Part shown: one piece after another, positions 1-64,000 of the stretch
How positions within the stretch are numbered: the stretch's first letter is position 1
How the letters are laid out: the number at the start of each line of letters is the position of its first letter
Source of the DNA: a virus
Lineage: Duplodnaviria > Caudoviricetes
IMG/VR virus record: IMGVR_UViG_3300021400_001341
Span: 32,001 to 96,000 of that record
Direction: 5' to 3' (one strand)
Length of the DNA stretch: 64,000 nt
The notes under the pieces: model-generated
The model's input: only the letters and a program-made list of their open reading frames with translations
Told to the model about the DNA's origin: nothing
Databases searched by the model: none
Position numbers and translations under genes: made by a program

Positions 1-2
1 CG

Positions 3-3000
3 GATTATCGGATTCGGCTGAAAACGGAAACAGAAACAGACTGGTATCTTATTTCTGAAGCGAAAATAACTCACGATAAGAAGTCAAAAAATGTTGAAGT
101 TACTGCTGGACATATTGCACAGCTTTTAAAAACAAAGAGTCTTGATCTTGAATTCTCAGATGAAGAAGGCAATAACACCGGAACTGCGGAACAAATTCTT
201 ACAACGATTCTTGAAGGGACCGGATGGACTATTGGACACGTTGCAGAGTTTTATGAAAACGACGGAACAACCATCAAAAAGCGTTCATTAAATGCTTCTA
301 CGAACACTGGTGCGTTTAGGCTCATTGAGGACCTTTGCGATCTTTTTGATGCAAAGCCGATCTATCACGGCGACGAAAGGGTTGTTGATATCGTTCCCAT
401 GAATCCGTTTTCGAAAGAGCTTGAGCCCGGCGAGATCCCGGAAGAAGTGTTTAATGATTTGGATGTTCTTGAGATTCACTACGATAAGAATCTGAAGAAC
501 ATTGTTCGCACGGTAAACACAGAAACGATGGTCACCAGGCTTTATGCTTATGGATCATACGGTGATGAAAACGGAATGTGTTCTATTCAGACGTGTTCTC
601 ATGAAGAATATCTTCTTTCTTCTGGCGATTATCCGGCCAGGACAGAGTTCAAGTTTGTTGATGATGATGGAGCTGCATATTATTTTATGGCAACAGATGC
701 GTTGACTTCTTCTTCCGAACTTGTTTTCAGCAAACTTGATTTCATGTCGAGAAGTTATGTGTGGAACAAAACCACAGGTAAAGCTTATCATGTTTATAAG
801 ACCAGGAAAGGGTCTCCTACTCCTCTTCCGGCAAGCAAGGAAATAAAGAAAAACTACTTCCCTTTCCTTCTTAATTTTGATTATTACAATAAGACAGGAC
901 TTCTGACTGAAAATATGTTTCAGCGTCTTGCTGCTTATCAGCAAAACATGCCGGAATATTATATTCAAAGCGAGACTTCTGCCAAGGAAATGATCGCAAA
1001 CGAACAGCTGTTAAGCGAAACGCTTGAATCAAACACTGGTATGGCAAAGCTTGCTGTAAGATCTTATGGTTCTCAGGACGGTAAACTTGTGTTAAATCTT
1101 GATACGACCAAAGGAGATCACGGCGTACTGTACAGAACTGATTATGATGAAGCAAAAAGAAACTATTTCGAATGGCATATCGCCAAACAACTTAAAGATA
1201 ACGGAGATCCTTTAACAGGAATCGGCAGTGTTGTTTATATTGTCCATAATACAGATCCTGTAACATGGGAAATTGCTTATGTTAAAAACATTATGGATGA
1301 TAATGGTAATATTTATGTTAACGGCCAAGGCGAGCCAAAGGATTTTGATTACGGTCTTGAAGATACAGAACCTGGAAGCATCGCAATATGGCTTGACAAA
1401 GGCGACTTAAACCTTTCTTCTGACGATAGGTTTTATTTGTTTTGTTCTATGTCAATGTCAGGACGGCTTTCTGCAAAACAAGTAGCAGACGAAGCTGTAT
1501 TGATGTCTCTTCAGAATGAAACAACTATTCAGACAGAAAAACATCCAACATTCTTTGCGGAAAGGAACGAGCCCGCTCCAAGCACAACGCCTGTTCAAGG
1601 TTCTTACGGTTGGTATTATAAATATTCCAACAACACTATGGATATAGGTGAACTATATTTCTGTTATGGTTCTCGTGGAGAAAACAGCTGGCATAGAGTG
1701 TATCTTCAGGAAACAGAACCAAACATTGAGAATGATGCATACTTCTTCAACTTGAAAACTAAAGCGCTGTATCATGGCGTTAATGGCGGCTGGATTAAAA
1801 TGGAGACAGCTGAAGATCAGCGGACGGCAATTCAGTTCTCTAAGGTTGCTTATTATTGCAGACGAAGAGATATGATTTACCATGGGCTTTATGAGAAATA
1901 CAGCTATACGCCTAATTTCTCAATGACAATTGGCAATTATGCTTTTAAAAGCCCTTATGAATTTTTCTGGGTTGCAACAACAGATAAAAACATTCCGCAG
2001 AACAGCTCAGTTACAGTTGATACTGTGCAAGGTTTGTTATGGCAGGATGATGATATTCAGAATGTGGTTTCGACAAAAGTCGTTTCATATGAAGCTGCTG
2101 ACTTTCCTGTATCGAACGAGCTTGATGGATTAACATATTTCCCTGGAAAGATTAATTCATCCACAGGCGTTGAAGAAGACTCTACAGGCTGGTATCGTAC
2201 AATAAACATTAAAGGATATGAAACGACTGTTTACCAGTATAATCTTCCAGATAATTCATATATTGTGTGCTACAACATCAATAAGGTTTTTAAAGGTGTA
2301 AGGTCTGCGTCTGGCACAGGAACGTTTACTACGTATGGAGATACTTACTATCTTCGCGTTGTAACACCATCTCAGCCTGGATCTTCTCATTATCTTCGCA
2401 TTAAAGATTATTCAGATTATTTATATTTAAGTAATAAGCCATATCGCATCTTAGATTTTACTGGTTACAACGGCGAGCTTGTCGGCATTAATCCTCTAAT
2501 GAAGAAATTTGCCAATCTTGCAGATACCGTGTTTGAAGTTAACTACGCAAGCCTTATCGAGGCTCAGAACGCGATTAAAGCCGCAGATAATGAACTTACA
2601 GACAGACTTGGTGACCTGTTAAGAGAAGGATACTGGCAGGAAGATAACTTTGTTGAAGGCGATGAAGACAGGCTGTATAACGATGCCATTGATAATCTTA
2701 AAGAAATTTCCAAGCCGGAAACAACATATGATATTTCTTATATCGATTTATATAGCGCAAATAGAAATCAAAATTATGCTGTTGAAGAATTGTACGATGT
2801 GGATTGGCCTGACATACAGATAACAGATGCAATCCATCTTGTTGATCCTGAAATTGAGATTAATCAATGGGCTTATATAGATGTTATCAACAAGTGTTAT
2901 GACCATCCATGGGATACAACCCTTGAGATTAACACAAAGTTGTCCCTTATTAATCAGCATGATTTTACCGATGTTCTTGCAAGGATAGCAGAAGTTGCCA

Positions 3001-5852
3001 ATGAAACAAAAGCCAAACAATCGGTGTATAAACGAGCCGCTGCTTTAAGTTCTGTCGGAACGCTTTCTTCTGAGCTGTTAAAAGGAAACATTAAAGCTAA
3101 TAAAGCACTTATTCTTGGCGGATCTTCAAACTGGTACACAGATCAAAAAGGTAACATTGTTTTTGAAGCAACCGATGGATCTGGAGCTCTTATGCTTACT
3201 GGTCACGGGATTCTTGTTGCAAGCGACAGAGACTCTTGGGGAGACTGGAACTGGCGTACAGGAATCACAGGCAAAGGAATTTCTTCTGATGAAGTTGTAA
3301 CGGCATTTCTTTCTGCAAAAGAAGCTCTTATTGGCACCATTACAACTGATATGATTCACGCTTCTGTTGGACAAGAGTTGGATATTGGCTCAAACAGGGC
3401 TTTAATGCTTTATGCCACAGTAAGCGGAGAAAGACCTGCCGGTGGAGTTAAAACCGGTCTCCATAATGCTGACGGTTCTTACTCTGAAGTTGGGCCTGAC
3501 GATTCATATATTCAAATTGGAGCCAAAGAAACAACTGGTTCTGGTGTTAATCCAGCTTATATTAACATTATGACCGGCGGCCAAATGAATGTTTATGCTG
3601 GATCTGACATGAACATAAAGTCCGGAGCTGATTTATTTGTTGAAAGCAAAGGACATTTTGAAGTTCAGTCAGGCGGCGATATGAAAATTGCAAGCGGTGG
3701 TTCTATCGATATCGTTGCAAGCGAGGCCGGTCACTTTACTGTAACATCTCCGAACTTCAACATTGCCGCAAACGGCGATACGGATATTACAGGAAAAGTA
3801 ACGGCTCTTACAGGCGAAGTCGCTGGACTGACAATAAGTTATCAGGAGAACGCTCAGCATAAAGTTATAAGGCGGTTTATGTACGCTGGAACTGATTCCA
3901 TGACTTCCGCATCACCAGGCGTTTACATCGGCACAGACGGTGTAAACCTTGGAGGTTATTTAACTGTTTCTAAGGATGGTGCTACGGCTAAGTTTGGTAC
4001 CAACACTATGAAGATTGATGCAGTTGCCGGCACAATGGATATTAACGGTGGCTCAATCAATGTTTCGGCTGACAGCACGATTAATATTACATCTGGGAAA
4101 AAGATGAAAATATCTTCAACCGGAGCTGTTGAAATCGGAACTTCCGGAAAGTTGTTTACAGTAGGATCAAACAAAACAAACGCCTATATCTATAATGGTC
4201 GTTCCACTGTTAACACTACTAATGTTGACGGTTGCTATTTCGGCACTGACGGTCTGAATATCGGTAAAGCGAGTGGAAGCTATGTTATAGCAAAACCAGA
4301 TGGAACAATTGACATCTCCGGCAAAATAACAGCATCAAGTGGATCTATTGGTGGAATTAATGTAAATAGCTCTTACGGCATTTACACCGGAGCTAAGACA
4401 TCTGCCACGTCTACAGAGTCTGGATTTTTAATCTCGAAAGACGGGGCAATTTACCTCGGTGCTTATAGTTCAACAGCTGCATCTTGTCCATTCCAAGTCT
4501 CTTCTGCTGGAGCTATGACGGCAAAAAGCGGTTCGATTGCAGGATGGACTTTTGATGCAACATCGTTAAAGGGCAATAAAACTGGTATAGCAAAAACATC
4601 CGCAGATAAAGATATTGCTTTCTGGGCTGGAAACACAACCGCATCTTCTGCAAACTTTTATGTCAGACAAGATGGATATTTGGTTGCAAAAGATATTCAC
4701 GCAAGCGGAGGAAATATCGGAACGTGGTCAATCGGTCCGAAATTGCTTTCGGCAAGCTCAGGCACGAGTTATGTAGCACTGGATGGCTCAGCAGATTTGT
4801 ATCCATTAAGTGGTCTTTCAACCCCATCCGATCATATGTATGCCATATGGGCCGGAGCGTCGTCTCCTCAAGATGCTCCATTTTCTGTTACTAAGGATGG
4901 TATTGTCACAATATCTAAACTTCGTATTAAGAAAGCAGATGACAGCTATGATGAAGTTAGTTTGAATGACTTTACTTATACGTCTGTAACAGGCGACTTA
5001 TACGACTGGAAAAAACTATTTGCCAAACTTCGTTTTCAGACAGTTCGAAGTATTTCTCAAGATTCCAACGGACGTGTCACTATCAGAGTTTCTAACAACA
5101 ATGGAGGCATAGCAAGTTGGTCTTTTAATACAGCTGCTTCAGTAACAACAAGCGGTAGCTGGAACAGCGGATCAAAAAAATTTACCGCTATGTCTTTCTA
5201 CAAATATGGTGGAAAAGATATTCAGGTTGGTGACCTAACACAAACAGATATAACGTGTTCCTGGCTTGGAGGGTCGTTGTTTGTCTTTGGCAACATTCGT
5301 ACACCAAAGTTAATAGAAACGCAATTATATCAATTTGTATTATCTGCAAATAATCCAGGTTGGGGAACAGATCACAAAAAGACATATACCGTTTCATACA
5401 CTGTTGATGGTACAACAGCGAGCACTGGTTTAAAAATAGAAGCTGATGCTTCATCTGTTTATAAGGGTGGTCATGATAATGGAGCTAAATCGGTCACGCT
5501 AAAAGGAGCTGCGGCCAGTTCCAGTGATACTGTTAATAAATCGCTTGGCTATGGTGATAAATGGATTATTCAGTCAAAGTACTTTCCAAGCGATACAAGT
5601 ATTGAATCTAACACTGGCGCAAAATATGTTGTTCAAGCTCCAAGCGATAACAAAAAAACAGGATGGGATCTTGCAAGAAAGCAATGTGTAACTCCCGAAC
5701 AAAACACTACATCTGCATCGTTTAAAGTCTTATGGCCAGGCGAATCATACGATTCTCAGGGGAGATTAAATTTTACGTTATCGAAAGGTTCAGGTAATAC
5801 AGTTGACTGCAAATGGGGCTCAACAACCGTAGCAAGGGTAACATGGACTTAA
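3..5852 (+). CDS. Large tail-tip/minor structural protein (tail endopeptidase/Tal-like N-terminus, Gly-rich beta-helix-like C-terminus); 5' end lies outside the window
   Basis: The frame of ORF 399..5852 stays open back to base 3 (DYRIRLKTETETDWYLISE...). It contains KNIVRTVNTETMVTRLYAYG, WNWRTGITGKG and GxIGG/IAGW repeats typical of siphophage tail tips. Confidence 0.75.
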   Translation, partial: DYRIRLKTETETDWYLISEAKITHDKKSKNVEVTAGHIAQLLKTKSLDLEFSDEEGNNTGTAEQILTTILEGTGWTIGHVAEFYENDGTTIKKRSLNASTNTGAFRLIEDLCDLFDAKPIYHGDERVVDIVPMNPFSKELEPGEIPEEVFNDLDVLEIHYDKNLKNIVRTVNTETMVTRLYAYGSYGDENGMCSIQTCSHEEYLLSSGDYPARTEFKFVDDDGAAYYFMATDALTSSSELVFSKLDFMSRSYVWNKTTGKAYHVYKTRKGSPTPLPASKEIKKNYFPFLLNFDYYNKTGLLTENMFQRLAAYQQNMPEYYIQSETSAKEMIANEQLLSETLESNTGMAKLAVRSYGSQDGKLVLNLDTTKGDHGVLYRTDYDEAKRNYFEWHIAKQLKDNGDPLTGIGSVVYIVHNTDPVTWEIAYVKNIMDDNGNIYVNGQGEPKDFDYGLEDTEPGSIAIWLDKGDLNLSSDDRFYLFCSMSMSGRLSAKQVADEAVLMSLQNETTIQTEKHPTFFAERNEPAPSTTPVQGSYGWYYKYSNNTMDIGELYFCYGSRGENSWHRVYLQETEPNIENDAYFFNLKTKALYHGVNGGWIKMETAEDQRTAIQFSKVAYYCRRRDMIYHGLYEKYSYTPNFSMTIGNYAFKSPYEFFWVATTDKNIPQNSSVTVDTVQGLLWQDDDIQNVVSTKVVSYEAADFPVSNELDGLTYFPGKINSSTGVEEDSTGWYRTINIKGYETTVYQYNLPDNSYIVCYNINKVFKGVRSASGTGTFTTYGDTYYLRVVTPSQPGSSHYLRIKDYSDYLYLSNKPYRILDFTGYNGELVGINPLMKKFANLADTVFEVNYASLIEAQNAIKAADNELTDRLGDLLREGYWQEDNFVEGDEDRLYNDAIDNLKEISKPETTYDISYIDLYSANRNQNYAVEELYDVDWPDIQITDAIHLVDPEIEINQWAYIDVINKCYDHPWDTTLEINTKLSLINQHDFTDVLARIAEVANETKAKQSVYKRAAALSSVGTLSSELLKGNIKANKALILGGSSNWYTDQKGNIVFEATDGSGALMLTGHGILVASDRDSWGDWNWRTGITGKGISSDEVVTAFLSAKEALIGTITTDMIHASVGQELDIGSNRALMLYATVSGERPAGGVKTGLHNADGSYSEVGPDDSYIQIGAKETTGSGVNPAYINIMTGGQMNVYAGSDMNIKSGADLFVESKGHFEVQSGGDMKIASGGSIDIVASEAGHFTVTSPNFNIAANGDTDITGKVTALTGEVAGLTISYQENAQHKVIRRFMYAGTDSMTSASPGVYIGTDGVNLGGYLTVSKDGATAKFGTNTMKIDAVAGTMDINGGSINVSADSTINITSGKKMKISSTGAVEIGTSGKLFTVGSNKTNAYIYNGRSTVNTTNVDGCYFGTDGLNIGKASGSYVIAKPDGTIDISGKITASSGSIGGINVNSSYGIYTGAKTSATSTESGFLISKDGAIYLGAYSSTAASCPFQVSSAGAMTAKSGSIAGWTFDATSLKGNKTGIAKTSADKDIAFWAGNTTASSANFYVRQDGYLVAKDIHASGGNIGTWSIGPKLLSASSGTSYVALDGSADLYPLSGLSTPSDHMYAIWAGASSPQDAPFSVTKDGIVTISKLRIKKADDSYDEVSLNDFTYTSVTGDLYDWKKLFAKLRFQTVRSISQDSNGRVTIRVSNNNGGIASWSFNTAASVTTSGSWNSGSKKFTAMSFYKYGGKDIQVGDLTQTDITCSWLGGSLFVFGNIRTPKLIETQLYQFVLSANNPGWGTDHKKTYTVSYTVDGTTASTGLKIEADASSVYKGGHDNGAKSVTLKGAAASSSDTVNKSLGYGDKWIIQSKYFPSDTSIESNTGAKYVVQAPSDNKKTGWDLARKQCVTPEQNTTSASFKVLWPGESYDSQGRLNFTLSKGSGNTVDCKWGSTTVARVTWT

Positions 5853-5866
5853 AGGAGTAAAGGAAA

Positions 5867-6223
5867 ATGAAACAGCAAAACATCGTAAACGCATACAAGG
5901 TTATTAAAAAGTATGAGAATGAGAAACTTCCTCTGGATATTTCATATGGATTTTTTAAGCTGAAAAAGCTTCTTCAGACTCAATGGGATTTTGAAGTAGA
6001 GAGAGAGAAAGCGCTTTTCGAAAAATATAACCCTGTACAGGATGATAATGGCAATCTTGTTTTTAAGACGCCTGAAGATCAGCAAGGTTTTGCAGAAGAT
6101 ATCGAAGAGCTTCTGTCTATGGATTGTGACTGGGACGAAGACAAGATTAAGATTGACTTTAATAATCGTCTTGATATGCCGATTGTTGATATTGAAGCGT
6201 TAGACGATTTTGTAACATTCTAA
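5867..6223 (+). CDS. Hypothetical phage protein (small acidic, tail region)
   Basis: 118-aa ORF with RBS AAGGA, in the tail operon. Confidence 0.6.
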   Translation: MKQQNIVNAYKVIKKYENEKLPLDISYGFFKLKKLLQTQWDFEVEREKALFEKYNPVQDDNGNLVFKTPEDQQGFAEDIEELLSMDCDWDEDKIKIDFNNRLDMPIVDIEALDDFVTF

Positions 6224-6249
6224 ATATCAAAAAGAAAGGGGATGGCTAC

Positions 6250-6858
6250 ATGTTCTTCCCTGGTGAAACAATAACTCATCGTTTTGTCATCCCGTTCGCA
6301 GCGAATGAAATTGATAAAGTAATTTTTTCTTATAAGCAGAAAGAAGCTATTATGTTTGAAAAAACTATTAAAAATGGTTTTATTGTCGAAGGAGAAAATA
6401 TTACATCAGTTGAATTTGCGCTTACGCAAGGCGAAGGCCTGCTATTTGCGGATGACGCACCTTTTACTGTTCAAGTTAACGTTTATACAAAACAAGGTAC
6501 TCGTCACACATCATACGAGCTTAATTCTTCTAGTGGTATTCAATATCTGCGTGAAGTTATAAGTCCTGAAACGTTTGCCATAGTTACACAGCCAACAAAT
6601 CAGACAGCAAATAATCTTGGGGACACGGTCACATTTAAAGTCGTTGCGAACGGTGCTGTATATTATCAATGGCAATATAGTGTTAACTCAGGAGAATGGA
6701 AAAACTGCACAGACGGTAGGAAGGAAACGCTTAATGTTGTTGCAACGCAGGAGCGCATAAACACACATACGTATCATTGTGTGCTTAAAAGCCTTTCCGG
6801 AACTACCGCTACAACTAATACGGTAAGAATATTATACACAGACAGGAGTGATGAATAA
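6250..6858 (+). CDS. Baseplate/tail protein with C-terminal Ig-like domain
   Basis: IVTQPTNQT...[13 protein letters not shown]...YHCV is an Ig I-set-like pattern. Confidence 0.6.
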
Positions 6859-8222
6859 TGGCTGAATATACGTTTTACCCAAAGTTTCAGGAATTTGTCA
6901 CTCTTTATCGTGGCGTTGTGAGAGTTTGGATCGGAAACGGAATTGATACAGGAATAGGTGGCATGCTGTATGCCGAATATATTGATGGCCTTGTTCAACA
7001 ACTTGGTTTTGTTTCAGACTATGAAGAGGCAAAGAAATACTTTGCCGATCTTGGAATCGATCTGACATATGAAGAATGGGTTGAGCGGCTTATTCAAATG
7101 CCAGAAAATGCTCACGATGCTCATGTGTCTGCCGATAATTCTGAAACTTCAAGTCAGCAATCAGAAGCATGGGCTGTTGGTCAACGCCTTGGAGTCGATG
7201 TACCGTCTACTGATCCTACACATCATAATAATGCAAAGTACTATTCTGGAACCGCAGGCACACAGGCAACAAAAAGTGCAAAATCTGCTGCCGCTGCGCT
7301 CGTCTCTGAACGGGCGGCGCAGGCGGCTCAAGGCCTCGCCGAAACGGCTCAGAATCTTGCGGAAAACGCCCAAGGCCTGGCTGAAAACGCACAATCCGCA
7401 GCTGAAACAGCTCAATCTGCAGCAGAGACAGCGCAAGGCTTAGCTGAAGATGCTCAAGCCGCTGCTGAGACTGCTCAATCATTATCCGAAACTGCTCAAG
7501 GATTAGCCGAAACGGCTCAAGAAGCTGCTGAAACTGCTCAAGGCTTAGCGGAAAAAGCTCAGTCTGCGGCTGAAACTGCTCAAAAAGCTGCGAAGACAGC
7601 ACAAACAGCAGCAGAAACCGCTCAGGGTCGAGCTGAAACTGCTCAAACAGCAGCGGAGACAGCCAGAGCTGGAGCTGAAACCGCAGAGTCAGGAGCCGAA
7701 GATTTTAAAAATTCTGCGGAAGCCTGGGCTACCGGCAAACGCGGCGGCGTGCCGGTTCAGGAAGGTGACGAGACCTACCACAACAACGCGAAATACTACG
7801 CAGACGAGATCCTGGATCTGACGGCCACGGCGGAAGGACTGCCGGCCGGATACACACCTACCACAACAGTGAGTACGACCGGGGGTCATAAAAACATCCA
7901 TTTCGGTATCCCGCAAGGAGAACGCGGCGCACAGGGCATTCAGGGACCGCAGGGCATTCAAGGACCACAGGGCGAAACTGGCCGGGCGGGACCTCAGGGA
8001 CCTCAGGGTGAACAGGGAGTTCAGGGGCCGCAGGGGGTTCAAGGTCCTGCCGGAGAAAGCGGTGTTGTTGTCAGCGGAGCAGGACTGTTCTCTCTCGTGA
8101 TGGAATCAAACGGAGATCTGTATGTCGTGTATGAAGATGCAAACACTGCTCCAAATATTGTGTATGACAGCGAAACTGGAAATATTTATTGGGAATACGA
8201 AGAAAGCGAGGCGACCGCATAA
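6858..8222 (+). CDS. Tail fibre with heptad coiled-coil repeats and collagen-like GXY segment
   Basis: About 18 AETAQxx heptads flanked by two EAWAxG...THHNNAKYY motifs, followed by GPQG repeats. Confidence 0.75.
7315..7695 (+). repeat. Degenerate 21-bp tandem repeat encoding AETAQ(G/S/T)(L/A) heptads
   Basis: Recurring gctgaaactgctcaa-like units; boundaries approximate. Confidence 0.8.
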
Positions 8223-11200
8223 TGGCTACAGTAAGAAAACTTATCGGCAACGTTCGTGGTCCGCAGGGAGTTCAGGGGCCTCAGGGGATTCAAGGAATTC
8301 AGGGGCCGACTGGACCTACCGGACCCACCGGGCCTGTAGGTCCTACTCCAAATATTACGATCGGCACCGTAGAGGATGTGCCGCATGATTCCCAGGCATC
8401 CGCCACAATAACAGGAACGCCAGAAAACCCGGTACTGAATTTGCGGCTTCGGAGCGGCGCCGGTGGAAACGAAACTATCGACGATACTGCCGGGATCGGA
8501 GACACAGATCTTGTATGGTCTGCTGACAAAACCGCAAAAGAAACCGACAAAAAGATCAACAGGGAATATGAGATTGGCTTTGTCGAAAAAACGTGGAACG
8601 GATTGACAGATTTCGATAGTCATGGTATTTGGCGTGATGGAAACAATGTTTATTACAGTTACGGATCAGACCAATACGTATTGGATAAGTCCACCTCCAC
8701 ATGGAGTCCAAAGACATGGAATGGATTGAGTAATTTTGATGCCTCTAATGTTTGGTATGATGGGGATAATACCTATTATAGCGACAGAACGAACCAGTAC
8801 ATATTGGATAAGTCCACCTCAACATGGAGTCCGAAGACGTGGAACGGGCTTAACTCGTTTTACGGTTATGACGTGTGGACCGACGGAGAAAATGTTTACT
8901 ACAGTAATAGAACAGATCAGTATGTGTTGAACAGATCTACCTCCACCTGGAGTACAAAGACGTGGAACGGATTAACTGATTTCAGTGGGGAATGGAGCTG
9001 GACCGACGGCGAGAACATTTATTACGATAACGGCTCAACGTATTATGTTCTCGATAAGGCCACTTCTACATGGAACGTTAAAGTATGGAACGGACTCGAT
9101 GAAGTTGCCAGAGCTGATGTGTGGACTGACGGAGAGAATATTTACTACAGTCATCGTGATTATACTCAGCAGATTCATCATTATGTTTTGGACAAAGCTA
9201 CATCGACGTGGTATACCAAAGCGTGGCCTGAACCTACAGATTTTATTGGTATGAATATTTGGACAGATGGGAAGAATGTTTACTACAGCAGAACTCCTAT
9301 TCATTATGTCCTAAAAGATGACCAATTTCTTTTAATCGGCAAGCACGGATCTTTTAAGTCCAAAACCGCAGAATCTTTCATTAAGGATACTGTGATCAAC
9401 GACACCGCCGGAGCCGGGGATACGCACAAGGCGTGGAGTGCGGATAAGACTCTATCAGAGTTGAATAAGAAGGCAGACCCGATATACAAGACCATCAATA
9501 CTCCGTCCGCCATCGTCAGTTTTAACGACGGAGCAGACGATCTGTCGATAAAAGAGATGCGAATTGCTATCGAGCCTGTGCAGGCTGGGAGCGGGACAGT
9601 TTCCACAGCGAATGTGCGGAATATTACTGGATGGACTGGATGCAATATCACCGTATCCGGCGATGAGGATTCTGTCGCATATCCAATTACCTTCCCCACT
9701 GAGGCTGGAACCGTATACGGAGGAGAGCTGACAATCTTTAAGGATGGATCAGCGCAGCTGGTTGTGGATCGGATGATCCTAAACTACGACGGGCAAATGA
9801 AACAGGTAGATGGAAGCCTGGTTCCTGAAGGCTGGGCGCTGAATGTTAGCATGAACTCCGGCGAGTACAATTATTTCAGCAACACATATAAAGGGGCCGA
9901 ACGGTTTATCAACAGCAGCGAAAAAAGACCTATTTGCAATGAGATGCAGGCTACTATTATAGAATTCGACAGATTAGTACTCGGCATATCCATTGTAAAC
10001 AACCAGGACATTCTCATCCGCTATTCGTCAGACAATACTCTGAACGTTTCCGACCTTGAGACATGGCTCGGACAGCATCCTTTACAGATTGTCGCATGGC
10101 TGACGGATGCGAGTAAAAAGACATATACCTTTACAGCAAGTCAGGTTCTGACGATTCTAGGAAATAACAGCATCCAAGCGGACACCGGGAGCATCAACCT
10201 GCTGACCTATCCAGTTGACAGTACAATTGCGCATGCTGAAACGCAGCAGGAGTTTTCTTCTTTGATCTCCTTAAAAGGACAACCGAACGGAATAGCGGAG
10301 CTGGACGCTGAAGGCATTGTTCCGGTGGATCAGCTGCCTCCGATCGCATCGCCGGTAGACATGGAAACAACGGTCGAAAACTCGGCTACGCTGACGCTTA
10401 CGGACGCGATTGATTTTGCCGCGCTGCATGGGGTCCGTGCGAAAGTTTTGCCGAGGCAGCCTCTAGGCGGCTACGACAAGCCGTGGGGGCCAGGGAAGGG
10501 ACGGAATAAGCTCGACCCAAGCCAATACAGTGGGGCAACCAGTTATGGTGTAAATTTTTCAAAAGATTCGGACGGAAATCTGTCCATTTACGGCACTTCA
10601 CGCGTAATCGGAGAGACCAAGCTTGGCGAAGTCACACTTCCTGCAGGAAATTATATCTTGTGTACGAACTGCGCACTCGACGCTGGTGTTATGCTTCGCA
10701 ACTCTAGCGGTGGTACCATGATTGCCGAGTCTTATGGAGCGATGGGCCATTATTTCTCAATCGGAGCTCAAACAAAGTTCTATCTTTACGGTATATTCAA
10801 GTCTATAAGATTTTACAATGCGAAAATAAACCCGATGATCTTGTTGGATCAATCGGATCGTGATTATGAGAAGTGGGAGCCGTATTCCAACATCTGCCCG
10901 ATCACAGAGATGAGCGCGGGCGCTCCGACATTGACCGCATCCGGGAACGCCCCATGGGGCTTTGTCGGAAGCAACGTAGGGATCTACGGCTGCGAGGTGG
11001 AAGGCGTACCGGGCGGCAGTGGCGTACTGCGGGTGACCCACAAGTCGATTGCCTCATATGCTGGAGAGATGCTGAACGGACGCTGGTGGAGCTCCTATGA
11101 GTTTTATGCGGATGGCACTACACCCACAACCGGTGCACAGGTAGTTTACGAGCTTGCAGAACCGGAGGAAATCACGATCACAGTGTCGGAGATGCGTGTG

Positions 11201-13243
11201 AGTTCGCCACACAAGCTTAAGGTTAGTTGGCCATGTACAGAGCTTTGGGCGAAATACGAAGGAAAAACGCAGAAATACATCGACAAAGCTATCGACAAGA
11301 AAGCTGATGCCGCCTACAAGACCATCGATACCCCTGCTAGTATCATCACGATTGATGACGGAGCGGACGATTTGCCTATCAAAGAGTTGAAGTTTACCAT
11401 TGAGCCTGTGCAGGACTTACATGGGTATGACGCTCCGGGGCCTGTGGGAGACATAATTAATAAACTGCCAGCTCCTAAAGATGAGACAAAAACACTCAAC
11501 GGCATAACTATTACAGTAAAAGATGGCGTTTATACGGTAAATGGAACGGCGACAAAAACAGCGGCTTTTGATTTTCAACTGAATGGGTCTGTTGATTTGT
11601 CTCCATCAACTAACAAAATTGCATTTCTGAATAGTGTGGCATCTGATAGTGTCTCAGTTCGTTTTAGAAGGTCTGGGGTAAACGTACATTCTTGGATGAT
11701 GAGCACTCAGAACATAGTAAAATCTGGGTGGCCTGATAGCGGAAACGAAGTAATTGATACCGTAACTATTTCTGTTAGTTCAGGGGCCACTGTTAACATG
11801 ACAATTTCACCGATGCTGATTGCGTTGACAGACAGTGATCCAACTACATTCTCCCCATATTGCAACATCTGCCCCATTACCGGACGGACGGGAGCGAAGG
11901 TGACAAGAACGTGGAAGAATCTGATTCCATCAAGTGCAATTACACGCCCTTCAACATCTCGGATAAGAGCATGGTATGATGGTATAGGAACAACGCTCAA
12001 AAAAGGAACATATACGTTTAGTTGCACATATAGAAATATAAGCGGTTTGTATATTAATCGATATGTAAACGGTTCAAATAGTACGATATTTACTAAGGAT
12101 TATTCTAATTCCATCACATTTACGCTTGATGAAGATACAGACGGAATTAATCTTTCTGCTTTGCTTAACGATGGGGATTTGAGCGATTATGCTATTCAAC
12201 TTGAATTCGGCTCCACTGCAACTGCCTACGAACCCTCTCAATGCGAAATCTACGACATCTCTTTCCCCTCCGACGCCGGAACAGTTTACGGTGGAGAACT
12301 GACAATCCACGCTGACGGGACAGGAGAGTTGGTGGTGGACAGAGGTCTGTGGAATCTTGATGGGACGGAAGACTGGGTAATAACAACAGCATCAAGTGGC
12401 AGAAGGTTCCAACTGTCAGTGTCGAACCTTGCTGGTATGGCAGGCGCAGGAAATGCATCAAATGTGCTTTCAGACAAATTTGTTTGGAGCGAAACAGCTA
12501 ACAACTCATTCGGTCATATACGATTGATATCTAATTATCTTAACCTATGTGACAACGGATCTATATTTGCCAATGCTGCCGAACTTAAGGCATGGCTTGC
12601 TAAGAACAGAGCGCAAGTGCTCGCACCTCTTGCAACTATAAGTACTTATCAGCTTTCAACACCACAAGTCCGTACCTTGCTTGGGCTCAACCATATTTTT
12701 GCGGACGTTGGAGATATCGAGTCGATCACGTATCCGGTGGACACAACAACTGCTCTCGACAATCAGACTACGACCATACATGGCATGATCGCAGAATCAG
12801 ATTCTCCTGTTGCAGCAGAAAGTCACGCTGTTGGGGATGTGTTTATCTGCGATAATAAACTGTATAAGGCAACGGATGCCATTGCTATTGGCGAATCAGT
12901 TATCGAAGGGTCAAACGTTGCGCAGACAAGCGTGGCTGAGTTGCTGCTGAACAAGCCAAACTTTGTATTCAATGCGGCTGTTGTGAAGGATCATCCGGTT
13001 TCTGTCACGTTGAGCAATCAATCCAGAGCAATCGTGTTCGCAACAGGAGCAGACGCAGAACGGGTAGCACTTATATCATTGTATAGTAGTTCTATTCGGG
13101 CATTTGCATGGGACATTTACGCATCCGAACAGCTTACTGCTACCATTAACGGGACAACTGTCACATTGGCTTATTCCGGAGCTGGGAGTTGCTTTATTGA
13201 TATTCTCAAGCTCAATGGTGATGTAACAGCCACAATGACTTAA
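8222..13243 (+). CDS. Large modular tail fibre / receptor-binding protein
   Basis: Likely start is ATG 8222, overlapping the upstream TAA. Short collagen segment, about six ~41-aa KTWNGL..W.DG.N.YYS....YVLDK.TSTW propeller-like repeats, then three copies of the IEPVQ/NICPI/GTVYGGELTI module. Confidence 0.8.
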   Translation: MATVRKLIGNVRGPQGVQGPQGIQGIQGPTGPTGPTGPVGPTPNITIGTVEDVPHDSQASATITGTPENPVLNLRLRSGAGGNETIDDTAGIGDTDLVWSADKTAKETDKKINREYEIGFVEKTWNGLTDFDSHGIWRDGNNVYYSYGSDQYVLDKSTSTWSPKTWNGLSNFDASNVWYDGDNTYYSDRTNQYILDKSTSTWSPKTWNGLNSFYGYDVWTDGENVYYSNRTDQYVLNRSTSTWSTKTWNGLTDFSGEWSWTDGENIYYDNGSTYYVLDKATSTWNVKVWNGLDEVARADVWTDGENIYYSHRDYTQQIHHYVLDKATSTWYTKAWPEPTDFIGMNIWTDGKNVYYSRTPIHYVLKDDQFLLIGKHGSFKSKTAESFIKDTVINDTAGAGDTHKAWSADKTLSELNKKADPIYKTINTPSAIVSFNDGADDLSIKEMRIAIEPVQAGSGTVSTANVRNITGWTGCNITVSGDEDSVAYPITFPTEAGTVYGGELTIFKDGSAQLVVDRMILNYDGQMKQVDGSLVPEGWALNVSMNSGEYNYFSNTYKGAERFINSSEKRPICNEMQATIIEFDRLVLGISIVNNQDILIRYSSDNTLNVSDLETWLGQHPLQIVAWLTDASKKTYTFTASQVLTILGNNSIQADTGSINLLTYPVDSTIAHAETQQEFSSLISLKGQPNGIAELDAEGIVPVDQLPPIASPVDMETTVENSATLTLTDAIDFAALHGVRAKVLPRQPLGGYDKPWGPGKGRNKLDPSQYSGATSYGVNFSKDSDGNLSIYGTSRVIGETKLGEVTLPAGNYILCTNCALDAGVMLRNSSGGTMIAESYGAMGHYFSIGAQTKFYLYGIFKSIRFYNAKINPMILLDQSDRDYEKWEPYSNICPITEMSAGAPTLTASGNAPWGFVGSNVGIYGCEVEGVPGGSGVLRVTHKSIASYAGEMLNGRWWSSYEFYADGTTPTTGAQVVYELAEPEEITITVSEMRVSSPHKLKVSWPCTELWAKYEGKTQKYIDKAIDKKADAAYKTIDTPASIITIDDGADDLPIKELKFTIEPVQDLHGYDAPGPVGDIINKLPAPKDETKTLNGITITVKDGVYTVNGTATKTAAFDFQLNGSVDLSPSTNKIAFLNSVASDSVSVRFRRSGVNVHSWMMSTQNIVKSGWPDSGNEVIDTVTISVSSGATVNMTISPMLIALTDSDPTTFSPYCNICPITGRTGAKVTRTWKNLIPSSAITRPSTSRIRAWYDGIGTTLKKGTYTFSCTYRNISGLYINRYVNGSNSTIFTKDYSNSITFTLDEDTDGINLSALLNDGDLSDYAIQLEFGSTATAYEPSQCEIYDISFPSDAGTVYGGELTIHADGTGELVVDRGLWNLDGTEDWVITTASSGRRFQLSVSNLAGMAGAGNASNVLSDKFVWSETANNSFGHIRLISNYLNLCDNGSIFANAAELKAWLAKNRAQVLAPLATISTYQLSTPQVRTLLGLNHIFADVGDIESITYPVDTTTALDNQTTTIHGMIAESDSPVAAESHAVGDVFICDNKLYKATDAIAIGESVIEGSNVAQTSVAELLLNKPNFVFNAAVVKDHPVSVTLSNQSRAIVFATGADAERVALISLYSSSIRAFAWDIYASEQLTATINGTTVTLAYSGAGSCFIDILKLNGDVTATMT

Positions 13244-13267
13244 ATAATGAAAGAAAGGTAATCCAAC

Positions 13268-13581
13268 ATAAAACACGCAATCATCAAAGTTGTCAACGGA
13301 AACTATATCGCCCATGTTGAGGGTATCACTGACATGTTTGCTACCAAAATATAGTTCCACGGTCTGTGCTAGACCGTGTGGGATATCCTGGACATTCTGA
13401 CAGCAGAGGTTACAATCATCAACGAGCAGTTGAGCATCGTAAACGGCCATATGGAATATATCCACCACGATCTTGTACATGTCGATCCTGAACCTATGAA
13501 AGGTGATGACGAACGACATCTTAGTGGTGGATTATTCCGGCGGCCACGATTGGTGCCGCGGTAGGAATCCTGCTTGTTGTT
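13268..13581 (+). pseudogene. Two decayed small genes
   Basis: After RBS GAAAGGT a frame opens at ATA 13268 with in-frame TAG at 13352 and 13370. Bases ~13513-13581 are a copy of the 23443 membrane-peptide gene with ATG>ACG and an in-frame TAG. Confidence 0.5.
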
Positions 13582-13605
13582 ATACGAAACATTGAGGTGA
13601 CTCAT

Positions 13606-13941
13606 ATGATTAAGATTGATGGAACAAACATCACAATCACAAGAGGAGACTGTGAACCTTTTACCATAACTTTAACGGGAGAAGACGTTCCGGCTGATGG
13701 CGAAAAAGTCTTGTTTTCTGTAAAGAAAACTCAATTTGAAACAAATACTGTGATCAAAAAAATACTTGAAATTTCTCATTCTCAAATTGTTATTCAACTT
13801 AATAATGCAGATACAAAAAAACTACCATTTGGCGATTATTTTTGGGATATACGTTTTCCAAATTATTATGGTGAAAACGAACCATATACTCCTATGTCCC
13901 CTGCTGTTTTTACAGTTGCAGAGGTGATCGGAAATGTCTAA
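13606..13941 (+). CDS. Baseplate upper (BppU-like) small structural protein
   Basis: MIKIDGTNITITRGD...LNNADTKKLPFGDYFWDI pattern; RBS GAGGTG precedes ATG 13606. Confidence 0.55.
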   Translation: MIKIDGTNITITRGDCEPFTITLTGEDVPADGEKVLFSVKKTQFETNTVIKKILEISHSQIVIQLNNADTKKLPFGDYFWDIRFPNYYGENEPYTPMSPAVFTVAEVIGNV

Positions 13942-14200
13942 AGAATTGGACATTGCTATTGCTGTTGAAAGAGAAAATCAGAATATTCAAATTGACCTTG
14001 GAACAAGTAGTAACAATATACAAATTGAGTTGGAAAAAAGAGCTATGATATACGAAAATGATTATAATAACCTAATACATCATCCACAAATTAACAGCAC
14101 ATCATTGATTGGAAATAAAACATCATCAGAGTTAGGCTTACAGGATGAGCTTCCTCTTATTACAAGGTCAGAGATCAGAGATATTATTAACAATCTTTAA
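13934..14200 (+). CDS. Small tail-associated protein
   Basis: DYNNLIHHPQINSTSLIGNKTSSELGLQ motif is common in phage fibre proteins. Confidence 0.55.
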   Translation: MSKELDIAIAVERENQNIQIDLGTSSNNIQIELEKRAMIYENDYNNLIHHPQINSTSLIGNKTSSELGLQDELPLITRSEIRDIINNL

Positions 14201-14208
14201 TTGACGAG

Positions 14209-15360
14209 GTGAAAATAATGGCTGTACAAGGTTTCACTATGTCCAAGAATGAATTGTCCTACCTCCTTGGAATTATTTGGGACACATTCCAGAAGGCACA
14301 AACAGGAAAAGGACTTAGTACGGAAGACTTTACAACTGCTTTAAAATCGAAGCTTGAAGGTATTGCTGCTGGTGCTCAGGTGAACGTTATTGAAAACGTT
14401 AAACTAAACAACACAGCTCTTGAGACAACCGGAAAAGCTGTTAATATCCCCGTTTTTAGTGGAGCTAATGCAAGCAGCAACGGAACTGTCGGTGCTGTTC
14501 CCGCCCCTACAAAAGGAAATCAGGATAAATACCTGAAGGCAGACGGTAGTTGGAGTTCTCCTCCCGATAATAACACAACTTATACCATCACGCAGGATGG
14601 AACGAACCCTAATAAAATTACGCTGAGTGGTAGTGATGGAACAAACGTTGAAATCACTCTCCCCTCTCTTCAAACTGCAACAGCATCAACGCTTGGTGGA
14701 ATCAAAATCGGGTTTAGCCAAACTGGAAAGAAATACCCTGTTGCATTGTCTGATGGAAAAGCCTACGTAGAAGTCCCGTGGTCAAATACGACATATGACC
14801 CAGCTACAACTACTGTAGATGGCTTGATGAGCGCAGCCGACAAGACAAAACTGAATGGCATCGCAGAAGGAGCTACGGCAAACGAAGGAACCATTACAGG
14901 CATCACAATGAACGGTGCGAGCAAAGGTACAAGCGGTGTTGTTGACCTTGGCACTGTAATTACAGCTCATCAAGATATTTCAGGAAAAGCAAACATCGCA
15001 AGTCCAACATTTACAGGAACGCCTAAAGCTCCTACCGCAAATGCTGGTACGAACACAACGCAGATTGCAACAACTGAATTTGTAGGTACTGCGATTACGA
15101 ATGCATTAAGCGGAATTACTGGAATTACATTTGAGTTTGTTCAGACTCTTCCTGCAACAGGAAAAACTGGCACGTTCTACTTCGTACCTGACGCAAGCGG
15201 TAGCGGAACGAACAACTTCATCGAGTATGTCTGGAATTCAAATGCGAACAAATTCGAAGAAATTGGAAGACCGCAAGTTGATCTTTCCGGCTATATGAAG
15301 AGTGCGGATTATCCACTTATTACGGAGGCAGAAATCGATGAGATTATCGCTTCTATATAA
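14209..15360 (+). CDS. Head/tail fibre protein
   Basis: GKGLSTEDFT, ATASTLGGIKIG, GLMSAADKTKLNGI and SPTFTGTPKAPTA fibre motifs. Confidence 0.7.
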   Translation: MKIMAVQGFTMSKNELSYLLGIIWDTFQKAQTGKGLSTEDFTTALKSKLEGIAAGAQVNVIENVKLNNTALETTGKAVNIPVFSGANASSNGTVGAVPAPTKGNQDKYLKADGSWSSPPDNNTTYTITQDGTNPNKITLSGSDGTNVEITLPSLQTATASTLGGIKIGFSQTGKKYPVALSDGKAYVEVPWSNTTYDPATTTVDGLMSAADKTKLNGIAEGATANEGTITGITMNGASKGTSGVVDLGTVITAHQDISGKANIASPTFTGTPKAPTANAGTNTTQIATTEFVGTAITNALSGITGITFEFVQTLPATGKTGTFYFVPDASGSGTNNFIEYVWNSNANKFEEIGRPQVDLSGYMKSADYPLITEAEIDEIIASI

Positions 15361-15375
15361 GGGCGGTGACGAATA

Positions 15376-18300
15376 ATGAGTGATACTCTTAAGAGTTGGT
15401 CAATAGAAAAAGTTACACGGCTAATCAGTGGTTTGCTTAAGAAAAAGGAAATTACTGACACGAAGAATGCTGTCGATTCTATCTGTGATGTTGAAATTGC
15501 ACAGCTTAATGGTGACCATTACATTACAACAAGCGGAAGCACCGCAAACATTAATGATCCGGAAAGCGCAAGCGACTGGGCATGTGCTGTTATGCCGTGC
15601 CAGCCCGGGGACGTATTCACGGTTACTGGAGCCGGTGGAACAAAGCCGAGGCTGTGGGCGTTTGTTGACGCAAATACTCCTGCGAACGTGCTGTCAAAAG
15701 CGAACGCAGGTGTTGTCTCTGACAATCTGGAAATTGAAGCGCCTGCAAACGCTGCCTATGTGGTGTTCAACACACGCACGAATACCGAAACAAAACCCGC
15801 ATTTTACAATGGAACACCGATATCAACGTCCATTGATAAAAAAGCGAATATTGCTTCCCCCACATTTACCGGAACGCCCAAGGCTCCTACTGCACCTGCC
15901 GGAACAAATAACACGCAGATCGCAACGACAGCCTTTGTAAACCAGGCGTTTCAGATTAACGACGCAATGGTGTTCAAGGGAACCATCGGAACTGGCGGTA
16001 CTGTGACGGAACTCCCAGCAACGCACTATCAAGGCTGGACGTACAAGGTAGTTACTGCCGGGATATATGCCGGAGAGATGTGTGAAATCGGTGACATGAT
16101 CATCTGCGTCACGGATGGAACTGTCGCAAGCGATGGAGACTGGACAGTTGTGCAGTCCAATGTAGACGGTGCGGTGACTGGGCCTCGCTATTCTGAAGAC
16201 TATTCGCTTGCTGCATTTAACGGAACAAGTGGCAAAGTAATTCGCAACACGGATATAAAAACAGACATAAATGGTTCTCTGATTAGAGGAGCTAAAGCAG
16301 GAACTACTGTAGGAACAGGCGGTTTTGCGTTTGGTCGGGATGTCGAGGCACGCGGAGATTATTCTCATGCAGAAGGAGAGTATACATCTGCAATAGCTAC
16401 TGGGTCTCATGTAGAAGGCAGATATTCACAGGCAAGGGGAATTGCTTCACATGCCGAAGGCCTTTATTCGACAGCAATAGCCGGAACATCTCATGCTGAA
16501 GGCGATCATTCTACAGCAATGGGCGAAGCATCTCACGCTGAAGGGAAATCATCGTCTGCATTTGGAAATTATGCACATTCTGAAGGTGCATATACAGGAG
16601 CAAACGGCAGATCTCAACATGTATTTGGTGAGTATAACGTTATCGATAATGTTCCAGGTCCAACACAGCGTGGCACATATGTAGAGATTGTTGGTAACGG
16701 AACTGATACTGATAACAAGTCCAATGCCCGTACACTTGATTGGGACGGCAACGAGGAACTTGCCGGGGATCTGACGATTAACAAGGGTAGCGCCTACGAG
16801 GTGAAGGTAGGCGAAGTAATCGCCTCCAAGGAAGATGCGCTGTACAAGGTTGCCGACACTCCTGCAAGCATTGTAACCATCGATGACGGCGCTGATGACA
16901 TGCCAGTCAAAGAGATGGAGATCGCTATTGAACCGGTGCAAGACTTGAACGGGTATGACCGTCCGTGGCCTGCTGGTGGTGGGAAGAATCTGCTTGATGA
17001 TTCTACAAATGTCCATAAAATGGCAATAAACGCAAGTGGAGAGATGGTTAGTAATGCCAATGGAAATTATTCTCAGTTGATCCCCGTAACAGCGGGGGAA
17101 ACATACACGTTTAGTGCTATCAGCAAACAAAATACATGGACACGCAGAGTGCATGGATATACGGGCGAAACGTGGGTAGAACAGCTTGGTGCTACTGCAA
17201 ACTCTGTACCAAGCGGTCAGAAATACGCAATAACAGCAACCATTCCGAATGGCATTGATGCCATAAGAATTTCGTACTGCGAACTGGATGAAGAAGCACA
17301 GTTTGAATTAGGAAGCGAAGCCACGGACTATGCTCCATTCACCAACATCTGCCCCATTACTGGGCGGACGGGGTGCGAAATTTCAAAAAGCGGTAAAAAT
17401 TTGTATAATCCTATCAGAATTTCCGGATCGGGTAACTCTGGGACTGCAGTGGCTTATGTTAAGTGCAAACCCGGCGATAAGTTTGTAATCAAACGTTTCG
17501 GAGAGGCAATATCTTCTTCACTTCTAAACGGCGATTGCTCTTATGGATGGTGTGATGCAAAGAAAACAAGAAACCGTATTGGGGCAGCGAAATACTGGCA
17601 GAATAACGATTACATGAACGAAGTAACTGTTATCATGCCGGAGGGTGCCGAATATCTTTACGTAGGGGCATACGCAAGCAAGGGTTTACAAGACTATGTA
17701 CTGAATAATGCCGTTCAGTTAGTTATACAAAAAGACACCGTTCCTACAGAATTTATTCCGTTCATTGGCGCAACGTATCCGATCGCTTTCCCGTCCTCTG
17801 CCGGGACAGTCTACGGCGGAAACCTAACAATTCACTCTGATGGCACAGGGGAGTTGGTGGTGGATAGGGCATTTTTTGAGATAGATGGTAGCGGCACTGG
17901 GTATGGTGTTGGTGGGAACACGTACAAATATGTAAGATATACACCGGAATCTTCGATCTATTACTACGGGACACCGACAGATGGCATATCAAATATGTTT
18001 ACAGAGCAAGCCATTGGCAATACTAATGCTGATATAGGCTTTGGATTTGCTAACGGAAGAGATATTAGAATCCGTTATGGATTATTCACAGAACTTACAA
18101 TAGCAGAAGCAAAGGAATGGCTTGCGGAGCATCCTGTTCAAGTCTGTTATAAGATTGCAAGTCCTATGCTCTATCAGCTTACCGCTCCTCAGGTCCGTAC
18201 ACTCCTTGGCTTTAACCATATCTGGGCAGACACGGGCAATATCAATGAGCTTACGTACACTGCTGACGGGGCCCTCGCAAATGAATTCAAGCGTGTTGAT

Positions 18301-20778
18301 GCAAAAATAGCTGATAAGGCCGATTCAATCTATAAAACGATTGACACGCATGCTGATGTAGTCACCATTGAAAACTGTGCAGATGATCTACCTGTGCGGG
18401 AGATGCGGATTGCCATTGAGCCTGTACAGGACTTGAACGGGCAGGATAGTCCGTACCCGGCAGGTGGTGGGAAGAATCTTTTGTCAGGGCTGGAAGTTGG
18501 CGGCATTGATGTTGAGACTGGCGAAAACATTGTGAATGATACGGTAAGAAGAACCATCGATTATATTCCTGTAGATGTATCAAGAAATTATACAATAAGC
18601 GGATTTACAGATACAGGAAATAATAAAGTCAGAGTATTTTATTATAGCAGTAATAAAACTTATCTGAATAGTGAAATGCTAAATTTAAGCAACAAGACAG
18701 CAACGTTTAGTCTGTATTCGGATGCAAGTTATATTCGACTGCAATGGAATTATTTGAACGCGGAAGTAACTGACAAAGTACAAATTGAAGTCGGTTCTGA
18801 AGCAACATCCTATGCGCCATATTCCAACATCTGCCCAATCAGTGGACGGACGTGGTGCAATGTGCAGAGGACAGGGAAAAATCTGTTTGTTTTCAGCGAA
18901 TGGCAGACAGTATTTGACTATAAGTTACAACGTAAAGATTTTGCACAAAACGGATATACGATTACTTATCCTGCAAACAAGAGCATCGGAAACGATTATC
19001 CTGCGTTGAGAGTCATTCTTCCATGTAAACATCTGATTGGAGAAAAAGTTATATTCCATGTAAAAATAAACGATCCAAATAAATTTGGGAGTGCTAATTT
19101 TAGGGTTGGCGAAAAAAACGAAGATAGTTCATCTACGGCCACAGCAAATTGGTTTGGACAACAAGCAACAACAGCTCACGATCCAAATAAAGAAAACGAA
19201 GAAGCTGTATTCTCTGCTATTATTACGATGCCATATTTGCTTGTTGCAATGTCACCGAAAGGTGATAATACAACAAAAACAACTGCATATCCAATAACAT
19301 GGGATATACAGATGGAAATCGGTGACACAGCTACAGAAATGGTTTCACCGCAAACAGTAAACTACCCCATCACATTCCCTTCCGAAGCCGGAACTGTTTA
19401 TGGTGGCAACCTGACCATCCACGCTGACGGAACAGGGGAGCTGGTGGTGAATAGGGCAACACATGAATTTACAGGAACAGAAAACATTCTGCTGAACGCA
19501 TCAGCAGGAAAATTCAAACTTGTGAACAACTTCGGATGGATGAGAGACTCAAATGATGGTCAAGGGTTATCCAATATGCTGAAATGGGCAATCAGTGGTG
19601 ACTACTTCTTTGCGTTAAGCGATCAAATTTATTTTGGATGGGCAGAATGTGAAACAGTTGCGAGTTTTAAAAGCAAACTGGCAGAACTGTACAACGCAGG
19701 AACTCCGCTTGTTATATCATACAGACTCGCAACCGCCATATCCTATCAGCTTACGGCGCCACAGGTCCGTACTCTGCTCGGCACCAATAACATCTGGTCG
19801 AACACGGGCGTTATTAAGCAGCTGACCTATCCTGTGGATGGTAATATCGCTCCGGAAATCAAGTTGGCCTTAAACAGCGTTGACAAAACCAACCGGATGA
19901 TATCATCAATCGAGAGCGCCGTTGCCACTGAAAACCACAAGATTGGCGATACGTTCATCTGCAACGGCAAGCTGTATAAAGCCACGACTGCAATTGAAAT
20001 CGGAGATGCGCTTGTTGAAGACGTGAATATCACCGAGGTAACGATCACGGACGAACTGAGCGACATCAGGAACGACAACGGAAATGCACGGATCTTCTCC
20101 TGTGTGTGCGATACAGCGGGAGGGTACGCGATCAAGCGTGTTGACTGCGAAGAGTGCGATGAACTGAGAGAAGGCGATATCTTCATTATCGAGTTCCTCG
20201 CTGCTCAAACATACAACGGTGCAGCGACTCTGCAAATCAACGACTTCGGTGCGAAAAACATCCGCAGAATTCATGGTACAAATATCTCCCGCTATGAATG
20301 GAGCGCGGGTGAAACCTTAACCTTCCGGTACAACGGCACTCACTTTATCATCTCAAACGCAGGACTTGCTACGACCACGTATTACGGCAGGACGAAACTT
20401 TATACAGGTGCTGCGTCTACATCCACCGCACTTGCCTTGACTCCCGCGTCGCTGAACTCTTTTGCTAATGGTACGGCATGTCCGTATTATAGCGCAAGCA
20501 AGACTTACGAAGTAGGCGATAAAGTTCGGTACGGCAACTATATTTACCAATGCGTTAACGCCATACCTACAGCTCAATCATGGACAGCGGCAAACTGGGA
20601 AGTTGGTCCCACTCTGCAAGAACAAGTTAGTGGAAAACTTGATAAGAATCAAGGTTCTGCCAATGCTGATAAATTTATGAAGGTTGGTTCTGACGGAAAC
20701 ATTGTACTTATTTCATTGAATGATCTTGCACAGATGCTTATGGAAGAAATTTCAGTGTGGGAAGGAGGTAGCTACTAA
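15376..20778 (+). CDS. Large modular tail fibre / adhesin with YadA-head-like SHAEG repeats
   Basis: SPTFTGTPKAPT motif, 14-aa SHAEG repeats (~16360-16600), two IEPVQDLNG/NICPI/GTVYGGNLTI modules, and a C-terminal Y..GDKVRY carbohydrate-binding-like motif. Confidence 0.8.
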   Translation: MSDTLKSWSIEKVTRLISGLLKKKEITDTKNAVDSICDVEIAQLNGDHYITTSGSTANINDPESASDWACAVMPCQPGDVFTVTGAGGTKPRLWAFVDANTPANVLSKANAGVVSDNLEIEAPANAAYVVFNTRTNTETKPAFYNGTPISTSIDKKANIASPTFTGTPKAPTAPAGTNNTQIATTAFVNQAFQINDAMVFKGTIGTGGTVTELPATHYQGWTYKVVTAGIYAGEMCEIGDMIICVTDGTVASDGDWTVVQSNVDGAVTGPRYSEDYSLAAFNGTSGKVIRNTDIKTDINGSLIRGAKAGTTVGTGGFAFGRDVEARGDYSHAEGEYTSAIATGSHVEGRYSQARGIASHAEGLYSTAIAGTSHAEGDHSTAMGEASHAEGKSSSAFGNYAHSEGAYTGANGRSQHVFGEYNVIDNVPGPTQRGTYVEIVGNGTDTDNKSNARTLDWDGNEELAGDLTINKGSAYEVKVGEVIASKEDALYKVADTPASIVTIDDGADDMPVKEMEIAIEPVQDLNGYDRPWPAGGGKNLLDDSTNVHKMAINASGEMVSNANGNYSQLIPVTAGETYTFSAISKQNTWTRRVHGYTGETWVEQLGATANSVPSGQKYAITATIPNGIDAIRISYCELDEEAQFELGSEATDYAPFTNICPITGRTGCEISKSGKNLYNPIRISGSGNSGTAVAYVKCKPGDKFVIKRFGEAISSSLLNGDCSYGWCDAKKTRNRIGAAKYWQNNDYMNEVTVIMPEGAEYLYVGAYASKGLQDYVLNNAVQLVIQKDTVPTEFIPFIGATYPIAFPSSAGTVYGGNLTIHSDGTGELVVDRAFFEIDGSGTGYGVGGNTYKYVRYTPESSIYYYGTPTDGISNMFTEQAIGNTNADIGFGFANGRDIRIRYGLFTELTIAEAKEWLAEHPVQVCYKIASPMLYQLTAPQVRTLLGFNHIWADTGNINELTYTADGALANEFKRVDAKIADKADSIYKTIDTHADVVTIENCADDLPVREMRIAIEPVQDLNGQDSPYPAGGGKNLLSGLEVGGIDVETGENIVNDTVRRTIDYIPVDVSRNYTISGFTDTGNNKVRVFYYSSNKTYLNSEMLNLSNKTATFSLYSDASYIRLQWNYLNAEVTDKVQIEVGSEATSYAPYSNICPISGRTWCNVQRTGKNLFVFSEWQTVFDYKLQRKDFAQNGYTITYPANKSIGNDYPALRVILPCKHLIGEKVIFHVKINDPNKFGSANFRVGEKNEDSSSTATANWFGQQATTAHDPNKENEEAVFSAIITMPYLLVAMSPKGDNTTKTTAYPITWDIQMEIGDTATEMVSPQTVNYPITFPSEAGTVYGGNLTIHADGTGELVVNRATHEFTGTENILLNASAGKFKLVNNFGWMRDSNDGQGLSNMLKWAISGDYFFALSDQIYFGWAECETVASFKSKLAELYNAGTPLVISYRLATAISYQLTAPQVRTLLGTNNIWSNTGVIKQLTYPVDGNIAPEIKLALNSVDKTNRMISSIESAVATENHKIGDTFICNGKLYKATTAIEIGDALVEDVNITEVTITDELSDIRNDNGNARIFSCVCDTAGGYAIKRVDCEECDELREGDIFIIEFLAAQTYNGAATLQINDFGAKNIRRIHGTNISRYEWSAGETLTFRYNGTHFIISNAGLATTTYYGRTKLYTGAASTSTALALTPASLNSFANGTACPYYSASKTYEVGDKVRYGNYIYQCVNAIPTAQSWTAANWEVGPTLQEQVSGKLDKNQGSANADKFMKVGSDGNIVLISLNDLAQMLMEEISVWEGGSY

Positions 20779-22220
20779 TGGCATTAGACAAACTTATTGA
20801 TAGTAATCGACTTGATGCTGCATTAACGGCTACTGCAAATGCCATACGGGATAAAGACCCAAACGCTGCGGCATCCATCCCATGGGATCTTGACACAGGG
20901 TTTGCAAGTGCCATTGGTAATATCTCTACAGGCAGTGGCGCAGAAGATGAATTAATAGCAAGAACTGTCAGTACTTATGAGAATTCGACTGCAACAAATA
21001 TTGGGGAATATGCGTTTTATTCTTACAGCAGTCTTTCGACTGTAAGCTTTCCGGTTTGTACGAATATTGAGAGTAGCGCATTTTATAGCTGCACTAACCT
21101 TTTAACTGTAAATTTCCCTGCTTGTATGAGCATTGGATATAACGCATTTCAAGGATGCTTCAATCTTTTATCTGCAAGTTTTCCTGTTTGCACAAACATT
21201 GAAAGTAGCGCATTTTATAGTTGCTCCAATCTTACAGCTGCGAGTTTTCCAGCTTGTACAAATGTTGGGAGTAATGCATTTTATGGATGCTTCAATCTTA
21301 CAACTATAAATTTTCCTACTTGCACAAGTATTGGGAGTTATGCATTTTATAGTTGCTCTAATCTTTTGACTGCAAGTTTTCCAGCTTGTACAAATGTTGG
21401 AAGTTATGCGTTTGATAGGTGTGTCAATCTTACAACCATAAATTTTCCTATTTGCACGAGTGTTGGGAGTGCTGCGTTTTATGGATGCTCCAGTCTTTCA
21501 ACTGCAAGTTTTCCTGTTTGCACGAGTATTGAAAATAGTGCATTTTATAATTGCTTCAATCTTACAACTATAAGTTTTCCTGTTTGTACAAACATTAAGA
21601 GTTATGCATTTCATAGTTGCTACAGTCTTACAACTGCAAGTTTCCCTGATTGCACAAGTATTGGAGATTATGGCTTTGATAATTGTTCCAATCTTACAAC
21701 TGCGAGTTTTCCTGCTTGTACAAATATTGGGAATGCGGCATTTCGAAGTTGCAGTAATCTTACAATTGCAAGTTTCCCTGCTTGCACGAGCATTAAGAGT
21801 TATGCGTTTGACAGTTGCTACAGTCTTACAACCGCGAGTTTTCCTGCTTGCACGACCATTGGAAGTTGTGTGTTTTATGATTGCTTTAGTCTTACAGCCG
21901 TAAGTTTTCCTGTTTGCACGATCATTGGGAGTCTTGCATTTCACGAATGCTCTAATCTTTCAACTGCAAGTTTTCCAGCTTGTACAACGATTCAGAGTAG
22001 TGCATTTTTTAAGTGTTACAGACTTCTTTCGTTATATTTGATGGGATCTTCTGTTGTAAGGTTAATGAGCAGCTCTGTTTTTGTTAGCACTCCAATTTCA
22101 ACTTATACAACTTATACAAGTGGCGAATATGGAAGTATTTATGTTCCAGCATCTTTGCTTGCGGATTATAAAATAGCAACTAACTGGAGTAGATATAGCA
22201 GTCGTTTTGTAGGAATTTAA
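20778..22220 (+). CDS. BspA-type leucine-rich repeat protein (LRR_5)
   Basis: About 16 tandem 22-aa repeats of the form CTxIGxxAFxxCxxLTTASFPx. Confidence 0.9.
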   Translation: MALDKLIDSNRLDAALTATANAIRDKDPNAAASIPWDLDTGFASAIGNISTGSGAEDELIARTVSTYENSTATNIGEYAFYSYSSLSTVSFPVCTNIESSAFYSCTNLLTVNFPACMSIGYNAFQGCFNLLSASFPVCTNIESSAFYSCSNLTAASFPACTNVGSNAFYGCFNLTTINFPTCTSIGSYAFYSCSNLLTASFPACTNVGSYAFDRCVNLTTINFPICTSVGSAAFYGCSSLSTASFPVCTSIENSAFYNCFNLTTISFPVCTNIKSYAFHSCYSLTTASFPDCTSIGDYGFDNCSNLTTASFPACTNIGNAAFRSCSNLTIASFPACTSIKSYAFDSCYSLTTASFPACTTIGSCVFYDCFSLTAVSFPVCTIIGSLAFHECSNLSTASFPACTTIQSSAFFKCYRLLSLYLMGSSVVRLMSSSVFVSTPISTYTTYTSGEYGSIYVPASLLADYKIATNWSRYSSRFVGI

Positions 22221-22230
22221 GGAGGATTAA

Positions 22231-23205
22231 ATGAAATTACAGATTCTTATACCGCAATATAAAGAAACTGATGAAATAATTAAACAATTACTGGATAGTA
22301 TAGCCATTCAGCAAAATGTTCCATTTGATCAGATCGGAGTAATTATTTGTAACGATGGAAGCGATATATTTCTGTCAGATGAATTATTGCATAGTTATCC
22401 GTTTGTGATTGAATATCATAAAGAACCTCACCGGGGAGTATCCGCAACAAGGAACGCTTGTCTTGATTATGCCACAGCTGAATACGTTATGTTCTGTGAT
22501 GCAGATGATATGTTTTATAACGCATGTGGATTGTGGATTGTGTTTCGTGAAATGGAAACAGGATTCGATAGCCTTGTGTCTGTATTTACTGAAGAAACAC
22601 GGCATCCGGAAACAAAAGAAGTCATTTATACCAATCATGAAATGGATAGCACTTTTGTTCATGGAAAAATTCACCGGCGGCAGTATCTGATCGATAAAGG
22701 TATACGTTGGAATGATAAACTTACGATCCATGAGGACAGTTATTTTAACATTCTCTGTCAGAATCTTTCTACAAATGTAAAATACTGTCAAACTCCATAT
22801 TATCTTTGGAAATGGCGTGATGATTCTGTATGCCGACATGATCCAAAATATATCCTAAAAACTTATCGTAATTTGCTTGATTCCAACGATGCGTTAATCG
22901 ATGAATTTTTAAGCAGAGGAATTCAGGATAAAGTTATGTTTTTTACTGCATTTATGATTTTTGACGCATATTATACCATGAACAAGCCGGAATGGATCGA
23001 TCAGGAAAATCAGGAATATCGAAACAGTACAGAAAAGCATTTCGCCGTGTGGTATAAAAAGCATGAAGATATTTGGGAAAGCGTTCCGATCAACGACAAG
23101 ATGATGATCAGTAATCAAGTCCGAAGCAGATCCGTAATGGAAGGAATGCGAATGGAAGCTGTAACTATTAATGCGTGGCTTAAACATATTAAGGAAATGA
23201 ATTAA
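22231..23205 (+). CDS. Glycosyltransferase family 2
   Basis: ILIPQY, ICNDGS, GVSATRNACL, MFCDADD (DxD) and HEDSYF motifs. Confidence 0.9.
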   Translation: MKLQILIPQYKETDEIIKQLLDSIAIQQNVPFDQIGVIICNDGSDIFLSDELLHSYPFVIEYHKEPHRGVSATRNACLDYATAEYVMFCDADDMFYNACGLWIVFREMETGFDSLVSVFTEETRHPETKEVIYTNHEMDSTFVHGKIHRRQYLIDKGIRWNDKLTIHEDSYFNILCQNLSTNVKYCQTPYYLWKWRDDSVCRHDPKYILKTYRNLLDSNDALIDEFLSRGIQDKVMFFTAFMIFDAYYTMNKPEWIDQENQEYRNSTEKHFAVWYKKHEDIWESVPINDKMMISNQVRSRSVMEGMRMEAVTINAWLKHIKEMN

Positions 23206-23442
23206 AGAACACTTTCTAAAGGTGGTGATGTGAAATGATTGGAGAAGGAGTGTCTCCGCTTACGATAGATAGTCCCGACGCGGACTGCCCTGCACAAGCG
23301 TTTGCGTGTAATTGGTGTCCGTTTAGGGACTACTGCGAAAAGAAACTTAAAGAACACTTTAAGTGTATATCAGTGTGTATCTGAACACACGCCGGGAGAG
23401 ATGCCAGTATCGTTCCCGGTTTCCTTTTGAGGTGGTGAAACG

Positions 23443-23535
23443 ATGATATCCGCATGGTGGCTAATCCCGGCGGTGATGATCGGTGCTTCTGTTGGAATCC
23501 TGCTTGTTGCACTGATCACAGCTAACAAGGAATGA
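23443..23535 (+). CDS. 30-aa single-TM membrane peptide
   Basis: RBS GAGGTG; translates to MISAWWLIPAVMIGASVGILLVALITANKE (too short for the ORF track). Confidence 0.55.
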   Translation: MISAWWLIPAVMIGASVGILLVALITANKE

Positions 23536-23871
23536 CAACGAGCAATGTCGGTTTGCCAGATTAAAAAAGCGATGGCTGGCTGTAATTGGGGCGTACTCCA
23601 TCCGATTTAAGAACACTAAGGAATGATATGTTTATAGTTATAAACGCCAAAACAAATCATATAACAAATCTCTTTTCAGAAGAGAGTACTAACTCAGAAC
23701 TTGTTATATAAATTAATCCAGACGCAACAGACAATCTTAATTTTGAGAACAACAGCGAGTCTATTATAGATAAAGATAGTGATTTGACGATTAGTATCCC
23801 TCGGGATTGTGCTTGCGCTTTATGCAACGCGCTGAAGTTCTCACTCAATATTTAAAAAGGAGTGATTCCCC

Positions 23872-24453
23872 GTGGGAGAAGTTACCAAAGTTGTCGGTCA
23901 ATGGATCGCCGACAACGTACCTTGGGCTGTACTTATCTGCGTATTTATCTTTTGTCTTTTCTTTGAGATTTCCAAAATCAAAGTCTATCCGTTAAGGTGG
24001 CTCTGGAAAGCAATTTCCTGGCCATTCCGAAAAATTGACGAACAGAGAACAGGGTCGTTTAAGAACCTTGTAGCTGAACTGAAAACTGACATCGATAAAA
24101 AAATGAGAGAAATGCGCGAAGACAGTGTGTCAAACTGTGCGTCTGTCAAAGCGTGTTTCGTTGAGTTAGAAAAGCGTTTCGACAAACTTGACGATAAGCA
24201 AGTGGAAACAGAAGAGCGGCTTGATATGCTTGCAGCCGCACGTATCAAGAATCATGTTTTGAATTTTGCCAGGCAATGCCGAAAAAATGAACATCATTCT
24301 CATGAGGATTTTGCCAATCTTTTCAAAGAGAATAAAGATTATGAAAAGCTAGTCCGTAAATATGGCTGGGATAACGACGTTTATAAACATGATTTTGCTT
24401 ACATTAAACGCGTTTACGATGAGTGTAACGACAGAGGCGAATTCTTGGAATGA
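23872..24453 (+). CDS. Membrane protein of the lysis cassette (holin-like)
   Basis: N-terminal TM segment plus FEISKIKVYPL motif; upstream of the endolysins. Confidence 0.5.
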   Translation: MGEVTKVVGQWIADNVPWAVLICVFIFCLFFEISKIKVYPLRWLWKAISWPFRKIDEQRTGSFKNLVAELKTDIDKKMREMREDSVSNCASVKACFVELEKRFDKLDDKQVETEERLDMLAAARIKNHVLNFARQCRKNEHHSHEDFANLFKENKDYEKLVRKYGWDNDVYKHDFAYIKRVYDECNDRGEFLE

Positions 24454-24462
24454 GGTGATCGC

Positions 24463-24804
24463 ATGACTAATTGTCGGATTGATCCGAGAAAACAGTTTAG
24501 CAAGCGATTAGCCAGATGGACCGCTATATTTTGGTTTTTCTATATGACGTGGCTTTCGGTGATCATGATTATCTCGCCAACAGCCGCGCTTTATTCTGTT
24601 TACATGGGGATTATTGTAACGGCCGTAATGATTCTAAATGTATGGGCTTATACAAGAAACAGCATCTACGAGAAGAGCGTGTTCGCTATGCTGGATAAAA
24701 CAAAGCTAGAACTCAGTTTAAAGGATTCTGCAGAGACCAATGTTGGCACACGCACAAACAACGAAGAAGAAGAACAATCAGACGAAGAAGGTGGTAACGG
24801 ATGA
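24463..24804 (+). CDS. Two-TM membrane protein, putative holin
   Basis: Two hydrophobic segments and an acidic C-terminal tail. Confidence 0.5.
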   Translation: MTNCRIDPRKQFSKRLARWTAIFWFFYMTWLSVIMIISPTAALYSVYMGIIVTAVMILNVWAYTRNSIYEKSVFAMLDKTKLELSLKDSAETNVGTRTNNEEEEQSDEEGGNG

Positions 24805-25526
24805 CTTATCCTGAAGTTGTTAGAAGATTTCTGGAAAAAGTGCTTGCTATCTTTAATTCCAACCCGAAGCGTCGTGAACCTGGCGATGGATCAGACGGGT
24901 ATTGTGACTGTATTGGATTAATTATTGGGGCCATTCGTAGAATGGGCCTTAAATGGACAGGCATTCATGGCTCAAACTGGGCCGCCAGAAAAGAGATTGT
25001 TGGTCTTGAAAAGTGTACAAGCGTTAATCAGCTTGAACTTGGAGACATTATTCTCAAAGGGTGCAGCCAGGGAACAAAAGGCTGGGCTTTGCCTTCGAGA
25101 TATAAAAAAGGCGGCAAATATTACAATGGCGATCTTACTGATTATTATCATGCCGGCGTTGTATATAGCCTTAATCCATTTCAAATCAGACACATGTCCA
25201 GCAGAATGACCGTTGATACGAAGCTTGGTAATTGGAATTATCACGGCAAATCTAGGCAGCTTGTAAACGCAGCAACAGAAGTTATGCCTACTCCTATTCC
25301 TACTTCTGGCACACAGGCTGTTCTCGTGGCTCCTTCCGGCAGAACAGTTAATCTTCGTAGAACTCCCAGTCTTAAAGGAGCTCTAATTAAACAAATTCCT
25401 CTTGGTACTATAATTAACATCATTTCTCCCGGTGAGGAATGGTGCAAGGTTTCCTATTCTAAATGGACTGGTTATATGATGGCTAAATTCCTCGATATTG
25501 TTGGAGACGGAAAAGGTAATTATTGA
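24801..25526 (+). CDS. NlpC/P60-like peptidoglycan hydrolase with SH3b domain
   Basis: GYCDCIGLI catalytic Cys, YYHAGV His, and VNLRRTPS...WCKVSY..WTGYM SH3b pattern. Confidence 0.7.
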   Translation: MTYPEVVRRFLEKVLAIFNSNPKRREPGDGSDGYCDCIGLIIGAIRRMGLKWTGIHGSNWAARKEIVGLEKCTSVNQLELGDIILKGCSQGTKGWALPSRYKKGGKYYNGDLTDYYHAGVVYSLNPFQIRHMSSRMTVDTKLGNWNYHGKSRQLVNAATEVMPTPIPTSGTQAVLVAPSGRTVNLRRTPSLKGALIKQIPLGTIINIISPGEEWCKVSYSKWTGYMMAKFLDIVGDGKGNY

Positions 25527-25540
25527 AAGGAGATTTTTTT

Positions 25541-25870
25541 ATGACTATCGATTTAACTCAAATTATTTTAGCTGTTATCACTCTTTTATTTGGTTTGCTC
25601 ATGAGGTATGTTATCCCGAATGTTAAAGCTAAGACCACTACTGATCAGATGGAGTTGATTCGAGCCGCTGTGAAAACTGCTGTATATGCAGTTGAACAGC
25701 TTTATAAGTCTAAGCCCGGACAGGAAAAGAAGCAGCTTGTAATCGACTTCTTAAAAGAACAGGGCTATATTGTCGACGATGAAAAAATTGAAACAAGCAT
25801 TTCGTTCATGATTGAAGAGATTGTTAAAGAGCTTAACATCGAACAAAAAGAACATACGGAGCAGAAATAA
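25541..25870 (+). CDS. Phage holin, LL-H family
   Basis: N-terminal TM plus AVKTAVYAVEQL..GQEKK motif; RBS AAGGAG precedes ATG 25541. Confidence 0.75.
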   Translation: MTIDLTQIILAVITLLFGLLMRYVIPNVKAKTTTDQMELIRAAVKTAVYAVEQLYKSKPGQEKKQLVIDFLKEQGYIVDDEKIETSISFMIEEIVKELNIEQKEHTEQK

Positions 25871-26556
25871 TGAGTGAGAAGATTATTTGGGATTATCTGA
25901 TGAGTAAGATCGGCAACCCTTATGGGGTTGCCGGTCTGATGGGAAATCTTTATGTCGAAAGCAGGTTAAGCTCAACCTGTTTACAGAGCTCATATGCTAA
26001 GAAACTTGGTATGACAGGCGACGAATACACGAGAAAAGTTGACGACAAGTCTTACGCAAATTTCGTGAATGACGCTGCTGGATATGGGCTAGCTCAATGG
26101 ACTCATTCCAGTCGTAAACAGTTGCTGTTAAACTTCGCTCAGCAAAGAGGATCTTCTATCGGAGATCTGAACATGCAGCTGGACTATCTTTGGCAGGAGA
26201 TTCAGACGTATACGACAGTTATCAACACTCTGAAGTCTGCTAAAAGCGTAAGAGAGGCTTCTGACATTGTCGTTAAAAGGTATGAAAAGCCTAAACATCA
26301 GGAAGAATCATATCTGAAAAACAGGGCAGATTTTGGTCAGAAGTATTACGCGAAGTTCACGGCAAAAGGAAAGTTGGTTCATCCAACTACAGACAGAGTG
26401 AATGTTCGAGTTGGCAACGGCCTGAAATATCGTAGGATTTTACAAGCTAATAAAATTGATTCCTTTGAATATGTCGGCACTATCGGCAACTGGCACGCAA
26501 TCGTCGTTAATGATCAAGTCGGATGGATCAGCGCTGACTTTACTAAGGTGGAATAA
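25870..26556 (+). CDS. Endolysin: phage tail-type lysozyme with SH3b
   Basis: GVAGLMGNLYVES, GYGLAQWT and YEKP motifs; C-terminal VNVRVG..GWIS. Confidence 0.85.
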   Translation: MSEKIIWDYLMSKIGNPYGVAGLMGNLYVESRLSSTCLQSSYAKKLGMTGDEYTRKVDDKSYANFVNDAAGYGLAQWTHSSRKQLLLNFAQQRGSSIGDLNMQLDYLWQEIQTYTTVINTLKSAKSVREASDIVVKRYEKPKHQEESYLKNRADFGQKYYAKFTAKGKLVHPTTDRVNVRVGNGLKYRRILQANKIDSFEYVGTIGNWHAIVVNDQVGWISADFTKVE

Positions 26557-26638
26557 AAAAGGGGTGACCTCTCTTCTGAGGTCACCCCAATTTTTTTCGC
26601 AATCGGAACTGCTCCGCCTTTTAATGGCGGAGCGTTCC
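26555..26638. terminator. Bidirectional rho-independent terminator(s) where the late and early blocks converge
   Basis: A-tract, GGGGTGACCTC/GAGGTCACCCC stem, T-tract (26555-26597); second hairpin at 26605-26638. Confidence 0.85.
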
Positions 26639-26660
26639 TCTTATCAACCGGCACAAAATC

Positions 26661-26927
26661 TTACTTAACAGCTTTCTTAAACGCTTTGCCCGGCTTAAAC
26701 GCGGGCACATTATGAGCGGCAATCTTCAGTGTCGCTCCGGTCTGCGGATTTCTGGCGTCACGAGCAGCCCTCTCACGGGCTTCAAACGTGCCAAACCCAA
26801 CCAGCTGTACGTTGTCTCCATTCGCTACAGCTTCCTTGACGGTTTCAATAAATGCGTTCAGAACTTTCTCGGCTTTCTTTTCGCCAGACTTTTCGATAAG
26901 CTTTTCAACCAATTCCTTCTTGTTCAT
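26661..26927 (-). CDS. hup: HU family DNA-binding protein
   Basis: MNKKELV...[25 protein letters not shown]...PAFKPGK. Confidence 0.95.
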
Positions 26928-27765
26928 TTCCTTCTATCCTTTCGTTGTCGTTGCCGGTTGATCTATTCAAAGGACACGATTCCGTGTCTCTGAATAACGC
27001 CATTGAAAACAGGCCTTCATGCGACAGCCTGTTAATAATGTTACGTTCGCAGGACATGTTGCTGCATTCGTTTCCGCACCAGGTTATATCATCATGAATC
27101 CAGCCACTCAAACTTGTCATAATCGCACATCTCCAGTTTGCCATTCTTTAACACATACCACACGCAATACGAATCAACATCTTCAATAATGTCGCGTTCT
27201 GTAAATTTGAGCCGATGTTTCATGAAAGATTGTGTAACAGCGGATGCTACCAGCTGTTTGAATCTTTTTGATTCATCTAAGTCTGCCATATAACTCATGG
27301 CTATCTTTCGTATTGTCGTTTTGTCTTTTTTCACAGTTGGAATTATGTGGACGTTGCCACATCCTTTGCATTGATTCATATCGTAAGGATCGAAATAACC
27401 GCATTCATAAACTTCATCGCAGAACGGGCATTTAAAGACGGGCTTGTGTGCTTTGCTCCATTTGGCCGGCACTCTGATCCAGTCAGACATATGGATCTTC
27501 CTTCCATGGTGTATTGTTCATTTCTTTTTCAGTTGGCATTTCGTTCCACACCCTATAGTTCCAGTTATAGTCCGGACATTCGTCTTCGTCACACTCTTCC
27601 ATAAGAAGATAATGTTTTCCGTTAGTAAAATCTAGTCCATTGAATTGTAATGTATAGATTTTATGTTTAAGATGCCGCACTTCTTCAAATACAAACTGTT
27701 TAGGCTGAACCGTTTTCAGCTCTTTGTATGTCATAACATGCGCCATAGCGTGTCATCTCCCTTGT

Positions 27766-28083
27766 TTATGCGCCATCAGCACAGTAATGGTTTTCCGGTC
27801 TTGCAAACCTATGTAGGTTGCACCAAACCATTCTTTTATCTAAAATCTCTTTATTACAATATTTACAATCTTTGCATTTTATAATCTCTTTTAACGGACA
27901 CCAGTTCGGTCGCTGCTCAGTCATCCAGATTTTATCTTGGTAATACATATACCGGCCATCCGGCAGACATCTAAAACAGTCTTTACCGTTATATACTTTC
28001 AGAAAGTTGCATTCCGCACAGCACTTTGGCATTTCCATGTTTATTTGAATCACTTTTGTTTCACCGTCTTTCTCCGTCGGCAC
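27766..28083 (-). CDS. Small Cys-rich (Zn-binding) phage protein; representative of the small-ORF cluster at 26.9-33.1 kb
   Basis: MEMPKCCAEC, RPNWCPL and CKDCKYC motifs. Confidence 0.55.
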   Translation of the reverse strand: MPTEKDGETKVIQINMEMPKCCAECNFLKVYNGKDCFRCLPDGRYMYYQDKIWMTEQRPNWCPLKEIIKCKDCKYCNKEILDKRMVWCNLHRFARPENHYCADGA

Positions 28084-29033
28084 AATACCAGTCAGCGATT
28101 GTGAATATATGATTTATTGCGCAGTGTCCATTGTGCTCTTTGTTCCAGTATTTGCATTTCAGGCACCTGACAATCGCTTCTTGCTTTTTCAGCAGGGCGT
28201 TAATCGCCATGTTCAATGCTTTTCGATATTGTCCGCTCAGGTAGTCGTGGTGAATTTTCATGTCGTTGCGGATCATTTCAGCTGCTTCATTGTTTGTTAT
28301 TCCAATTTCACCAGTCTTCCTGCTTTCTGTTGTCGTAATGAAGAGCAATAGGCATTTCAATACCGTCAAATATTTCTCCGCAGTTAGGACAGCTAAATGG
28401 TACAATTGTTTCCTTACTGATAAATTTCGAACCATGCTTTTCTATGTCTTTTGAGTAGTTAATGACACTAAATATTTGATTGCCACATTTACTGCATATT
28501 GGCTTGAAATGTATTTTTGGCATTTTCAATCTTCTCATCGTTGCTTGATTCTTTTCTGTGTTGGCAAAACAGAGAACATCCACAGCATGGCAATCCGGTT
28601 ACTCCGCACACATATTCATTGAACATTTTACTCACCTTTTACTTCGTAATACAGTAATTTTCTTCTTCAATCATTTCTATATAACGATTCCCATCCTCAA
28701 TAAGTTCCTGCTCAAGTTTATTTGATTCAGCTATATCCTGTTGCAAGCCTTTTCCGTAGCAATCATTCAAATCTCCAAACAAATTAGTTCCACCGACCTT
28801 TCTATACATCCTTAAACATTCTGCTGAGCAATGTATCATTTTCGTGACCTCACGAAAATGTTCAGCAATGGTACGAGGTTGGGCATAGGCCCATTCCCAT
28901 GCCCGTATCCTCTATCACACAGGTGGTTTTCAGTAGCCGGATATACTTTCACCCTTTATCACCGGACTGACCATCCGTTACTTCATAATACAGCAATTTT
29001 AAACAACACGGTTACCGATATATGTTAATACTA

Positions 29034-29085
29034 TGGACAGCACCGGAGTCGAACCGGTCCACCGTAAGTCACCTCTACGCCGCCC
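29034..29085 (-). ncRNA. Minimal tRNA-like element (acceptor stem plus T-arm only)
   Basis: GGGCGGC-20nt-ACCGG TTCGACT CCGGT-GCTGTCC-A. Confidence 0.45.
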
Positions 29086-29445
29086 GATAATATCCGGCAT
29101 ATATCAGCTAAATTATGTGTTCTTTAAGTTACTTCCATGCTCTGTTTCCGATTACAGCCTGTGCTTCTTCATAGCATAAGTGATTGAACCATTTCCATTG
29201 ACTAAATGTTTGATTAATACGCTTATGTCGAATGATAAAACGCAAGATGTTTCTAATAAATCGATGCATCGTTTCCCCTCGTTTGTGTTCTTTAATCCGT
29301 TTCATCTGCGGCCTTATTTTGCTTTTCCCTTGTGGCTTCGCAAATATAAGGCGGCTCACAGATTTCCCAGTACGGGCAATCATGGCAAATTGGCCACATA
29401 TCATCAATGTTATTCATTATTACTCCATGTGTTCTTTAACTAATA

Positions 29446-29540
29446 TGGCTACGGGGTAGGATTTTCCTACATACTGACATGGTTTTTTGTTAGCGTCCTT
29501 GTCTCCCGGTCTTTGGTTGGGAGCAGTTAAACGACCCGTA
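29446..29540 (-). ncRNA. Degenerate tRNA-like element ending in CCA
   Basis: TACGGG...GTAGG AAAAT CCTAC-CCCGTA-GCCA. Confidence 0.35.
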
Positions 29541-29883
29541 TATGTTACTTAAGCTATTTGGTGGCGAGTGCCTGTACCGTCACCGCTCAGTATTGTTCAC
29601 AACTTCTTCTCTTTAACTGCTGAGTTTTCTACAAGTTCAAATTTGCTTGTATACTGCACTCCGCAAAAATCACATTTGCCCTCGCCGTACTTCAGTGTAA
29701 CTGTTCCACCGCATTTTGGACATACGATTGGCTTGACCGCAATAATATTGGCCTGCAATGCATATGTTTTACCGTTAACCGATATGGAGTGAATAAACCC
29801 GTCAACTTTTCGCTCGTTACCTTTTTCATCAACGATAGTTGGCATAATATCACCCTTTCAAACAAATTGTCACATCAAAGTCT

Positions 29884-30067
29884 ATAAGCGGGTGAGGATT
29901 TGCACCTCACATACGGGCTTTATTCTCCACAGTTCCGAGTTTTTACGTCCTCTACGACTGGAGCCGCTTTTTCGGCGCGTAGTCTCAACTCTCGCATGCC
30001 CGCCAACCGTCTACTGCTGCATCCCTGTGGATTTGTATTTTTGCCTACCTATTCCACCACCGCTTAT
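29884..30067 (-). ncRNA. tRNA-like RNA with expanded central region (copy 1)
   Basis: ATAAGCGG/CCGCTTAT closing stem, D-loop-like TGGTGGAATAGGTAG, and T-arm GTGAGG TGCAAAT CCTCAC. Confidence 0.6.
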
Positions 30068-30083
30068 CATTATTTACTGAACG

Positions 30084-30650
30084 TCAGTCATTGTTTTCTT
30101 CTGGCGGTTTGATCGTGGCGTAAATATCACAATAGGTGGAATCAAAGGCATCATCAATCCTGCAGATGAACCATGGCTGATCTTTCACCTCGTTACAGTA
30201 ATACGGCCAGTTTCCGCCGCCGATTCTTGCATGGATATAAAGAACGTCAGGCCTGCCGCAATAACGATTGAATAATTCAAGCTGTTCACGATTACGCCGA
30301 TAAGCAGTTTTAATAACATACTTGAACTTCTTGCGCTTTTTACCATGAATACGATCCCATCTGACTCCGATAGGTGTGAAATGATCTGTGTCATACTTCA
30401 GGTACTTTCGCTTGATTCGACGGGTTCTGTCTGAACATTCGAAACAGTAGGCGTTGATCCGAAAGTCTGATTCACAGAGAGCTTCACATTCTTGCAGGCC
30501 CAATTGATTGGCAGATTCTGAAATATCGTCTGCAGAAATTGCTTTTTCCTGACTCATCAGCCTAAGTCCGCGCAGTCTTGGAACTGTGATTCCGTTGTCT
30601 ACCAGGATTTTGTCAAGATTTTCAATTTGTGCGTAGGCTCCCAAATCCAT
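30084..30650 (-). CDS. Hypothetical phage protein
   Basis: 188-aa ORF with RBS AAGGAG; ends in DDAFDSTYCDIYA. Confidence 0.6.
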   Translation of the reverse strand: MDLGAYAQIENLDKILVDNGITVPRLRGLRLMSQEKAISADDISESANQLGLQECEALCESDFRINAYCFECSDRTRRIKRKYLKYDTDHFTPIGVRWDRIHGKKRKKFKYVIKTAYRRNREQLELFNRYCGRPDVLYIHARIGGGNWPYYCNEVKDQPWFICRIDDAFDSTYCDIYATIKPPEENND

Positions 30651-30686
30651 AATATTTTCTCCTTTTTAAGATGTGTTTGATTGATT

Positions 30687-30833
30687 GAGCGGGTGAGGAT
30701 TTGCACCTCACATGACAGCCTTTACCAAGATCGCGGGTCGCATGAGCCATAGCTCCTTCTTCTCTCGGAGTAACGTTACCTCTCCGATGGTAGCTGTCTC
30801 CCGGTAGCACGTCTACCTTTTCCGTCACCTCTC
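30687..30833 (-). ncRNA. tRNA-like RNA with expanded central region (copy 2)
   Basis: GAGAGG/CCGCTC stem, D-arm ACG GAAAAGGTAGA CGT, and a 26-nt 3' end identical to copy 1 (ATGTGAGGTGCAAATCCTCACCCGCT). Confidence 0.6.
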
Positions 30834-32574
30834 GTTATACAGTAATTTAATAGCATCACTTTTTCTGCGTTTCTCGTGCTTCAAAACACGAGTTACAAGC
30901 TCTTGCATCCATTTCACAATCCCACTTGTCACAGTAATTGTAATACCAATGGTAATGTATGCAATCGTCACAACTCATTTTGTATTCACCTCCGAAACAG
31001 CTAGTAAAACAGCAATCTTAATTGTCTGTTTTTCGCCTATCTACATAGTCTCCGATATTCACGGAATTATAATAATCTTCCGTAACATTCCACCATTCTT
31101 TTCCATCTTCGTTCTCGACAAGAATGCTCCATGAATCAGAATGTGATATCCATCGTGGAATAATCTGTGTATGTTTATTCTGTATCATTATAATAGGTTG
31201 ATATGTTCGATGTGCTGGAACAAACGATTTGTTTTTAACTGTTCCGTTATTTATATGGGTGCAACCTGTCAGACAAACCATCATGGCAAATAGGAGTGCC
31301 ACAATTATGATGCGTTTCATACTATGTTGTCGCCTTCTTCCTTGGCTAGTATCTGCATTTTCCATTTTCCATCTTTGATTCCCATTTCAATTAACGGGCA
31401 CCATTCTGGTCTCTTTGTAAAAGGATCATCTATTTCATCATCGTAAAAACTTTTATGATTGATTCCACAGTTTACATAATCATTGTTACATGGGCAATCT
31501 GAACGATTCTTAGGCATAGGAATATCAATTATTATCATCCCATTTCACAGGCTTCCCACACTCATGGCAAAACTTGTCATTCGGATTGATCGCTGTTTTG
31601 CAGTTCCCACAGACATTCCACCATGTGGTACCGCCGCCGGAATGTTCACGCTCCGGTTTTACTGCTTCCTGCTCTTTTAGCGGACACCATTCCGGTCTTT
31701 TCTTGTCATCCGTATTTCCGCAGAAATTGTCTGGCATTGCTTTACAAAAATCGTATTCCGTATTAAATCGGCACTCATCGCAATTGTCCGGCATGTCTAT
31801 ATCAATCATAATCATTTCACTTCACCGACCTTCCACTTCATCATCCATTTTTGCACCGCAATGTCCGCAAAACTGTGACAGTTTCTTTTTCATCGGATAT
31901 CTGTCGAACATCTTAGTATGGCATTCAGAACAGTAAACCCCTTCGTTTGCACAAAATTGCAAGTAAATCCAATGCCCGGTCTTTGGTTCAACCGCTTTCT
32001 GCTCTTTCAGCAGAGCAAGGGTATCCTCGATCATCTGTCCCATGCAGTATTCAGGTTCACTTATCGCTCTGAACTCCATGCCTTTACAGAGTTCATACGG
32101 ATTGCTGTCCCTAAATATTTCCCATGCTTCGATGAGCCTGTCAATATCATGCATTTCGCTTCACCGCCTTACAGCACACTTTGGGCAATCAATTTCAGGT
32201 TTATTTTTGTTTCCAAACGGCTTACATATGGTATAGCCACATACCGGGCATTTCCACATCCATTGTTCAATCATTCTTCGTCTATCTTCGCTATGCACCT
32301 TGGTATATCCATCATATTTCCATTCAGTCATTCCACTTCACCTCTTGTCCACATTCAAAGCAGAACCTTCCTTTTAAAACCGCATTACATTTCGGACATC
32401 TCCTGTTCAGGAAACTGTCCACAACCGGCTCAAGTGGCTCCTGCTTCTTCATGTATTTAACCGCATGTATAAGATAGCCTACATGAACGCGGACAAGAAT
32501 CTTATCCATATTCTCATCAATTATTTTTTGTATATTATCAATGCATTCTTTACGTGTCATCCAACGTCACCACC

Positions 32575-32847
32575 TTAAAGTGTTCCTAATATAAATTGAA
32601 TAGCATTGATTTTTTCTTCTTTTGACATAGTTGATACTATTTCTTCTATTCTTCGCCTGTCTTTTGCTTCAGCGTCTGTAACTTCTCCAAGGAAATGTGT
32701 GATGGCATCTTCGTGCTTTGATGGAATTTTTGATACGCCGGAAAGCCACTTTGAAATCATGCTTCTCGAAACGCCAATACGATCTGCTAATTCAGAAGGT
32801 TTTATCCCTTTCAACACTAAGGAATATCGCAAGTCTTTACTTGTCAT
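32575..32847 (-). CDS. XRE-family HTH transcriptional regulator
   Basis: KPSELADRIGVSRSMISKWLSG. Confidence 0.8.
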   Translation of the reverse strand: MTSKDLRYSLVLKGIKPSELADRIGVSRSMISKWLSGVSKIPSKHEDAITHFLGEVTDAEAKDRRRIEEIVSTMSKEEKINAIQFILGTL

Positions 32848-33243
32848 TCCACATCACCGCCTGCCCGCAATATCCGCACCAATGCGGATATGTATCGTTC
32901 CACATTACAATGCCACACTTCGGACAGTGCCCGCGTTTGATGCTGAATATTTGTTCCGTTACTTCAACATGCTTCGGTTCATGCATTTTCAGTAGTTCCT
33001 CCGCCATTTCTTTAGCCCATGGATCAACGTCCATTGCTGTTTTTATGTGGTCAATCAGGGATTGTATTGGTACTTTCCATTTATACATAGTAGAACCATC
33101 CTTTTTCAATAGTCTCGTTCCGCTTGGCGGCATTCTCTATCCAAGCTCTTCTACTCGCAAGCGTTACTCGCCTGTGTTTTCATCGTGTGACCACGCCCTC
33201 GCGTATCCAGTGGGGAGACTGTTATTTGAATTGTTGTACGAGA

Positions 33244-33290
33244 TTGACATTTCTATTTTTCTTCCACTATAATCTCTCTTTAAAGGAGAG
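33244..33290 (+). promoter_or_regulatory. Sigma-A consensus promoter and RBS of the integrase
   Basis: TTGACA(33244)-18nt-TATAAT(33268); RBS AAGGAG lies inside a CTCTC/GAGAG hairpin. Confidence 0.75.
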
Positions 33291-33297
33291 TGTTTAT

Positions 33298-34407
33298 ATG
33301 TCTGACAAGAAAGGTAAACCTAAAGGTAGAGGTAACGGTCAGGGTACCGCCATTCTTTCAAAAAATAAGAAATCATGGATTGCCATAGTAACTGTCGGCA
33401 AAAAGATTGTTGATGGCAAATTCTATACTGTCAGAAAGAAAAAGAGTGGTTTCCCTACAAAGAAAGCTGCCCTTGCTTACTGTCCTACTCTTTTAGCTGA
33501 AGGCCGTATAGACAAACATGCACGTTATACGCTTCAAGAGGTTTATGAAATGTGGGAATCATATTATGAACCTCGTGTTGGAACTTCAACAATGGACAAC
33601 TATAAATACGCTTATAAACATTTTAAGCCGCTACATTCAATATACATAGACAGTATAGAGCCTGAGAACTTACAGGAATGCATCGATAAGTGTAAGTCCG
33701 GAAAACGTACTCATCAGAACATGAAGGTTACAGCCGGGCTCATCTGGGCATGGGCTGTAGACCACAAGATTTTAGATAGAGACATTACGCGAAACTTATT
33801 TATCGGTCATTTAGAATCCACAAAACGTGAACCGCTTACAGACGAAGAAGTAAAAATGTTTAAGAACGCTATCGGTAAAGAGAAGTACGCTGAGTACATT
33901 TACTGCTTGTGTTATCTTGGTTTCCGTCCAGGTGAACTGTTGGAGCTTAAGAAGGACGCTCTTCATGAAGAAGAAATAGACGGAAAGAAAATCTATTATT
34001 TCATCGGTGGCAAGAAGACAGAGGCCGGACGAAACAGGACGGTCATTATTCCATCTCAGATACTGGATATCGTTCTCCAACGGAAAGAAGTCGAAGGAAC
34101 AGACTTATTATTTCCACAGTATGTCTATTCCAAAAAGAAGCCATATGACTTTATCAGATTTAAACAGATGACTGATGAATATCTTCGAGATTCCATATTT
34201 AAGAAGATGGCTAAGAAGTTCGGTATTGATTCCAAGAAGGTTCCGTATTGTGCAAGACATACTTATGCTGATAAACTTGAGAAAGCTGCCGGCAAAGATA
34301 AAGACAAAGCGAAGCTCATCGGGCACTCGGACTTTTCATTCACTCAGCACAAATATCAGTCTACAGATATCGCCGACTTAAATACGGTCGTAGAGAGCAT
34401 AGAATGA
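33298..34407 (+). CDS. int: Tyrosine recombinase / phage integrase
   Basis: Start moved to ATG 33298 based on RBS and promoter. Arm-binding N-terminus RGNGQGT; catalytic motifs GFRPGE, KTEAG, YCARHTY, IGH and KY. Confidence 0.9.
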   Translation: MSDKKGKPKGRGNGQGTAILSKNKKSWIAIVTVGKKIVDGKFYTVRKKKSGFPTKKAALAYCPTLLAEGRIDKHARYTLQEVYEMWESYYEPRVGTSTMDNYKYAYKHFKPLHSIYIDSIEPENLQECIDKCKSGKRTHQNMKVTAGLIWAWAVDHKILDRDITRNLFIGHLESTKREPLTDEEVKMFKNAIGKEKYAEYIYCLCYLGFRPGELLELKKDALHEEEIDGKKIYYFIGGKKTEAGRNRTVIIPSQILDIVLQRKEVEGTDLLFPQYVYSKKKPYDFIRFKQMTDEYLRDSIFKKMAKKFGIDSKKVPYCARHTYADKLEKAAGKDKDKAKLIGHSDFSFTQHKYQSTDIADLNTVVESIE

Positions 34408-34592
34408 TGGAAATTCTTCTTTGAATGGTATCTTTGTTGGTATTTCAATTGCGTTAAACGGAACATTACAATGTGGACAAAATCGGGGTGTTACTATGTT
34501 ATCTTCGCAATCTATACGTTCTTCAATTATTTTTCTGCAGTTAGTACAAACTGGAAGAAATTTAATCGATGTTGCTATCATATTTTTTACTC

Positions 34593-34795
34593 CTATTGTT
34601 CCGCTATTGTTCCATAAATGCCTGGAAGCTTTATTTTATAGTCTTATCTGCTTGAATGGGGTTCAAGAGGCCGGAGGTTCGAATCCTCTCACCCAGACTG
34701 AAAATCCTTGAGTTGTAAAGCTCGGGGATTTTTCTTTTTTGAAAAAATTCGTATTGATTTGAAAAAACTTGTTGTATTGTTCCACCTATTGTTCC
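34593..34795 (+). other. attP: 3' portion of tRNA-Pro(GGG) as core, flanked by paired TATTGTTCC arm repeats
   Basis: Core 34650-34698 is CTTGA ATGGGGT TCAAG AGGCC GGAGG TTCGAAT CCTCT CACCCAG with no 5' half. Terminator at 34701-34740. Repeats at 34594, 34605, 34775 and 34787. Confidence 0.85.
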
Positions 34796-35208
34796 GCTAA
34801 TGTTATCCGTAATTCCTTTTTATATCGATAATAAGTGTTCCTAGCAATATTTAATTTTTTTATTAATTCGGTGTCTGTCATTAATCCATTAAAATCTTTA
34901 GAGTATTTTAGTATTTCTGGTTTTATAAATGTTGATTTTTTTGTTGTCAGTTTAACGCCCTTTTTCCCGCCTAACTGTTTGCCTTCTTGTTTACGACGTT
35001 TTAATCCAAGCTTAGTTAGTACTCCTTTTGGCGTAAGTCTATTATGACAAGGCTCGCATATTGCAATCCAGTTTTCTATTATATCTGGTCCATCTACACA
35101 TAAAGGTATGATGTGATGAATCTCTAGAGGCCTATTTCGTCCGCAGAGTTCACATACGTTATATTCTTTTAAGTAGTCCTTATGCGTATATGCTTTATAT
35201 TCTTTCAT
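34786..35208 (-). CDS. HNH endonuclease domain fused to a resolvase-type HTH
   Basis: CELCG..LEIHHIIP..N...CEPCH; C-terminal LNIARNTYYRY. Confidence 0.7.
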   Translation of the reverse strand: MKEYKAYTHKDYLKEYNVCELCGRNRPLEIHHIIPLCVDGPDIIENWIAICEPCHNRLTPKGVLTKLGLKRRKQEGKQLGGKKGVKLTTKKSTFIKPEILKYSKDFNGLMTDTELIKKLNIARNTYYRYKKELRITLAEQ

Positions 35209-35414
35209 CGGCTATCATTTCCTTCAAACCATTTTATAAAAGCCTGTCGCGGTATTTTCACTCGTGTGCCAATCTTTGATGCAGAAAACCCAAGCTGTTT
35301 TATATCTTGCGCAGCTTGATAACGTATAACATTAGGATCGCATTCCAATATAGGTGCAACGTCATTAGGAGTAAGGATTTCCTTACTCATTTTTTTTATA
35401 TCTTCAATTGTCAT
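35205..35414 (-). CDS. Excisionase-like winged HTH protein
   Basis: ILTPNDVAPIL...KIGTRVKIPRQAFIKW, located next to attP. Confidence 0.6.
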   Translation of the reverse strand: MTIEDIKKMSKEILTPNDVAPILECDPNVIRYQAAQDIKQLGFSASKIGTRVKIPRQAFIKWFEGNDSR

Positions 35415-35449
35415 AAGATCCTCCGCATATAAACAGTTTACAAGTTAAA

Positions 35450-35523
35450 CTGGGGTGGCTGGACTCGAACCAGCGCGTCCGGGAGTCAAAGTCCCGTGCC
35501 TTAACCAGCTTGGCTACACCCCA
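35450..35523 (-). tRNA. tRNA-Gln(TTG)
   Basis: Full cloverleaf; anticodon arm CGGGA CTTTGAC TCCCG; no encoded CCA. Confidence 0.92.
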
Positions 35524-35646
35524 TAGTGGCAACTGGATAGCTAATCCTTCTTCTGACCGACAGTTGCCATGCCGTCATTCGTTTCAGTTTTTGTCATTCT
35601 TTGTGTGGTGAAACGAATCAAGAACCACACATCAGTCGCGACAACG

Positions 35647-35719
35647 TACTTCCGGCTGGATTCGAACCAGCGACCGACGGCTTATAAGGCCGCAACTCTC
35701 ACCTCTGAGTTACGGAAGC
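35647..35719 (-). tRNA. tRNA-Ile(TAT)
   Basis: Acceptor GCTTCCG/CGGAAGT; anticodon arm GCGGC CTTATAA GCCGT; T-arm GCTGG TTCGAAT CCAGC. Confidence 0.85.
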
Positions 35720-35882
35720 AAAAGGAAGGCAGAAGTTCTTTTATCATGAACTTGGAACCTGTTTTTATTCATGGTTTTATTATGCGCACCCAAGTCCTTT
35801 TTATCCGCCCGACTAAGGAAGCGGGCCAATCTGTGCATTTGGTGAACTTCTCTAAGGGGCGTCCCCCTATGTGAACCCTCCA

Positions 35883-35969
35883 TGGTGCCATTGGCGGGAT
35901 TTGAACCCGCAATCCCTTTCGGGCGTCAGATTTTAAGTCTGAATTGTATACCGGTTCCAACACAATGGC
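35883..35969 (-). tRNA. tRNA-Leu(TAA)
   Basis: Anticodon arm TCAGA CTTAAAA TCTGA, long variable arm, encoded CCA. Confidence 0.92.
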
Positions 35970-36190
35970 GTGAACGAGGAGATGTGTTAGCATCTCCTTT
36001 GTAAATTATGATGAAGTGATTGCTAAAGATATTTCTTTACGCTGATCCCCTGGATAACGAGCCGGCGCATTAATACCAAGCAGCCACACAACGGTTTCGT
36101 CTTCTTCCTGATCATATGTGTATGCAACTATATATGTTGTGTTTATTCGAACGCTCATTTCTTTTCCTTTGAGACTTACATACTTTAAAT

Positions 36191-36373
36191 TCATGCTGTA
36201 TTACCTCTGTAGGATAAATCTTCTGCTGTTTTAAATCTGCATATTGCTTTTTCATAAGTCGTGAATTTTCTTGAACATTTTGGACATTCTCTTCTTCGTT
36301 TTGTTTGATGGTCGGATGTTTCTCTCGTGTCAATCACCCTTGTTTTTTTGTTTCCGCATTCAGGGCATATCAT
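36191..36373 (-). CDS. NrdR-like zinc-ribbon protein (no ATP cone)
   Basis: MICPECG...TRVIDTR....KRRRECPKCSRKFTTYE. Confidence 0.75.
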   Translation of the reverse strand: MICPECGNKKTRVIDTRETSDHQTKRRRECPKCSRKFTTYEKAICRFKTAEDLSYRGNTA

Positions 36374-36818
36374 TCAGATCACCACCGTTAATCCATTGGC
36401 AAAAGCAGGCTTATTGCAAAAGTAAAAAATACAGCAACAAAAAGCATTACATAAAAAAACTCATCATTCGGATCCATTCTCATTTGCGTTTTCCTCCTCT
36501 GATAATATCCATTGGCCAATCTTTGTTCCGCACTTATGGCAGAACTTCGGCTTGTTTTTGAGAGGCAATCTGCAACCACAGCTTCCGCAATACCAGTGAG
36601 TCTTATCTTTTGCTTTCGGGTTAACTTCGTTTTTATATGCTTTTCTGATTAAATTGAGAACATCTCTGTTAAGGTCTGTCCAGCATATAAGCCTGGCCTG
36701 ATCATATTTAGAATAATACGGGCATTTAAGTTCCTCGCACGACACGTCACTTGTTGTCATACGAATACAGCACTCAACACCTTTTATCACTTTGTCTACA
36801 TCCGGCATAACAAACTCC

Positions 36819-37118
36819 TTATAAGTAATTTTTGCCAAACAGCTTCATCCACATTTCATGAGAATATTTCTTCTCAAAAGCTTTCTGCGCTATGCATTCA
36901 AGTTTTCTGTCAAGATCTTTATCTTTATCGTGAAGTAATCTATGAATGTCACTTCTGAGCCAAACCCACAAGCCATACTTATCAGCAATTTTTCTGTTAG
37001 CAAAGCCGTGGATGCAATGATGTTGTTCAAGATTGATCTGGCTTCCAGAAATAAAGCATTTCTTTTCTCCTGTCTGGATTATCGAATCAGCCATGTCTCT
37101 TTTTTCCCCAAAGTTCAA
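36819..37118 (-). CDS. Small phage HNH-like protein
   Basis: CFISG..LEQHHCIHG..NRKIADKYGLWVWL. Confidence 0.55.
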   Translation of the reverse strand: MNFGEKRDMADSIIQTGEKKCFISGSQINLEQHHCIHGFANRKIADKYGLWVWLRSDIHRLLHDKDKDLDRKLECIAQKAFEKKYSHEMWMKLFGKNYL

Positions 37119-37620
37119 GCAAGCGATCTGTTTCTTTTTCAGTCATCGTGCTTATGCCGAGAGCGTCAGCATCTTGCTTGAGCGAATCGATAAGCGCAGA
37201 CATTTGGCCAGCGTCATACGTCGATGAACCGTACCAGAGAGTAACGTTCATAAAGCCTTCGAAGGCGCTTTCTACGGCTTCTGTTTGCCACCCTTCCCCG
37301 TGTGCTTCCCAGCCTTTACATAGGTGCTCTACGGCTTCTGAGGCAACGCAAACGATGTCTGATACACCACCGATATCACGTATTGCATTTCTGTACACTT
37401 CAGATTTTTTCATATGCTGTTTTTCGGCTATTTTATCTATAATAGACCAACAATAAGCATTTGCGTCTAGACTTCTGCGTTTGAAGAATCTTTTTATTTC
37501 AACAACTATATCTTTACCAAACAACTCGTCGAACGTTTCTCTGAAATCTGACTGGACAACTACTGTTATATTCTGCGTTCCATCAAGATTGACGGTTAGA
37601 TCTTTTAGTTTTCCAAGCAT
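37087..37620 (-). CDS. NinB/Orf-like recombination protein
   Basis: RSLDANAYCW ... GSSTYDAGQMSALID. Confidence 0.6.
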   Translation of the reverse strand: MLGKLKDLTVNLDGTQNITVVVQSDFRETFDELFGKDIVVEIKRFFKRRSLDANAYCWSIIDKIAEKQHMKKSEVYRNAIRDIGGVSDIVCVASEAVEHLCKGWEAHGEGWQTEAVESAFEGFMNVTLWYGSSTYDAGQMSALIDSLKQDADALGISTMTEKETDRLLELWGKKRHG

Positions 37621-37643
37621 ATAGTTCCCTCACTTGCTGCTTG

Positions 37644-38057
37644 TTAAGCTATGAATTTTATTTTGATCAATCTGTCTCCGTTTTGAAAACAACGGTTACC
37701 TTTCGCTGTTCCTTTAACGACAATGTGGTTCTGTAATTCGTTTTTTGAAAACTTGATATCGCTTATTGTTTCAAAGCATGGCATGCAAACAGCATGTTTA
37801 AAGTCAGATGCACATTTGAATCCTGTCGGAATTACAAACTCATGATTGTCTGTTAAGCTGATGTTGCTTGGACAATACATTTCATACGTGTTGAATGCTG
37901 ACCATGACGGCGGTAACAAAAATTCATGTTGTATTGTCAGCCAATGTTCCATGTTGCTGTCATTTCCAGTTTCAAAAAAGGTAAGATATTCTTCAAGAGG
38001 AACCTTTTCAAAAACTATTTCCACATGGATCTCCTCCTTAAAAAGACCCTGCCTCAA
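37644..38057 (-). CDS. Degenerate dUTPase-like protein
   Basis: FEKVPLEEY, VIPTGFKC, HIVVK and GDRL remnants; catalytic motifs are not evident. Confidence 0.35.
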   Translation of the reverse strand: MRQGLFKEEIHVEIVFEKVPLEEYLTFFETGNDSNMEHWLTIQHEFLLPPSWSAFNTYEMYCPSNISLTDNHEFVIPTGFKCASDFKHAVCMPCFETISDIKFSKNELQNHIVVKGTAKGNRCFQNGDRLIKIKFIA

Positions 38058-38471
38058 ATGAGGCAGGGAATAGTCAATCTTCGTTCAGAAGTTTCATAAA
38101 TTCATCTTCAGATATGCTAAAGTTGTGGACATCATTGATTATCTTATATAGTTTTCTAAAATATTGATCTAAAATTTTGTCGAGCTCAATTCTTACTTTC
38201 TTACCGAGGATCTCGGCGTCAATGTGCGATGCGTCTGCGTTGATGTTAAGAGTGTTTGAAACCCAGTCTCTATATGGACTGTTCATCGTAATCCAATTAT
38301 CATACGTGTTGTTGGTCGTTGTGTATATGGTGTTTGCGTGTGTGCCAACCGTAATTTCGTCTAAGTTAGCAGTAGTCCACGTAGTTCCAGTTACGTATTC
38401 GCCAAGCGGATCTGCTGTATAATCGGTGTTTACCGTTAAAGGTGTTCTAAATTCCGGGTCATGAGGTGGCA

Positions 38472-39062
38472 TTAAATATCATCTACCTTACTTGCTAACA
38501 TGTCTGCTGCGTGAGTCCAGTATACGTTCTGATATTTACGAATAGCTTTGTCGAATTCCGTCCATTCTTCTTTCTCGTATGGGCCCATATGATATCGGAT
38601 GCACAGCATTTCTTCTTCTGTCAACGTAATAAACTGAGACAGGATCATGACAGACTTAGATCCGTGTCCTTTTAACATGGTGTCGTTGTTGTATTCATAG
38701 TGGTATCCTGTCGGCCCTGTTATTTCGGTTCCATTATATGTAACGACTGTACCACCGACCTTCTTGTACTGATCACACTTACACAGGTCGTGGAACATTC
38801 CAACGATAAACGGACTTTCTGGGCGTTGCCATGTCAGACCGTTGTTTTCTGTAAGATTTCTCAGTCTAATAAATACCTGCCTGCTGTGATCATACAATCC
38901 TCCTTCATAAGCTCCGTGGTATTTTGTCGAAGCTGGGGATGTAAAGAAATTATCGTTTAAATACGCCATAAGATCAGGATTTACCACGAGACGTAACCCG
39001 CCCTCTGAAGCAAAGTCGCTCCAGAGGTTAGCAAAATCTGTTATCCGTTCATCTTTTGTCAT
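38472..39062 (-). CDS. HD-domain phosphohydrolase
   Basis: PASTKYHG..EGGLYDHS, FHDLCK, GHGSKS, IRYHMG and HAADM motifs. Confidence 0.85.
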   Translation of the reverse strand: MTKDERITDFANLWSDFASEGGLRLVVNPDLMAYLNDNFFTSPASTKYHGAYEGGLYDHSRQVFIRLRNLTENNGLTWQRPESPFIVGMFHDLCKCDQYKKVGGTVVTYNGTEITGPTGYHYEYNNDTMLKGHGSKSVMILSQFITLTEEEMLCIRYHMGPYEKEEWTEFDKAIRKYQNVYWTHAADMLASKVDDI

Positions 39063-39815
39063 ATCGTACTCCTATACTGCTCAACACACATTGTAATTGC
39101 TTCGAGCCTGTCGGAAATCTTGTTATACTCGCTCGTCATTTCGTCAATCTTTGTTCTGTATTCCTGCTTCTTTTCTGTCAAAGTTTTCATTTCAGTCTCC
39201 ATTGCAGTAATAAGAGACGTATCGTCTGTAATCTTTGCAACAGGTTCTGGCGTAACTTTCACTACAGGCTCCGGCATAACCTTTACAATAGGTCCAACAG
39301 CAACCTTTACTTCTTTGGATGGCTTTGTGTCGTCTTTATGTCGCCTCATTCCAAAGCGATTGTATTCATACATATACACACGTTTCTTTGCTTTCTGCTC
39401 TGGAAGATTGAGATTATTCATACACCATTTTACAGGGTCGCCGGAAGCAACTGCGTCTTCGTACCATTTTGAAACCGGGCGCTCGGTTTCCTTCTTCCCT
39501 TTATTCATCTCTACTACCTCTTCTTTAATCTCAATGGGAACTTCTTTATTTTTTCTTACGAATGGATTGTTGACTTCCGGCTCTGACGCCTTGGGGGCGT
39601 CAATGCCGTCGTAAAGCTCGAGAGCCCTAATCCCCGCACTGCACTTCTGCGCACACTCCCGGCACGGGCCAATCGCTCCCTGGCTTTTGGCGCACCACTT
39701 CATAATTTTGCGCCTTAAATCAATGAGATCCATTTGATCGACATCGTATTGATTTGGAAACTCAAATTTTGTGCTTTTACTCAACAAGGGATCGTATGGC
39801 ATTGTAGTGTTCTCC

Positions 39816-40442
39816 TTATTCAAATATCATCCATGAGTTATCAAGTGTGTGAGCCCAGTCAATAAACTGTTTCCATTCAACAAGTTTATGGCCTTCTCTT
39901 TGTTTTACAATGTTTCGAAGTGCAGCATATGACATACAGACAGTACGTTTCTGCAGATATGATTGAGGAAGAGCCTGAATAATGCTTCTCCAGATTTCTT
40001 TCTTTTCTTCAGGATTGTGCTCAAATCTCCAGGCTTCCATGCTTGTGTTTAAACTCTCTATTACATAATCCAGAAAGTCATTGTTCATGCTGTCGTGCTC
40101 AAAGTCGTCTCTTGTTAAAGGTCTGGCCATTAATTTATGCATTGTGGAACATGAAACCTTTTCGACTCCTGCGCGATATGTGTCAAATTCGTTCCACCAG
40201 TATCTGGGCGCAGTTATGTCTGTCCACACAAATATCATTCTTAAGTGTTTGCAGTGTTCCGAACCAGCCCGTTGAAGACGAACAGACAGCTCTTTATCTG
40301 TTTCTCCAACTTCATATTTTAGTTTTGAATCATCGTTATGATATATCAATCGTGAATCTGACTTATCCCAGCTGTCCATCGGATTTCTCATTCCGTGAAT
40401 GGCTGGAAATACTCCTGATATTTCTTTAGTCTCTATATTCAT
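39816..40442 (-). CDS. ThyX-like (flavin-dependent thymidylate synthase fold) phage protein
   Basis: GMRNP..SW, APRYWWNEFDTYR, SCSTMHKL, LPQSYLQKR and QREGHKL motifs. Confidence 0.6.
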   Translation of the reverse strand: MNIETKEISGVFPAIHGMRNPMDSWDKSDSRLIYHNDDSKLKYEVGETDKELSVRLQRAGSEHCKHLRMIFVWTDITAPRYWWNEFDTYRAGVEKVSCSTMHKLMARPLTRDDFEHDSMNNDFLDYVIESLNTSMEAWRFEHNPEEKKEIWRSIIQALPQSYLQKRTVCMSYAALRNIVKQREGHKLVEWKQFIDWAHTLDNSWMIFE

Positions 40443-40670
40443 GTCCTGTCGCCTCCTTGTATGCGTTTCTTACTTTGACAAGCTCTTCAAGAATTTCATC
40501 GTTTGTTTGCTGAAGAGCGTAATTGTCTCTGATTAATTTCTCAACACACTCTTTTACATCTCTTGTGTTGTAATCTTCAGGACAATATGCGCATAGCCGC
40601 ATACATGGGCCTTCATATGATGTGAGCTTATGTATAAGCTCTTTCGGAGTTAAAGACATGATAACCCTCC

Positions 40671-41294
40671 TCACAAAATATCTTCTAAAGTGTTGATAAT
40701 TTGTTCGCAGGCTTTGTTTTCAATGCAGTATTTTGCGTCGAGTTCCCAGTCATTATTCCGCTTCTTCATGATAAGAGATTTGGAAATTCCAGAATGGTCA
40801 GCAATAAACTCTTTCATCTTCTTAAGTTGTTTCTTATAGCTTTCTGTTGCGTCAAGAACTTTTACAGCGTCTCCGCTAATTTCGTTCTGACCTTCATGTA
40901 TAATCATTTTAGAATTTTTCATCATATAGCGCTTATGACCAGCTAAGAAAATAAGCGCAGCTGCAGATCCAGCCATGAACAAATTGATCGTATAAATCGG
41001 GGTAATAGATGCTTCCATTGTGTCGATCAAAGGCCACATATAGAATACCAAGCCGCCAGAGGAATGAACAAACATTTTGATTGGCTGTCTGTCTTCGACT
41101 TTCTTTCCTTTGTCTTCAAGATTCCACCGCACAATCATTCTTTGAACTGCCATAACATCGTATTCGATATCACAGTCAAGATAAATAATCCGCTCTTTTT
41201 CAAGAATGTAATATGTTATTTGATCTGGATCTGGCAGACATAAACTTTGAGCTTCTGCAACAGCTTCCGGGAATTGAATAATTTCCAAAGTCAT
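40671..41294 (-). CDS. clpP: ClpP-like protease
   Basis: VHSSGG, MAGSAAALIFLAG (Ser), MIIHEG (His) and DWEL (Asp). Confidence 0.85.
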   Translation of the reverse strand: MTLEIIQFPEAVAEAQSLCLPDPDQITYYILEKERIIYLDCDIEYDVMAVQRMIVRWNLEDKGKKVEDRQPIKMFVHSSGGLVFYMWPLIDTMEASITPIYTINLFMAGSAAALIFLAGHKRYMMKNSKMIIHEGQNEISGDAVKVLDATESYKKQLKKMKEFIADHSGISKSLIMKKRNNDWELDAKYCIENKACEQIINTLEDIL

Positions 41295-42148
41295 TCCTCC
41301 TTATTTAGCAGGTCTGCCAGTTTTGCTGTTTCGCTTCTTACAGATTCCTGCAAATGTATATAAGAAAACAACCTATTGCCCTGAAGTCTGGTAATCGCCG
41401 CTTCAAGCCCGTTGTCTTCTTCAAACGCTTTTGCGTCAATCTGGCGGCAATCACCTTCCAGAATTAAAATAGATCCTTCTGCTACTCGTCCAAGCAAAAG
41501 CTGAACATGCTCTCTCGTAAGATGTTCTGCTTCTGTTGCAAATATAATGCTGTTGGAAATGTTTCTTCCTCGAAGAAAACCAAGATGCTCAACTTCTACA
41601 GACCCTCTTTCGATAGCTTGCTCAAATTGGTCTACTCCTCCAAGAAAGTCAATAAGTGGACCAGCCCATACAGCCATCTTCTCTAGATAAGATCCTTTCA
41701 GAAAGCCTATTGAGTTTGAATTCTTAACTTCAATTGTGTTTCTCACATATGTAAGTTTTTCAAACTTGCCTTCTTCGATAGCTTTAAAAGCGAATGCAAG
41801 TCCAAGAAAGGACTTGCCGCTTCCAAAAGGACCGGATATTGTTTTCACTGTAACAGTTGGATCATCAAGCATATCCATTAAGCATTCCTGCTCAACATTT
41901 TTTGCTTTTATTTTTCCATGAATTGAAGACGAAAACGGTTTGGGGATAACACGTTTCATTTCTCCGTCCTGCCATTTCAGGCGGTCAGCAACAGTCCCAT
42001 CTTCATTCATCAGAACCAGATACTCGTTCTCTTTCAGCAGGAATGGATTCTTCTTCTGTTCCTTGTAAAGAATTTCCACGTTCGGTGCTGAAGTCGATAC
42101 TTTCAAATAGCCCTGATATGTTGTTCCTACGCTCCGCATACCATTCAC
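41291..42148 (-). CDS. phoH: PhoH-family ATPase
   Basis: GPFGSGKS, GFLRGR, GDCRQID and VRSETA motifs. Confidence 0.9.
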   Translation of the reverse strand: MNGMRSVGTTYQGYLKVSTSAPNVEILYKEQKKNPFLLKENEYLVLMNEDGTVADRLKWQDGEMKRVIPKPFSSSIHGKIKAKNVEQECLMDMLDDPTVTVKTISGPFGSGKSFLGLAFAFKAIEEGKFEKLTYVRNTIEVKNSNSIGFLKGSYLEKMAVWAGPLIDFLGGVDQFEQAIERGSVEVEHLGFLRGRNISNSIIFATEAEHLTREHVQLLLGRVAEGSILILEGDCRQIDAKAFEEDNGLEAAITRLQGNRLFSYIHLQESVRSETAKLADLLNKEE

Positions 42149-42397
42149 CTACCGTCGATCTTATTTTCCTGATGTATTCCTCTTCATCCTTCGGAAGGAG
42201 TTCGAACGGACCTGGATGTTTCTTCGAATCAGTCATTCCGACTTTGAATGTTCTGAACAGGTTATACCGCCGATCTTTGTAAATCATCTGGAAATTGTTT
42301 ATTGCATAATTTTTATTTCTGGCATAACAGAACGCAATTTCCTCTACGTTTGGATGGTGACCCATCTCAACCCTGTAGATATATGTTATCTTCTCGC

Positions 42398-42970
42398 TCA
42401 TTTCTGAGCCTCCTCAATTTGATGATTTTGAATCAGCCATGCAATTGCGACAGCTGTTGCGTCTGACTCGTCATCGTTTTTATATTCCTGTTTTCCGACG
42501 TAATCGGACAGGGCGTTGGCAACATCCTGCTTTTCAGCTTTGCCAGACCCCGCGACCAGACATTTAATTGTTACCGGGTATATTTCATACCATTCTTTGT
42601 TGTCAAGATAATAGTCCATTATCCCAACAACCTTGGCAACATCTCTTTCGGATGGCACTTTTTTATTCATGACCATCTTTTCACGAACATAAAATATCCA
42701 GTCGTCACAGAATGGCAGATCTGTTTCTGCAATAAAATCATTAAACGCAGAATATATTTCTCGTAAAATCTGCCCATGTGATTTATTACGTTTTGTTTTG
42801 TTGTCTACTGACATCAAACTTACGTTTACAATGTTTGCAACACCGGCTCTGTTAACAACTTCCAACAGACAAAATCCCGGTCTTCTTAGGCTTAAGTCTG
42901 CTCCACAAACATAATAATGCTGAGGAAATATAATCTCTTCAGTCGGCGTAGCCTCTTTCTTTTTAGGCAT
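42398..42970 (-). CDS. RuvC-like Holliday junction resolvase
   Basis: GADLSLRRPG, VRE, GSGKAEKQDV and DESDATAVA motifs. Confidence 0.8.
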   Translation of the reverse strand: MPKKKEATPTEEIIFPQHYYVCGADLSLRRPGFCLLEVVNRAGVANIVNVSLMSVDNKTKRNKSHGQILREIYSAFNDFIAETDLPFCDDWIFYVREKMVMNKKVPSERDVAKVVGIMDYYLDNKEWYEIYPVTIKCLVAGSGKAEKQDVANALSDYVGKQEYKNDDESDATAVAIAWLIQNHQIEEAQK

Positions 42971-42981
42971 ACGCTTTCTCC

Positions 42982-43782
42982 TTATTCGCGGTTAAGTTTT
43001 GATATAAGTTCAGCTCTTGCGTCGCATGCTTCATCCGGAGTATTGTATGTTCCTGCAAGATATTTTTTTCCTTTGTGATAGTACACAGCTTGGTATTTTC
43101 CATAGTGCCAATAAACGCCCTTAAACGGGTTTATTTTACATTGTTTATTGAATGTGTCTATTAGTTCATTCACACGATTGGAGACGTCTTTTAGGCACTT
43201 CTGCATGGCAACAGTTGCCTCTTCCTCAGTGCTGAATCCGTATTCATAGAAACGCTGGCCATAACGCACAATTTCGTATTCCCACTTTTTGCCGTGCAGT
43301 CTTACATGCTTAGCGTTTGTGTTGCTTGCATTTTCAGATCGTGTAACAATTCGTAGATTTTGTTTGCGATTATCCAGAGAATTACGATTGATATGATCTA
43401 TTTCCATCGGCCCATAATAATCAAGAATCAGCCGATGCAGCTTTAAATGTGTTGGGTGTTTTGAATAAATATAAGTTTGTGTTTTTGTCGGAAGTACATT
43501 CCATTTTCTTTTAGATACCTTATCAACATCTTCAAGATCAATAATGGTTACAGCAACTATTTCATTTCTTTTATTGCGTATAACCATTTCAGCATAGTCT
43601 TCATGTTTGATAATTTCATTTTTATCATGTGTTGTACGAGCTGTTGGATCTGTGATCATATCATATTTTTTTAGCTGTATATAATGTTTATCACATAGAA
43701 ACATATTATGCTTAGAACGATATGAAACTTTTTTTGTTTCATTTGTGACTCCGCAGACATCACATGTCTTTATTGTTTTCAC
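42982..43782 (-). CDS. HNH homing endonuclease with AP2-like domains
   Basis: LHRLI..IDHINRNSLDNRKQNLR; KGVYW...GTYNTPDEA..AR. Confidence 0.85.
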   Translation of the reverse strand: MKTIKTCDVCGVTNETKKVSYRSKHNMFLCDKHYIQLKKYDMITDPTARTTHDKNEIIKHEDYAEMVIRNKRNEIVAVTIIDLEDVDKVSKRKWNVLPTKTQTYIYSKHPTHLKLHRLILDYYGPMEIDHINRNSLDNRKQNLRIVTRSENASNTNAKHVRLHGKKWEYEIVRYGQRFYEYGFSTEEEATVAMQKCLKDVSNRVNELIDTFNKQCKINPFKGVYWHYGKYQAVYYHKGKKYLAGTYNTPDEACDARAELISKLNRE

Positions 43783-44925
43783 ACGGTTTCACCTCAGTTA
43801 GTATTTTCGCTCTTCCATTTTCTTTCCGCACATAGGACAGAAAGCAAATGTTGGCTTATCAGAAGACCAGTCAAAGTTTCTCGGAGGTTTCCATGCTTTT
43901 TCAGCTTTCCTGGGTCTCCATAAAGCATCAAAAAAAGCCCCGCATTCGGAGCAGTTCCATCCACAGAATGATGCATTTAACAACAATTTGGCTGGGGTAT
44001 CCAAACTGATCACCTCTTAAAGAATAAGGGCAGGAGTCCATCCCTGCCCCGTTGAGATTTTATATTATTCCTTTTCGAGCTTACGGTATTCTTCGTCGAG
44101 AATTTCGTTCAGTTCCATCTCGGCGCTTGCCAAAGCGTCGCCAGCGTTTCTCTGTGCAGTTTTATGATTATCAATCTCATCGAGTAATTCGTGAATCTTT
44201 TTGTTGGCTTCCTGAGATTTAATCTCCATAAACGGCTCCTCCTTGTTGGCTCGGATCATTTCCATTAGATCGTTTTGGTCTTCGTCACCGTAATTATCTT
44301 CGTCCTCATAATAGCTCAAGGACATCTCTCCTTTCATAATCAAAATAGGTAATCAACTATATATGAGAACCGTTGGACGAGGCGGTTGTCATCTCAACAA
44401 ATTTATCTTTGAATTGATTGATTCTAAAGAACGGCAACGTTCTGGTAACAGGATTAAACTCTTTTAAAGCTTTTTCAGACCATTCCATATGGAAAAACCT
44501 TGGATTCTGGCTTGTGTTTATTCGATAATCCTGATCGCCGATAACTCCTATTTTTCCGCATATTGGACAGTATTTTCCAATTGTAAGTTCAGCAGTTTTA
44601 TAAAAGCCTTTTTCCTTAGAGTAACCAACAGAGTCTGTTTCATAAACACAGTTTTCCCATTCATGTTTATGGTTCGACTTTTTCGGTGTTTTCTTTTGTG
44701 ACTTCTTCCGGTATTTCGGTACATCCTCCATTTTCAGCCTCCAGTAAAGCTTGGAACACATCTGGATCTATGTCTTTCATGGATTTTTGCTGAAACACAA
44801 TGTTTGTGCATTCAACTCTTAATGTTGGCTGCATATCATATCCGGTTGACATAGAACACTCAACAACTTTTCCTTTGATTATATTGCCGCTATTATCTGT
44901 TATATAAACATCGCACAGATTTCTA

Positions 44926-45294
44926 TCAAATATCATCTCCGACATCCTCTTCGAAATCTTCGTCGTCGCCTTCGTATGCTTTTACTTCTTGTGATTCTTT
45001 GCCGTTAGGCCATTCATTTGCTTTTTTGATTAACGTCATTATCCTTCTGACCGTTAGAGGAGAAGCTATTACTGTTCCGTTATCAAGAAATACAGCTGAT
45101 TTTGCTTTGTTGGTTCCAGCTGCGTTAATCAGCGTGCCGTTCTTTTTTTCTGCGGCTATTGTCTTTCTTGCCTGATAAATTTCAGTAGACATCATTGCCA
45201 CAATTCGCGTAGCGCATACAGCAACATCAAACTGCTTATTATCGCTTCTTCCAACGCTCACCTTCACGAAATTCAGGGGCAGCATATAACCCAT
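44926..45294 (-). CDS. RemA/DUF370-like regulator
   Basis: RIVAMMS...ARKTI...GTLINAAG..KAKSAVFLDNGTVIASPLTV matches the RemA pattern as recalled from memory. Confidence 0.6.
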   Translation of the reverse strand: MGYMLPLNFVKVSVGRSDNKQFDVAVCATRIVAMMSTEIYQARKTIAAEKKNGTLINAAGTNKAKSAVFLDNGTVIASPLTVRRIMTLIKKANEWPNGKESQEVKAYEGDDEDFEEDVGDDI

Positions 45295-45310
45295 ACGGAT
45301 ACACCTTCCT

Positions 45311-45350
45311 ATAAAAAATGAATCGAGGGGCGCTTTTGATGCGCCCCTCG
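45311..45350 (-). terminator. Rho-independent terminator
   Basis: CGAGGGGCGC/GCGCCCCTCG stem with a U-tract on the - strand. Confidence 0.65.
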
Positions 45351-45389
45351 GAAACTCCCGTATAGATTATTTTGAGAAAATCTTATTAT

Positions 45390-45734
45390 TTAAAAGTCGA
45401 CGAACCCATCGTCGGGAAAGAACCCAACTTGATCCGCTAACAATCCATCTGCGACAAACCCTTCATATCCTCCAGCTGAATTAAACACTTCATCGTATCC
45501 AAGAGGGCCTTCCATTGTAAATCCTGCATACTGTCCTTCTGAATTAAAGTGATCTTGATCAGCGATTAATCCATCCATCGAAAAACCTACACAATGTCCA
45601 GATGAATCAAAGTGATCCTGCACCCCATCTAAGACTCCATCCATGCTAAAGCCTACAAGACGGCCGGACTCATCAAAATGATCCGTTACGCCATCAAAGA
45701 ATCCAGGCATACTAAAATATACACTCATGTTCAT
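45390..45734 (-). CDS. Highly acidic tandem-repeat protein
   Basis: Four to five ~21-aa repeats of the form DHFxxxGxxxGFSMDGxx. Confidence 0.6.
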   Translation of the reverse strand: MNMSVYFSMPGFFDGVTDHFDESGRLVGFSMDGVLDGVQDHFDSSGHCVGFSMDGLIADQDHFNSEGQYAGFTMEGPLGYDEVFNSAGGYEGFVADGLLADQVGFFPDDGFVDF

Positions 45735-45766
45735 TTCTCCTTATTAGTTTCAGTCGGGAGTTATAG

Positions 45767-48700
45767 TTAAGCAGTCTTTATTATCATGTATTTTGATACC
45801 CAATATTCTTTTTCTCCCGGAATAGGAATTCGCTGTCCGTCCTTATATGAGAATCTTGGGGACTCTCTTCCTTCGATTATTCTCAAGATCTGATTTGGCT
45901 CAAACGGATGTTTTGCAAAATCATCTTTTCGAATTCGGACATCTCCTGTCTTTCCGGTACGAATAGAATATAACTTAGCCTTGGCTCCATACTTTGTATC
46001 GACTTCTCGTACAAAATACAAGCTTTGTTTCATGTCAGGCTCAGAAGTCAGGCATAGTCCTATGTTATCATGTTCGCATATCAGTCGTTGAGAGATCGGT
46101 AGTGGAATATCTTCCTGTGCTTTTTCGAACTCACGACATGCATTAAGCCTGGCTTCAAATGATTTTACAGTTTTTGTCAGCTTTTTCTCTCCGTTAAAGA
46201 ATTCTTCATATACATTCATTAGCTTTCCGGACTGTCCAAAGTCACTGAAATAATCAAGTTCGATCAAGATTTTTAACGTTCTTGTGTCGACCGGCGTATT
46301 CATTTGAATAGCCCGCAAAACATCAGTAAATGTATCATATTTCTTTTGACCGATTTCATATAACGCTCTTGCGTCTGCTTTGGAAATATATCTGATTGAT
46401 GACAGTGACTGCGATATTGTGCGGTTTTCTTTATCTGCGGTCCAGTCTCTGTTGTCTTGTCCAAACTTTCCTGGAATCAGTCTTATCTCTTTGTATCTTC
46501 TCATTTCAGAAATGATTTGGGCAATTTTATCTTTGTTTTTCTTTTCATCGTATAGTTTTAATAACGTTATATACAGCTCATATGGATAATGAACCTTCAG
46601 CCATGCTGCATACAGACTGTCACAAGCCATACTAAACGCATGAGCGGCACAGAACATATAGTTGGCAGCATTTTCAATGATTGTCCAGACCTGCTCAACA
46701 ACCTTGTGAGCCTTTGCTTCGTCTGCGCCTTCTGTTTGTTTAAGGTAATTCGTAAATCCTTCTTTAAACCTTTCCTTGTACGAAGCTACTTTGTCGGCCT
46801 TCTTTTTCTTAATGGCCTTGGTCGCAGCATAAGCATCAGCCGCAGGAATGCCAGCCGCAATAAGTATTTGAAGAATCTGTTCATCATACAACAAGAATGA
46901 ATCCGGTATTTCTTTTGTGGCCAACAGCTTATCAAGTGAGGGTATGTTATACGCAAACCTGTCCCTTGATATGAATGTGTTTAGCATTGACTTAAAACCA
47001 GGCCGAATGCCGGCTATGAATGCTGTCAACTCACATACATTCTTTGGCTTGTACTGCATGACCCTCTGTGTTGACTTTTCCCGTTCGACCTGATTGAGAG
47101 CCATCGTATAACCTTTAGCATATAGATCCCAGATTTCTGGTTCGTTCTCTGCCGCTTTAAGCAGCTCATCAACGGTCATCACGGGAATACCAACAAGATT
47201 AAACGTTTCATAGATTAGTTTTACGACATCAACTCTTAGAAAGTCGGCCTTCAAATAGTTGTAGGAATCAGCAGTTTTACCGTCAATGAATGCTGCGTAT
47301 ACCGGTTCTTTCCCGCCGGACTTTGATTTGACTCGTATTACTCCGATCTCTTTCCTGATGTCTTTATCCAACAACAAATGAGCGCATGGGTGTGGCACCA
47401 GAGTCGTGATAATTCCACGGTACTGTTTTGATGCTTCTATCAGTTCAAGATACTTTTCATCTATATAGTTCTCGATATGAATATCGTCGTTTACATCGTA
47501 ATCTGGATCGTCAGCATTGTTTTCAATTGCATGCTTTACATCCATTTCATAGTTCTTAATCTGCTTTGATATTTCATTTGAAGTTTCAAAGTCGAGATCT
47601 CTGGCTCTTGCCAGAAGCTTGAACGCTGATAGCGTCTTGACCGTACCGTATGCGATCATCGGCAGGCATCCATATTCTCCAAGAACTTCCTTTCCGGCTT
47701 TCTCAAATGCCGGAACGTTCGCCATATTCAGATCCAAGTCCGGAAGACCATTGACCAATCTATCCTTTGAAATAAATCTTTCGGGATACATCTTCACAGG
47801 GCAATGAAGTCTATTAATCGAACTGAATCCAAGCGAGTAATTTGTAGAGAATGAAGCGCCAGATCCTCTGCCAGTCTTTGTTAAAACACCACCGTACTGG
47901 ATGCCTTTTTCAACTATCTCTTTCAGAATAAGGAAATAATCTGCGGTACCAGTATCCGTGATCATATCCATTTCCTTATGGATCTCAGCTGCTTCCTGCG
48001 GATTTGGCATGCCGGACTTCTGAATGTATTCATTGCATACTGTTTTCTTAAACAGAAAATTTCTGCGATCCATCGGAAGTTCCGGATGGGAATTTGGTAT
48101 CTTCTTTTCGTTAGTAAAACTGACTCCTTCAAACTCTCTGAGAATCAATGTGTTTTCCATTGCTTCCTGTATTCTGGAATTAGAAAACACTCCTTGCTGA
48201 TGGAACATCTCGACGGCTTCTTCGGCCGTCGGAAGATACAGAAGAAACTCGTCTTCCTGACCATACGTTATGCCGGATGACAACAACAGCTCTCTTCTTA
48301 ATTCTTTTTCCTCTTTGTAAACATAGTGACTGTCTGTGCCATAAATCAGCGGCCATTTGTATTTCTGATACAGCTTCTGAATCTTCTGATTCGTTTCTAC
48401 CTGAATTTCCTGCGGATGATGCTGAATTTCCAGATAAAAACTGTCTCTGAATATCTCATGAAGCTGACAAGCAAGCTGCTCATAAGTTGGATCTTTCATG
48501 ATTCCACCAACACACGCAGTCGTACATATGAAATTATTTCTATTCAGCATTCCCAGAAGTTCAAAGTCAACTCTTGCATGATAATAAAATCCTGTAAGAT
48601 TTGCTTCTGATAATATTTGATTCAGCTGATAGAATCCTTCCATATTCTTAGCAATAAGGATCAAGTGAAAGTTTCTGTTGTCCTTCTTTCCATCGATTTC

Positions 48701-48955
48701 AATCTTTCTGTCTGGAACAAAATAGACTTCTGCTGCAGCCAAAGGTGTCAGCTTGAACGTGTCGTCTGAATACTTCTTTGCCAGTTCAAACTGTTGCCAG
48801 ACGTTCGAACGGTTTCCATGTTCTGAAATACACAATATATGGTGTCCACGTTCTTTATAAACCTTGGCATAATCCTCAATGGACATGGTGCTGTCAGGAG
48901 CTGTTAATGCGTTACTATAACTTGAGTGTACATGGTACGGTTCAAACTGTAACAT
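45767..48955 (-). CDS. dnaE: DNA polymerase III alpha subunit (family C)
   Basis: PHP domain HVHS, GRGSG, PDLD, KADFL and YMFCAAHA motifs. Confidence 0.93.
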   Translation of the reverse strand: MLQFEPYHVHSSYSNALTAPDSTMSIEDYAKVYKERGHHILCISEHGNRSNVWQQFELAKKYSDDTFKLTPLAAAEVYFVPDRKIEIDGKKDNRNFHLILIAKNMEGFYQLNQILSEANLTGFYYHARVDFELLGMLNRNNFICTTACVGGIMKDPTYEQLACQLHEIFRDSFYLEIQHHPQEIQVETNQKIQKLYQKYKWPLIYGTDSHYVYKEEKELRRELLLSSGITYGQEDEFLLYLPTAEEAVEMFHQQGVFSNSRIQEAMENTLILREFEGVSFTNEKKIPNSHPELPMDRRNFLFKKTVCNEYIQKSGMPNPQEAAEIHKEMDMITDTGTADYFLILKEIVEKGIQYGGVLTKTGRGSGASFSTNYSLGFSSINRLHCPVKMYPERFISKDRLVNGLPDLDLNMANVPAFEKAGKEVLGEYGCLPMIAYGTVKTLSAFKLLARARDLDFETSNEISKQIKNYEMDVKHAIENNADDPDYDVNDDIHIENYIDEKYLELIEASKQYRGIITTLVPHPCAHLLLDKDIRKEIGVIRVKSKSGGKEPVYAAFIDGKTADSYNYLKADFLRVDVVKLIYETFNLVGIPVMTVDELLKAAENEPEIWDLYAKGYTMALNQVEREKSTQRVMQYKPKNVCELTAFIAGIRPGFKSMLNTFISRDRFAYNIPSLDKLLATKEIPDSFLLYDEQILQILIAAGIPAADAYAATKAIKKKKADKVASYKERFKEGFTNYLKQTEGADEAKAHKVVEQVWTIIENAANYMFCAAHAFSMACDSLYAAWLKVHYPYELYITLLKLYDEKKNKDKIAQIISEMRRYKEIRLIPGKFGQDNRDWTADKENRTISQSLSSIRYISKADARALYEIGQKKYDTFTDVLRAIQMNTPVDTRTLKILIELDYFSDFGQSGKLMNVYEEFFNGEKKLTKTVKSFEARLNACREFEKAQEDIPLPISQRLICEHDNIGLCLTSEPDMKQSLYFVREVDTKYGAKAKLYSIRTGKTGDVRIRKDDFAKHPFEPNQILRIIEGRESPRFSYKDGQRIPIPGEKEYWVSKYMIIKTA

Positions 48956-49574
48956 GGTTTCGTACCATCCTTTTGTTTATGGGTTCAGTGATTGCTCTAT
49001 CAAGACTCCATCCATTCTGAATTCTTGAACGCAATGTTAAAGGTGATATTTTATATTTTCGAGCCAAGTCTGTTAAACATAACTGTTCTCCATCTATTGG
49101 ATCAGTTATTATATGCCAACGAGTTGTTTCACAGTGTTGCTGAGTTAATGCTCTTTCCAAAGGCATATTGTATTTATCGATTCTTTTTCTAAATGTTTCT
49201 TCTGGAATATTGTATTTTCTTGCAATTGCGGCTAAACATAGCTGTTCTCCGTCAAATGGATCAATAAAGCATCTATTGTTTCTTCTATTTCTTTGTTGTT
49301 CTTCTAACGTTATAAATCGACAATTATCAGGATCATAATTTTTATTTGTGTCAATTCTATCTATGCTTAAACCAGGTTCAAATCCATTGCTTAAGCTCCA
49401 TTCAAAGAAGTTCGAAAACTTTCGCCACTCATTGCAAACAGTTATACCACGTCCACCATAATTGGCATAGTTTGGAGAGTTTGGATTTATGCATCTTGTT
49501 ATCATTGAACCCCATTTACATCTTAATATTTTATATTCTTTGGGATACAATTTCTTTAATTTAGAAGCACTCAA
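48942..49574 (-). CDS. HNH-type homing endonuclease
   Basis: YGGRGITVCNEW, SIDRIDTNKNYDPDNCRF..QQRNRR; duplicated C-terminal HTH. Confidence 0.85.
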   Translation of the reverse strand: MSASKLKKLYPKEYKILRCKWGSMITRCINPNSPNYANYGGRGITVCNEWRKFSNFFEWSLSNGFEPGLSIDRIDTNKNYDPDNCRFITLEEQQRNRRNNRCFIDPFDGEQLCLAAIARKYNIPEETFRKRIDKYNMPLERALTQQHCETTRWHIITDPIDGEQLCLTDLARKYKISPLTLRSRIQNGWSLDRAITEPINKRMVRNHVTV

Positions 49575-49843
49575 TCACATCACTCCTTAAGATATTATTA
49601 GATTCCTTTACTGACGACAACTCCGTTGATTACTCTATATTTTCTTGTTTTAGTTACACGTCCATTAGAACTTATGTGAGTTTCGTAAATTGTATTAATT
49701 TTATTTTCTTTTGCGAATTGCCGTGCATCAGACAGCTTTTCAAACATATGCTTTTCGTTTTCAATATCATATACGGCAAACCATAGACGCCTTATTTTTT
49801 CTTTTTTAGGTTTACAGTTTTTCAAAATTCTTCTCATCCTCCC

Positions 49844-50635
49844 TTATTTCTTTCCGTTCGGACATTCTCTGCGCACACCGCATATCTCCATGCAATAGAA
49901 ATCCTGTTTCTTGCATTCAAGCCAGTCAAGTACTTCATACGTTTCTATTTTATGGATTATGTCTGAAGCCCATCCTATTGCACTTCTAAATTGATCCAGC
50001 GTGAACAACCGTTCCATCTTTTTTCCACCTTCGTTGAACAGGTGGAACATGCACGAATACGGCCATTCTCCATACTGTTCCTGAACATATGCCGCATATA
50101 AAAGCTGTTGCATGTACATTGCATTTTCTGCCTTCTTAAATGCAGATAACGACTTGGACTTGTGGTCACAAATGATTAGTTCATTACTCCAGTTCTTCCT
50201 CAGAATCATATCCACAATGCCTGTAAATTTGCGCGTAGACCCGTTTGTAAGTGGAAGATCGATCGTGAACTTCTCCTCGGCTGAGACGACCTTATAACCA
50301 TCAAATTCGTCGAAATTCGTAAGGAAATCAATTCCCTGCTGATATGCTTTTTCTGTATAACCTTTAGCCGCCAGCATACGAGGAAATGCTGTTACGACCT
50401 CATTCGAATATCTGCGTTCGTATTCATGAACCATATCTTCTTTCGTAAGAATTTTCTTTGCCCACTTATCCAGAAGATCGTGAATTAAAGATCCTCGTTC
50501 GGCAAATCCATTTGACACTGTTTCTTGAACGCTTTCAATACGTTGAAGATAAAATGAGTAAGGGCATTCGTCGAACGAGGACAGCTGAGAATAACTATAC
50601 ACATGTTTTTCGGGTATTAATCCCAACGGAATCAC
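49844..50635 (-). CDS. PD-(D/E)XK exonuclease (RecB/Cas4-like)
   Basis: SYSQLSSFDECP, RGSLIH, GIVD..ICDHKS, QQLLYA and a C-terminal Cys cluster. Confidence 0.85.
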   Translation of the reverse strand: MIPLGLIPEKHVYSYSQLSSFDECPYSFYLQRIESVQETVSNGFAERGSLIHDLLDKWAKKILTKEDMVHEYERRYSNEVVTAFPRMLAAKGYTEKAYQQGIDFLTNFDEFDGYKVVSAEEKFTIDLPLTNGSTRKFTGIVDMILRKNWSNELIICDHKSKSLSAFKKAENAMYMQQLLYAAYVQEQYGEWPYSCMFHLFNEGGKKMERLFTLDQFRSAIGWASDIIHKIETYEVLDWLECKKQDFYCMEICGVRRECPNGKK

Positions 50636-51085
50636 CTCTGTTCTATCAGGATTTCATCGACATAAAATTCTTTGCCTGCGGCCTCATAGCCGCATTCGTA
50701 ACATTGCCACAAGTCCTGATCATCTGGTTCATGCGTTACACAGATACAATCGTCTTTTACTTCTGTGCATAATCCATATTCATCCAGCAACCATTCCTGC
50801 ACTACATGACCACAGGCAATAAACCTTTTTCCTTTACACTTCGGACATATTCTCATTTTCTATTCTCCGATGATGTCTCTTGCTCTATCCAATGACGCAG
50901 CCACAGTATAGATAAACGAATCAACAATCCTATCATTTTCGTCAACTTCACCAATGACTGTTGTGCACTCATGGTTGTTGTTTTGTGAATCCAGCCATTG
51001 TTCTGCCTGAGCGATTGTCGGAAATCTGTCCGATATTCTCCCAGATGGCATAATCAATATTGCTATATATTTCATCATATACTCC

Positions 51086-52936
51086 TTAGAAAGGTTGTTT
51101 GTTTTCGTCGACGCCATTCTGAATTTTAAACTCATCAAGCGTGCAGGCAGGATTCTCAGGAAGAGGAATGTCCGTATGATCCCAACCATACACAACACGA
51201 TCACCAGTAGAAGACTGATAAATACGACGATTGCAAGGATCGTAACTGCAATGGATGAATCCAGTAATTCCGAAGGAACGATTCTTAGTAACCCTAATTC
51301 CTTTAGGAGACTTTTCAACATTAATAACCACATCAGCCAGATTTGTAATTGCACTCGAACCAGACACAGAATCGTTTGAGAACACAGAATCGGCTTTCTC
51401 CTTTCTGGGATGAGCGACGAGGATCACATGAGCCTTATATTTACTTGCGAACGCTTTGAGCTGCGCGGTGAACTTAGCCTGCGCCTTATTTTCTTCGTCA
51501 GCAGAAGTAAGTGCAGCCATAAGATTGTCAACTAAGAAAAGCTTACAACCATAACGACGAGCACACGCTTCAAACACCTTCAGAATAGATTCAGTCTGGC
51601 TTGTTTCCTGCACGACTGTATTGTCATACAGGAAGAACTTTCCGGACAGCCACTGTTTGATCCTCTGCTGAATCACAGGAGATACAAAGCAGATGTTCTT
51701 TCCAGATCTGGTATCCATCTTATAAGAGATGTACTTGCTCTCAGTAGCCTGAAGCATAATCCACTCAAGGAATTTGTAAGCAGGCAATTCGCCGGAATAG
51801 GCACATACGCTATGACCCTGCTGTATAGCCTGAAGCATCAGAGGGCCGGCAAGGGTTGATTTACCCTCTCCGCGCTTTCCTGAAAATACACTTACACCGC
51901 CTTCTTCGAGGCCACCAATCATATGATCAAGCTCAGGAATCTTGGTCATGATCCGCGGAATGCTGGCAGGATCGACAAACGGGATAGAGGCCAGGTCAAG
52001 AATTCCTTTGATAGGAGCAGGTTCACAACCGTCTACCATCTGCTTCAGAGTTTCCGGACCATAGGCGAACAGAATTTCATTTGCGTCTTTGCAAGCTCTG
52101 TTATAATCCTTTCCTTCATAGATCAATTCGGGATATTCTTTGGGAACCATGCACCGATCTTCACCCAGACGTTTCATCAGCGTGGAAACCATATCCATAC
52201 CAGGCTCGTCGTTGTCTCCAAACAGAATAATCTGGTTAAAGTTTTCCAGCCACTCCCAGTTGTTGTTAATCCAGTCAAGATTGTTGCACCCGGAAGGAAC
52301 AGAAACCGCATTTGTGCATCCTGCTTCATACAGAGACAGGCAATCAATTTCTCCTTCGCAAATAACCAGAGGCATGTTGAAAGAAACCATATTCATTCCG
52401 AACAGAATGGGCATAGTGTTGGCCATCTGCCATTCTTTTGGGCCGTCTTCTTTCTTATGCTTCTTGGGCTTGCGATATTTAACATAAGTCAGAACATCTT
52501 TATCATCATAAAACGGGAATACAATATTTCCATCCTTATCAGCCGCAATGTGAAAGTCTTTCAGCGTCTGTTCTGAAATACGTCTTCCAGCAAAATAAGT
52601 TATAATCTCATCCGTAATCTCTTTGAGATCATCCGGGTTTGGTTTAACAAAAGTTTTCTTTGTCTGAACCATTACTTTTCCAAGACCGCGCACATCAGAC
52701 GCGTCTTCGCCAAAGTAGTCAGCCAGTTCTTTGAAGGATCCTTTTTTCTTAGAGCATTTTCCCCTTAGGCAGTTCCATGCGCCATTATGCAGACCGATAG
52801 CAAATGTGTCATAATCTCCATTCTGTCCGCCTTTGCAGAACGGGCAGTATTCAACTTTAACCTGGCCATTCTTTATTCTGAAGTTGCCTAAATGTTTTTC
52901 CGCCAGACTCATGACGGCAGCAGCAATAGCATCCAT
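51086..52936 (-). CDS. T7 gp4/Twinkle-like primase-helicase
   Basis: Zn-binding CPFC, TOPRIM ICEGEID / GDNDEPG, Walker A GKRGEGKS and LVAHPRK. Start placed at ATG 52936 (RBS AAAGGA). Confidence 0.9.
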   Translation of the reverse strand: MDAIAAAVMSLAEKHLGNFRIKNGQVKVEYCPFCKGGQNGDYDTFAIGLHNGAWNCLRGKCSKKKGSFKELADYFGEDASDVRGLGKVMVQTKKTFVKPNPDDLKEITDEIITYFAGRRISEQTLKDFHIAADKDGNIVFPFYDDKDVLTYVKYRKPKKHKKEDGPKEWQMANTMPILFGMNMVSFNMPLVICEGEIDCLSLYEAGCTNAVSVPSGCNNLDWINNNWEWLENFNQIILFGDNDEPGMDMVSTLMKRLGEDRCMVPKEYPELIYEGKDYNRACKDANEILFAYGPETLKQMVDGCEPAPIKGILDLASIPFVDPASIPRIMTKIPELDHMIGGLEEGGVSVFSGKRGEGKSTLAGPLMLQAIQQGHSVCAYSGELPAYKFLEWIMLQATESKYISYKMDTRSGKNICFVSPVIQQRIKQWLSGKFFLYDNTVVQETSQTESILKVFEACARRYGCKLFLVDNLMAALTSADEENKAQAKFTAQLKAFASKYKAHVILVAHPRKEKADSVFSNDSVSGSSAITNLADVVINVEKSPKGIRVTKNRSFGITGFIHCSYDPCNRRIYQSSTGDRVVYGWDHTDIPLPENPACTLDEFKIQNGVDENKQPF

Positions 52937-52956
52937 TTTATTATTTCCTTTCATTT

Positions 52957-53174
52957 GTGAGTTGTTATCTCAATTTAATTGTGCTGTGATTTGGATCTGA
53001 AGCATGTCCCGAGACTGTGTTTCGGGCATGTCTTCAGATTGAAATCTCAGAATAATTAAATTTAATTAACCGACTGCGTGCGCAAGTATACGCACGCAGT
53101 CAGCAAGAAGGAACAATGTTAATCTGTCGATGAAACCAAGCAGAGTTCTTTCGAACAAGACATAACAAACTCAC
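52957..53174 (-). ncRNA. Retron-like msr-msd cassette C2
   Basis: a1 GUGAGUUUGUUAU-G(53161); a2 UUGAG-AUAACAACUCAC; GUUC-GAAA-GAAC hairpin; UUGGU-UUC-AUCGA hairpin; two large template hairpins. Confidence 0.8.
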
Positions 53175-53213
53175 TTAGTTTTAGTAAGATATGTATAGTT
53201 TTATAAATATATT

Positions 53214-53399
53214 ATCTGCTATCTAAACAATTTATGATCGTTTGCCTTAGGTCATAAATTGTTTTGAAGAGCAACGTGCGAGCCAGTTCCGCCTCCCTGG
53301 TGCAACCAGTGGAGGCGGAGACGGGCTTCGCTACGTTGCTATGTTAAGACTTTGTAGTTCTGTTGATTACACCAAGCAGGAAATTTGCTCATAGCAGAT
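53214..53399 (-). ncRNA. Retron-like msr-msd cassette C1
   Basis: a1 AUCUGCUAU-G(53390); a2 UUUAG-AUAGCAGAU; UUGGU-GUA-AUCAA hairpin; two template hairpins. Confidence 0.8.
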
Positions 53400-53782
53400 T
53401 AGAAGACTAACGTATCAGAGTCTTCATTTGATTCGCCCCTTTGGGCGGTCTTTACACGATTTACAGGTTCAACAGAGGAAGCCTTGATGTTCAAAGACTG
53501 CCCGGCAGCACCCGTCTTTTTGTTCGTATAGGGCTGAGCGATCAGCTCGCCGGTTGCCCAAATCTGAGTGCCTTTCTGAAGCTTCGGGAACAGATATTCG
53601 GCAGGCTTGCCCCAGATAGAAACATTATAGAAGTTGGGTTCGTAACCATCTTCACCATTCTGTTTCTTCAAAGTTGTAGAAACGGCAATAGAGAACGACA
53701 CCACAGTATTATTGTTAACAGTGTTCTTTTCGGGTTCCTTAATCAGATTTCCCAGTACGGTAATTTTCGCATTGTTTGGCAT
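53399..53782 (-). CDS. ssb: Single-stranded DNA-binding protein
   Basis: ITVLGNLIKEPE, FYNVSIWGKPAE, KGTQIWATGEL and an acidic tail. Confidence 0.9.
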   Translation of the reverse strand: MPNNAKITVLGNLIKEPEKNTVNNNTVVSFSIAVSTTLKKQNGEDGYEPNFYNVSIWGKPAEYLFPKLQKGTQIWATGELIAQPYTNKKTGAAGQSLNIKASSVEPVNRVKTAQRGESNEDSDTLVF

Positions 53783-53802
53783 AATATTTTACCTTCCTTT
53801 TC

Positions 53803-54540
53803 TTATCCTGCTTTGTCCAGTTTTACAAGCGCCTCCAGAAGCGCATTAAGCTTTACCGGATCATCAGCCTTTAAATAGTTTGCCTGACCGATATGTTTGA
53901 TAATGACGTCATTAGCGAATTTACGCTTTTCCTCAGGTTCCATGCTTGCGGTCAGTTTTCTTACATGGGCGTCAACCTTCTTGATCACATCCTGAATAGA
54001 TTCAGTCGGGGCCGGAATGTTTGTTGATGCCGGCTGTGAATCTCCAGACATTGTATATTTCGTCCTATCTGAAGCGAAATAAATGTCATGAGAGAAACCA
54101 AGCGACTTACATGCGATAGACAAAGCATCGGTATAAGCCATCTTATATGCTTCATCGTTGCAGTACTTTCCGCTTTTCTGAGACACAAGAAACTTATTGC
54201 CACCAATACCAGTGATTGGCTTCGACTGTTCTTTTGTTGCAGGGTCAACTACAACAAGTTCCAGTGTACAGAATGCAGCAATTTCACCAGTCGCTTCACA
54301 CGTCTCAAACACGAACTTTTCATTCTGTGTCCACCATCCGAACCCAGCAGGCCCAAAGATCTCTGTAAGCTTCTTAATTCGCCACATCGGATTAATATCC
54401 GTTCCGGAGAAGCGACCATTATTGAATGCTTTCTGCGCTTCTTGTGGCGTGTCCTGAACCTCGCCATAGAATCTCATGTTCTGATCAAGTTTCGGATTGT
54501 TCGGCTTTTCCGCTTGTTCAGTTTTTGTTCTTGGTGCCAT
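53803..54540 (-). CDS. Single-strand annealing recombinase (Rad52/Sak-like)
   Basis: TDINPMWRIKKLTEIFGP.GFGW ... DEAYKMAYTDALS..CK.LG...DIY. Confidence 0.75.
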   Translation of the reverse strand: MAPRTKTEQAEKPNNPKLDQNMRFYGEVQDTPQEAQKAFNNGRFSGTDINPMWRIKKLTEIFGPAGFGWWTQNEKFVFETCEATGEIAAFCTLELVVVDPATKEQSKPITGIGGNKFLVSQKSGKYCNDEAYKMAYTDALSIACKSLGFSHDIYFASDRTKYTMSGDSQPASTNIPAPTESIQDVIKKVDAHVRKLTASMEPEEKRKFANDVIIKHIGQANYLKADDPVKLNALLEALVKLDKAG

Positions 54541-55150
54541 TCTTCTTTTTTCCTTTCAGTTTAGTTTTATTCAAAACCGGAGGTTGATACATCTTTGGTT
54601 TAACGCTTGAGCTGAAATTCTGGAGCATATTCGGCTCATGCGAAAACAGGTACGGTATCGTTTTCCTCTCGGGTTTGTCGGGATTAATTCTTTTAAATTC
54701 TCGTTTTCTGTTGAAATCCCACATCAAGTCTTCAATTGGAACCTTGTGAACATAGATCAGATTTCCAGTAGGATCACCGTATGCATTGCACTCATACCAA
54801 CATACGGCTCCTTCTGGATGGTAGTGTTTTCCTTTAAAACCGTCCTGTGTCTGATAAACAGACATGTAATTTACAAGGTCCTGATGTTTTTTAGGATCTG
54901 TCACAAGAACCTTTGGAATGTTTGATGTCGGTATGCCGCCATAGTATTTAACAATTCTTAATCCTGTTCTATTTGGGGATGTGAGCCAGGATTTGCATAA
55001 GACATATGAGGGCCAGAACGATCCCTTTATTATGTCCTTCCGAAGCGTAATGCCAAGGAAATAATACGTTCTGACTCCTCCTCTTTTTTCTTGCGGTATC
55101 TTCTGCTGTCGTAGTCTTTCTTGATGCTTTCTCTGTGTTTCTTTTGACAT
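54518..55150 (-). CDS. Hypothetical protein (start uncertain)
   Basis: 210-aa ORF filling the gap between the RNAP and recombinase genes; the true start is probably downstream of 55150. Confidence 0.5.
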   Translation of the reverse strand: MSKETQRKHQERLRQQKIPQEKRGGVRTYYFLGITLRKDIIKGSFWPSYVLCKSWLTSPNRTGLRIVKYYGGIPTSNIPKVLVTDPKKHQDLVNYMSVYQTQDGFKGKHYHPEGAVCWYECNAYGDPTGNLIYVHKVPIEDLMWDFNRKREFKRINPDKPERKTIPYLFSHEPNMLQNFSSSVKPKMYQPPVLNKTKLKGKKKNGTKNKN

Positions 55151-57849
55151 GATTCACATCTGCATTGACGCGAATTCAGTCGTTCAAATGTTTTTCCACA
55201 GTCTTCACACTCAAAGAAACCATGAGAAGTCTTAATACATACATGATTGGTGTCCCACGATGGAACTCTTGACTTGCAGTCAGGGCAGATATCACAAGAT
55301 ATTAAATTGCGTTTTATATTCTGAAGAGCTATATCTCCATACACTCTCCAGAACATTTGTTTATGTGCGGCTTTATCAACATTTTCTCCGGCAAATAAAT
55401 ACTTCACAATATATGGATATGATTTTTCGAGCGGGCCAAACGCCTCTCTCATTTCCTGCGCAATCATTTCAGCAAGAAGTTCGTAACCGGCTATCTGTTC
55501 GCGTTCATTGATGTATGGAAGATCTTGAGATTCAATTACGTTTGAAATATTTATATTATCGAATTCGCAGAACAGTTGCGGAATTTCTGGTCTTATTACA
55601 ACGCATGGTTCTGATATCAACATCTTCCAATTGAACTTTAAAATACCGGCATAATTCAAATCTATATTTCCAATATCTGTAAACGATGCGCAAATTCTAT
55701 TCATTGTCGATGCGTTTGGCTTTGCATAGTTTTTCTTAGGTTTTCCAGGTTCTTGTTTTCTTCCGTTTCTGCTAAATTGAAAAAAGTATGGTTGTCTTCC
55801 ATGCTTTCCGCCGACGGCTTTGCTAATTCTTTTTGCAACTTCTGGATATTTTTCATATGTATTAATCAATCCTGATTTCGCGCCGTCTATGACTTGATTG
55901 TTGTAGTATGTAAGCCAAGCTGCAGCCAGCCTGTCTGGCTTATCTCTATTCCACAATCTTGTCAGCATGTTGGATATTTCTCCAATTCCTGAACAGTCAT
56001 GTGCTCTCTTAAGCCCATGAAACTGTCCTTCCTTTGAAATAACTTCAGGAGCAGCTTTATTTGCGTCATAAAATAGAGGGACAACATCGTATTTATTTAT
56101 GTTTCTTTCCGCTATCTCTACTATTAGGGGATCTACGACAACATTTAGCTGGTCTCCATCGTTATCAAACTGAAGAATTCTTGAAATTAAATCATGACAT
56201 GATGTATAAACACCATTTGTATAGAACCATTCATATACATTGTTATCATGACATATATTTCGCACTGCATGCTCCATATATAAGTGAGGAGAACGCAGCA
56301 CATCGGCTTTATCCTGTCTGCGGAATATCAAACATGCAATTTCGCCGTTTTTTAGCAAGCCTTGGGGATGTTCCTGCTTGAGGAACCAGTGCTCGCATGC
56401 TGCATACATGTCCGGTATTGCAAACAATCTTTTGTTGTTTGTTTTTATTTTTCCTGATTTAGCGTCATACAACATTCGTTTTCGAATGTCTTTGAGCTGA
56501 TTTCTGGTATACGCTTCTCTTAACAACTCTGGATATAAAGCAAGAGCCGCCTTATAAGGCGACTCCGAAAGCTCGTTTGCGTGAAGCGTTCGCAACATTG
56601 CGTCTTTGTTTTTTGCTAAATTGCTTATTCGATCATGCTCTCTGTGCGTAAACCTGTTTATTTCATCGTCAGTCATATCTTCCAGTGTTTGCAGAATCTG
56701 ATAGTTTGTATATGTTTCTTCAATGTCTTCTTCTTCATATTGTGTTTTACAGAACCTTGCTCCACACTTTTTAAAGTTGTCTTTATATTCCTTCCATGTC
56801 TCATAGTATTTCCACATTTTAAACTGACTTGTTGTAAATACAATCTGGATATTTTCTTTTTCAAGATCGTGCTCTAAACCCCAAGCGTCAGTTAAGACAG
56901 GCAGAATGTTATGAAATTTACAAAACCGCATATAGTCGAATGAAGCAAGAAGTCCTTTAAACCATGGGCCACGAATCATGAAATTACTTCTTGATACGGC
57001 CGGAAGCATCATACCGCAGCCATCTGTATGATCAATCACAACAGTTCTTATATCTGTTTCACAGCTATAGTCAGATTTGATATACATCATTCGGTCTGTA
57101 ACTTCACCTTCAAATTCAGGTATTACAATACATCGATCTATATCAAAATCCGTCCATTCGTCTGAGGCTGAACTTGATAGCGCTACATACGCAAGATATT
57201 TGTTTACGTTCGCACCAGACTTTTCGTTAATTTTATCCCATGATAATCCGCATTCCAGTCTTTCATGAATCTTGTTCCACATATCATCAGACATAAATAC
57301 ACATTTATCTCTTCTGAGTTGCCCGCTGGACGCAGTAAAACATCTGTAGTGTTTATTCGATACCGTACCGTCAGGATTTAAAATCGGAAAATAAAAGCCA
57401 TCAAGAACAAGCTGCTGTAGCACATCTGCAGACTTCCATTTAATCACGATTTTATCAAATGTATAATCAAGATGCGATAATCCCATTGCTCTTGATAGCT
57501 CTGATGAAAATTCTGTTATTTTCTTTGAAAACTTTAATGTTTTCCACGTTGCTCCTTCGGGAAATGGTTCGCTGTCTTTTTTATTGTATAAAATACTTTT
57601 CAGTCGTACTGTTCTTGGTTTACCGCTATGGAGTTTGACGAGTGCAACCAGCTTGTCGACGGCATCTTTCTTTTGTTTTTTTAACCAAGGAACTTTTTCG
57701 TTTGCAGGATCTTTATCCGCAAGTCGGTTAAGTTCATTCTTTGCTTCTACGATTTTCATATACAGATCATATTCCTGATCTGTAAACAAATCATAGTTAG
57801 TCAGCGACACCAGTCTGATTTGATTTTTCAGATAGCTCTTATCTGACAT
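55030..57849 (-). CDS. Single-subunit double-psi-barrel RNA polymerase (SPbeta YonO-like; homologous to cellular RdRPs)
   Basis: SSGQLR, TDGCGM, IRGPWFKGLL, LRSPHL and catalytic QFDNDGD; C-terminal Zn fingers. Confidence 0.85.
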   Translation of the reverse strand: MSDKSYLKNQIRLVSLTNYDLFTDQEYDLYMKIVEAKNELNRLADKDPANEKVPWLKKQKKDAVDKLVALVKLHSGKPRTVRLKSILYNKKDSEPFPEGATWKTLKFSKKITEFSSELSRAMGLSHLDYTFDKIVIKWKSADVLQQLVLDGFYFPILNPDGTVSNKHYRCFTASSGQLRRDKCVFMSDDMWNKIHERLECGLSWDKINEKSGANVNKYLAYVALSSSASDEWTDFDIDRCIVIPEFEGEVTDRMMYIKSDYSCETDIRTVVIDHTDGCGMMLPAVSRSNFMIRGPWFKGLLASFDYMRFCKFHNILPVLTDAWGLEHDLEKENIQIVFTTSQFKMWKYYETWKEYKDNFKKCGARFCKTQYEEEDIEETYTNYQILQTLEDMTDDEINRFTHREHDRISNLAKNKDAMLRTLHANELSESPYKAALALYPELLREAYTRNQLKDIRKRMLYDAKSGKIKTNNKRLFAIPDMYAACEHWFLKQEHPQGLLKNGEIACLIFRRQDKADVLRSPHLYMEHAVRNICHDNNVYEWFYTNGVYTSCHDLISRILQFDNDGDQLNVVVDPLIVEIAERNINKYDVVPLFYDANKAAPEVISKEGQFHGLKRAHDCSGIGEISNMLTRLWNRDKPDRLAAAWLTYYNNQVIDGAKSGLINTYEKYPEVAKRISKAVGGKHGRQPYFFQFSRNGRKQEPGKPKKNYAKPNASTMNRICASFTDIGNIDLNYAGILKFNWKMLISEPCVVIRPEIPQLFCEFDNINISNVIESQDLPYINEREQIAGYELLAEMIAQEMREAFGPLEKSYPYIVKYLFAGENVDKAAHKQMFWRVYGDIALQNIKRNLISCDICPDCKSRVPSWDTNHVCIKTSHGFFECEDCGKTFERLNSRQCRCESCQKKHRESIKKDYDSRRYRKKKEEESERIISLALRFGRT

Positions 57850-57963
57850 CGTCCTCCTCCTTTACCGTAATGTTTCAATTTCAAATGATCTTCTTTTAAA
57901 ACGAACGGTGTTCCTTTCCTATATATCTATTCTCGAATGGTGGAATTATGTTTTATCAAATAT

Positions 57964-58001
57964 AAAAAAATACGGGCACCGCTGTCTGGCGGCACCCGCA
58001 T
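57964..58001 (-). terminator. Rho-independent terminator closing the Ubl-RT-ncRNA transcript
   Basis: On the - strand AUGCGGGUGCCGC-CAGACA-GCGGUGCCCGUAU followed by U6. Confidence 0.85.
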
Positions 58002-58007
58002 AGTTCC

Positions 58008-58318
58008 TCTGTATCGCCGCAATCTAAATACGAAGTATTTAAGAAACGGAGCTTGCGATCCTTGAGTTCCTGAAATTGATTTCAGGAACGAAATGATAAA
58101 AGCTCCGTTTCTATCAGCGGATGCTGGACGGTGGCGACGTTGACGTCGCACACGGTCCGAGCAGTAGCGTAGCGAATGCGGGTTTAAGGCGCCTGTTCTG
58201 GGTTTCAACCCATGAACGTGGCGCCTATGCCTGCAGAGCGTTAGCATAACCATATCATTATTCTTTCGATGACAGCAAAAGAGTTCTATATAGAACACCT
58301 CATTGCTTTAGATACAGA
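58008..58318 (-). ncRNA. Retron-like msr-msd cassette B (downstream of RT)
   Basis: a1 UCUGUAUC-UAAA-GCAAU-G(58301); a2 UUUAG-AUUGC-GGC-GAUACAGA; hairpins at 58283-58296 and 58262-58282 (UGUCAU cap); four template hairpins. Confidence 0.8.
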
Positions 58319-59458
58319 TTAGATTTTCCCAGAAATATAAGCTTTCATCATTGTTTTGACGTCAACGCCCCATTTCATATTTGCTTTGTCGACAACCATT
58401 TTGAAATAGTCTGGCTCAATTTGCATATACCAGTTCATTTCACCATGAAGGTGCTGAACATCTCCGAGCTCCCAATATTTCTTGTTCTTTGTATCGAGAA
58501 TAAACGAACATAATGCCGCCTTAAAATATTTCTTTGCACGATATCCTACAGTGATATCAAAATTCCCATTTAGCATCATGCCAAGCATCCAGTTCTGGCC
58601 TTTGAACGAGCCGAAATGCGTTTTCTCGTCTTTGATTGTATACGGCGCATCAAACTCTTTAAATGTATCAATCATGAATTTGACAACATTCTTATATGGA
58701 AATCTTTCCTCTGCAGAAATATGAGTATCGTCGGCATATCTTGTGTAAACCATTTTCCGTTTTGCAAATTCGTTTGCCAGCTTAAAATCAATAGGAATAA
58801 AGATCATATTCGTAAGAGTCGGACTTAATGGAGATCCTTGTGGCAATGCTCCGTTAAGGAACCCTAAAGAAAGAGCTTTCTTCAGTTCTTCTTTTCCGTC
58901 TTTGTCTTTAATTATTTCAGACAACGGAAATACCATTGACAGCATTTTCATAGTAAAATCAAGAGTTGTCGATGGAAAGAATCCTGACAGATCGGTTTTC
59001 AGATACCACTGAGACTTTGCTCTTACGTGTTTCTTAGCAACGTCTTGTACGCATCTGCCAGGGATGTATGCATACGCAGATGTATGATATAAAACGCCGC
59101 ATGTATCAGTTAGAATTGCCGATAATCTGGACATAGCGTGTTTTAATTCATCGCATGGCGCATCTATCCGTCTGAATCCACCAGTCGCCTTAGGAATATA
59201 GAATGTTGTGTACATTGAGGATCTTTCTTTTTCGAATAAATGTTTACAATCCTCATTGAACCGTTTAAACTCGTGTATCATTTGAGATACGTTTATCTTA
59301 TTCATAATATCGTAAGGAATAAACGCCATTTGTTTGGTTATAGTCGCAGAAGAATCAGATTCAACATTTAATTGATTTGGATTTACGGTTTCAAATAATA
59401 CGTCTTCCCATTTCAGTTGTTTTGGTTTTCTATGTTGTTTTACAGTTACATAAATCAT
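58319..59458 (-). CDS. Retron-type reverse transcriptase
   Basis: YTTFYIPKATGGFRRIDAP, HTSAYAY, VAKKH (region X-like), KTDLSGFFPS, LPQGSPLSP, YTRYADD and MLG (region Y-like); no maturase, endonuclease or effector fusion. Confidence 0.92.
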   Translation of the reverse strand: MIYVTVKQHRKPKQLKWEDVLFETVNPNQLNVESDSSATITKQMAFIPYDIMNKINVSQMIHEFKRFNEDCKHLFEKERSSMYTTFYIPKATGGFRRIDAPCDELKHAMSRLSAILTDTCGVLYHTSAYAYIPGRCVQDVAKKHVRAKSQWYLKTDLSGFFPSTTLDFTMKMLSMVFPLSEIIKDKDGKEELKKALSLGFLNGALPQGSPLSPTLTNMIFIPIDFKLANEFAKRKMVYTRYADDTHISAEERFPYKNVVKFMIDTFKEFDAPYTIKDEKTHFGSFKGQNWMLGMMLNGNFDITVGYRAKKYFKAALCSFILDTKNKKYWELGDVQHLHGEMNWYMQIEPDYFKMVVDKANMKWGVDVKTMMKAYISGKI

Positions 59459-59470
59459 TATAATCTTCCT

Positions 59471-59807
59471 CGCGTAATCTAAAAATAATTGAAGGCGTTT
59501 AAGCTTGCAGGGACCCAGTCTATTTATATTCGAGTTTAAGAGTATATTTATTGAAGTATAATGAATGTTAGTGTAAGTTTCACGACTTGTACGAGATTTG
59601 GTCTATAAATATAGTACTTCTTTTGGAACTTGATTTTATTAATTTTCTTGTTTTGATGTGAAAACGCGTTAAGTTCCAGCTTTACCCGAGTTAATAGATC
59701 CAGGGAACAGCAGCCGGCGCCTACAGCCAGCGATTATTCGCTGAGCAAGGCTATACAGCTCATTACATAAACTGCTTGATAGATAACTATCAGAACGACA
59801 TTACGCA
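59471..59807 (-). ncRNA. Retron-like msr-msd cassette A (upstream of RT, canonical position)
   Basis: a1 UGCGUAAU-G(59799); a2 UUUAG-AUUACGCG; hairpins UGAUAG-UUAU-CUAUCA and CAGUUUAU-GUA-AUGAGCUG. Confidence 0.8.
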
Positions 59808-60494
59808 TTAAATTTCTTCGAGCATAAAATTAAAGGCATCCATAATCATTGCCTGTTTTAATTCATGCTTTTTGACAAAGTTAATAAAGTTACATACTCC
59901 AACGTTGCACACCATGCGAACGGTCGGAGCAACACAAAGACTTACCCTGCAAGCCGACATCGGAACAGCTTTTTGAGCTTCTTCGTGTGTGAAATCCATA
60001 GTATTTAACAAGGCTTTCTTATGAGACATATCTGACCAGTCAGCAGCATAATGCTGAGCATCTGTTAAACCTGTTCTAAAATCAAACATAGCTTTTATTG
60101 AATCGTTGAATTTATTTTCAGTAACGATCTTTCTTCGCAGTTCAATATTGTCTACACACAGAAACACATACCCATATAGTTTTTCTCCTTGCCATCCTTC
60201 GCCAAATAGCTCAAGACATTCAGTAAGGTCTTTACGGTCTTCTTCTGGGACAATGCGGATCAGATTGTTAGCTACACATTCAACTTTAGGTTTATACAGA
60301 TCATCACCTGTAAACATCTGATTGACCAGATTCCTGTCTTCTACGACGTCAAAGTCGTATAAAGAAATATTTTTCAGGCCAAACCGAATCAGCAGTTCAG
60401 CCACAGTAGATCCTACAGAACCGCACCCAATAATATGGATGCGGTCTGTAAATTCATCAGGGTTAAAAAAATCAAAAGATTTGCTTAAGTTCAA
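59808..60494 (-). CDS. ThiF/E1-like activating enzyme
   Basis: IIGCGSVG, DFDVVEDRNLVNQ, LCVDN..LR and C-terminal SAC (candidate catalytic Cys). Confidence 0.9.
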   Translation of the reverse strand: MNLSKSFDFFNPDEFTDRIHIIGCGSVGSTVAELLIRFGLKNISLYDFDVVEDRNLVNQMFTGDDLYKPKVECVANNLIRIVPEEDRKDLTECLELFGEGWQGEKLYGYVFLCVDNIELRRKIVTENKFNDSIKAMFDFRTGLTDAQHYAADWSDMSHKKALLNTMDFTHEEAQKAVPMSACRVSLCVAPTVRMVCNVGVCNFINFVKKHELKQAMIMDAFNFMLEEI

Positions 60495-60497
60495 TTG

Positions 60498-61343
60498 TTA
60501 ATCCCACCCTTCATGTCCAAAACCGTCACACCAGTACCACGCTTTACCTTCTGGCTTTTCTTCTTCTTCCTTTTTTTTATCAGCTTTCTTGTCTTTTTGG
60601 CCAGCAAAATCTTCAAATGTTTTGACTTTGCTTTCGCCATAATATCCTGAATAACCGTAATATGAGGTTTGATTACCTCCTGAATAAGTCATGCTTGTAA
60701 CTTTATCTTTCAGACTGTTAATAAATTCTGTGATAGATCCGAACTCATCATCTTCTACAATAACTTCAATGTCATTTTTATCATAGAAAAGGTTATTATC
60801 CAGATCATATAGGAACGAGTTGATATCAAGTGATTTATTCCATATCTGAAATAGATAAAAGCCTTTTCCACCCATATTTTTTACTGTAGAAGCCTGATTC
60901 TCCAGATCTACAGAAGACGGGCTTGTCGACATGTTTACATGAGAATGAGCCTGAAAATGCAGGAACTCTGCCTGCTCATCACTTAAAGTTTCATAGAATT
61001 CAATCATGTCGTCATCATCAGTTACAACGCGACCACCAGATACTTTCTGGTTACAGACGATGATGTCGTATACTTGAAACTTTTTTGCGTCCAGCCTACG
61101 AATCAAACCATACCATCCAATCTCTGAAGAATAGTTCTTCACCATCTCCAGACACCGCAGATATGCCTGCGGAGTAAACTGAATGATCATCTTTTCTTTA
61201 GCTTTTACAGAAAAGCTCTGTTCATATGTAAACTTTGATTCATTGATATTAAACTCATAATCATCTAAAGCTTTAATAAACTCTTTTACCATTCCATTAA
61301 GCAGAGTTTCTTTAGCTTGCTTACTTAGTGTTATCGGTTTCAT
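60498..61343 (-). CDS. JAB/MPN+ metalloprotease (deubiquitinase-like)
   Basis: SEIGWYG (Glu) and HSHVNMSTSPSSVD (HxH...SxxD). Confidence 0.85.
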   Translation of the reverse strand: MKPITLSKQAKETLLNGMVKEFIKALDDYEFNINESKFTYEQSFSVKAKEKMIIQFTPQAYLRCLEMVKNYSSEIGWYGLIRRLDAKKFQVYDIIVCNQKVSGGRVVTDDDDMIEFYETLSDEQAEFLHFQAHSHVNMSTSPSSVDLENQASTVKNMGGKGFYLFQIWNKSLDINSFLYDLDNNLFYDKNDIEVIVEDDEFGSITEFINSLKDKVTSMTYSGGNQTSYYGYSGYYGESKVKTFEDFAGQKDKKADKKKEEEEKPEGKAWYWCDGFGHEGWD

Positions 61344-61369
61344 ATAATTCTCCTTTTAGAACGGCATGA

Positions 61370-62818
61370 TTATTCCTGATCGTTCATGTTCTGCTTAGAC
61401 AGCCACAAAAGCGCTTCTTCCGGTGTCATTGCAACGCCTTCATTGTTCTGGATAATCTTATTCTTTGAGGACAAAACTTCCTGAAGAAACGGCCTGAACG
61501 TGTACTCAGTTTCATCAATGTTCACAGATCCAATAGCCGCGATTGAACATTCGATTGCAGACATAATATCCGCTCTGCGTAAGCATTGAGAGATTTGCTC
61601 TCTGTTTCGTCCTGGACATCCATGAATCTTGAAGTGCGGATTTGTAATATAGTTCTTCAACGACGGATTGTCTTCTGCGATCATCTGACCGCGCTGAGCG
61701 ATCATATCGCACAGAGTAATCTTCAATTCAATATAGCCTTTCATTCTGATATACAGCAAAGGCCTGCTATTGAAGATGTTATCCAACAGAAGCTTTCTTT
61801 TCGACTTGTCTCTGAATATGCTGTCTTCTGGTAATCTATAGCTGTCATAGATATTATATCTGCGAACAGCGTTATTCCACTTATTCAGATCGAAGTTTGT
61901 CAACAGATTATCCGCACAGAAACACAGAGTGCCGTCAATATACTGAATATCGTGAATCCTCGGACAACTGGACAGATAGTCAATAGCTTCCTGTTCTTCC
62001 TGATTTCGACCGTCGCTGTTGACAACTTGAAGTCCTTCAAACTGAACAATAAGTTCGTTATATCTTTCCATCATATGGCGATAATCGCTCATAATGGTGT
62101 CAAGCCTATCGTTGACGTTATCGAGCTCCTGACGGCACCTGTCGATTCTTCCCTGCCTGAAACCCTTGAAACACTGAGTAAGCTCCTGACGAAGCAGATC
62201 TGCTTTCATATACTGGAGAACAGCAGAAGTCTTCTCAATAAAGTTTGTCGTTGTTTTATTTGTAAGACTTTTCAAAATTTCTGTTTCCTCTTTTGTAAGA
62301 GGATGAGTTTTGAATAAAGCCGGATACAACAAAGGAATAAACGAGATTGATAAATGATAAAGCGCATATGAAGTGGAGTTCACCACCAAAAATGCTGCAT
62401 TGTTTTCTGGATTAATAAACACGAGATACGCAGAGTTATTAAGCTGTTGAGCTATAAAATTTTCAACTGAAATAAGCTCTTTCAATCCTATGTTTTTAGC
62501 GTGATCTCTTATTGCATTCAGATTATTTGCACTAAGATTGACAAGCAAATAATAGAACGCAGGAATATTGTTGACGACTTCTTCGCTCGACTCTGAACGA
62601 ACTCTGTTCCAGTCGTCAATACTGTTCAGTACGTCCTGTTCATTGGACGCATACAGATAAGCGCCCGTTATACCGTTATAGTTGTTTACTCTTGGTTTAA
62701 TAAGTGCAGTAGCAAGACTAATGAGAGAAAAGTCAGGATCTTGCGCAACTCTCATTAAAGAATTTACATATGTTGTTGTCAGTGGAGCAATCGGATTAGA
62801 AATAGTTTGATTAAACAT
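61370..62818 (-). CDS. Coiled-coil protein with putative C-terminal E2-like domain
   Basis: NPHFKIHGCPG resembles the E2 active-site His...Cys signature; lies between the Ubl and JAB genes. Confidence 0.55.
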   Translation of the reverse strand: MFNQTISNPIAPLTTTYVNSLMRVAQDPDFSLISLATALIKPRVNNYNGITGAYLYASNEQDVLNSIDDWNRVRSESSEEVVNNIPAFYYLLVNLSANNLNAIRDHAKNIGLKELISVENFIAQQLNNSAYLVFINPENNAAFLVVNSTSYALYHLSISFIPLLYPALFKTHPLTKEETEILKSLTNKTTTNFIEKTSAVLQYMKADLLRQELTQCFKGFRQGRIDRCRQELDNVNDRLDTIMSDYRHMMERYNELIVQFEGLQVVNSDGRNQEEQEAIDYLSSCPRIHDIQYIDGTLCFCADNLLTNFDLNKWNNAVRRYNIYDSYRLPEDSIFRDKSKRKLLLDNIFNSRPLLYIRMKGYIELKITLCDMIAQRGQMIAEDNPSLKNYITNPHFKIHGCPGRNREQISQCLRRADIMSAIECSIAAIGSVNIDETEYTFRPFLQEVLSSKNKIIQNNEGVAMTPEEALLWLSKQNMNDQE

Positions 62819-62834
62819 CTTATAATCTCCTTCG

Positions 62835-62869
62835 AAAAAATAGGGGGAGGGATCACAGTCCTCTCCCCC
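62835..62869 (-). terminator. Terminator/attenuator after the Ubl gene
   Basis: GGGGGAGAGGAC/AUCCCUCCCCC stem followed by a U-tract on the - strand. Confidence 0.65.
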
Positions 62870-62881
62870 GTCGGGTGGAGA

Positions 62882-63487
62882 TTACATCAGCGTAATAGCT
62901 TCACGAATCTCCTGTTCCTTGTTGTTTGCAGCTTCAATCTTCTCAGGCACTTTGCCTTCCAGTTCGTTCAGGCGAAGCAGAGCGGTACCCAGCTTGTCAG
63001 TCACAGCCTGAACCTTATCTTCTACGGCAGGATCAATTACGGTAGTAATAACAGCATATCCGTCATGATCAGCACGAGTGGAGAACACAGCGCCATTGTT
63101 GTTCAGCGACCCCATGTTCTCGTCAATGGCAACCAGGAAAATGGGCTCATTGTCCTCGTTGTACAGGCCAAAGTCAGGTTCGAACTTCAGAACTTTCTTC
63201 CAGTCATCCAGCTTCACACCAGACTTGATAATGCACGCATCACCAGTCAGAATGATCTTTGCGGCATTGTCCATCTTCACGATAGAAGACATACGGCAGG
63301 TCTCTCCGACACCCAGTTCACGGAGGGTCTTGTTCAGGTCGCCAACGCGCAGCGGCACAGAGTCGATAGTGTTCGTGCAGGAGTCGTAATTGACGTCATT
63401 CTCTTCATAGATTTCACGAAGAGTCTTAGCCTCGCTGGCGATAACGGTTTTACGTCCTGCGTTAGTGATGAGGGTGATCTTTACCAT
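62882..63487 (-). CDS. Ubiquitin-like (beta-grasp) domain fused to a C-terminal domain
   Basis: First ~75 aa (MVKITLIT..RKTVI....TLREI.....DLNKTLRELGV...RMSSIVKMDNA) fit a Ubl pattern; first gene of the E2/JAB/E1 cluster. Confidence 0.65.
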   Translation of the reverse strand: MVKITLITNAGRKTVIASEAKTLREIYEENDVNYDSCTNTIDSVPLRVGDLNKTLRELGVGETCRMSSIVKMDNAAKIILTGDACIIKSGVKLDDWKKVLKFEPDFGLYNEDNEPIFLVAIDENMGSLNNNGAVFSTRADHDGYAVITTVIDPAVEDKVQAVTDKLGTALLRLNELEGKVPEKIEAANNKEQEIREAITLM

Positions 63488-63633
63488 GGTTTTCTTCTCC
63501 TTTTAAAATGTAGTTTGGGAATGAGTAAACGGAACCGCCTCCAGATTTTCCAGAGGCGGCTCCAAGCGGTCATTTACGACGACCGTTGCCGAAAACAACA
63601 TGCTCCCGCAAAGCCACAGCAAGCATGAAATTT

Positions 63634-63939
63634 TTAAATTACCTGAATTCCGATAACAGACAGAAAGTCATTTCCTACAGCATTTTCCTTTTCTGCTGCA
63701 AGAGCTTCGGCTTCCTGTTGTTCCATAATCTTCTTTTCCAGTTGTTCAAAGACAAGCCTGTCGTCTCCGTCTGTATCTGCGTATCCGTCTTCATCGTCTT
63801 CATCGTCTTCTTCATAGCAATAAACGTCATATCCGCAGATAAATACGCTTTCTCCGTTTCTTGCATGTTCAAGCGAGTAGCCGCAGTCTTCTTTTTCAGA
63901 TTCTGCCCTATTCTCAGCCCAGTATCTAAGTTCATTCAT
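63634..63939 (-). CDS. Small acidic hypothetical protein
   Basis: 101-aa ORF with an EEDDEDDED tract. Confidence 0.45.
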   Translation of the reverse strand: MNELRYWAENRAESEKEDCGYSLEHARNGESVFICGYDVYCYEEDDEDDEDGYADTDGDDRLVFEQLEKKIMEQQEAEALAAEKENAVGNDFLSVIGIQVI

Positions 63940-64000
63940 ATATCCATCGTAGTTTAATTCTTTTAAAACATCTGATGGGTTAAACTCGTATCCACAAACT

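Follow-up and report, generated by a model that had tools for sequence, protein, structure and literature searches.

A probable ubiquitin-like conjugation cascade with a retron-type reverse transcriptase in gut phages

To our knowledge, all accounts so far of bacterial tagging with ubiquitin-like (Ubl) proteins, as in Bil, CBASS and Bub, present it as a weapon of the host against phages, and protein I of lambda and T1 with the JAB-NlpC protein K is the sole known phage pair of a Ubl and a JAB. In Bil (BilABCD), Ubl, E2, JAB and E1 each have a gene of their own and there is no E3, the E2 being thought to select the target. Retrons, on the other side, consist of a reverse transcriptase (RT), an msr-msd RNA and an effector; 13 types are given in Mestre et al. 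2020 (PMC7736814), a paper in which the words ThiF, JAB and ubiquitin are absent. In the literature, no paper was found that pairs a Ubl-tagging kit with a retron-type RT. Here, hundreds of phage contigs from gut and rumen appear to carry the full tagging kit.

The analysis concerns a window of 64,000 nucleotides, the whole stretch of DNA studied, from an uncultured gut phage of 108 kb. Four contiguous minus-strand ORFs, for a Ubl fusion, an E2-like protein, a JAB and an E1, had been named in the original prediction, and all of them were found. In this order, their intergenic spacing is 63, 26 and 3 nt. The features of the locus are as follows.

62882-63487, minus strand: Ubl-X fusion ORF, 201 aa
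63263-63487, minus strand: Ubl domain, residues 1-75, ubiquitin-like beta-grasp, predicted mature C-terminus ...K71-M-D73-N-A75
62885-63262, minus strand: domain X, residues 76-201 (126 aa), beta-rich, with a C-terminal helical hairpin in the model
62835-62869, minus strand: GC-rich hairpin and T-run between the Ubl-X and E2-like genes, -23.8 kcal/mol, z-score -2.1
61370-62818, minus strand: E2-like protein, 482 aa, with a C-terminal RWD/UBC-like domain and an N-P-H-x5-C motif
60498-61343, minus strand: JAB/JAMM metallopeptidase, 281 aa, with the catalytic motif and a W-rich C-terminal tail
59808-60494, minus strand: minimal ThiF-type E1 (Pfam ThiF), 228 aa, whose TTG start is conserved in position among homologues
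59459-59807, minus strand: non-coding gap between E1 and RT (cassette A), no ORF, fold z-score -2.07
58319-59458, minus strand: retron-type RT, sixth constant cassette member, PADLOC RT_II-A model 6.4e-45
57970-58001, minus strand: strong intrinsic-terminator-like hairpin, 13-pair stem, 8 of the pairs GC, and a T-run, ending the unit before the RNA polymerase gene

The terminator had been claimed after the second non-coding gap (cassette B), and it could be located at 58001-57970; the RNA polymerase gene adjoins the cassette beyond it. The cassette is co-oriented among early and replication genes, a place that suits a function in the lytic cycle no less than a defence expressed in the lysogen. 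Is the cluster real? Since at least 146 distinct loci have it, it is far above chance. X, Ubl, E2-like, JAB, E1 and RT probably make up one accessory six-gene cassette, a complete Ubl conjugation cascade with a retron-type RT. Folds and motifs support the phage-owned conjugation pathway that had been proposed, with all four parts (Ubl, E2-like, JAB and E1) phage-borne, and the E2 fold is the weakest of the four.

The AlphaFold model of the tag (residues 1 to about 74, pLDDT 87) matches ubiquitin, SUMO, ISG15 and a bacterial Bil Ubl in Foldseek with a probability of 1.00 and TM of 0.6-0.67. In VIA the matches have Z of 8-9.7 and rmsd of 2.0-2.5 over 67-74 aligned residues, and the top 50 rows are all Ubl or UBX folds (50/50), so the beta-grasp fold suggested earlier for the 62882 product is indeed predicted. 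Where would the mature tag end? T22, K71 and D73 are invariant, and A75 nearly so, in both fused and split Ubl layouts; the C-terminal Gly or Gly-Gly of Ubl modifiers is absent, and Ala75 stands in place of Gly. About 50 related phages encode Ubl and X separately, the X gene of this split clade standing upstream of the Ubl gene. Among the standalone Ubl ORFs, 36 of 50 stop exactly at D-N-A and the remainder have 1-3 additional residues; when distinct genes are counted, 18 of 31 terminate directly after it. Most natural ends are D-N-A; the others are D-S-A followed by one residue, D-G-G-C, D-G-A-R and A-A-A-A. Standalone X proteins begin with M-A-K-I, which matches A76-K-I-I of the source fusion. 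Because the split genes end or begin exactly there, cleavage after ...KMDNA is supported, and these sequence comparisons speak strongly for a putative processing site between Ala75 and Ala76. In the Ubl-X model, pLDDT falls to 69 at residues 71-80, in keeping with a flexible tail at the end of the Ubl. Of the JAB trimming after KMDNA in the original prediction, the site is thus supported by the split genes, while JAB is the presumed protease.

Domain X gave no match to PDB or Ubl profiles. The Ubl-X gene is preceded by a strong Shine-Dalgarno sequence, and its GC3 is 0.58 versus 0.33-0.42 for the neighbouring genes. The terminator-like hairpin at 62835-62869, an addition to the earlier reading, is likely an attenuator yielding more tag than enzymes. 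Taken together, these suggest a structural-protein-like expression, which raises the question whether the kit serves the particle or replication biology of the phage itself and no conflict system. It would then tag or chaperone X, or a virion or replication protein, akin to lambda protein I with its JAB partner K; another parallel is given by ubiquitin-ribosomal protein fusions. This would suit a cassette within the early and replication gene block, and also a Ubl-X that was fused at least two times independently (the second fusion is in locus L185), with X as an abundant co-product. The lambda/T1 tail system does resemble the locus in that protein I is a Ubl fused to a C-terminal domain, with predicted JAB release, but it lies in the tail cluster without E1 or E2 (PMC1779556). 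The lambda/T1 Ubl, a relative of ThiS/MoaD, also terminates in Gly. Moreover, the flanks of the cassette differ between clades, and the cassette is entirely absent from one complete DTR relative (RNA polymerase 49% identical) in which positive controls were detected. Service to the phage's own biology is therefore improbable. As its flanks vary and one complete relative lives without it, the cassette is an accessory unit, and this status fits a role in conflict.

For the JAB, the catalytic residues are E74 (61122-61124) and H133...D146 (60906-60947), and the JAMM pattern E74...H133-x-H135-x7-S143-x2-D146 is invariant in 10 JAB homologues. It matches the PADLOC JAB model at 1.2e-4, and its score for Pfam Prok-JAB is 14.2 bits, below the cut-off of 25; among PDB profiles Rpn11 matches best, at E 0.12, and the motif aligns. 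Note that the JAB is found in 146/146 loci, also where the Ubl needs no trimming, and therefore a deconjugating role seems to be implied as well.

The E1 matches Pfam ThiF (PF00899) at 2.5e-20, with 73.1 bits against a cut-off of 28.1. Its nucleotide-binding GxGxxG loop is at residues 23-28, and in 10 E1 homologues, with a mean column identity of 76%, the GCGSVGS loop, D47/D49, K68/K70 and D115, the candidate Mg-binding aspartate, are invariant. So are C182 (59949-59951) and C187. The canonical motif of ThiF/MoeB enzymes is NLxRQ with Arg, and here Asn58 occupies the position of the Arg. Over the adenylation half, PDB matches are UBA5, MoeB, MccB and Cap2, and the best defence-model match is the PADLOC E1-E2 (Cap2) model at 2.2e-16.

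The 482-aa protein needs more care. Its C-terminal domain (residues 270-482, 61373-62011) follows an N-terminal part made of a domain of weak MoaB/MogA-like fold (VIA Z about 5-6.3 over ~120 residues, more than 15 entries; Z 6.2 for MoaB) and a 78-residue helix; the whole model has pLDDT 90. The NPH..C motif noticed at first sight is real: N393-P-H395-x5-C401 is encoded at 61616-61642, and N393, H395 and C401, with A421, are the only invariant residues across 49 family members of 19-42% identity. This family counts 1,435 clusters at 50% identity and has no Pfam model, and none of the Pfam, NCBIfam or PADLOC E2 models matches the protein. The structure check of the 61370 product was divided. 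For residues 273-432, RWD domains are the top VIA matches, with Z of 6.1-6.4, under the safe level of the tool (4nf9, Z 6.4, rmsd 3.3, 91 residues aligned; 8adl, Z 6.2; 8q5h, Z 6.1), while Foldseek found nothing. The order of elements in the model (alpha1, beta1-4, motif loop, Cys, three helices) fits an E2. A protein-language-model lead pointed to Prok-E2_D, with which the N-x7-C-x-G spacing is common; hhalign gave a probability of 0.3%, which is not significant, though Cys and Gly align, and PF14460 has no match in 26 plus 49 family members. From its model, the C-terminal domain looks E2-like. To look at the partners together, E1, Ubl and the E2-like C-domain were modelled as a complex, versus controls. 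The score was 0.77, the best control being 0.19; the 0.77 mark is attained by 58/80 solved complexes and 2/110 mismatched pairs. Contacts agree between runs by at least 98%, partner pLDDT is at least 83, and the modelled interface joins E2-like residues 404-431, beside Cys401, to E1 residues 154-157. The prediction supports docking of the E2-like protein on E1 beside the invariant Cys, where the score is the model's own confidence and E1-E2 pairs resemble solved complexes.

Could the same proteins do sulfur-carrier or other acyl-adenylate chemistry with no protein tagging? The Ubl would be a carrier of the ThiS/MoaD/CysO type with a ThiF/MoeB-type activator, the JAB would release the product like Mec+, and the 482-aa protein would be no protein transferase. 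ThiF, MoeB, MccB and UBA5 are indeed the best family matches of the E1, the 482-aa protein begins with a domain weakly similar to MoaB/MogA, which belong to the molybdenum cofactor pathway, and its E2 fold is not firm. However, ThiS and MoaD end in Gly-Gly, and the Ubl ends here are D-N-A, D-S-A, D-G-G or A-A-A. Genes for sulfurtransferases, rhodaneses or cofactor pathways never recur in the cassette, and the invariant N-P-H...C, the RWD-like model and the predicted docking on E1 fit an E2. Such carrier chemistry is thus very unlikely.

Protein tagging remains the better reading, but of which kind? In CBASS the conjugated C-terminus can reportedly be Ala. With Type II CBASS the phage cassette also shares an E1 matching the Cap2 model and a JAB matching PADLOC JAB models, but it has a dedicated Ubl and no E2-E1 fusion, CD-NTase or nucleotide-activated effector. 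The cassette does not qualify as Type II CBASS, for E2-like and E1 are separate and no further gene recurs. Bil is alike in layout, with the same four separate genes and no E3, and structural comparison of the tag also returned the Bil Ubl 8tyz_B (Z 8.8). However, Bil is bacterial and the cassette phage-encoded. BilD is an IAD-AAD-CYS E1 (PMC11601596) whereas the phage E1 is a single adenylation domain of 228 aa; the phage tag has Ala at its end and X as its fusion or pairing partner; the E2-like protein, at 482 aa, has extra domains and no E2 sequence model match; and the phage kit is always accompanied by an RT, apart from the exception given below. No PADLOC family matches the 201-aa or 482-aa proteins, Bil Ubl and E2 included, and by this and its single-ThiF-domain E1 the kit does not qualify as Bil. 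In Type I Bub (6E/DUF6527) there is likewise an N-terminal tag fusion from which JAB cleavage exposes the Ubl C-terminus (PMC11601596), and the adenylating E1 is small in both. But the Bub Ubl is fused to its E2 and not to X, and Bub uses Ser/Tyr oxyesters without a catalytic Cys, while Cys401 of the E2-like protein and C182/C187 of the E1 are invariant. The DUF6527 protease (BubE) is not recurrent in the phage cassette. These cysteines and the lack of a recurrent further gene set the cassette apart from Bub. PRTRC (Prok-E2_D / PRTRC protein B) is also a mobile-element cassette with a small ThiF-type enzyme and a divergent E2; it differs in that the phage cassette has no ParB, its E2-like protein has 482 versus about 212 aa and another architecture, its E1 scores 20.5 bits with the PRTRC ThiF model TIGR03736 (cut-off 144.75), and homology is not demonstrable (the hhalign probability above).

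Do the tagging kit and the RT belong together? The RT falls in the retron clade by its PADLOC RT_II-A match, carries a YADD motif, and matches the NCBIfam retron St85 family at 5.2e-48 (163.8 bits, under the curated cut-off of 235). The locus resembles retrons in this RT, in its flanking non-coding gaps and in constant partner genes, as retrons have with effectors; it differs in that the partner set is a Ubl conjugation kit and the cassette is phage-borne. No Rfam family was matched in the E1-RT gap. Across phages, the co-occurrence of kit and RT, proposed as a check, holds well: the RT is downstream of E1 in 138/139 distinct loci, with a median of 417 nt separating the end of E1 from the beginning of the RT profile match (138 loci). 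These loci span three clades, over which E1 identity drops to about 35%, Ubl/X genes are rearranged and the flanks change. Unbiased clustering agrees, for only five gene clusters recur around E1 in at least 25% of 90 distinct loci, namely X/Ubl, E2-like, JAB, E1 and RT.

Against this constancy, one might propose two independent accessory systems at a shared insertion spot, the kit working alone like Bil and the retron having its own unrecognised effector or none. Defence genes commonly cluster, a promoter-like site lies inside the E1-RT gap (59662-59633, 10/12 matches), nothing was found that ties the RT physically or by sequence to the proteins of the kit, and there are rare half-loci, L165 without RT and L126 without the E2-like and JAB genes. 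But it would then be hard to see why the RT follows E1 so regularly across clades with varied flanks while nothing else recurs around the cassette, or why a classical retron effector is absent from it. We regard independence as unlikely. Co-inheritance does not prove a shared mechanism, and it is a coupling of the kit to the RT and its small DNAs that we infer. This might be a new kind of retron, whose effector arm is Ubl conjugation and whose RT and small DNAs sense or gate E1/E2; we put this forward as a tentative possibility. In its boldest form, the RT-msDNA complex, the DNA itself or X would be tagged.

How would the cascade run? We infer every chemical step, and the targets, as follows. 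The tag would be produced in excess as a Ubl-X precursor, and a peptidase, most likely JAB, would cleave Ala75/Ala76 to give Ubl ...K-M-D-N-A and X A-K-I-I.... The small ThiF-type E1 would adenylate the terminal Ala, possibly via Cys182. The E2-like protein would dock on E1 and receive the tag on Cys401, helped by Asn393 and His395. Finally the tag would be transferred to lysines of target proteins, from which JAB may remove it as well.

There is a further question, what such a cassette is for. The source phage has an integrase gene, a carrier provirus is present in the genome of a cultured Clostridiales isolate, and other carrier contigs are in Clostridia MAG bins, so the carriers seem to be temperate phages with gut Clostridia as hosts. 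The original prediction had offered counter-defence, a superinfection barrier or partnership with the msDNAs, and each of these may apply. We lean to a conflict device of these phages, with inter-phage conflict favoured. The role may quite possibly be to keep rival phages out, the retron acting as sensor or regulator while tagging serves as the effector arm in the manner of Bil; counter-defence or host takeover is a rather less probable one, and the rest falls to other roles.

The kit departs from known systems in its minimal E1, its Ala-ended tag, its large unannotated E2-like family and its obligate RT partner. It is directly testable through its exact processing site and the invariant Lys71, as trypsin should leave x-D-N-A on modified lysines, and the provirus of the Clostridiales isolate is a possible natural working system. 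If the two halves cooperate, retrons would gain a new class of effector, and tagging would be controlled or aimed in a new way. And if Ubl conjugation is truly the effector arm of the retron, reverse transcription and protein tagging would have been merged into one phage-borne conflict device.

The four genes that the original prediction had assigned to a ubiquitin-like conjugation cluster were found exactly where it had placed them, as tightly packed ORFs on the minus strand. The first encodes Ubl-X, a fusion of a ubiquitin-like domain (Ubl, residues 1-75) and a domain X (residues 76-201), and a retron-type reverse transcriptase (RT) follows the fourth.

Genes and gaps of the cassette, with two further genes of the phage
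62882-63487, minus strand: Ubl-X, ORF of 201 aa
61370-62818, minus strand: E2-like protein, ORF of 482 aa
60498-61343, minus strand: JAB, ORF of 281 aa
59808-60494, minus strand: E1, ORF of 228 aa
between E1 and RT: non-coding gap of 349 nt
58319-59458, minus strand: RT, reverse transcriptase of 379 aa
3' of RT: non-coding gap of 469 nt, with a strong terminator at 58001-57970
55030-57849: YonO-like RNA polymerase, 939 aa (Pfam RdRP, phrog_8308), intact in the window
33124-34407, plus strand: tyrosine integrase (phrog_1, 1.4e-38)

The terminator noted beyond cassette B of the retron locus is present, in the gap 3' of RT. Neither of the non-coding gaps matches an Rfam family, and in megablast the region matched no GenBank phage. 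The window spans bases 32001-96000 of a 108,026-bp IMG/VR record that has direct terminal repeats, and elsewhere it contains tail-fibre-like genes, a DNA polymerase, a primase-helicase, exonucleases, PhoH and the tyrosine integrase. From this gene content the source virus is a large tailed phage, probably temperate. The integrase lies on the strand opposite to the long minus-strand early block around it. Upstream of Ubl-X there is a gene for an acidic protein with D and E runs (63634-63999, at least 121 aa), which some relatives also have at a varying distance from the cassette; the stretch between the two genes (63488-63633) contains an imperfect GC-rich hairpin at about 63540-63580. In several relatives (loci L002:12921-16821, L003:10772-15303 and L012:12678-16513) insertions of about 1 kb break the RNA polymerase gene into 2-3 pieces in tblastn; they could be introns, inteins or homing-endonuclease genes.

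The AlphaFold model of Ubl-X (pLDDT 87) has a ubiquitin fold at the N-terminus, and the beta-grasp fold predicted for this product was borne out by Foldseek (probability 1.00, TM 0.6-0.67 to ubiquitin, SUMO and ISG15). The best 50 rows of the VIA comparison are all Ubl or UBX folds (Z 8.0-9.7), and 8tyz_B, the Ubl of a bacterial E1-E2-Ubl complex, matches the window Ubl at Z 8.8. By sequence, Ubl-X belongs to no family (NCBIfam and PHROGs are empty), and sequence and profile searches of the PDB with Ubl-X and with X gave nothing significant. For X, an Atlas search returned nothing at or above 0.8, and the idea that it is a second beta-grasp was rejected, as hhalign found no relation to Ubl.

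Where does the tag end? The E1-profile search of IMG/VR gave 257 loci, and 81 of them were scanned with HMMs for their layout. There are two layouts: a fused Ubl-X gene, as in the window, or a split form in which an X gene precedes a standalone Ubl gene. The motif ...K-(A/Q/T)-D-N-A is the exact C-terminal end in 36 of 50 standalone Ubl ORFs. Counted over 31 distinct standalone sequences, 18 end in DNA and 5 in DNAA, and the remaining ones carry short caps such as DNALAA, DNATSK, DGGC, DGAR or DSAAI. The standalone X starts with M-A-K-I-(T/V)-I-A-G-D-A, which without its Met corresponds to A76-K-I-I-L-T-G-D-A of the window protein; Met is usually removed when Ala follows. A cut between Ala75 and Ala76 would therefore turn the product of the window gene into the two proteins that other phages encode separately, and the boundary that had been proposed after ...KMDNA is where the standalone Ubl ends and the standalone X starts coincide. 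This boundary, as read from the gene ends, is the firmest new result of the analysis. The confidence of the model drops at residues 71-80, and in structural alignments the last residue of ubiquitin or SUMO falls at about residue 75. T22, K71 and D73 of Ubl are invariant across every layout. Locus L185 carries a second, independent Ubl-X fusion with the tail KAAAA, which marks Ubl and X as functional partners. An MccB-like reading, in which the C-terminal Asn is activated as a peptide adenylate, was rejected: the Asn is not conserved, and DSA, DGG and AAA ends occur.

The first 11 relatives have the identical order Ubl-X, E2-like, JAB, E1, RT, RNA polymerase. Is this a functional unit or plain synteny? 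Because synteny could account for the order, tests of co-occurrence, clustering and dispensability were run. For co-occurrence, an RT profile was built from diverse members and applied to distinct loci with at least 4.5 kb 3' of E1. A same-strand RT was found downstream of E1 in 138 of these 139 loci, with a median of 417 nt between the end of E1 and the point where the RT profile begins to match, so the kit and RT are co-inherited across phages. On the upstream side of E1, all 146 of 146 loci contain JAB and the E2-like gene, while 141 have Ubl and 125 have X. The RT pairing also extends to the split clade, to MAG contigs in which E1 identity falls as low as 35%, and to a third clade (L193:3020-7675, L185:3134-7672 and L206:3765-7675), which has two Ubl genes and a divergent RT (Pfam RVT_1, 7e-21) and in which the E2-like protein is about 605 aa long and JAB about 325 aa. 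The Ubl paralogues of this clade end in KADSA followed by a single cap, which is F, M, H, S or Q. For unbiased clustering, all same-strand ORFs of 90 distinct loci were compared, and only five clusters occur in at least one quarter of them: X/Ubl, E2-like, JAB, E1 and RT. The flanks vary by clade and include metallophosphatase, DUF3990, RtcB, HNH and methylase genes. For dispensability, the search was started from the polymerase. Where the polymerase is at least 49% identical and the upstream sequence is long enough, 14 of 16 loci have the cassette directly upstream; none of 32 loci with distant polymerases (33-38% identity) has it within 9 kb on either side. The complete DTR relative G402 (110.6 kb), whose polymerase is 49% identical, has no cassette-family E1 anywhere in its genome, and the same is true of three further complete records; the same search detected E1 in four known carriers used as control. 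These results indicate that the cassette is a discrete accessory unit outside the replication core.

Decayed copies are rare: L126 has lost the E2-like gene and JAB, and L165 has no RT. Some split-clade loci have a 269-aa ORF of no Pfam family between E1 and RT (L038:7707-8516), a position at which the window has only the non-coding gap. Ordinary ThiF genes without the kit (L134-L145 and L216-L221) were left out. Phages of 172-211 kb carry a distant JAB and E1 pair only (E1 identity 29-37%; L214:6093-7672, where it adjoins a sigma-factor gene, and L215:5817-7609). A lone 28%-identical E1, annotated as thiamine biosynthesis protein, is found in jumbo Xanthomonas and Erwinia phages (L014:5929-6612), with no HMM match to JAB, E2-like or Ubl within 6 kb on either side, and these genes were left out as well. 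No Ubl, E2-like or RT match was found near the E1 of L214, L215 or L014.

E1 is a single domain of only 228 aa that matches Pfam ThiF (2.5e-20). Its PDB matches, which cover the adenylation half, include UBA5, MoeB, MccB and Cap2. E1 is the best conserved protein of the set, with 61-71% identity to relatives and a mean column identity of 76%. C182 and C187 are invariant, and a conserved A/M-P-T-V stretch immediately follows C182, whose position may correspond to that of the crossover-loop cysteine in MoeB and ThiF. The top solved match by profile (1.2e-11) is PDB 9egb/9egc/9egd, a 'THIF-type NAD/FAD binding fold' protein with 7 chains in each crystal entry; a literature search found no paper describing these entries. 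JAB has a weak Pfam match (14.2 bits) and nothing in NCBIfam or PHROGs; it matches the PADLOC JAB models (1.2e-4). Its JAMM motif, E74...H133-x-H135-x7-S143-x2-D146, is exact and invariant in ten homologues. None of its PDB matches is significant; the top profile match is Rpn11, with the motif in register. Since all 146 loci have JAB, even where the Ubl requires no trimming, precursor processing would not be its sole job, and deconjugation would be the obvious second one. The JAB proteins (60498-60640 in the window, and the homologues aligned with it) close with a conserved aromatic tail, Y-W-x-D-G-x-x-x-E-G-W-D-W, which is preceded by a low-complexity linker and is possibly a docking peptide. 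No informative fused domain emerged when the longest JAB, E2-like and RT variants were scanned against Pfam.

Pfam, PHROGs, PADLOC and NCBIfam offer no family for the E2-like protein. Its model is confident (pLDDT 90) and falls into three parts. The N-domain is alpha/beta and shows a weak, consistent likeness to MoaB, MogA and gephyrin-G (Z 5-6.3, about 120 residues aligned), the middle part is a helix of 78 residues, and the top matches of the C-domain are RWD domains: Knl1 4nf9 (Z 6.4, rmsd 3.3, 91 residues), SEA complex 8adl (Z 6.2) and 8q5h (Z 6.1). RWD domains and E2 enzymes form one fold superfamily. The top matches hint at the UBC fold predicted for this product, but their Z values of 6.1-6.4 lie below the safe level of the tool, and by themselves the structural matches are only suggestive of an E2 fold for the 482-aa protein. 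The call gains weight from the invariant residues. Across 49 members (19-42% identity) only N393, H395, C401 and A421 are invariant, and in the model they fall in the loop that follows strand four, the place of the HPN...Cys motif in E2 enzymes.

Searches with the whole protein gave little. Foldseek against the PDB found nothing at E <= 0.001, a second structure comparison found matches for nothing but the MoaB-like N-domain and the long helix, and BFVD gave one match, an uncharacterised gut siphovirus protein. Sequence and profile searches of the PDB gave nothing significant, and neither tblastn against GenBank phages nor a single-protein pattern search of IMG/VR gave a match. When a C-domain profile was run on 1.84 billion representative proteins, 1,435 clusters reached E <= 0.001 (873 at <= 1e-10), and the best 150 of the 1,435 share one architecture, about 450-510 aa in length. 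Scanned against Pfam, sets of 26 and of 49 members showed no consistent family, and none at all in the 49, so this is a large unannotated family. Might it belong to Prok-E2_D (PF14460), the E2 domain of PRTRC protein B from a mobile-element cassette? A protein-language-model search returned viral clusters in which 15% of members carry Prok-E2_D (score 0.92), and the spacing N-x7-C-x-G(-x-N) is common to the E2-like protein and to PRTRC protein B and ten relatives. In hhalign, with 1 or 11 sequences, the Cys falls on the Cys at a non-significant probability of 0.2-0.3%, and for this reason the protein was not assigned to Prok-E2_D.

A three-chain complex of E1, Ubl 1-75 and the E2-like C-domain as partner was modelled with our own alignments. 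It scored 0.77 and the best control 0.19; of solved complexes 58 of 80 got to that mark, of mismatched pairs 2 of 110. The score is a model confidence and not a measurement, and E1-E2 pairs resemble solved complexes. Contacts agreed by at least 98% between runs, with a partner pLDDT of at least 83. The modelled interface involves the helices just after Cys401 (404-431 in full-length numbering) together with 307-312 and 350-353 on the E2-like side, and residues 16-18, 42, 102-108, 128-132 and 154-157 of E1. The model supports binding of the C-domain to E1. The N-domain and helix evolve faster than the C-domain (mean pairwise identity 0.35, 0.29 and 0.43, respectively). M1, F2, D29, R43, H155 and E178 of the N-domain are kept across the 49 diverse members, which hints at a site within this domain (residues 1-190) for a constant ligand or partner rather than for a fast-changing target.

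Which bacteria carry the cassette? Matches in genome collections come from human, sheep, rabbit, horse and termite guts and lie in MAGs whose bins are mostly Clostridia (Oscillospiraceae, Acutalibacteraceae, Christensenellaceae, Lachnospiraceae and Defluviitaleaceae). Such binning is weak evidence for a host. Better evidence comes from a provirus in the isolate Clostridiales Family XIII bacterium PM5-7, which has the cassette in a 428-kb contig; in IMG/VR the locus, with an identical E1, is a viral region of 113.7 kb (L130 and L146 are the same). The sole GenBank phage record with the cassette is MT835544.1, an unannotated human-faecal scaffold with the split layout.

In full-text searches no paper was found in which a phage Ubl, E1, E2 and JAB kit is linked to a reverse transcriptase. 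The words ThiF, JAB and ubiquitin are all absent from the retron classification (Mestre et al. 2020, PMC7736814), a jumbo-phage survey mentions no such kit, and the 2006 survey of prokaryotic ubiquitin systems gives for phages only the Ubl-JAB pair of lambda/T1 tail assembly (PMC1779556). JAB cleavage of a Ubl fusion precursor is documented for Bub, and the same paper describes the architecture of BilD, the E1 of the bacterial anti-phage system Bil (PMC11601596).

How might the cassette work? JAB would cut Ubl-X after Ala75, E1 would adenylate this Ala75, and the tag would then pass to the E2-like protein at Cys401. The extra domains of that protein may select the target, an idea already put forward for Bil E2s, and JAB might also reverse the tagging. 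The Ubl-X gene has a strong Shine-Dalgarno sequence and a third-position GC of 0.58, the highest of 19 genes checked (neighbours 0.33-0.42), and between it and the E2-like gene there is a GC-rich hairpin with a T-run (62835-62869, -23.8 kcal/mol, z-score -2.1). Together these signals may be a device that yields more tag than enzymes. A further question is whether RT with its small DNAs and the tagging kit make up one truly integrated device. The constant partnership of RT and kit and the absence of any classical retron effector speak for it, and we regard it as a tentative idea, somewhat doubtful at present. As to the role, a function in counter-defence or host takeover seems unlikely. Exclusion of rival phages is favoured over it, because this is an accessory cassette of temperate phages and both of its component parts are anti-phage in bacteria; the chance that the cassette serves its phage in this way may be put at a little short of even.
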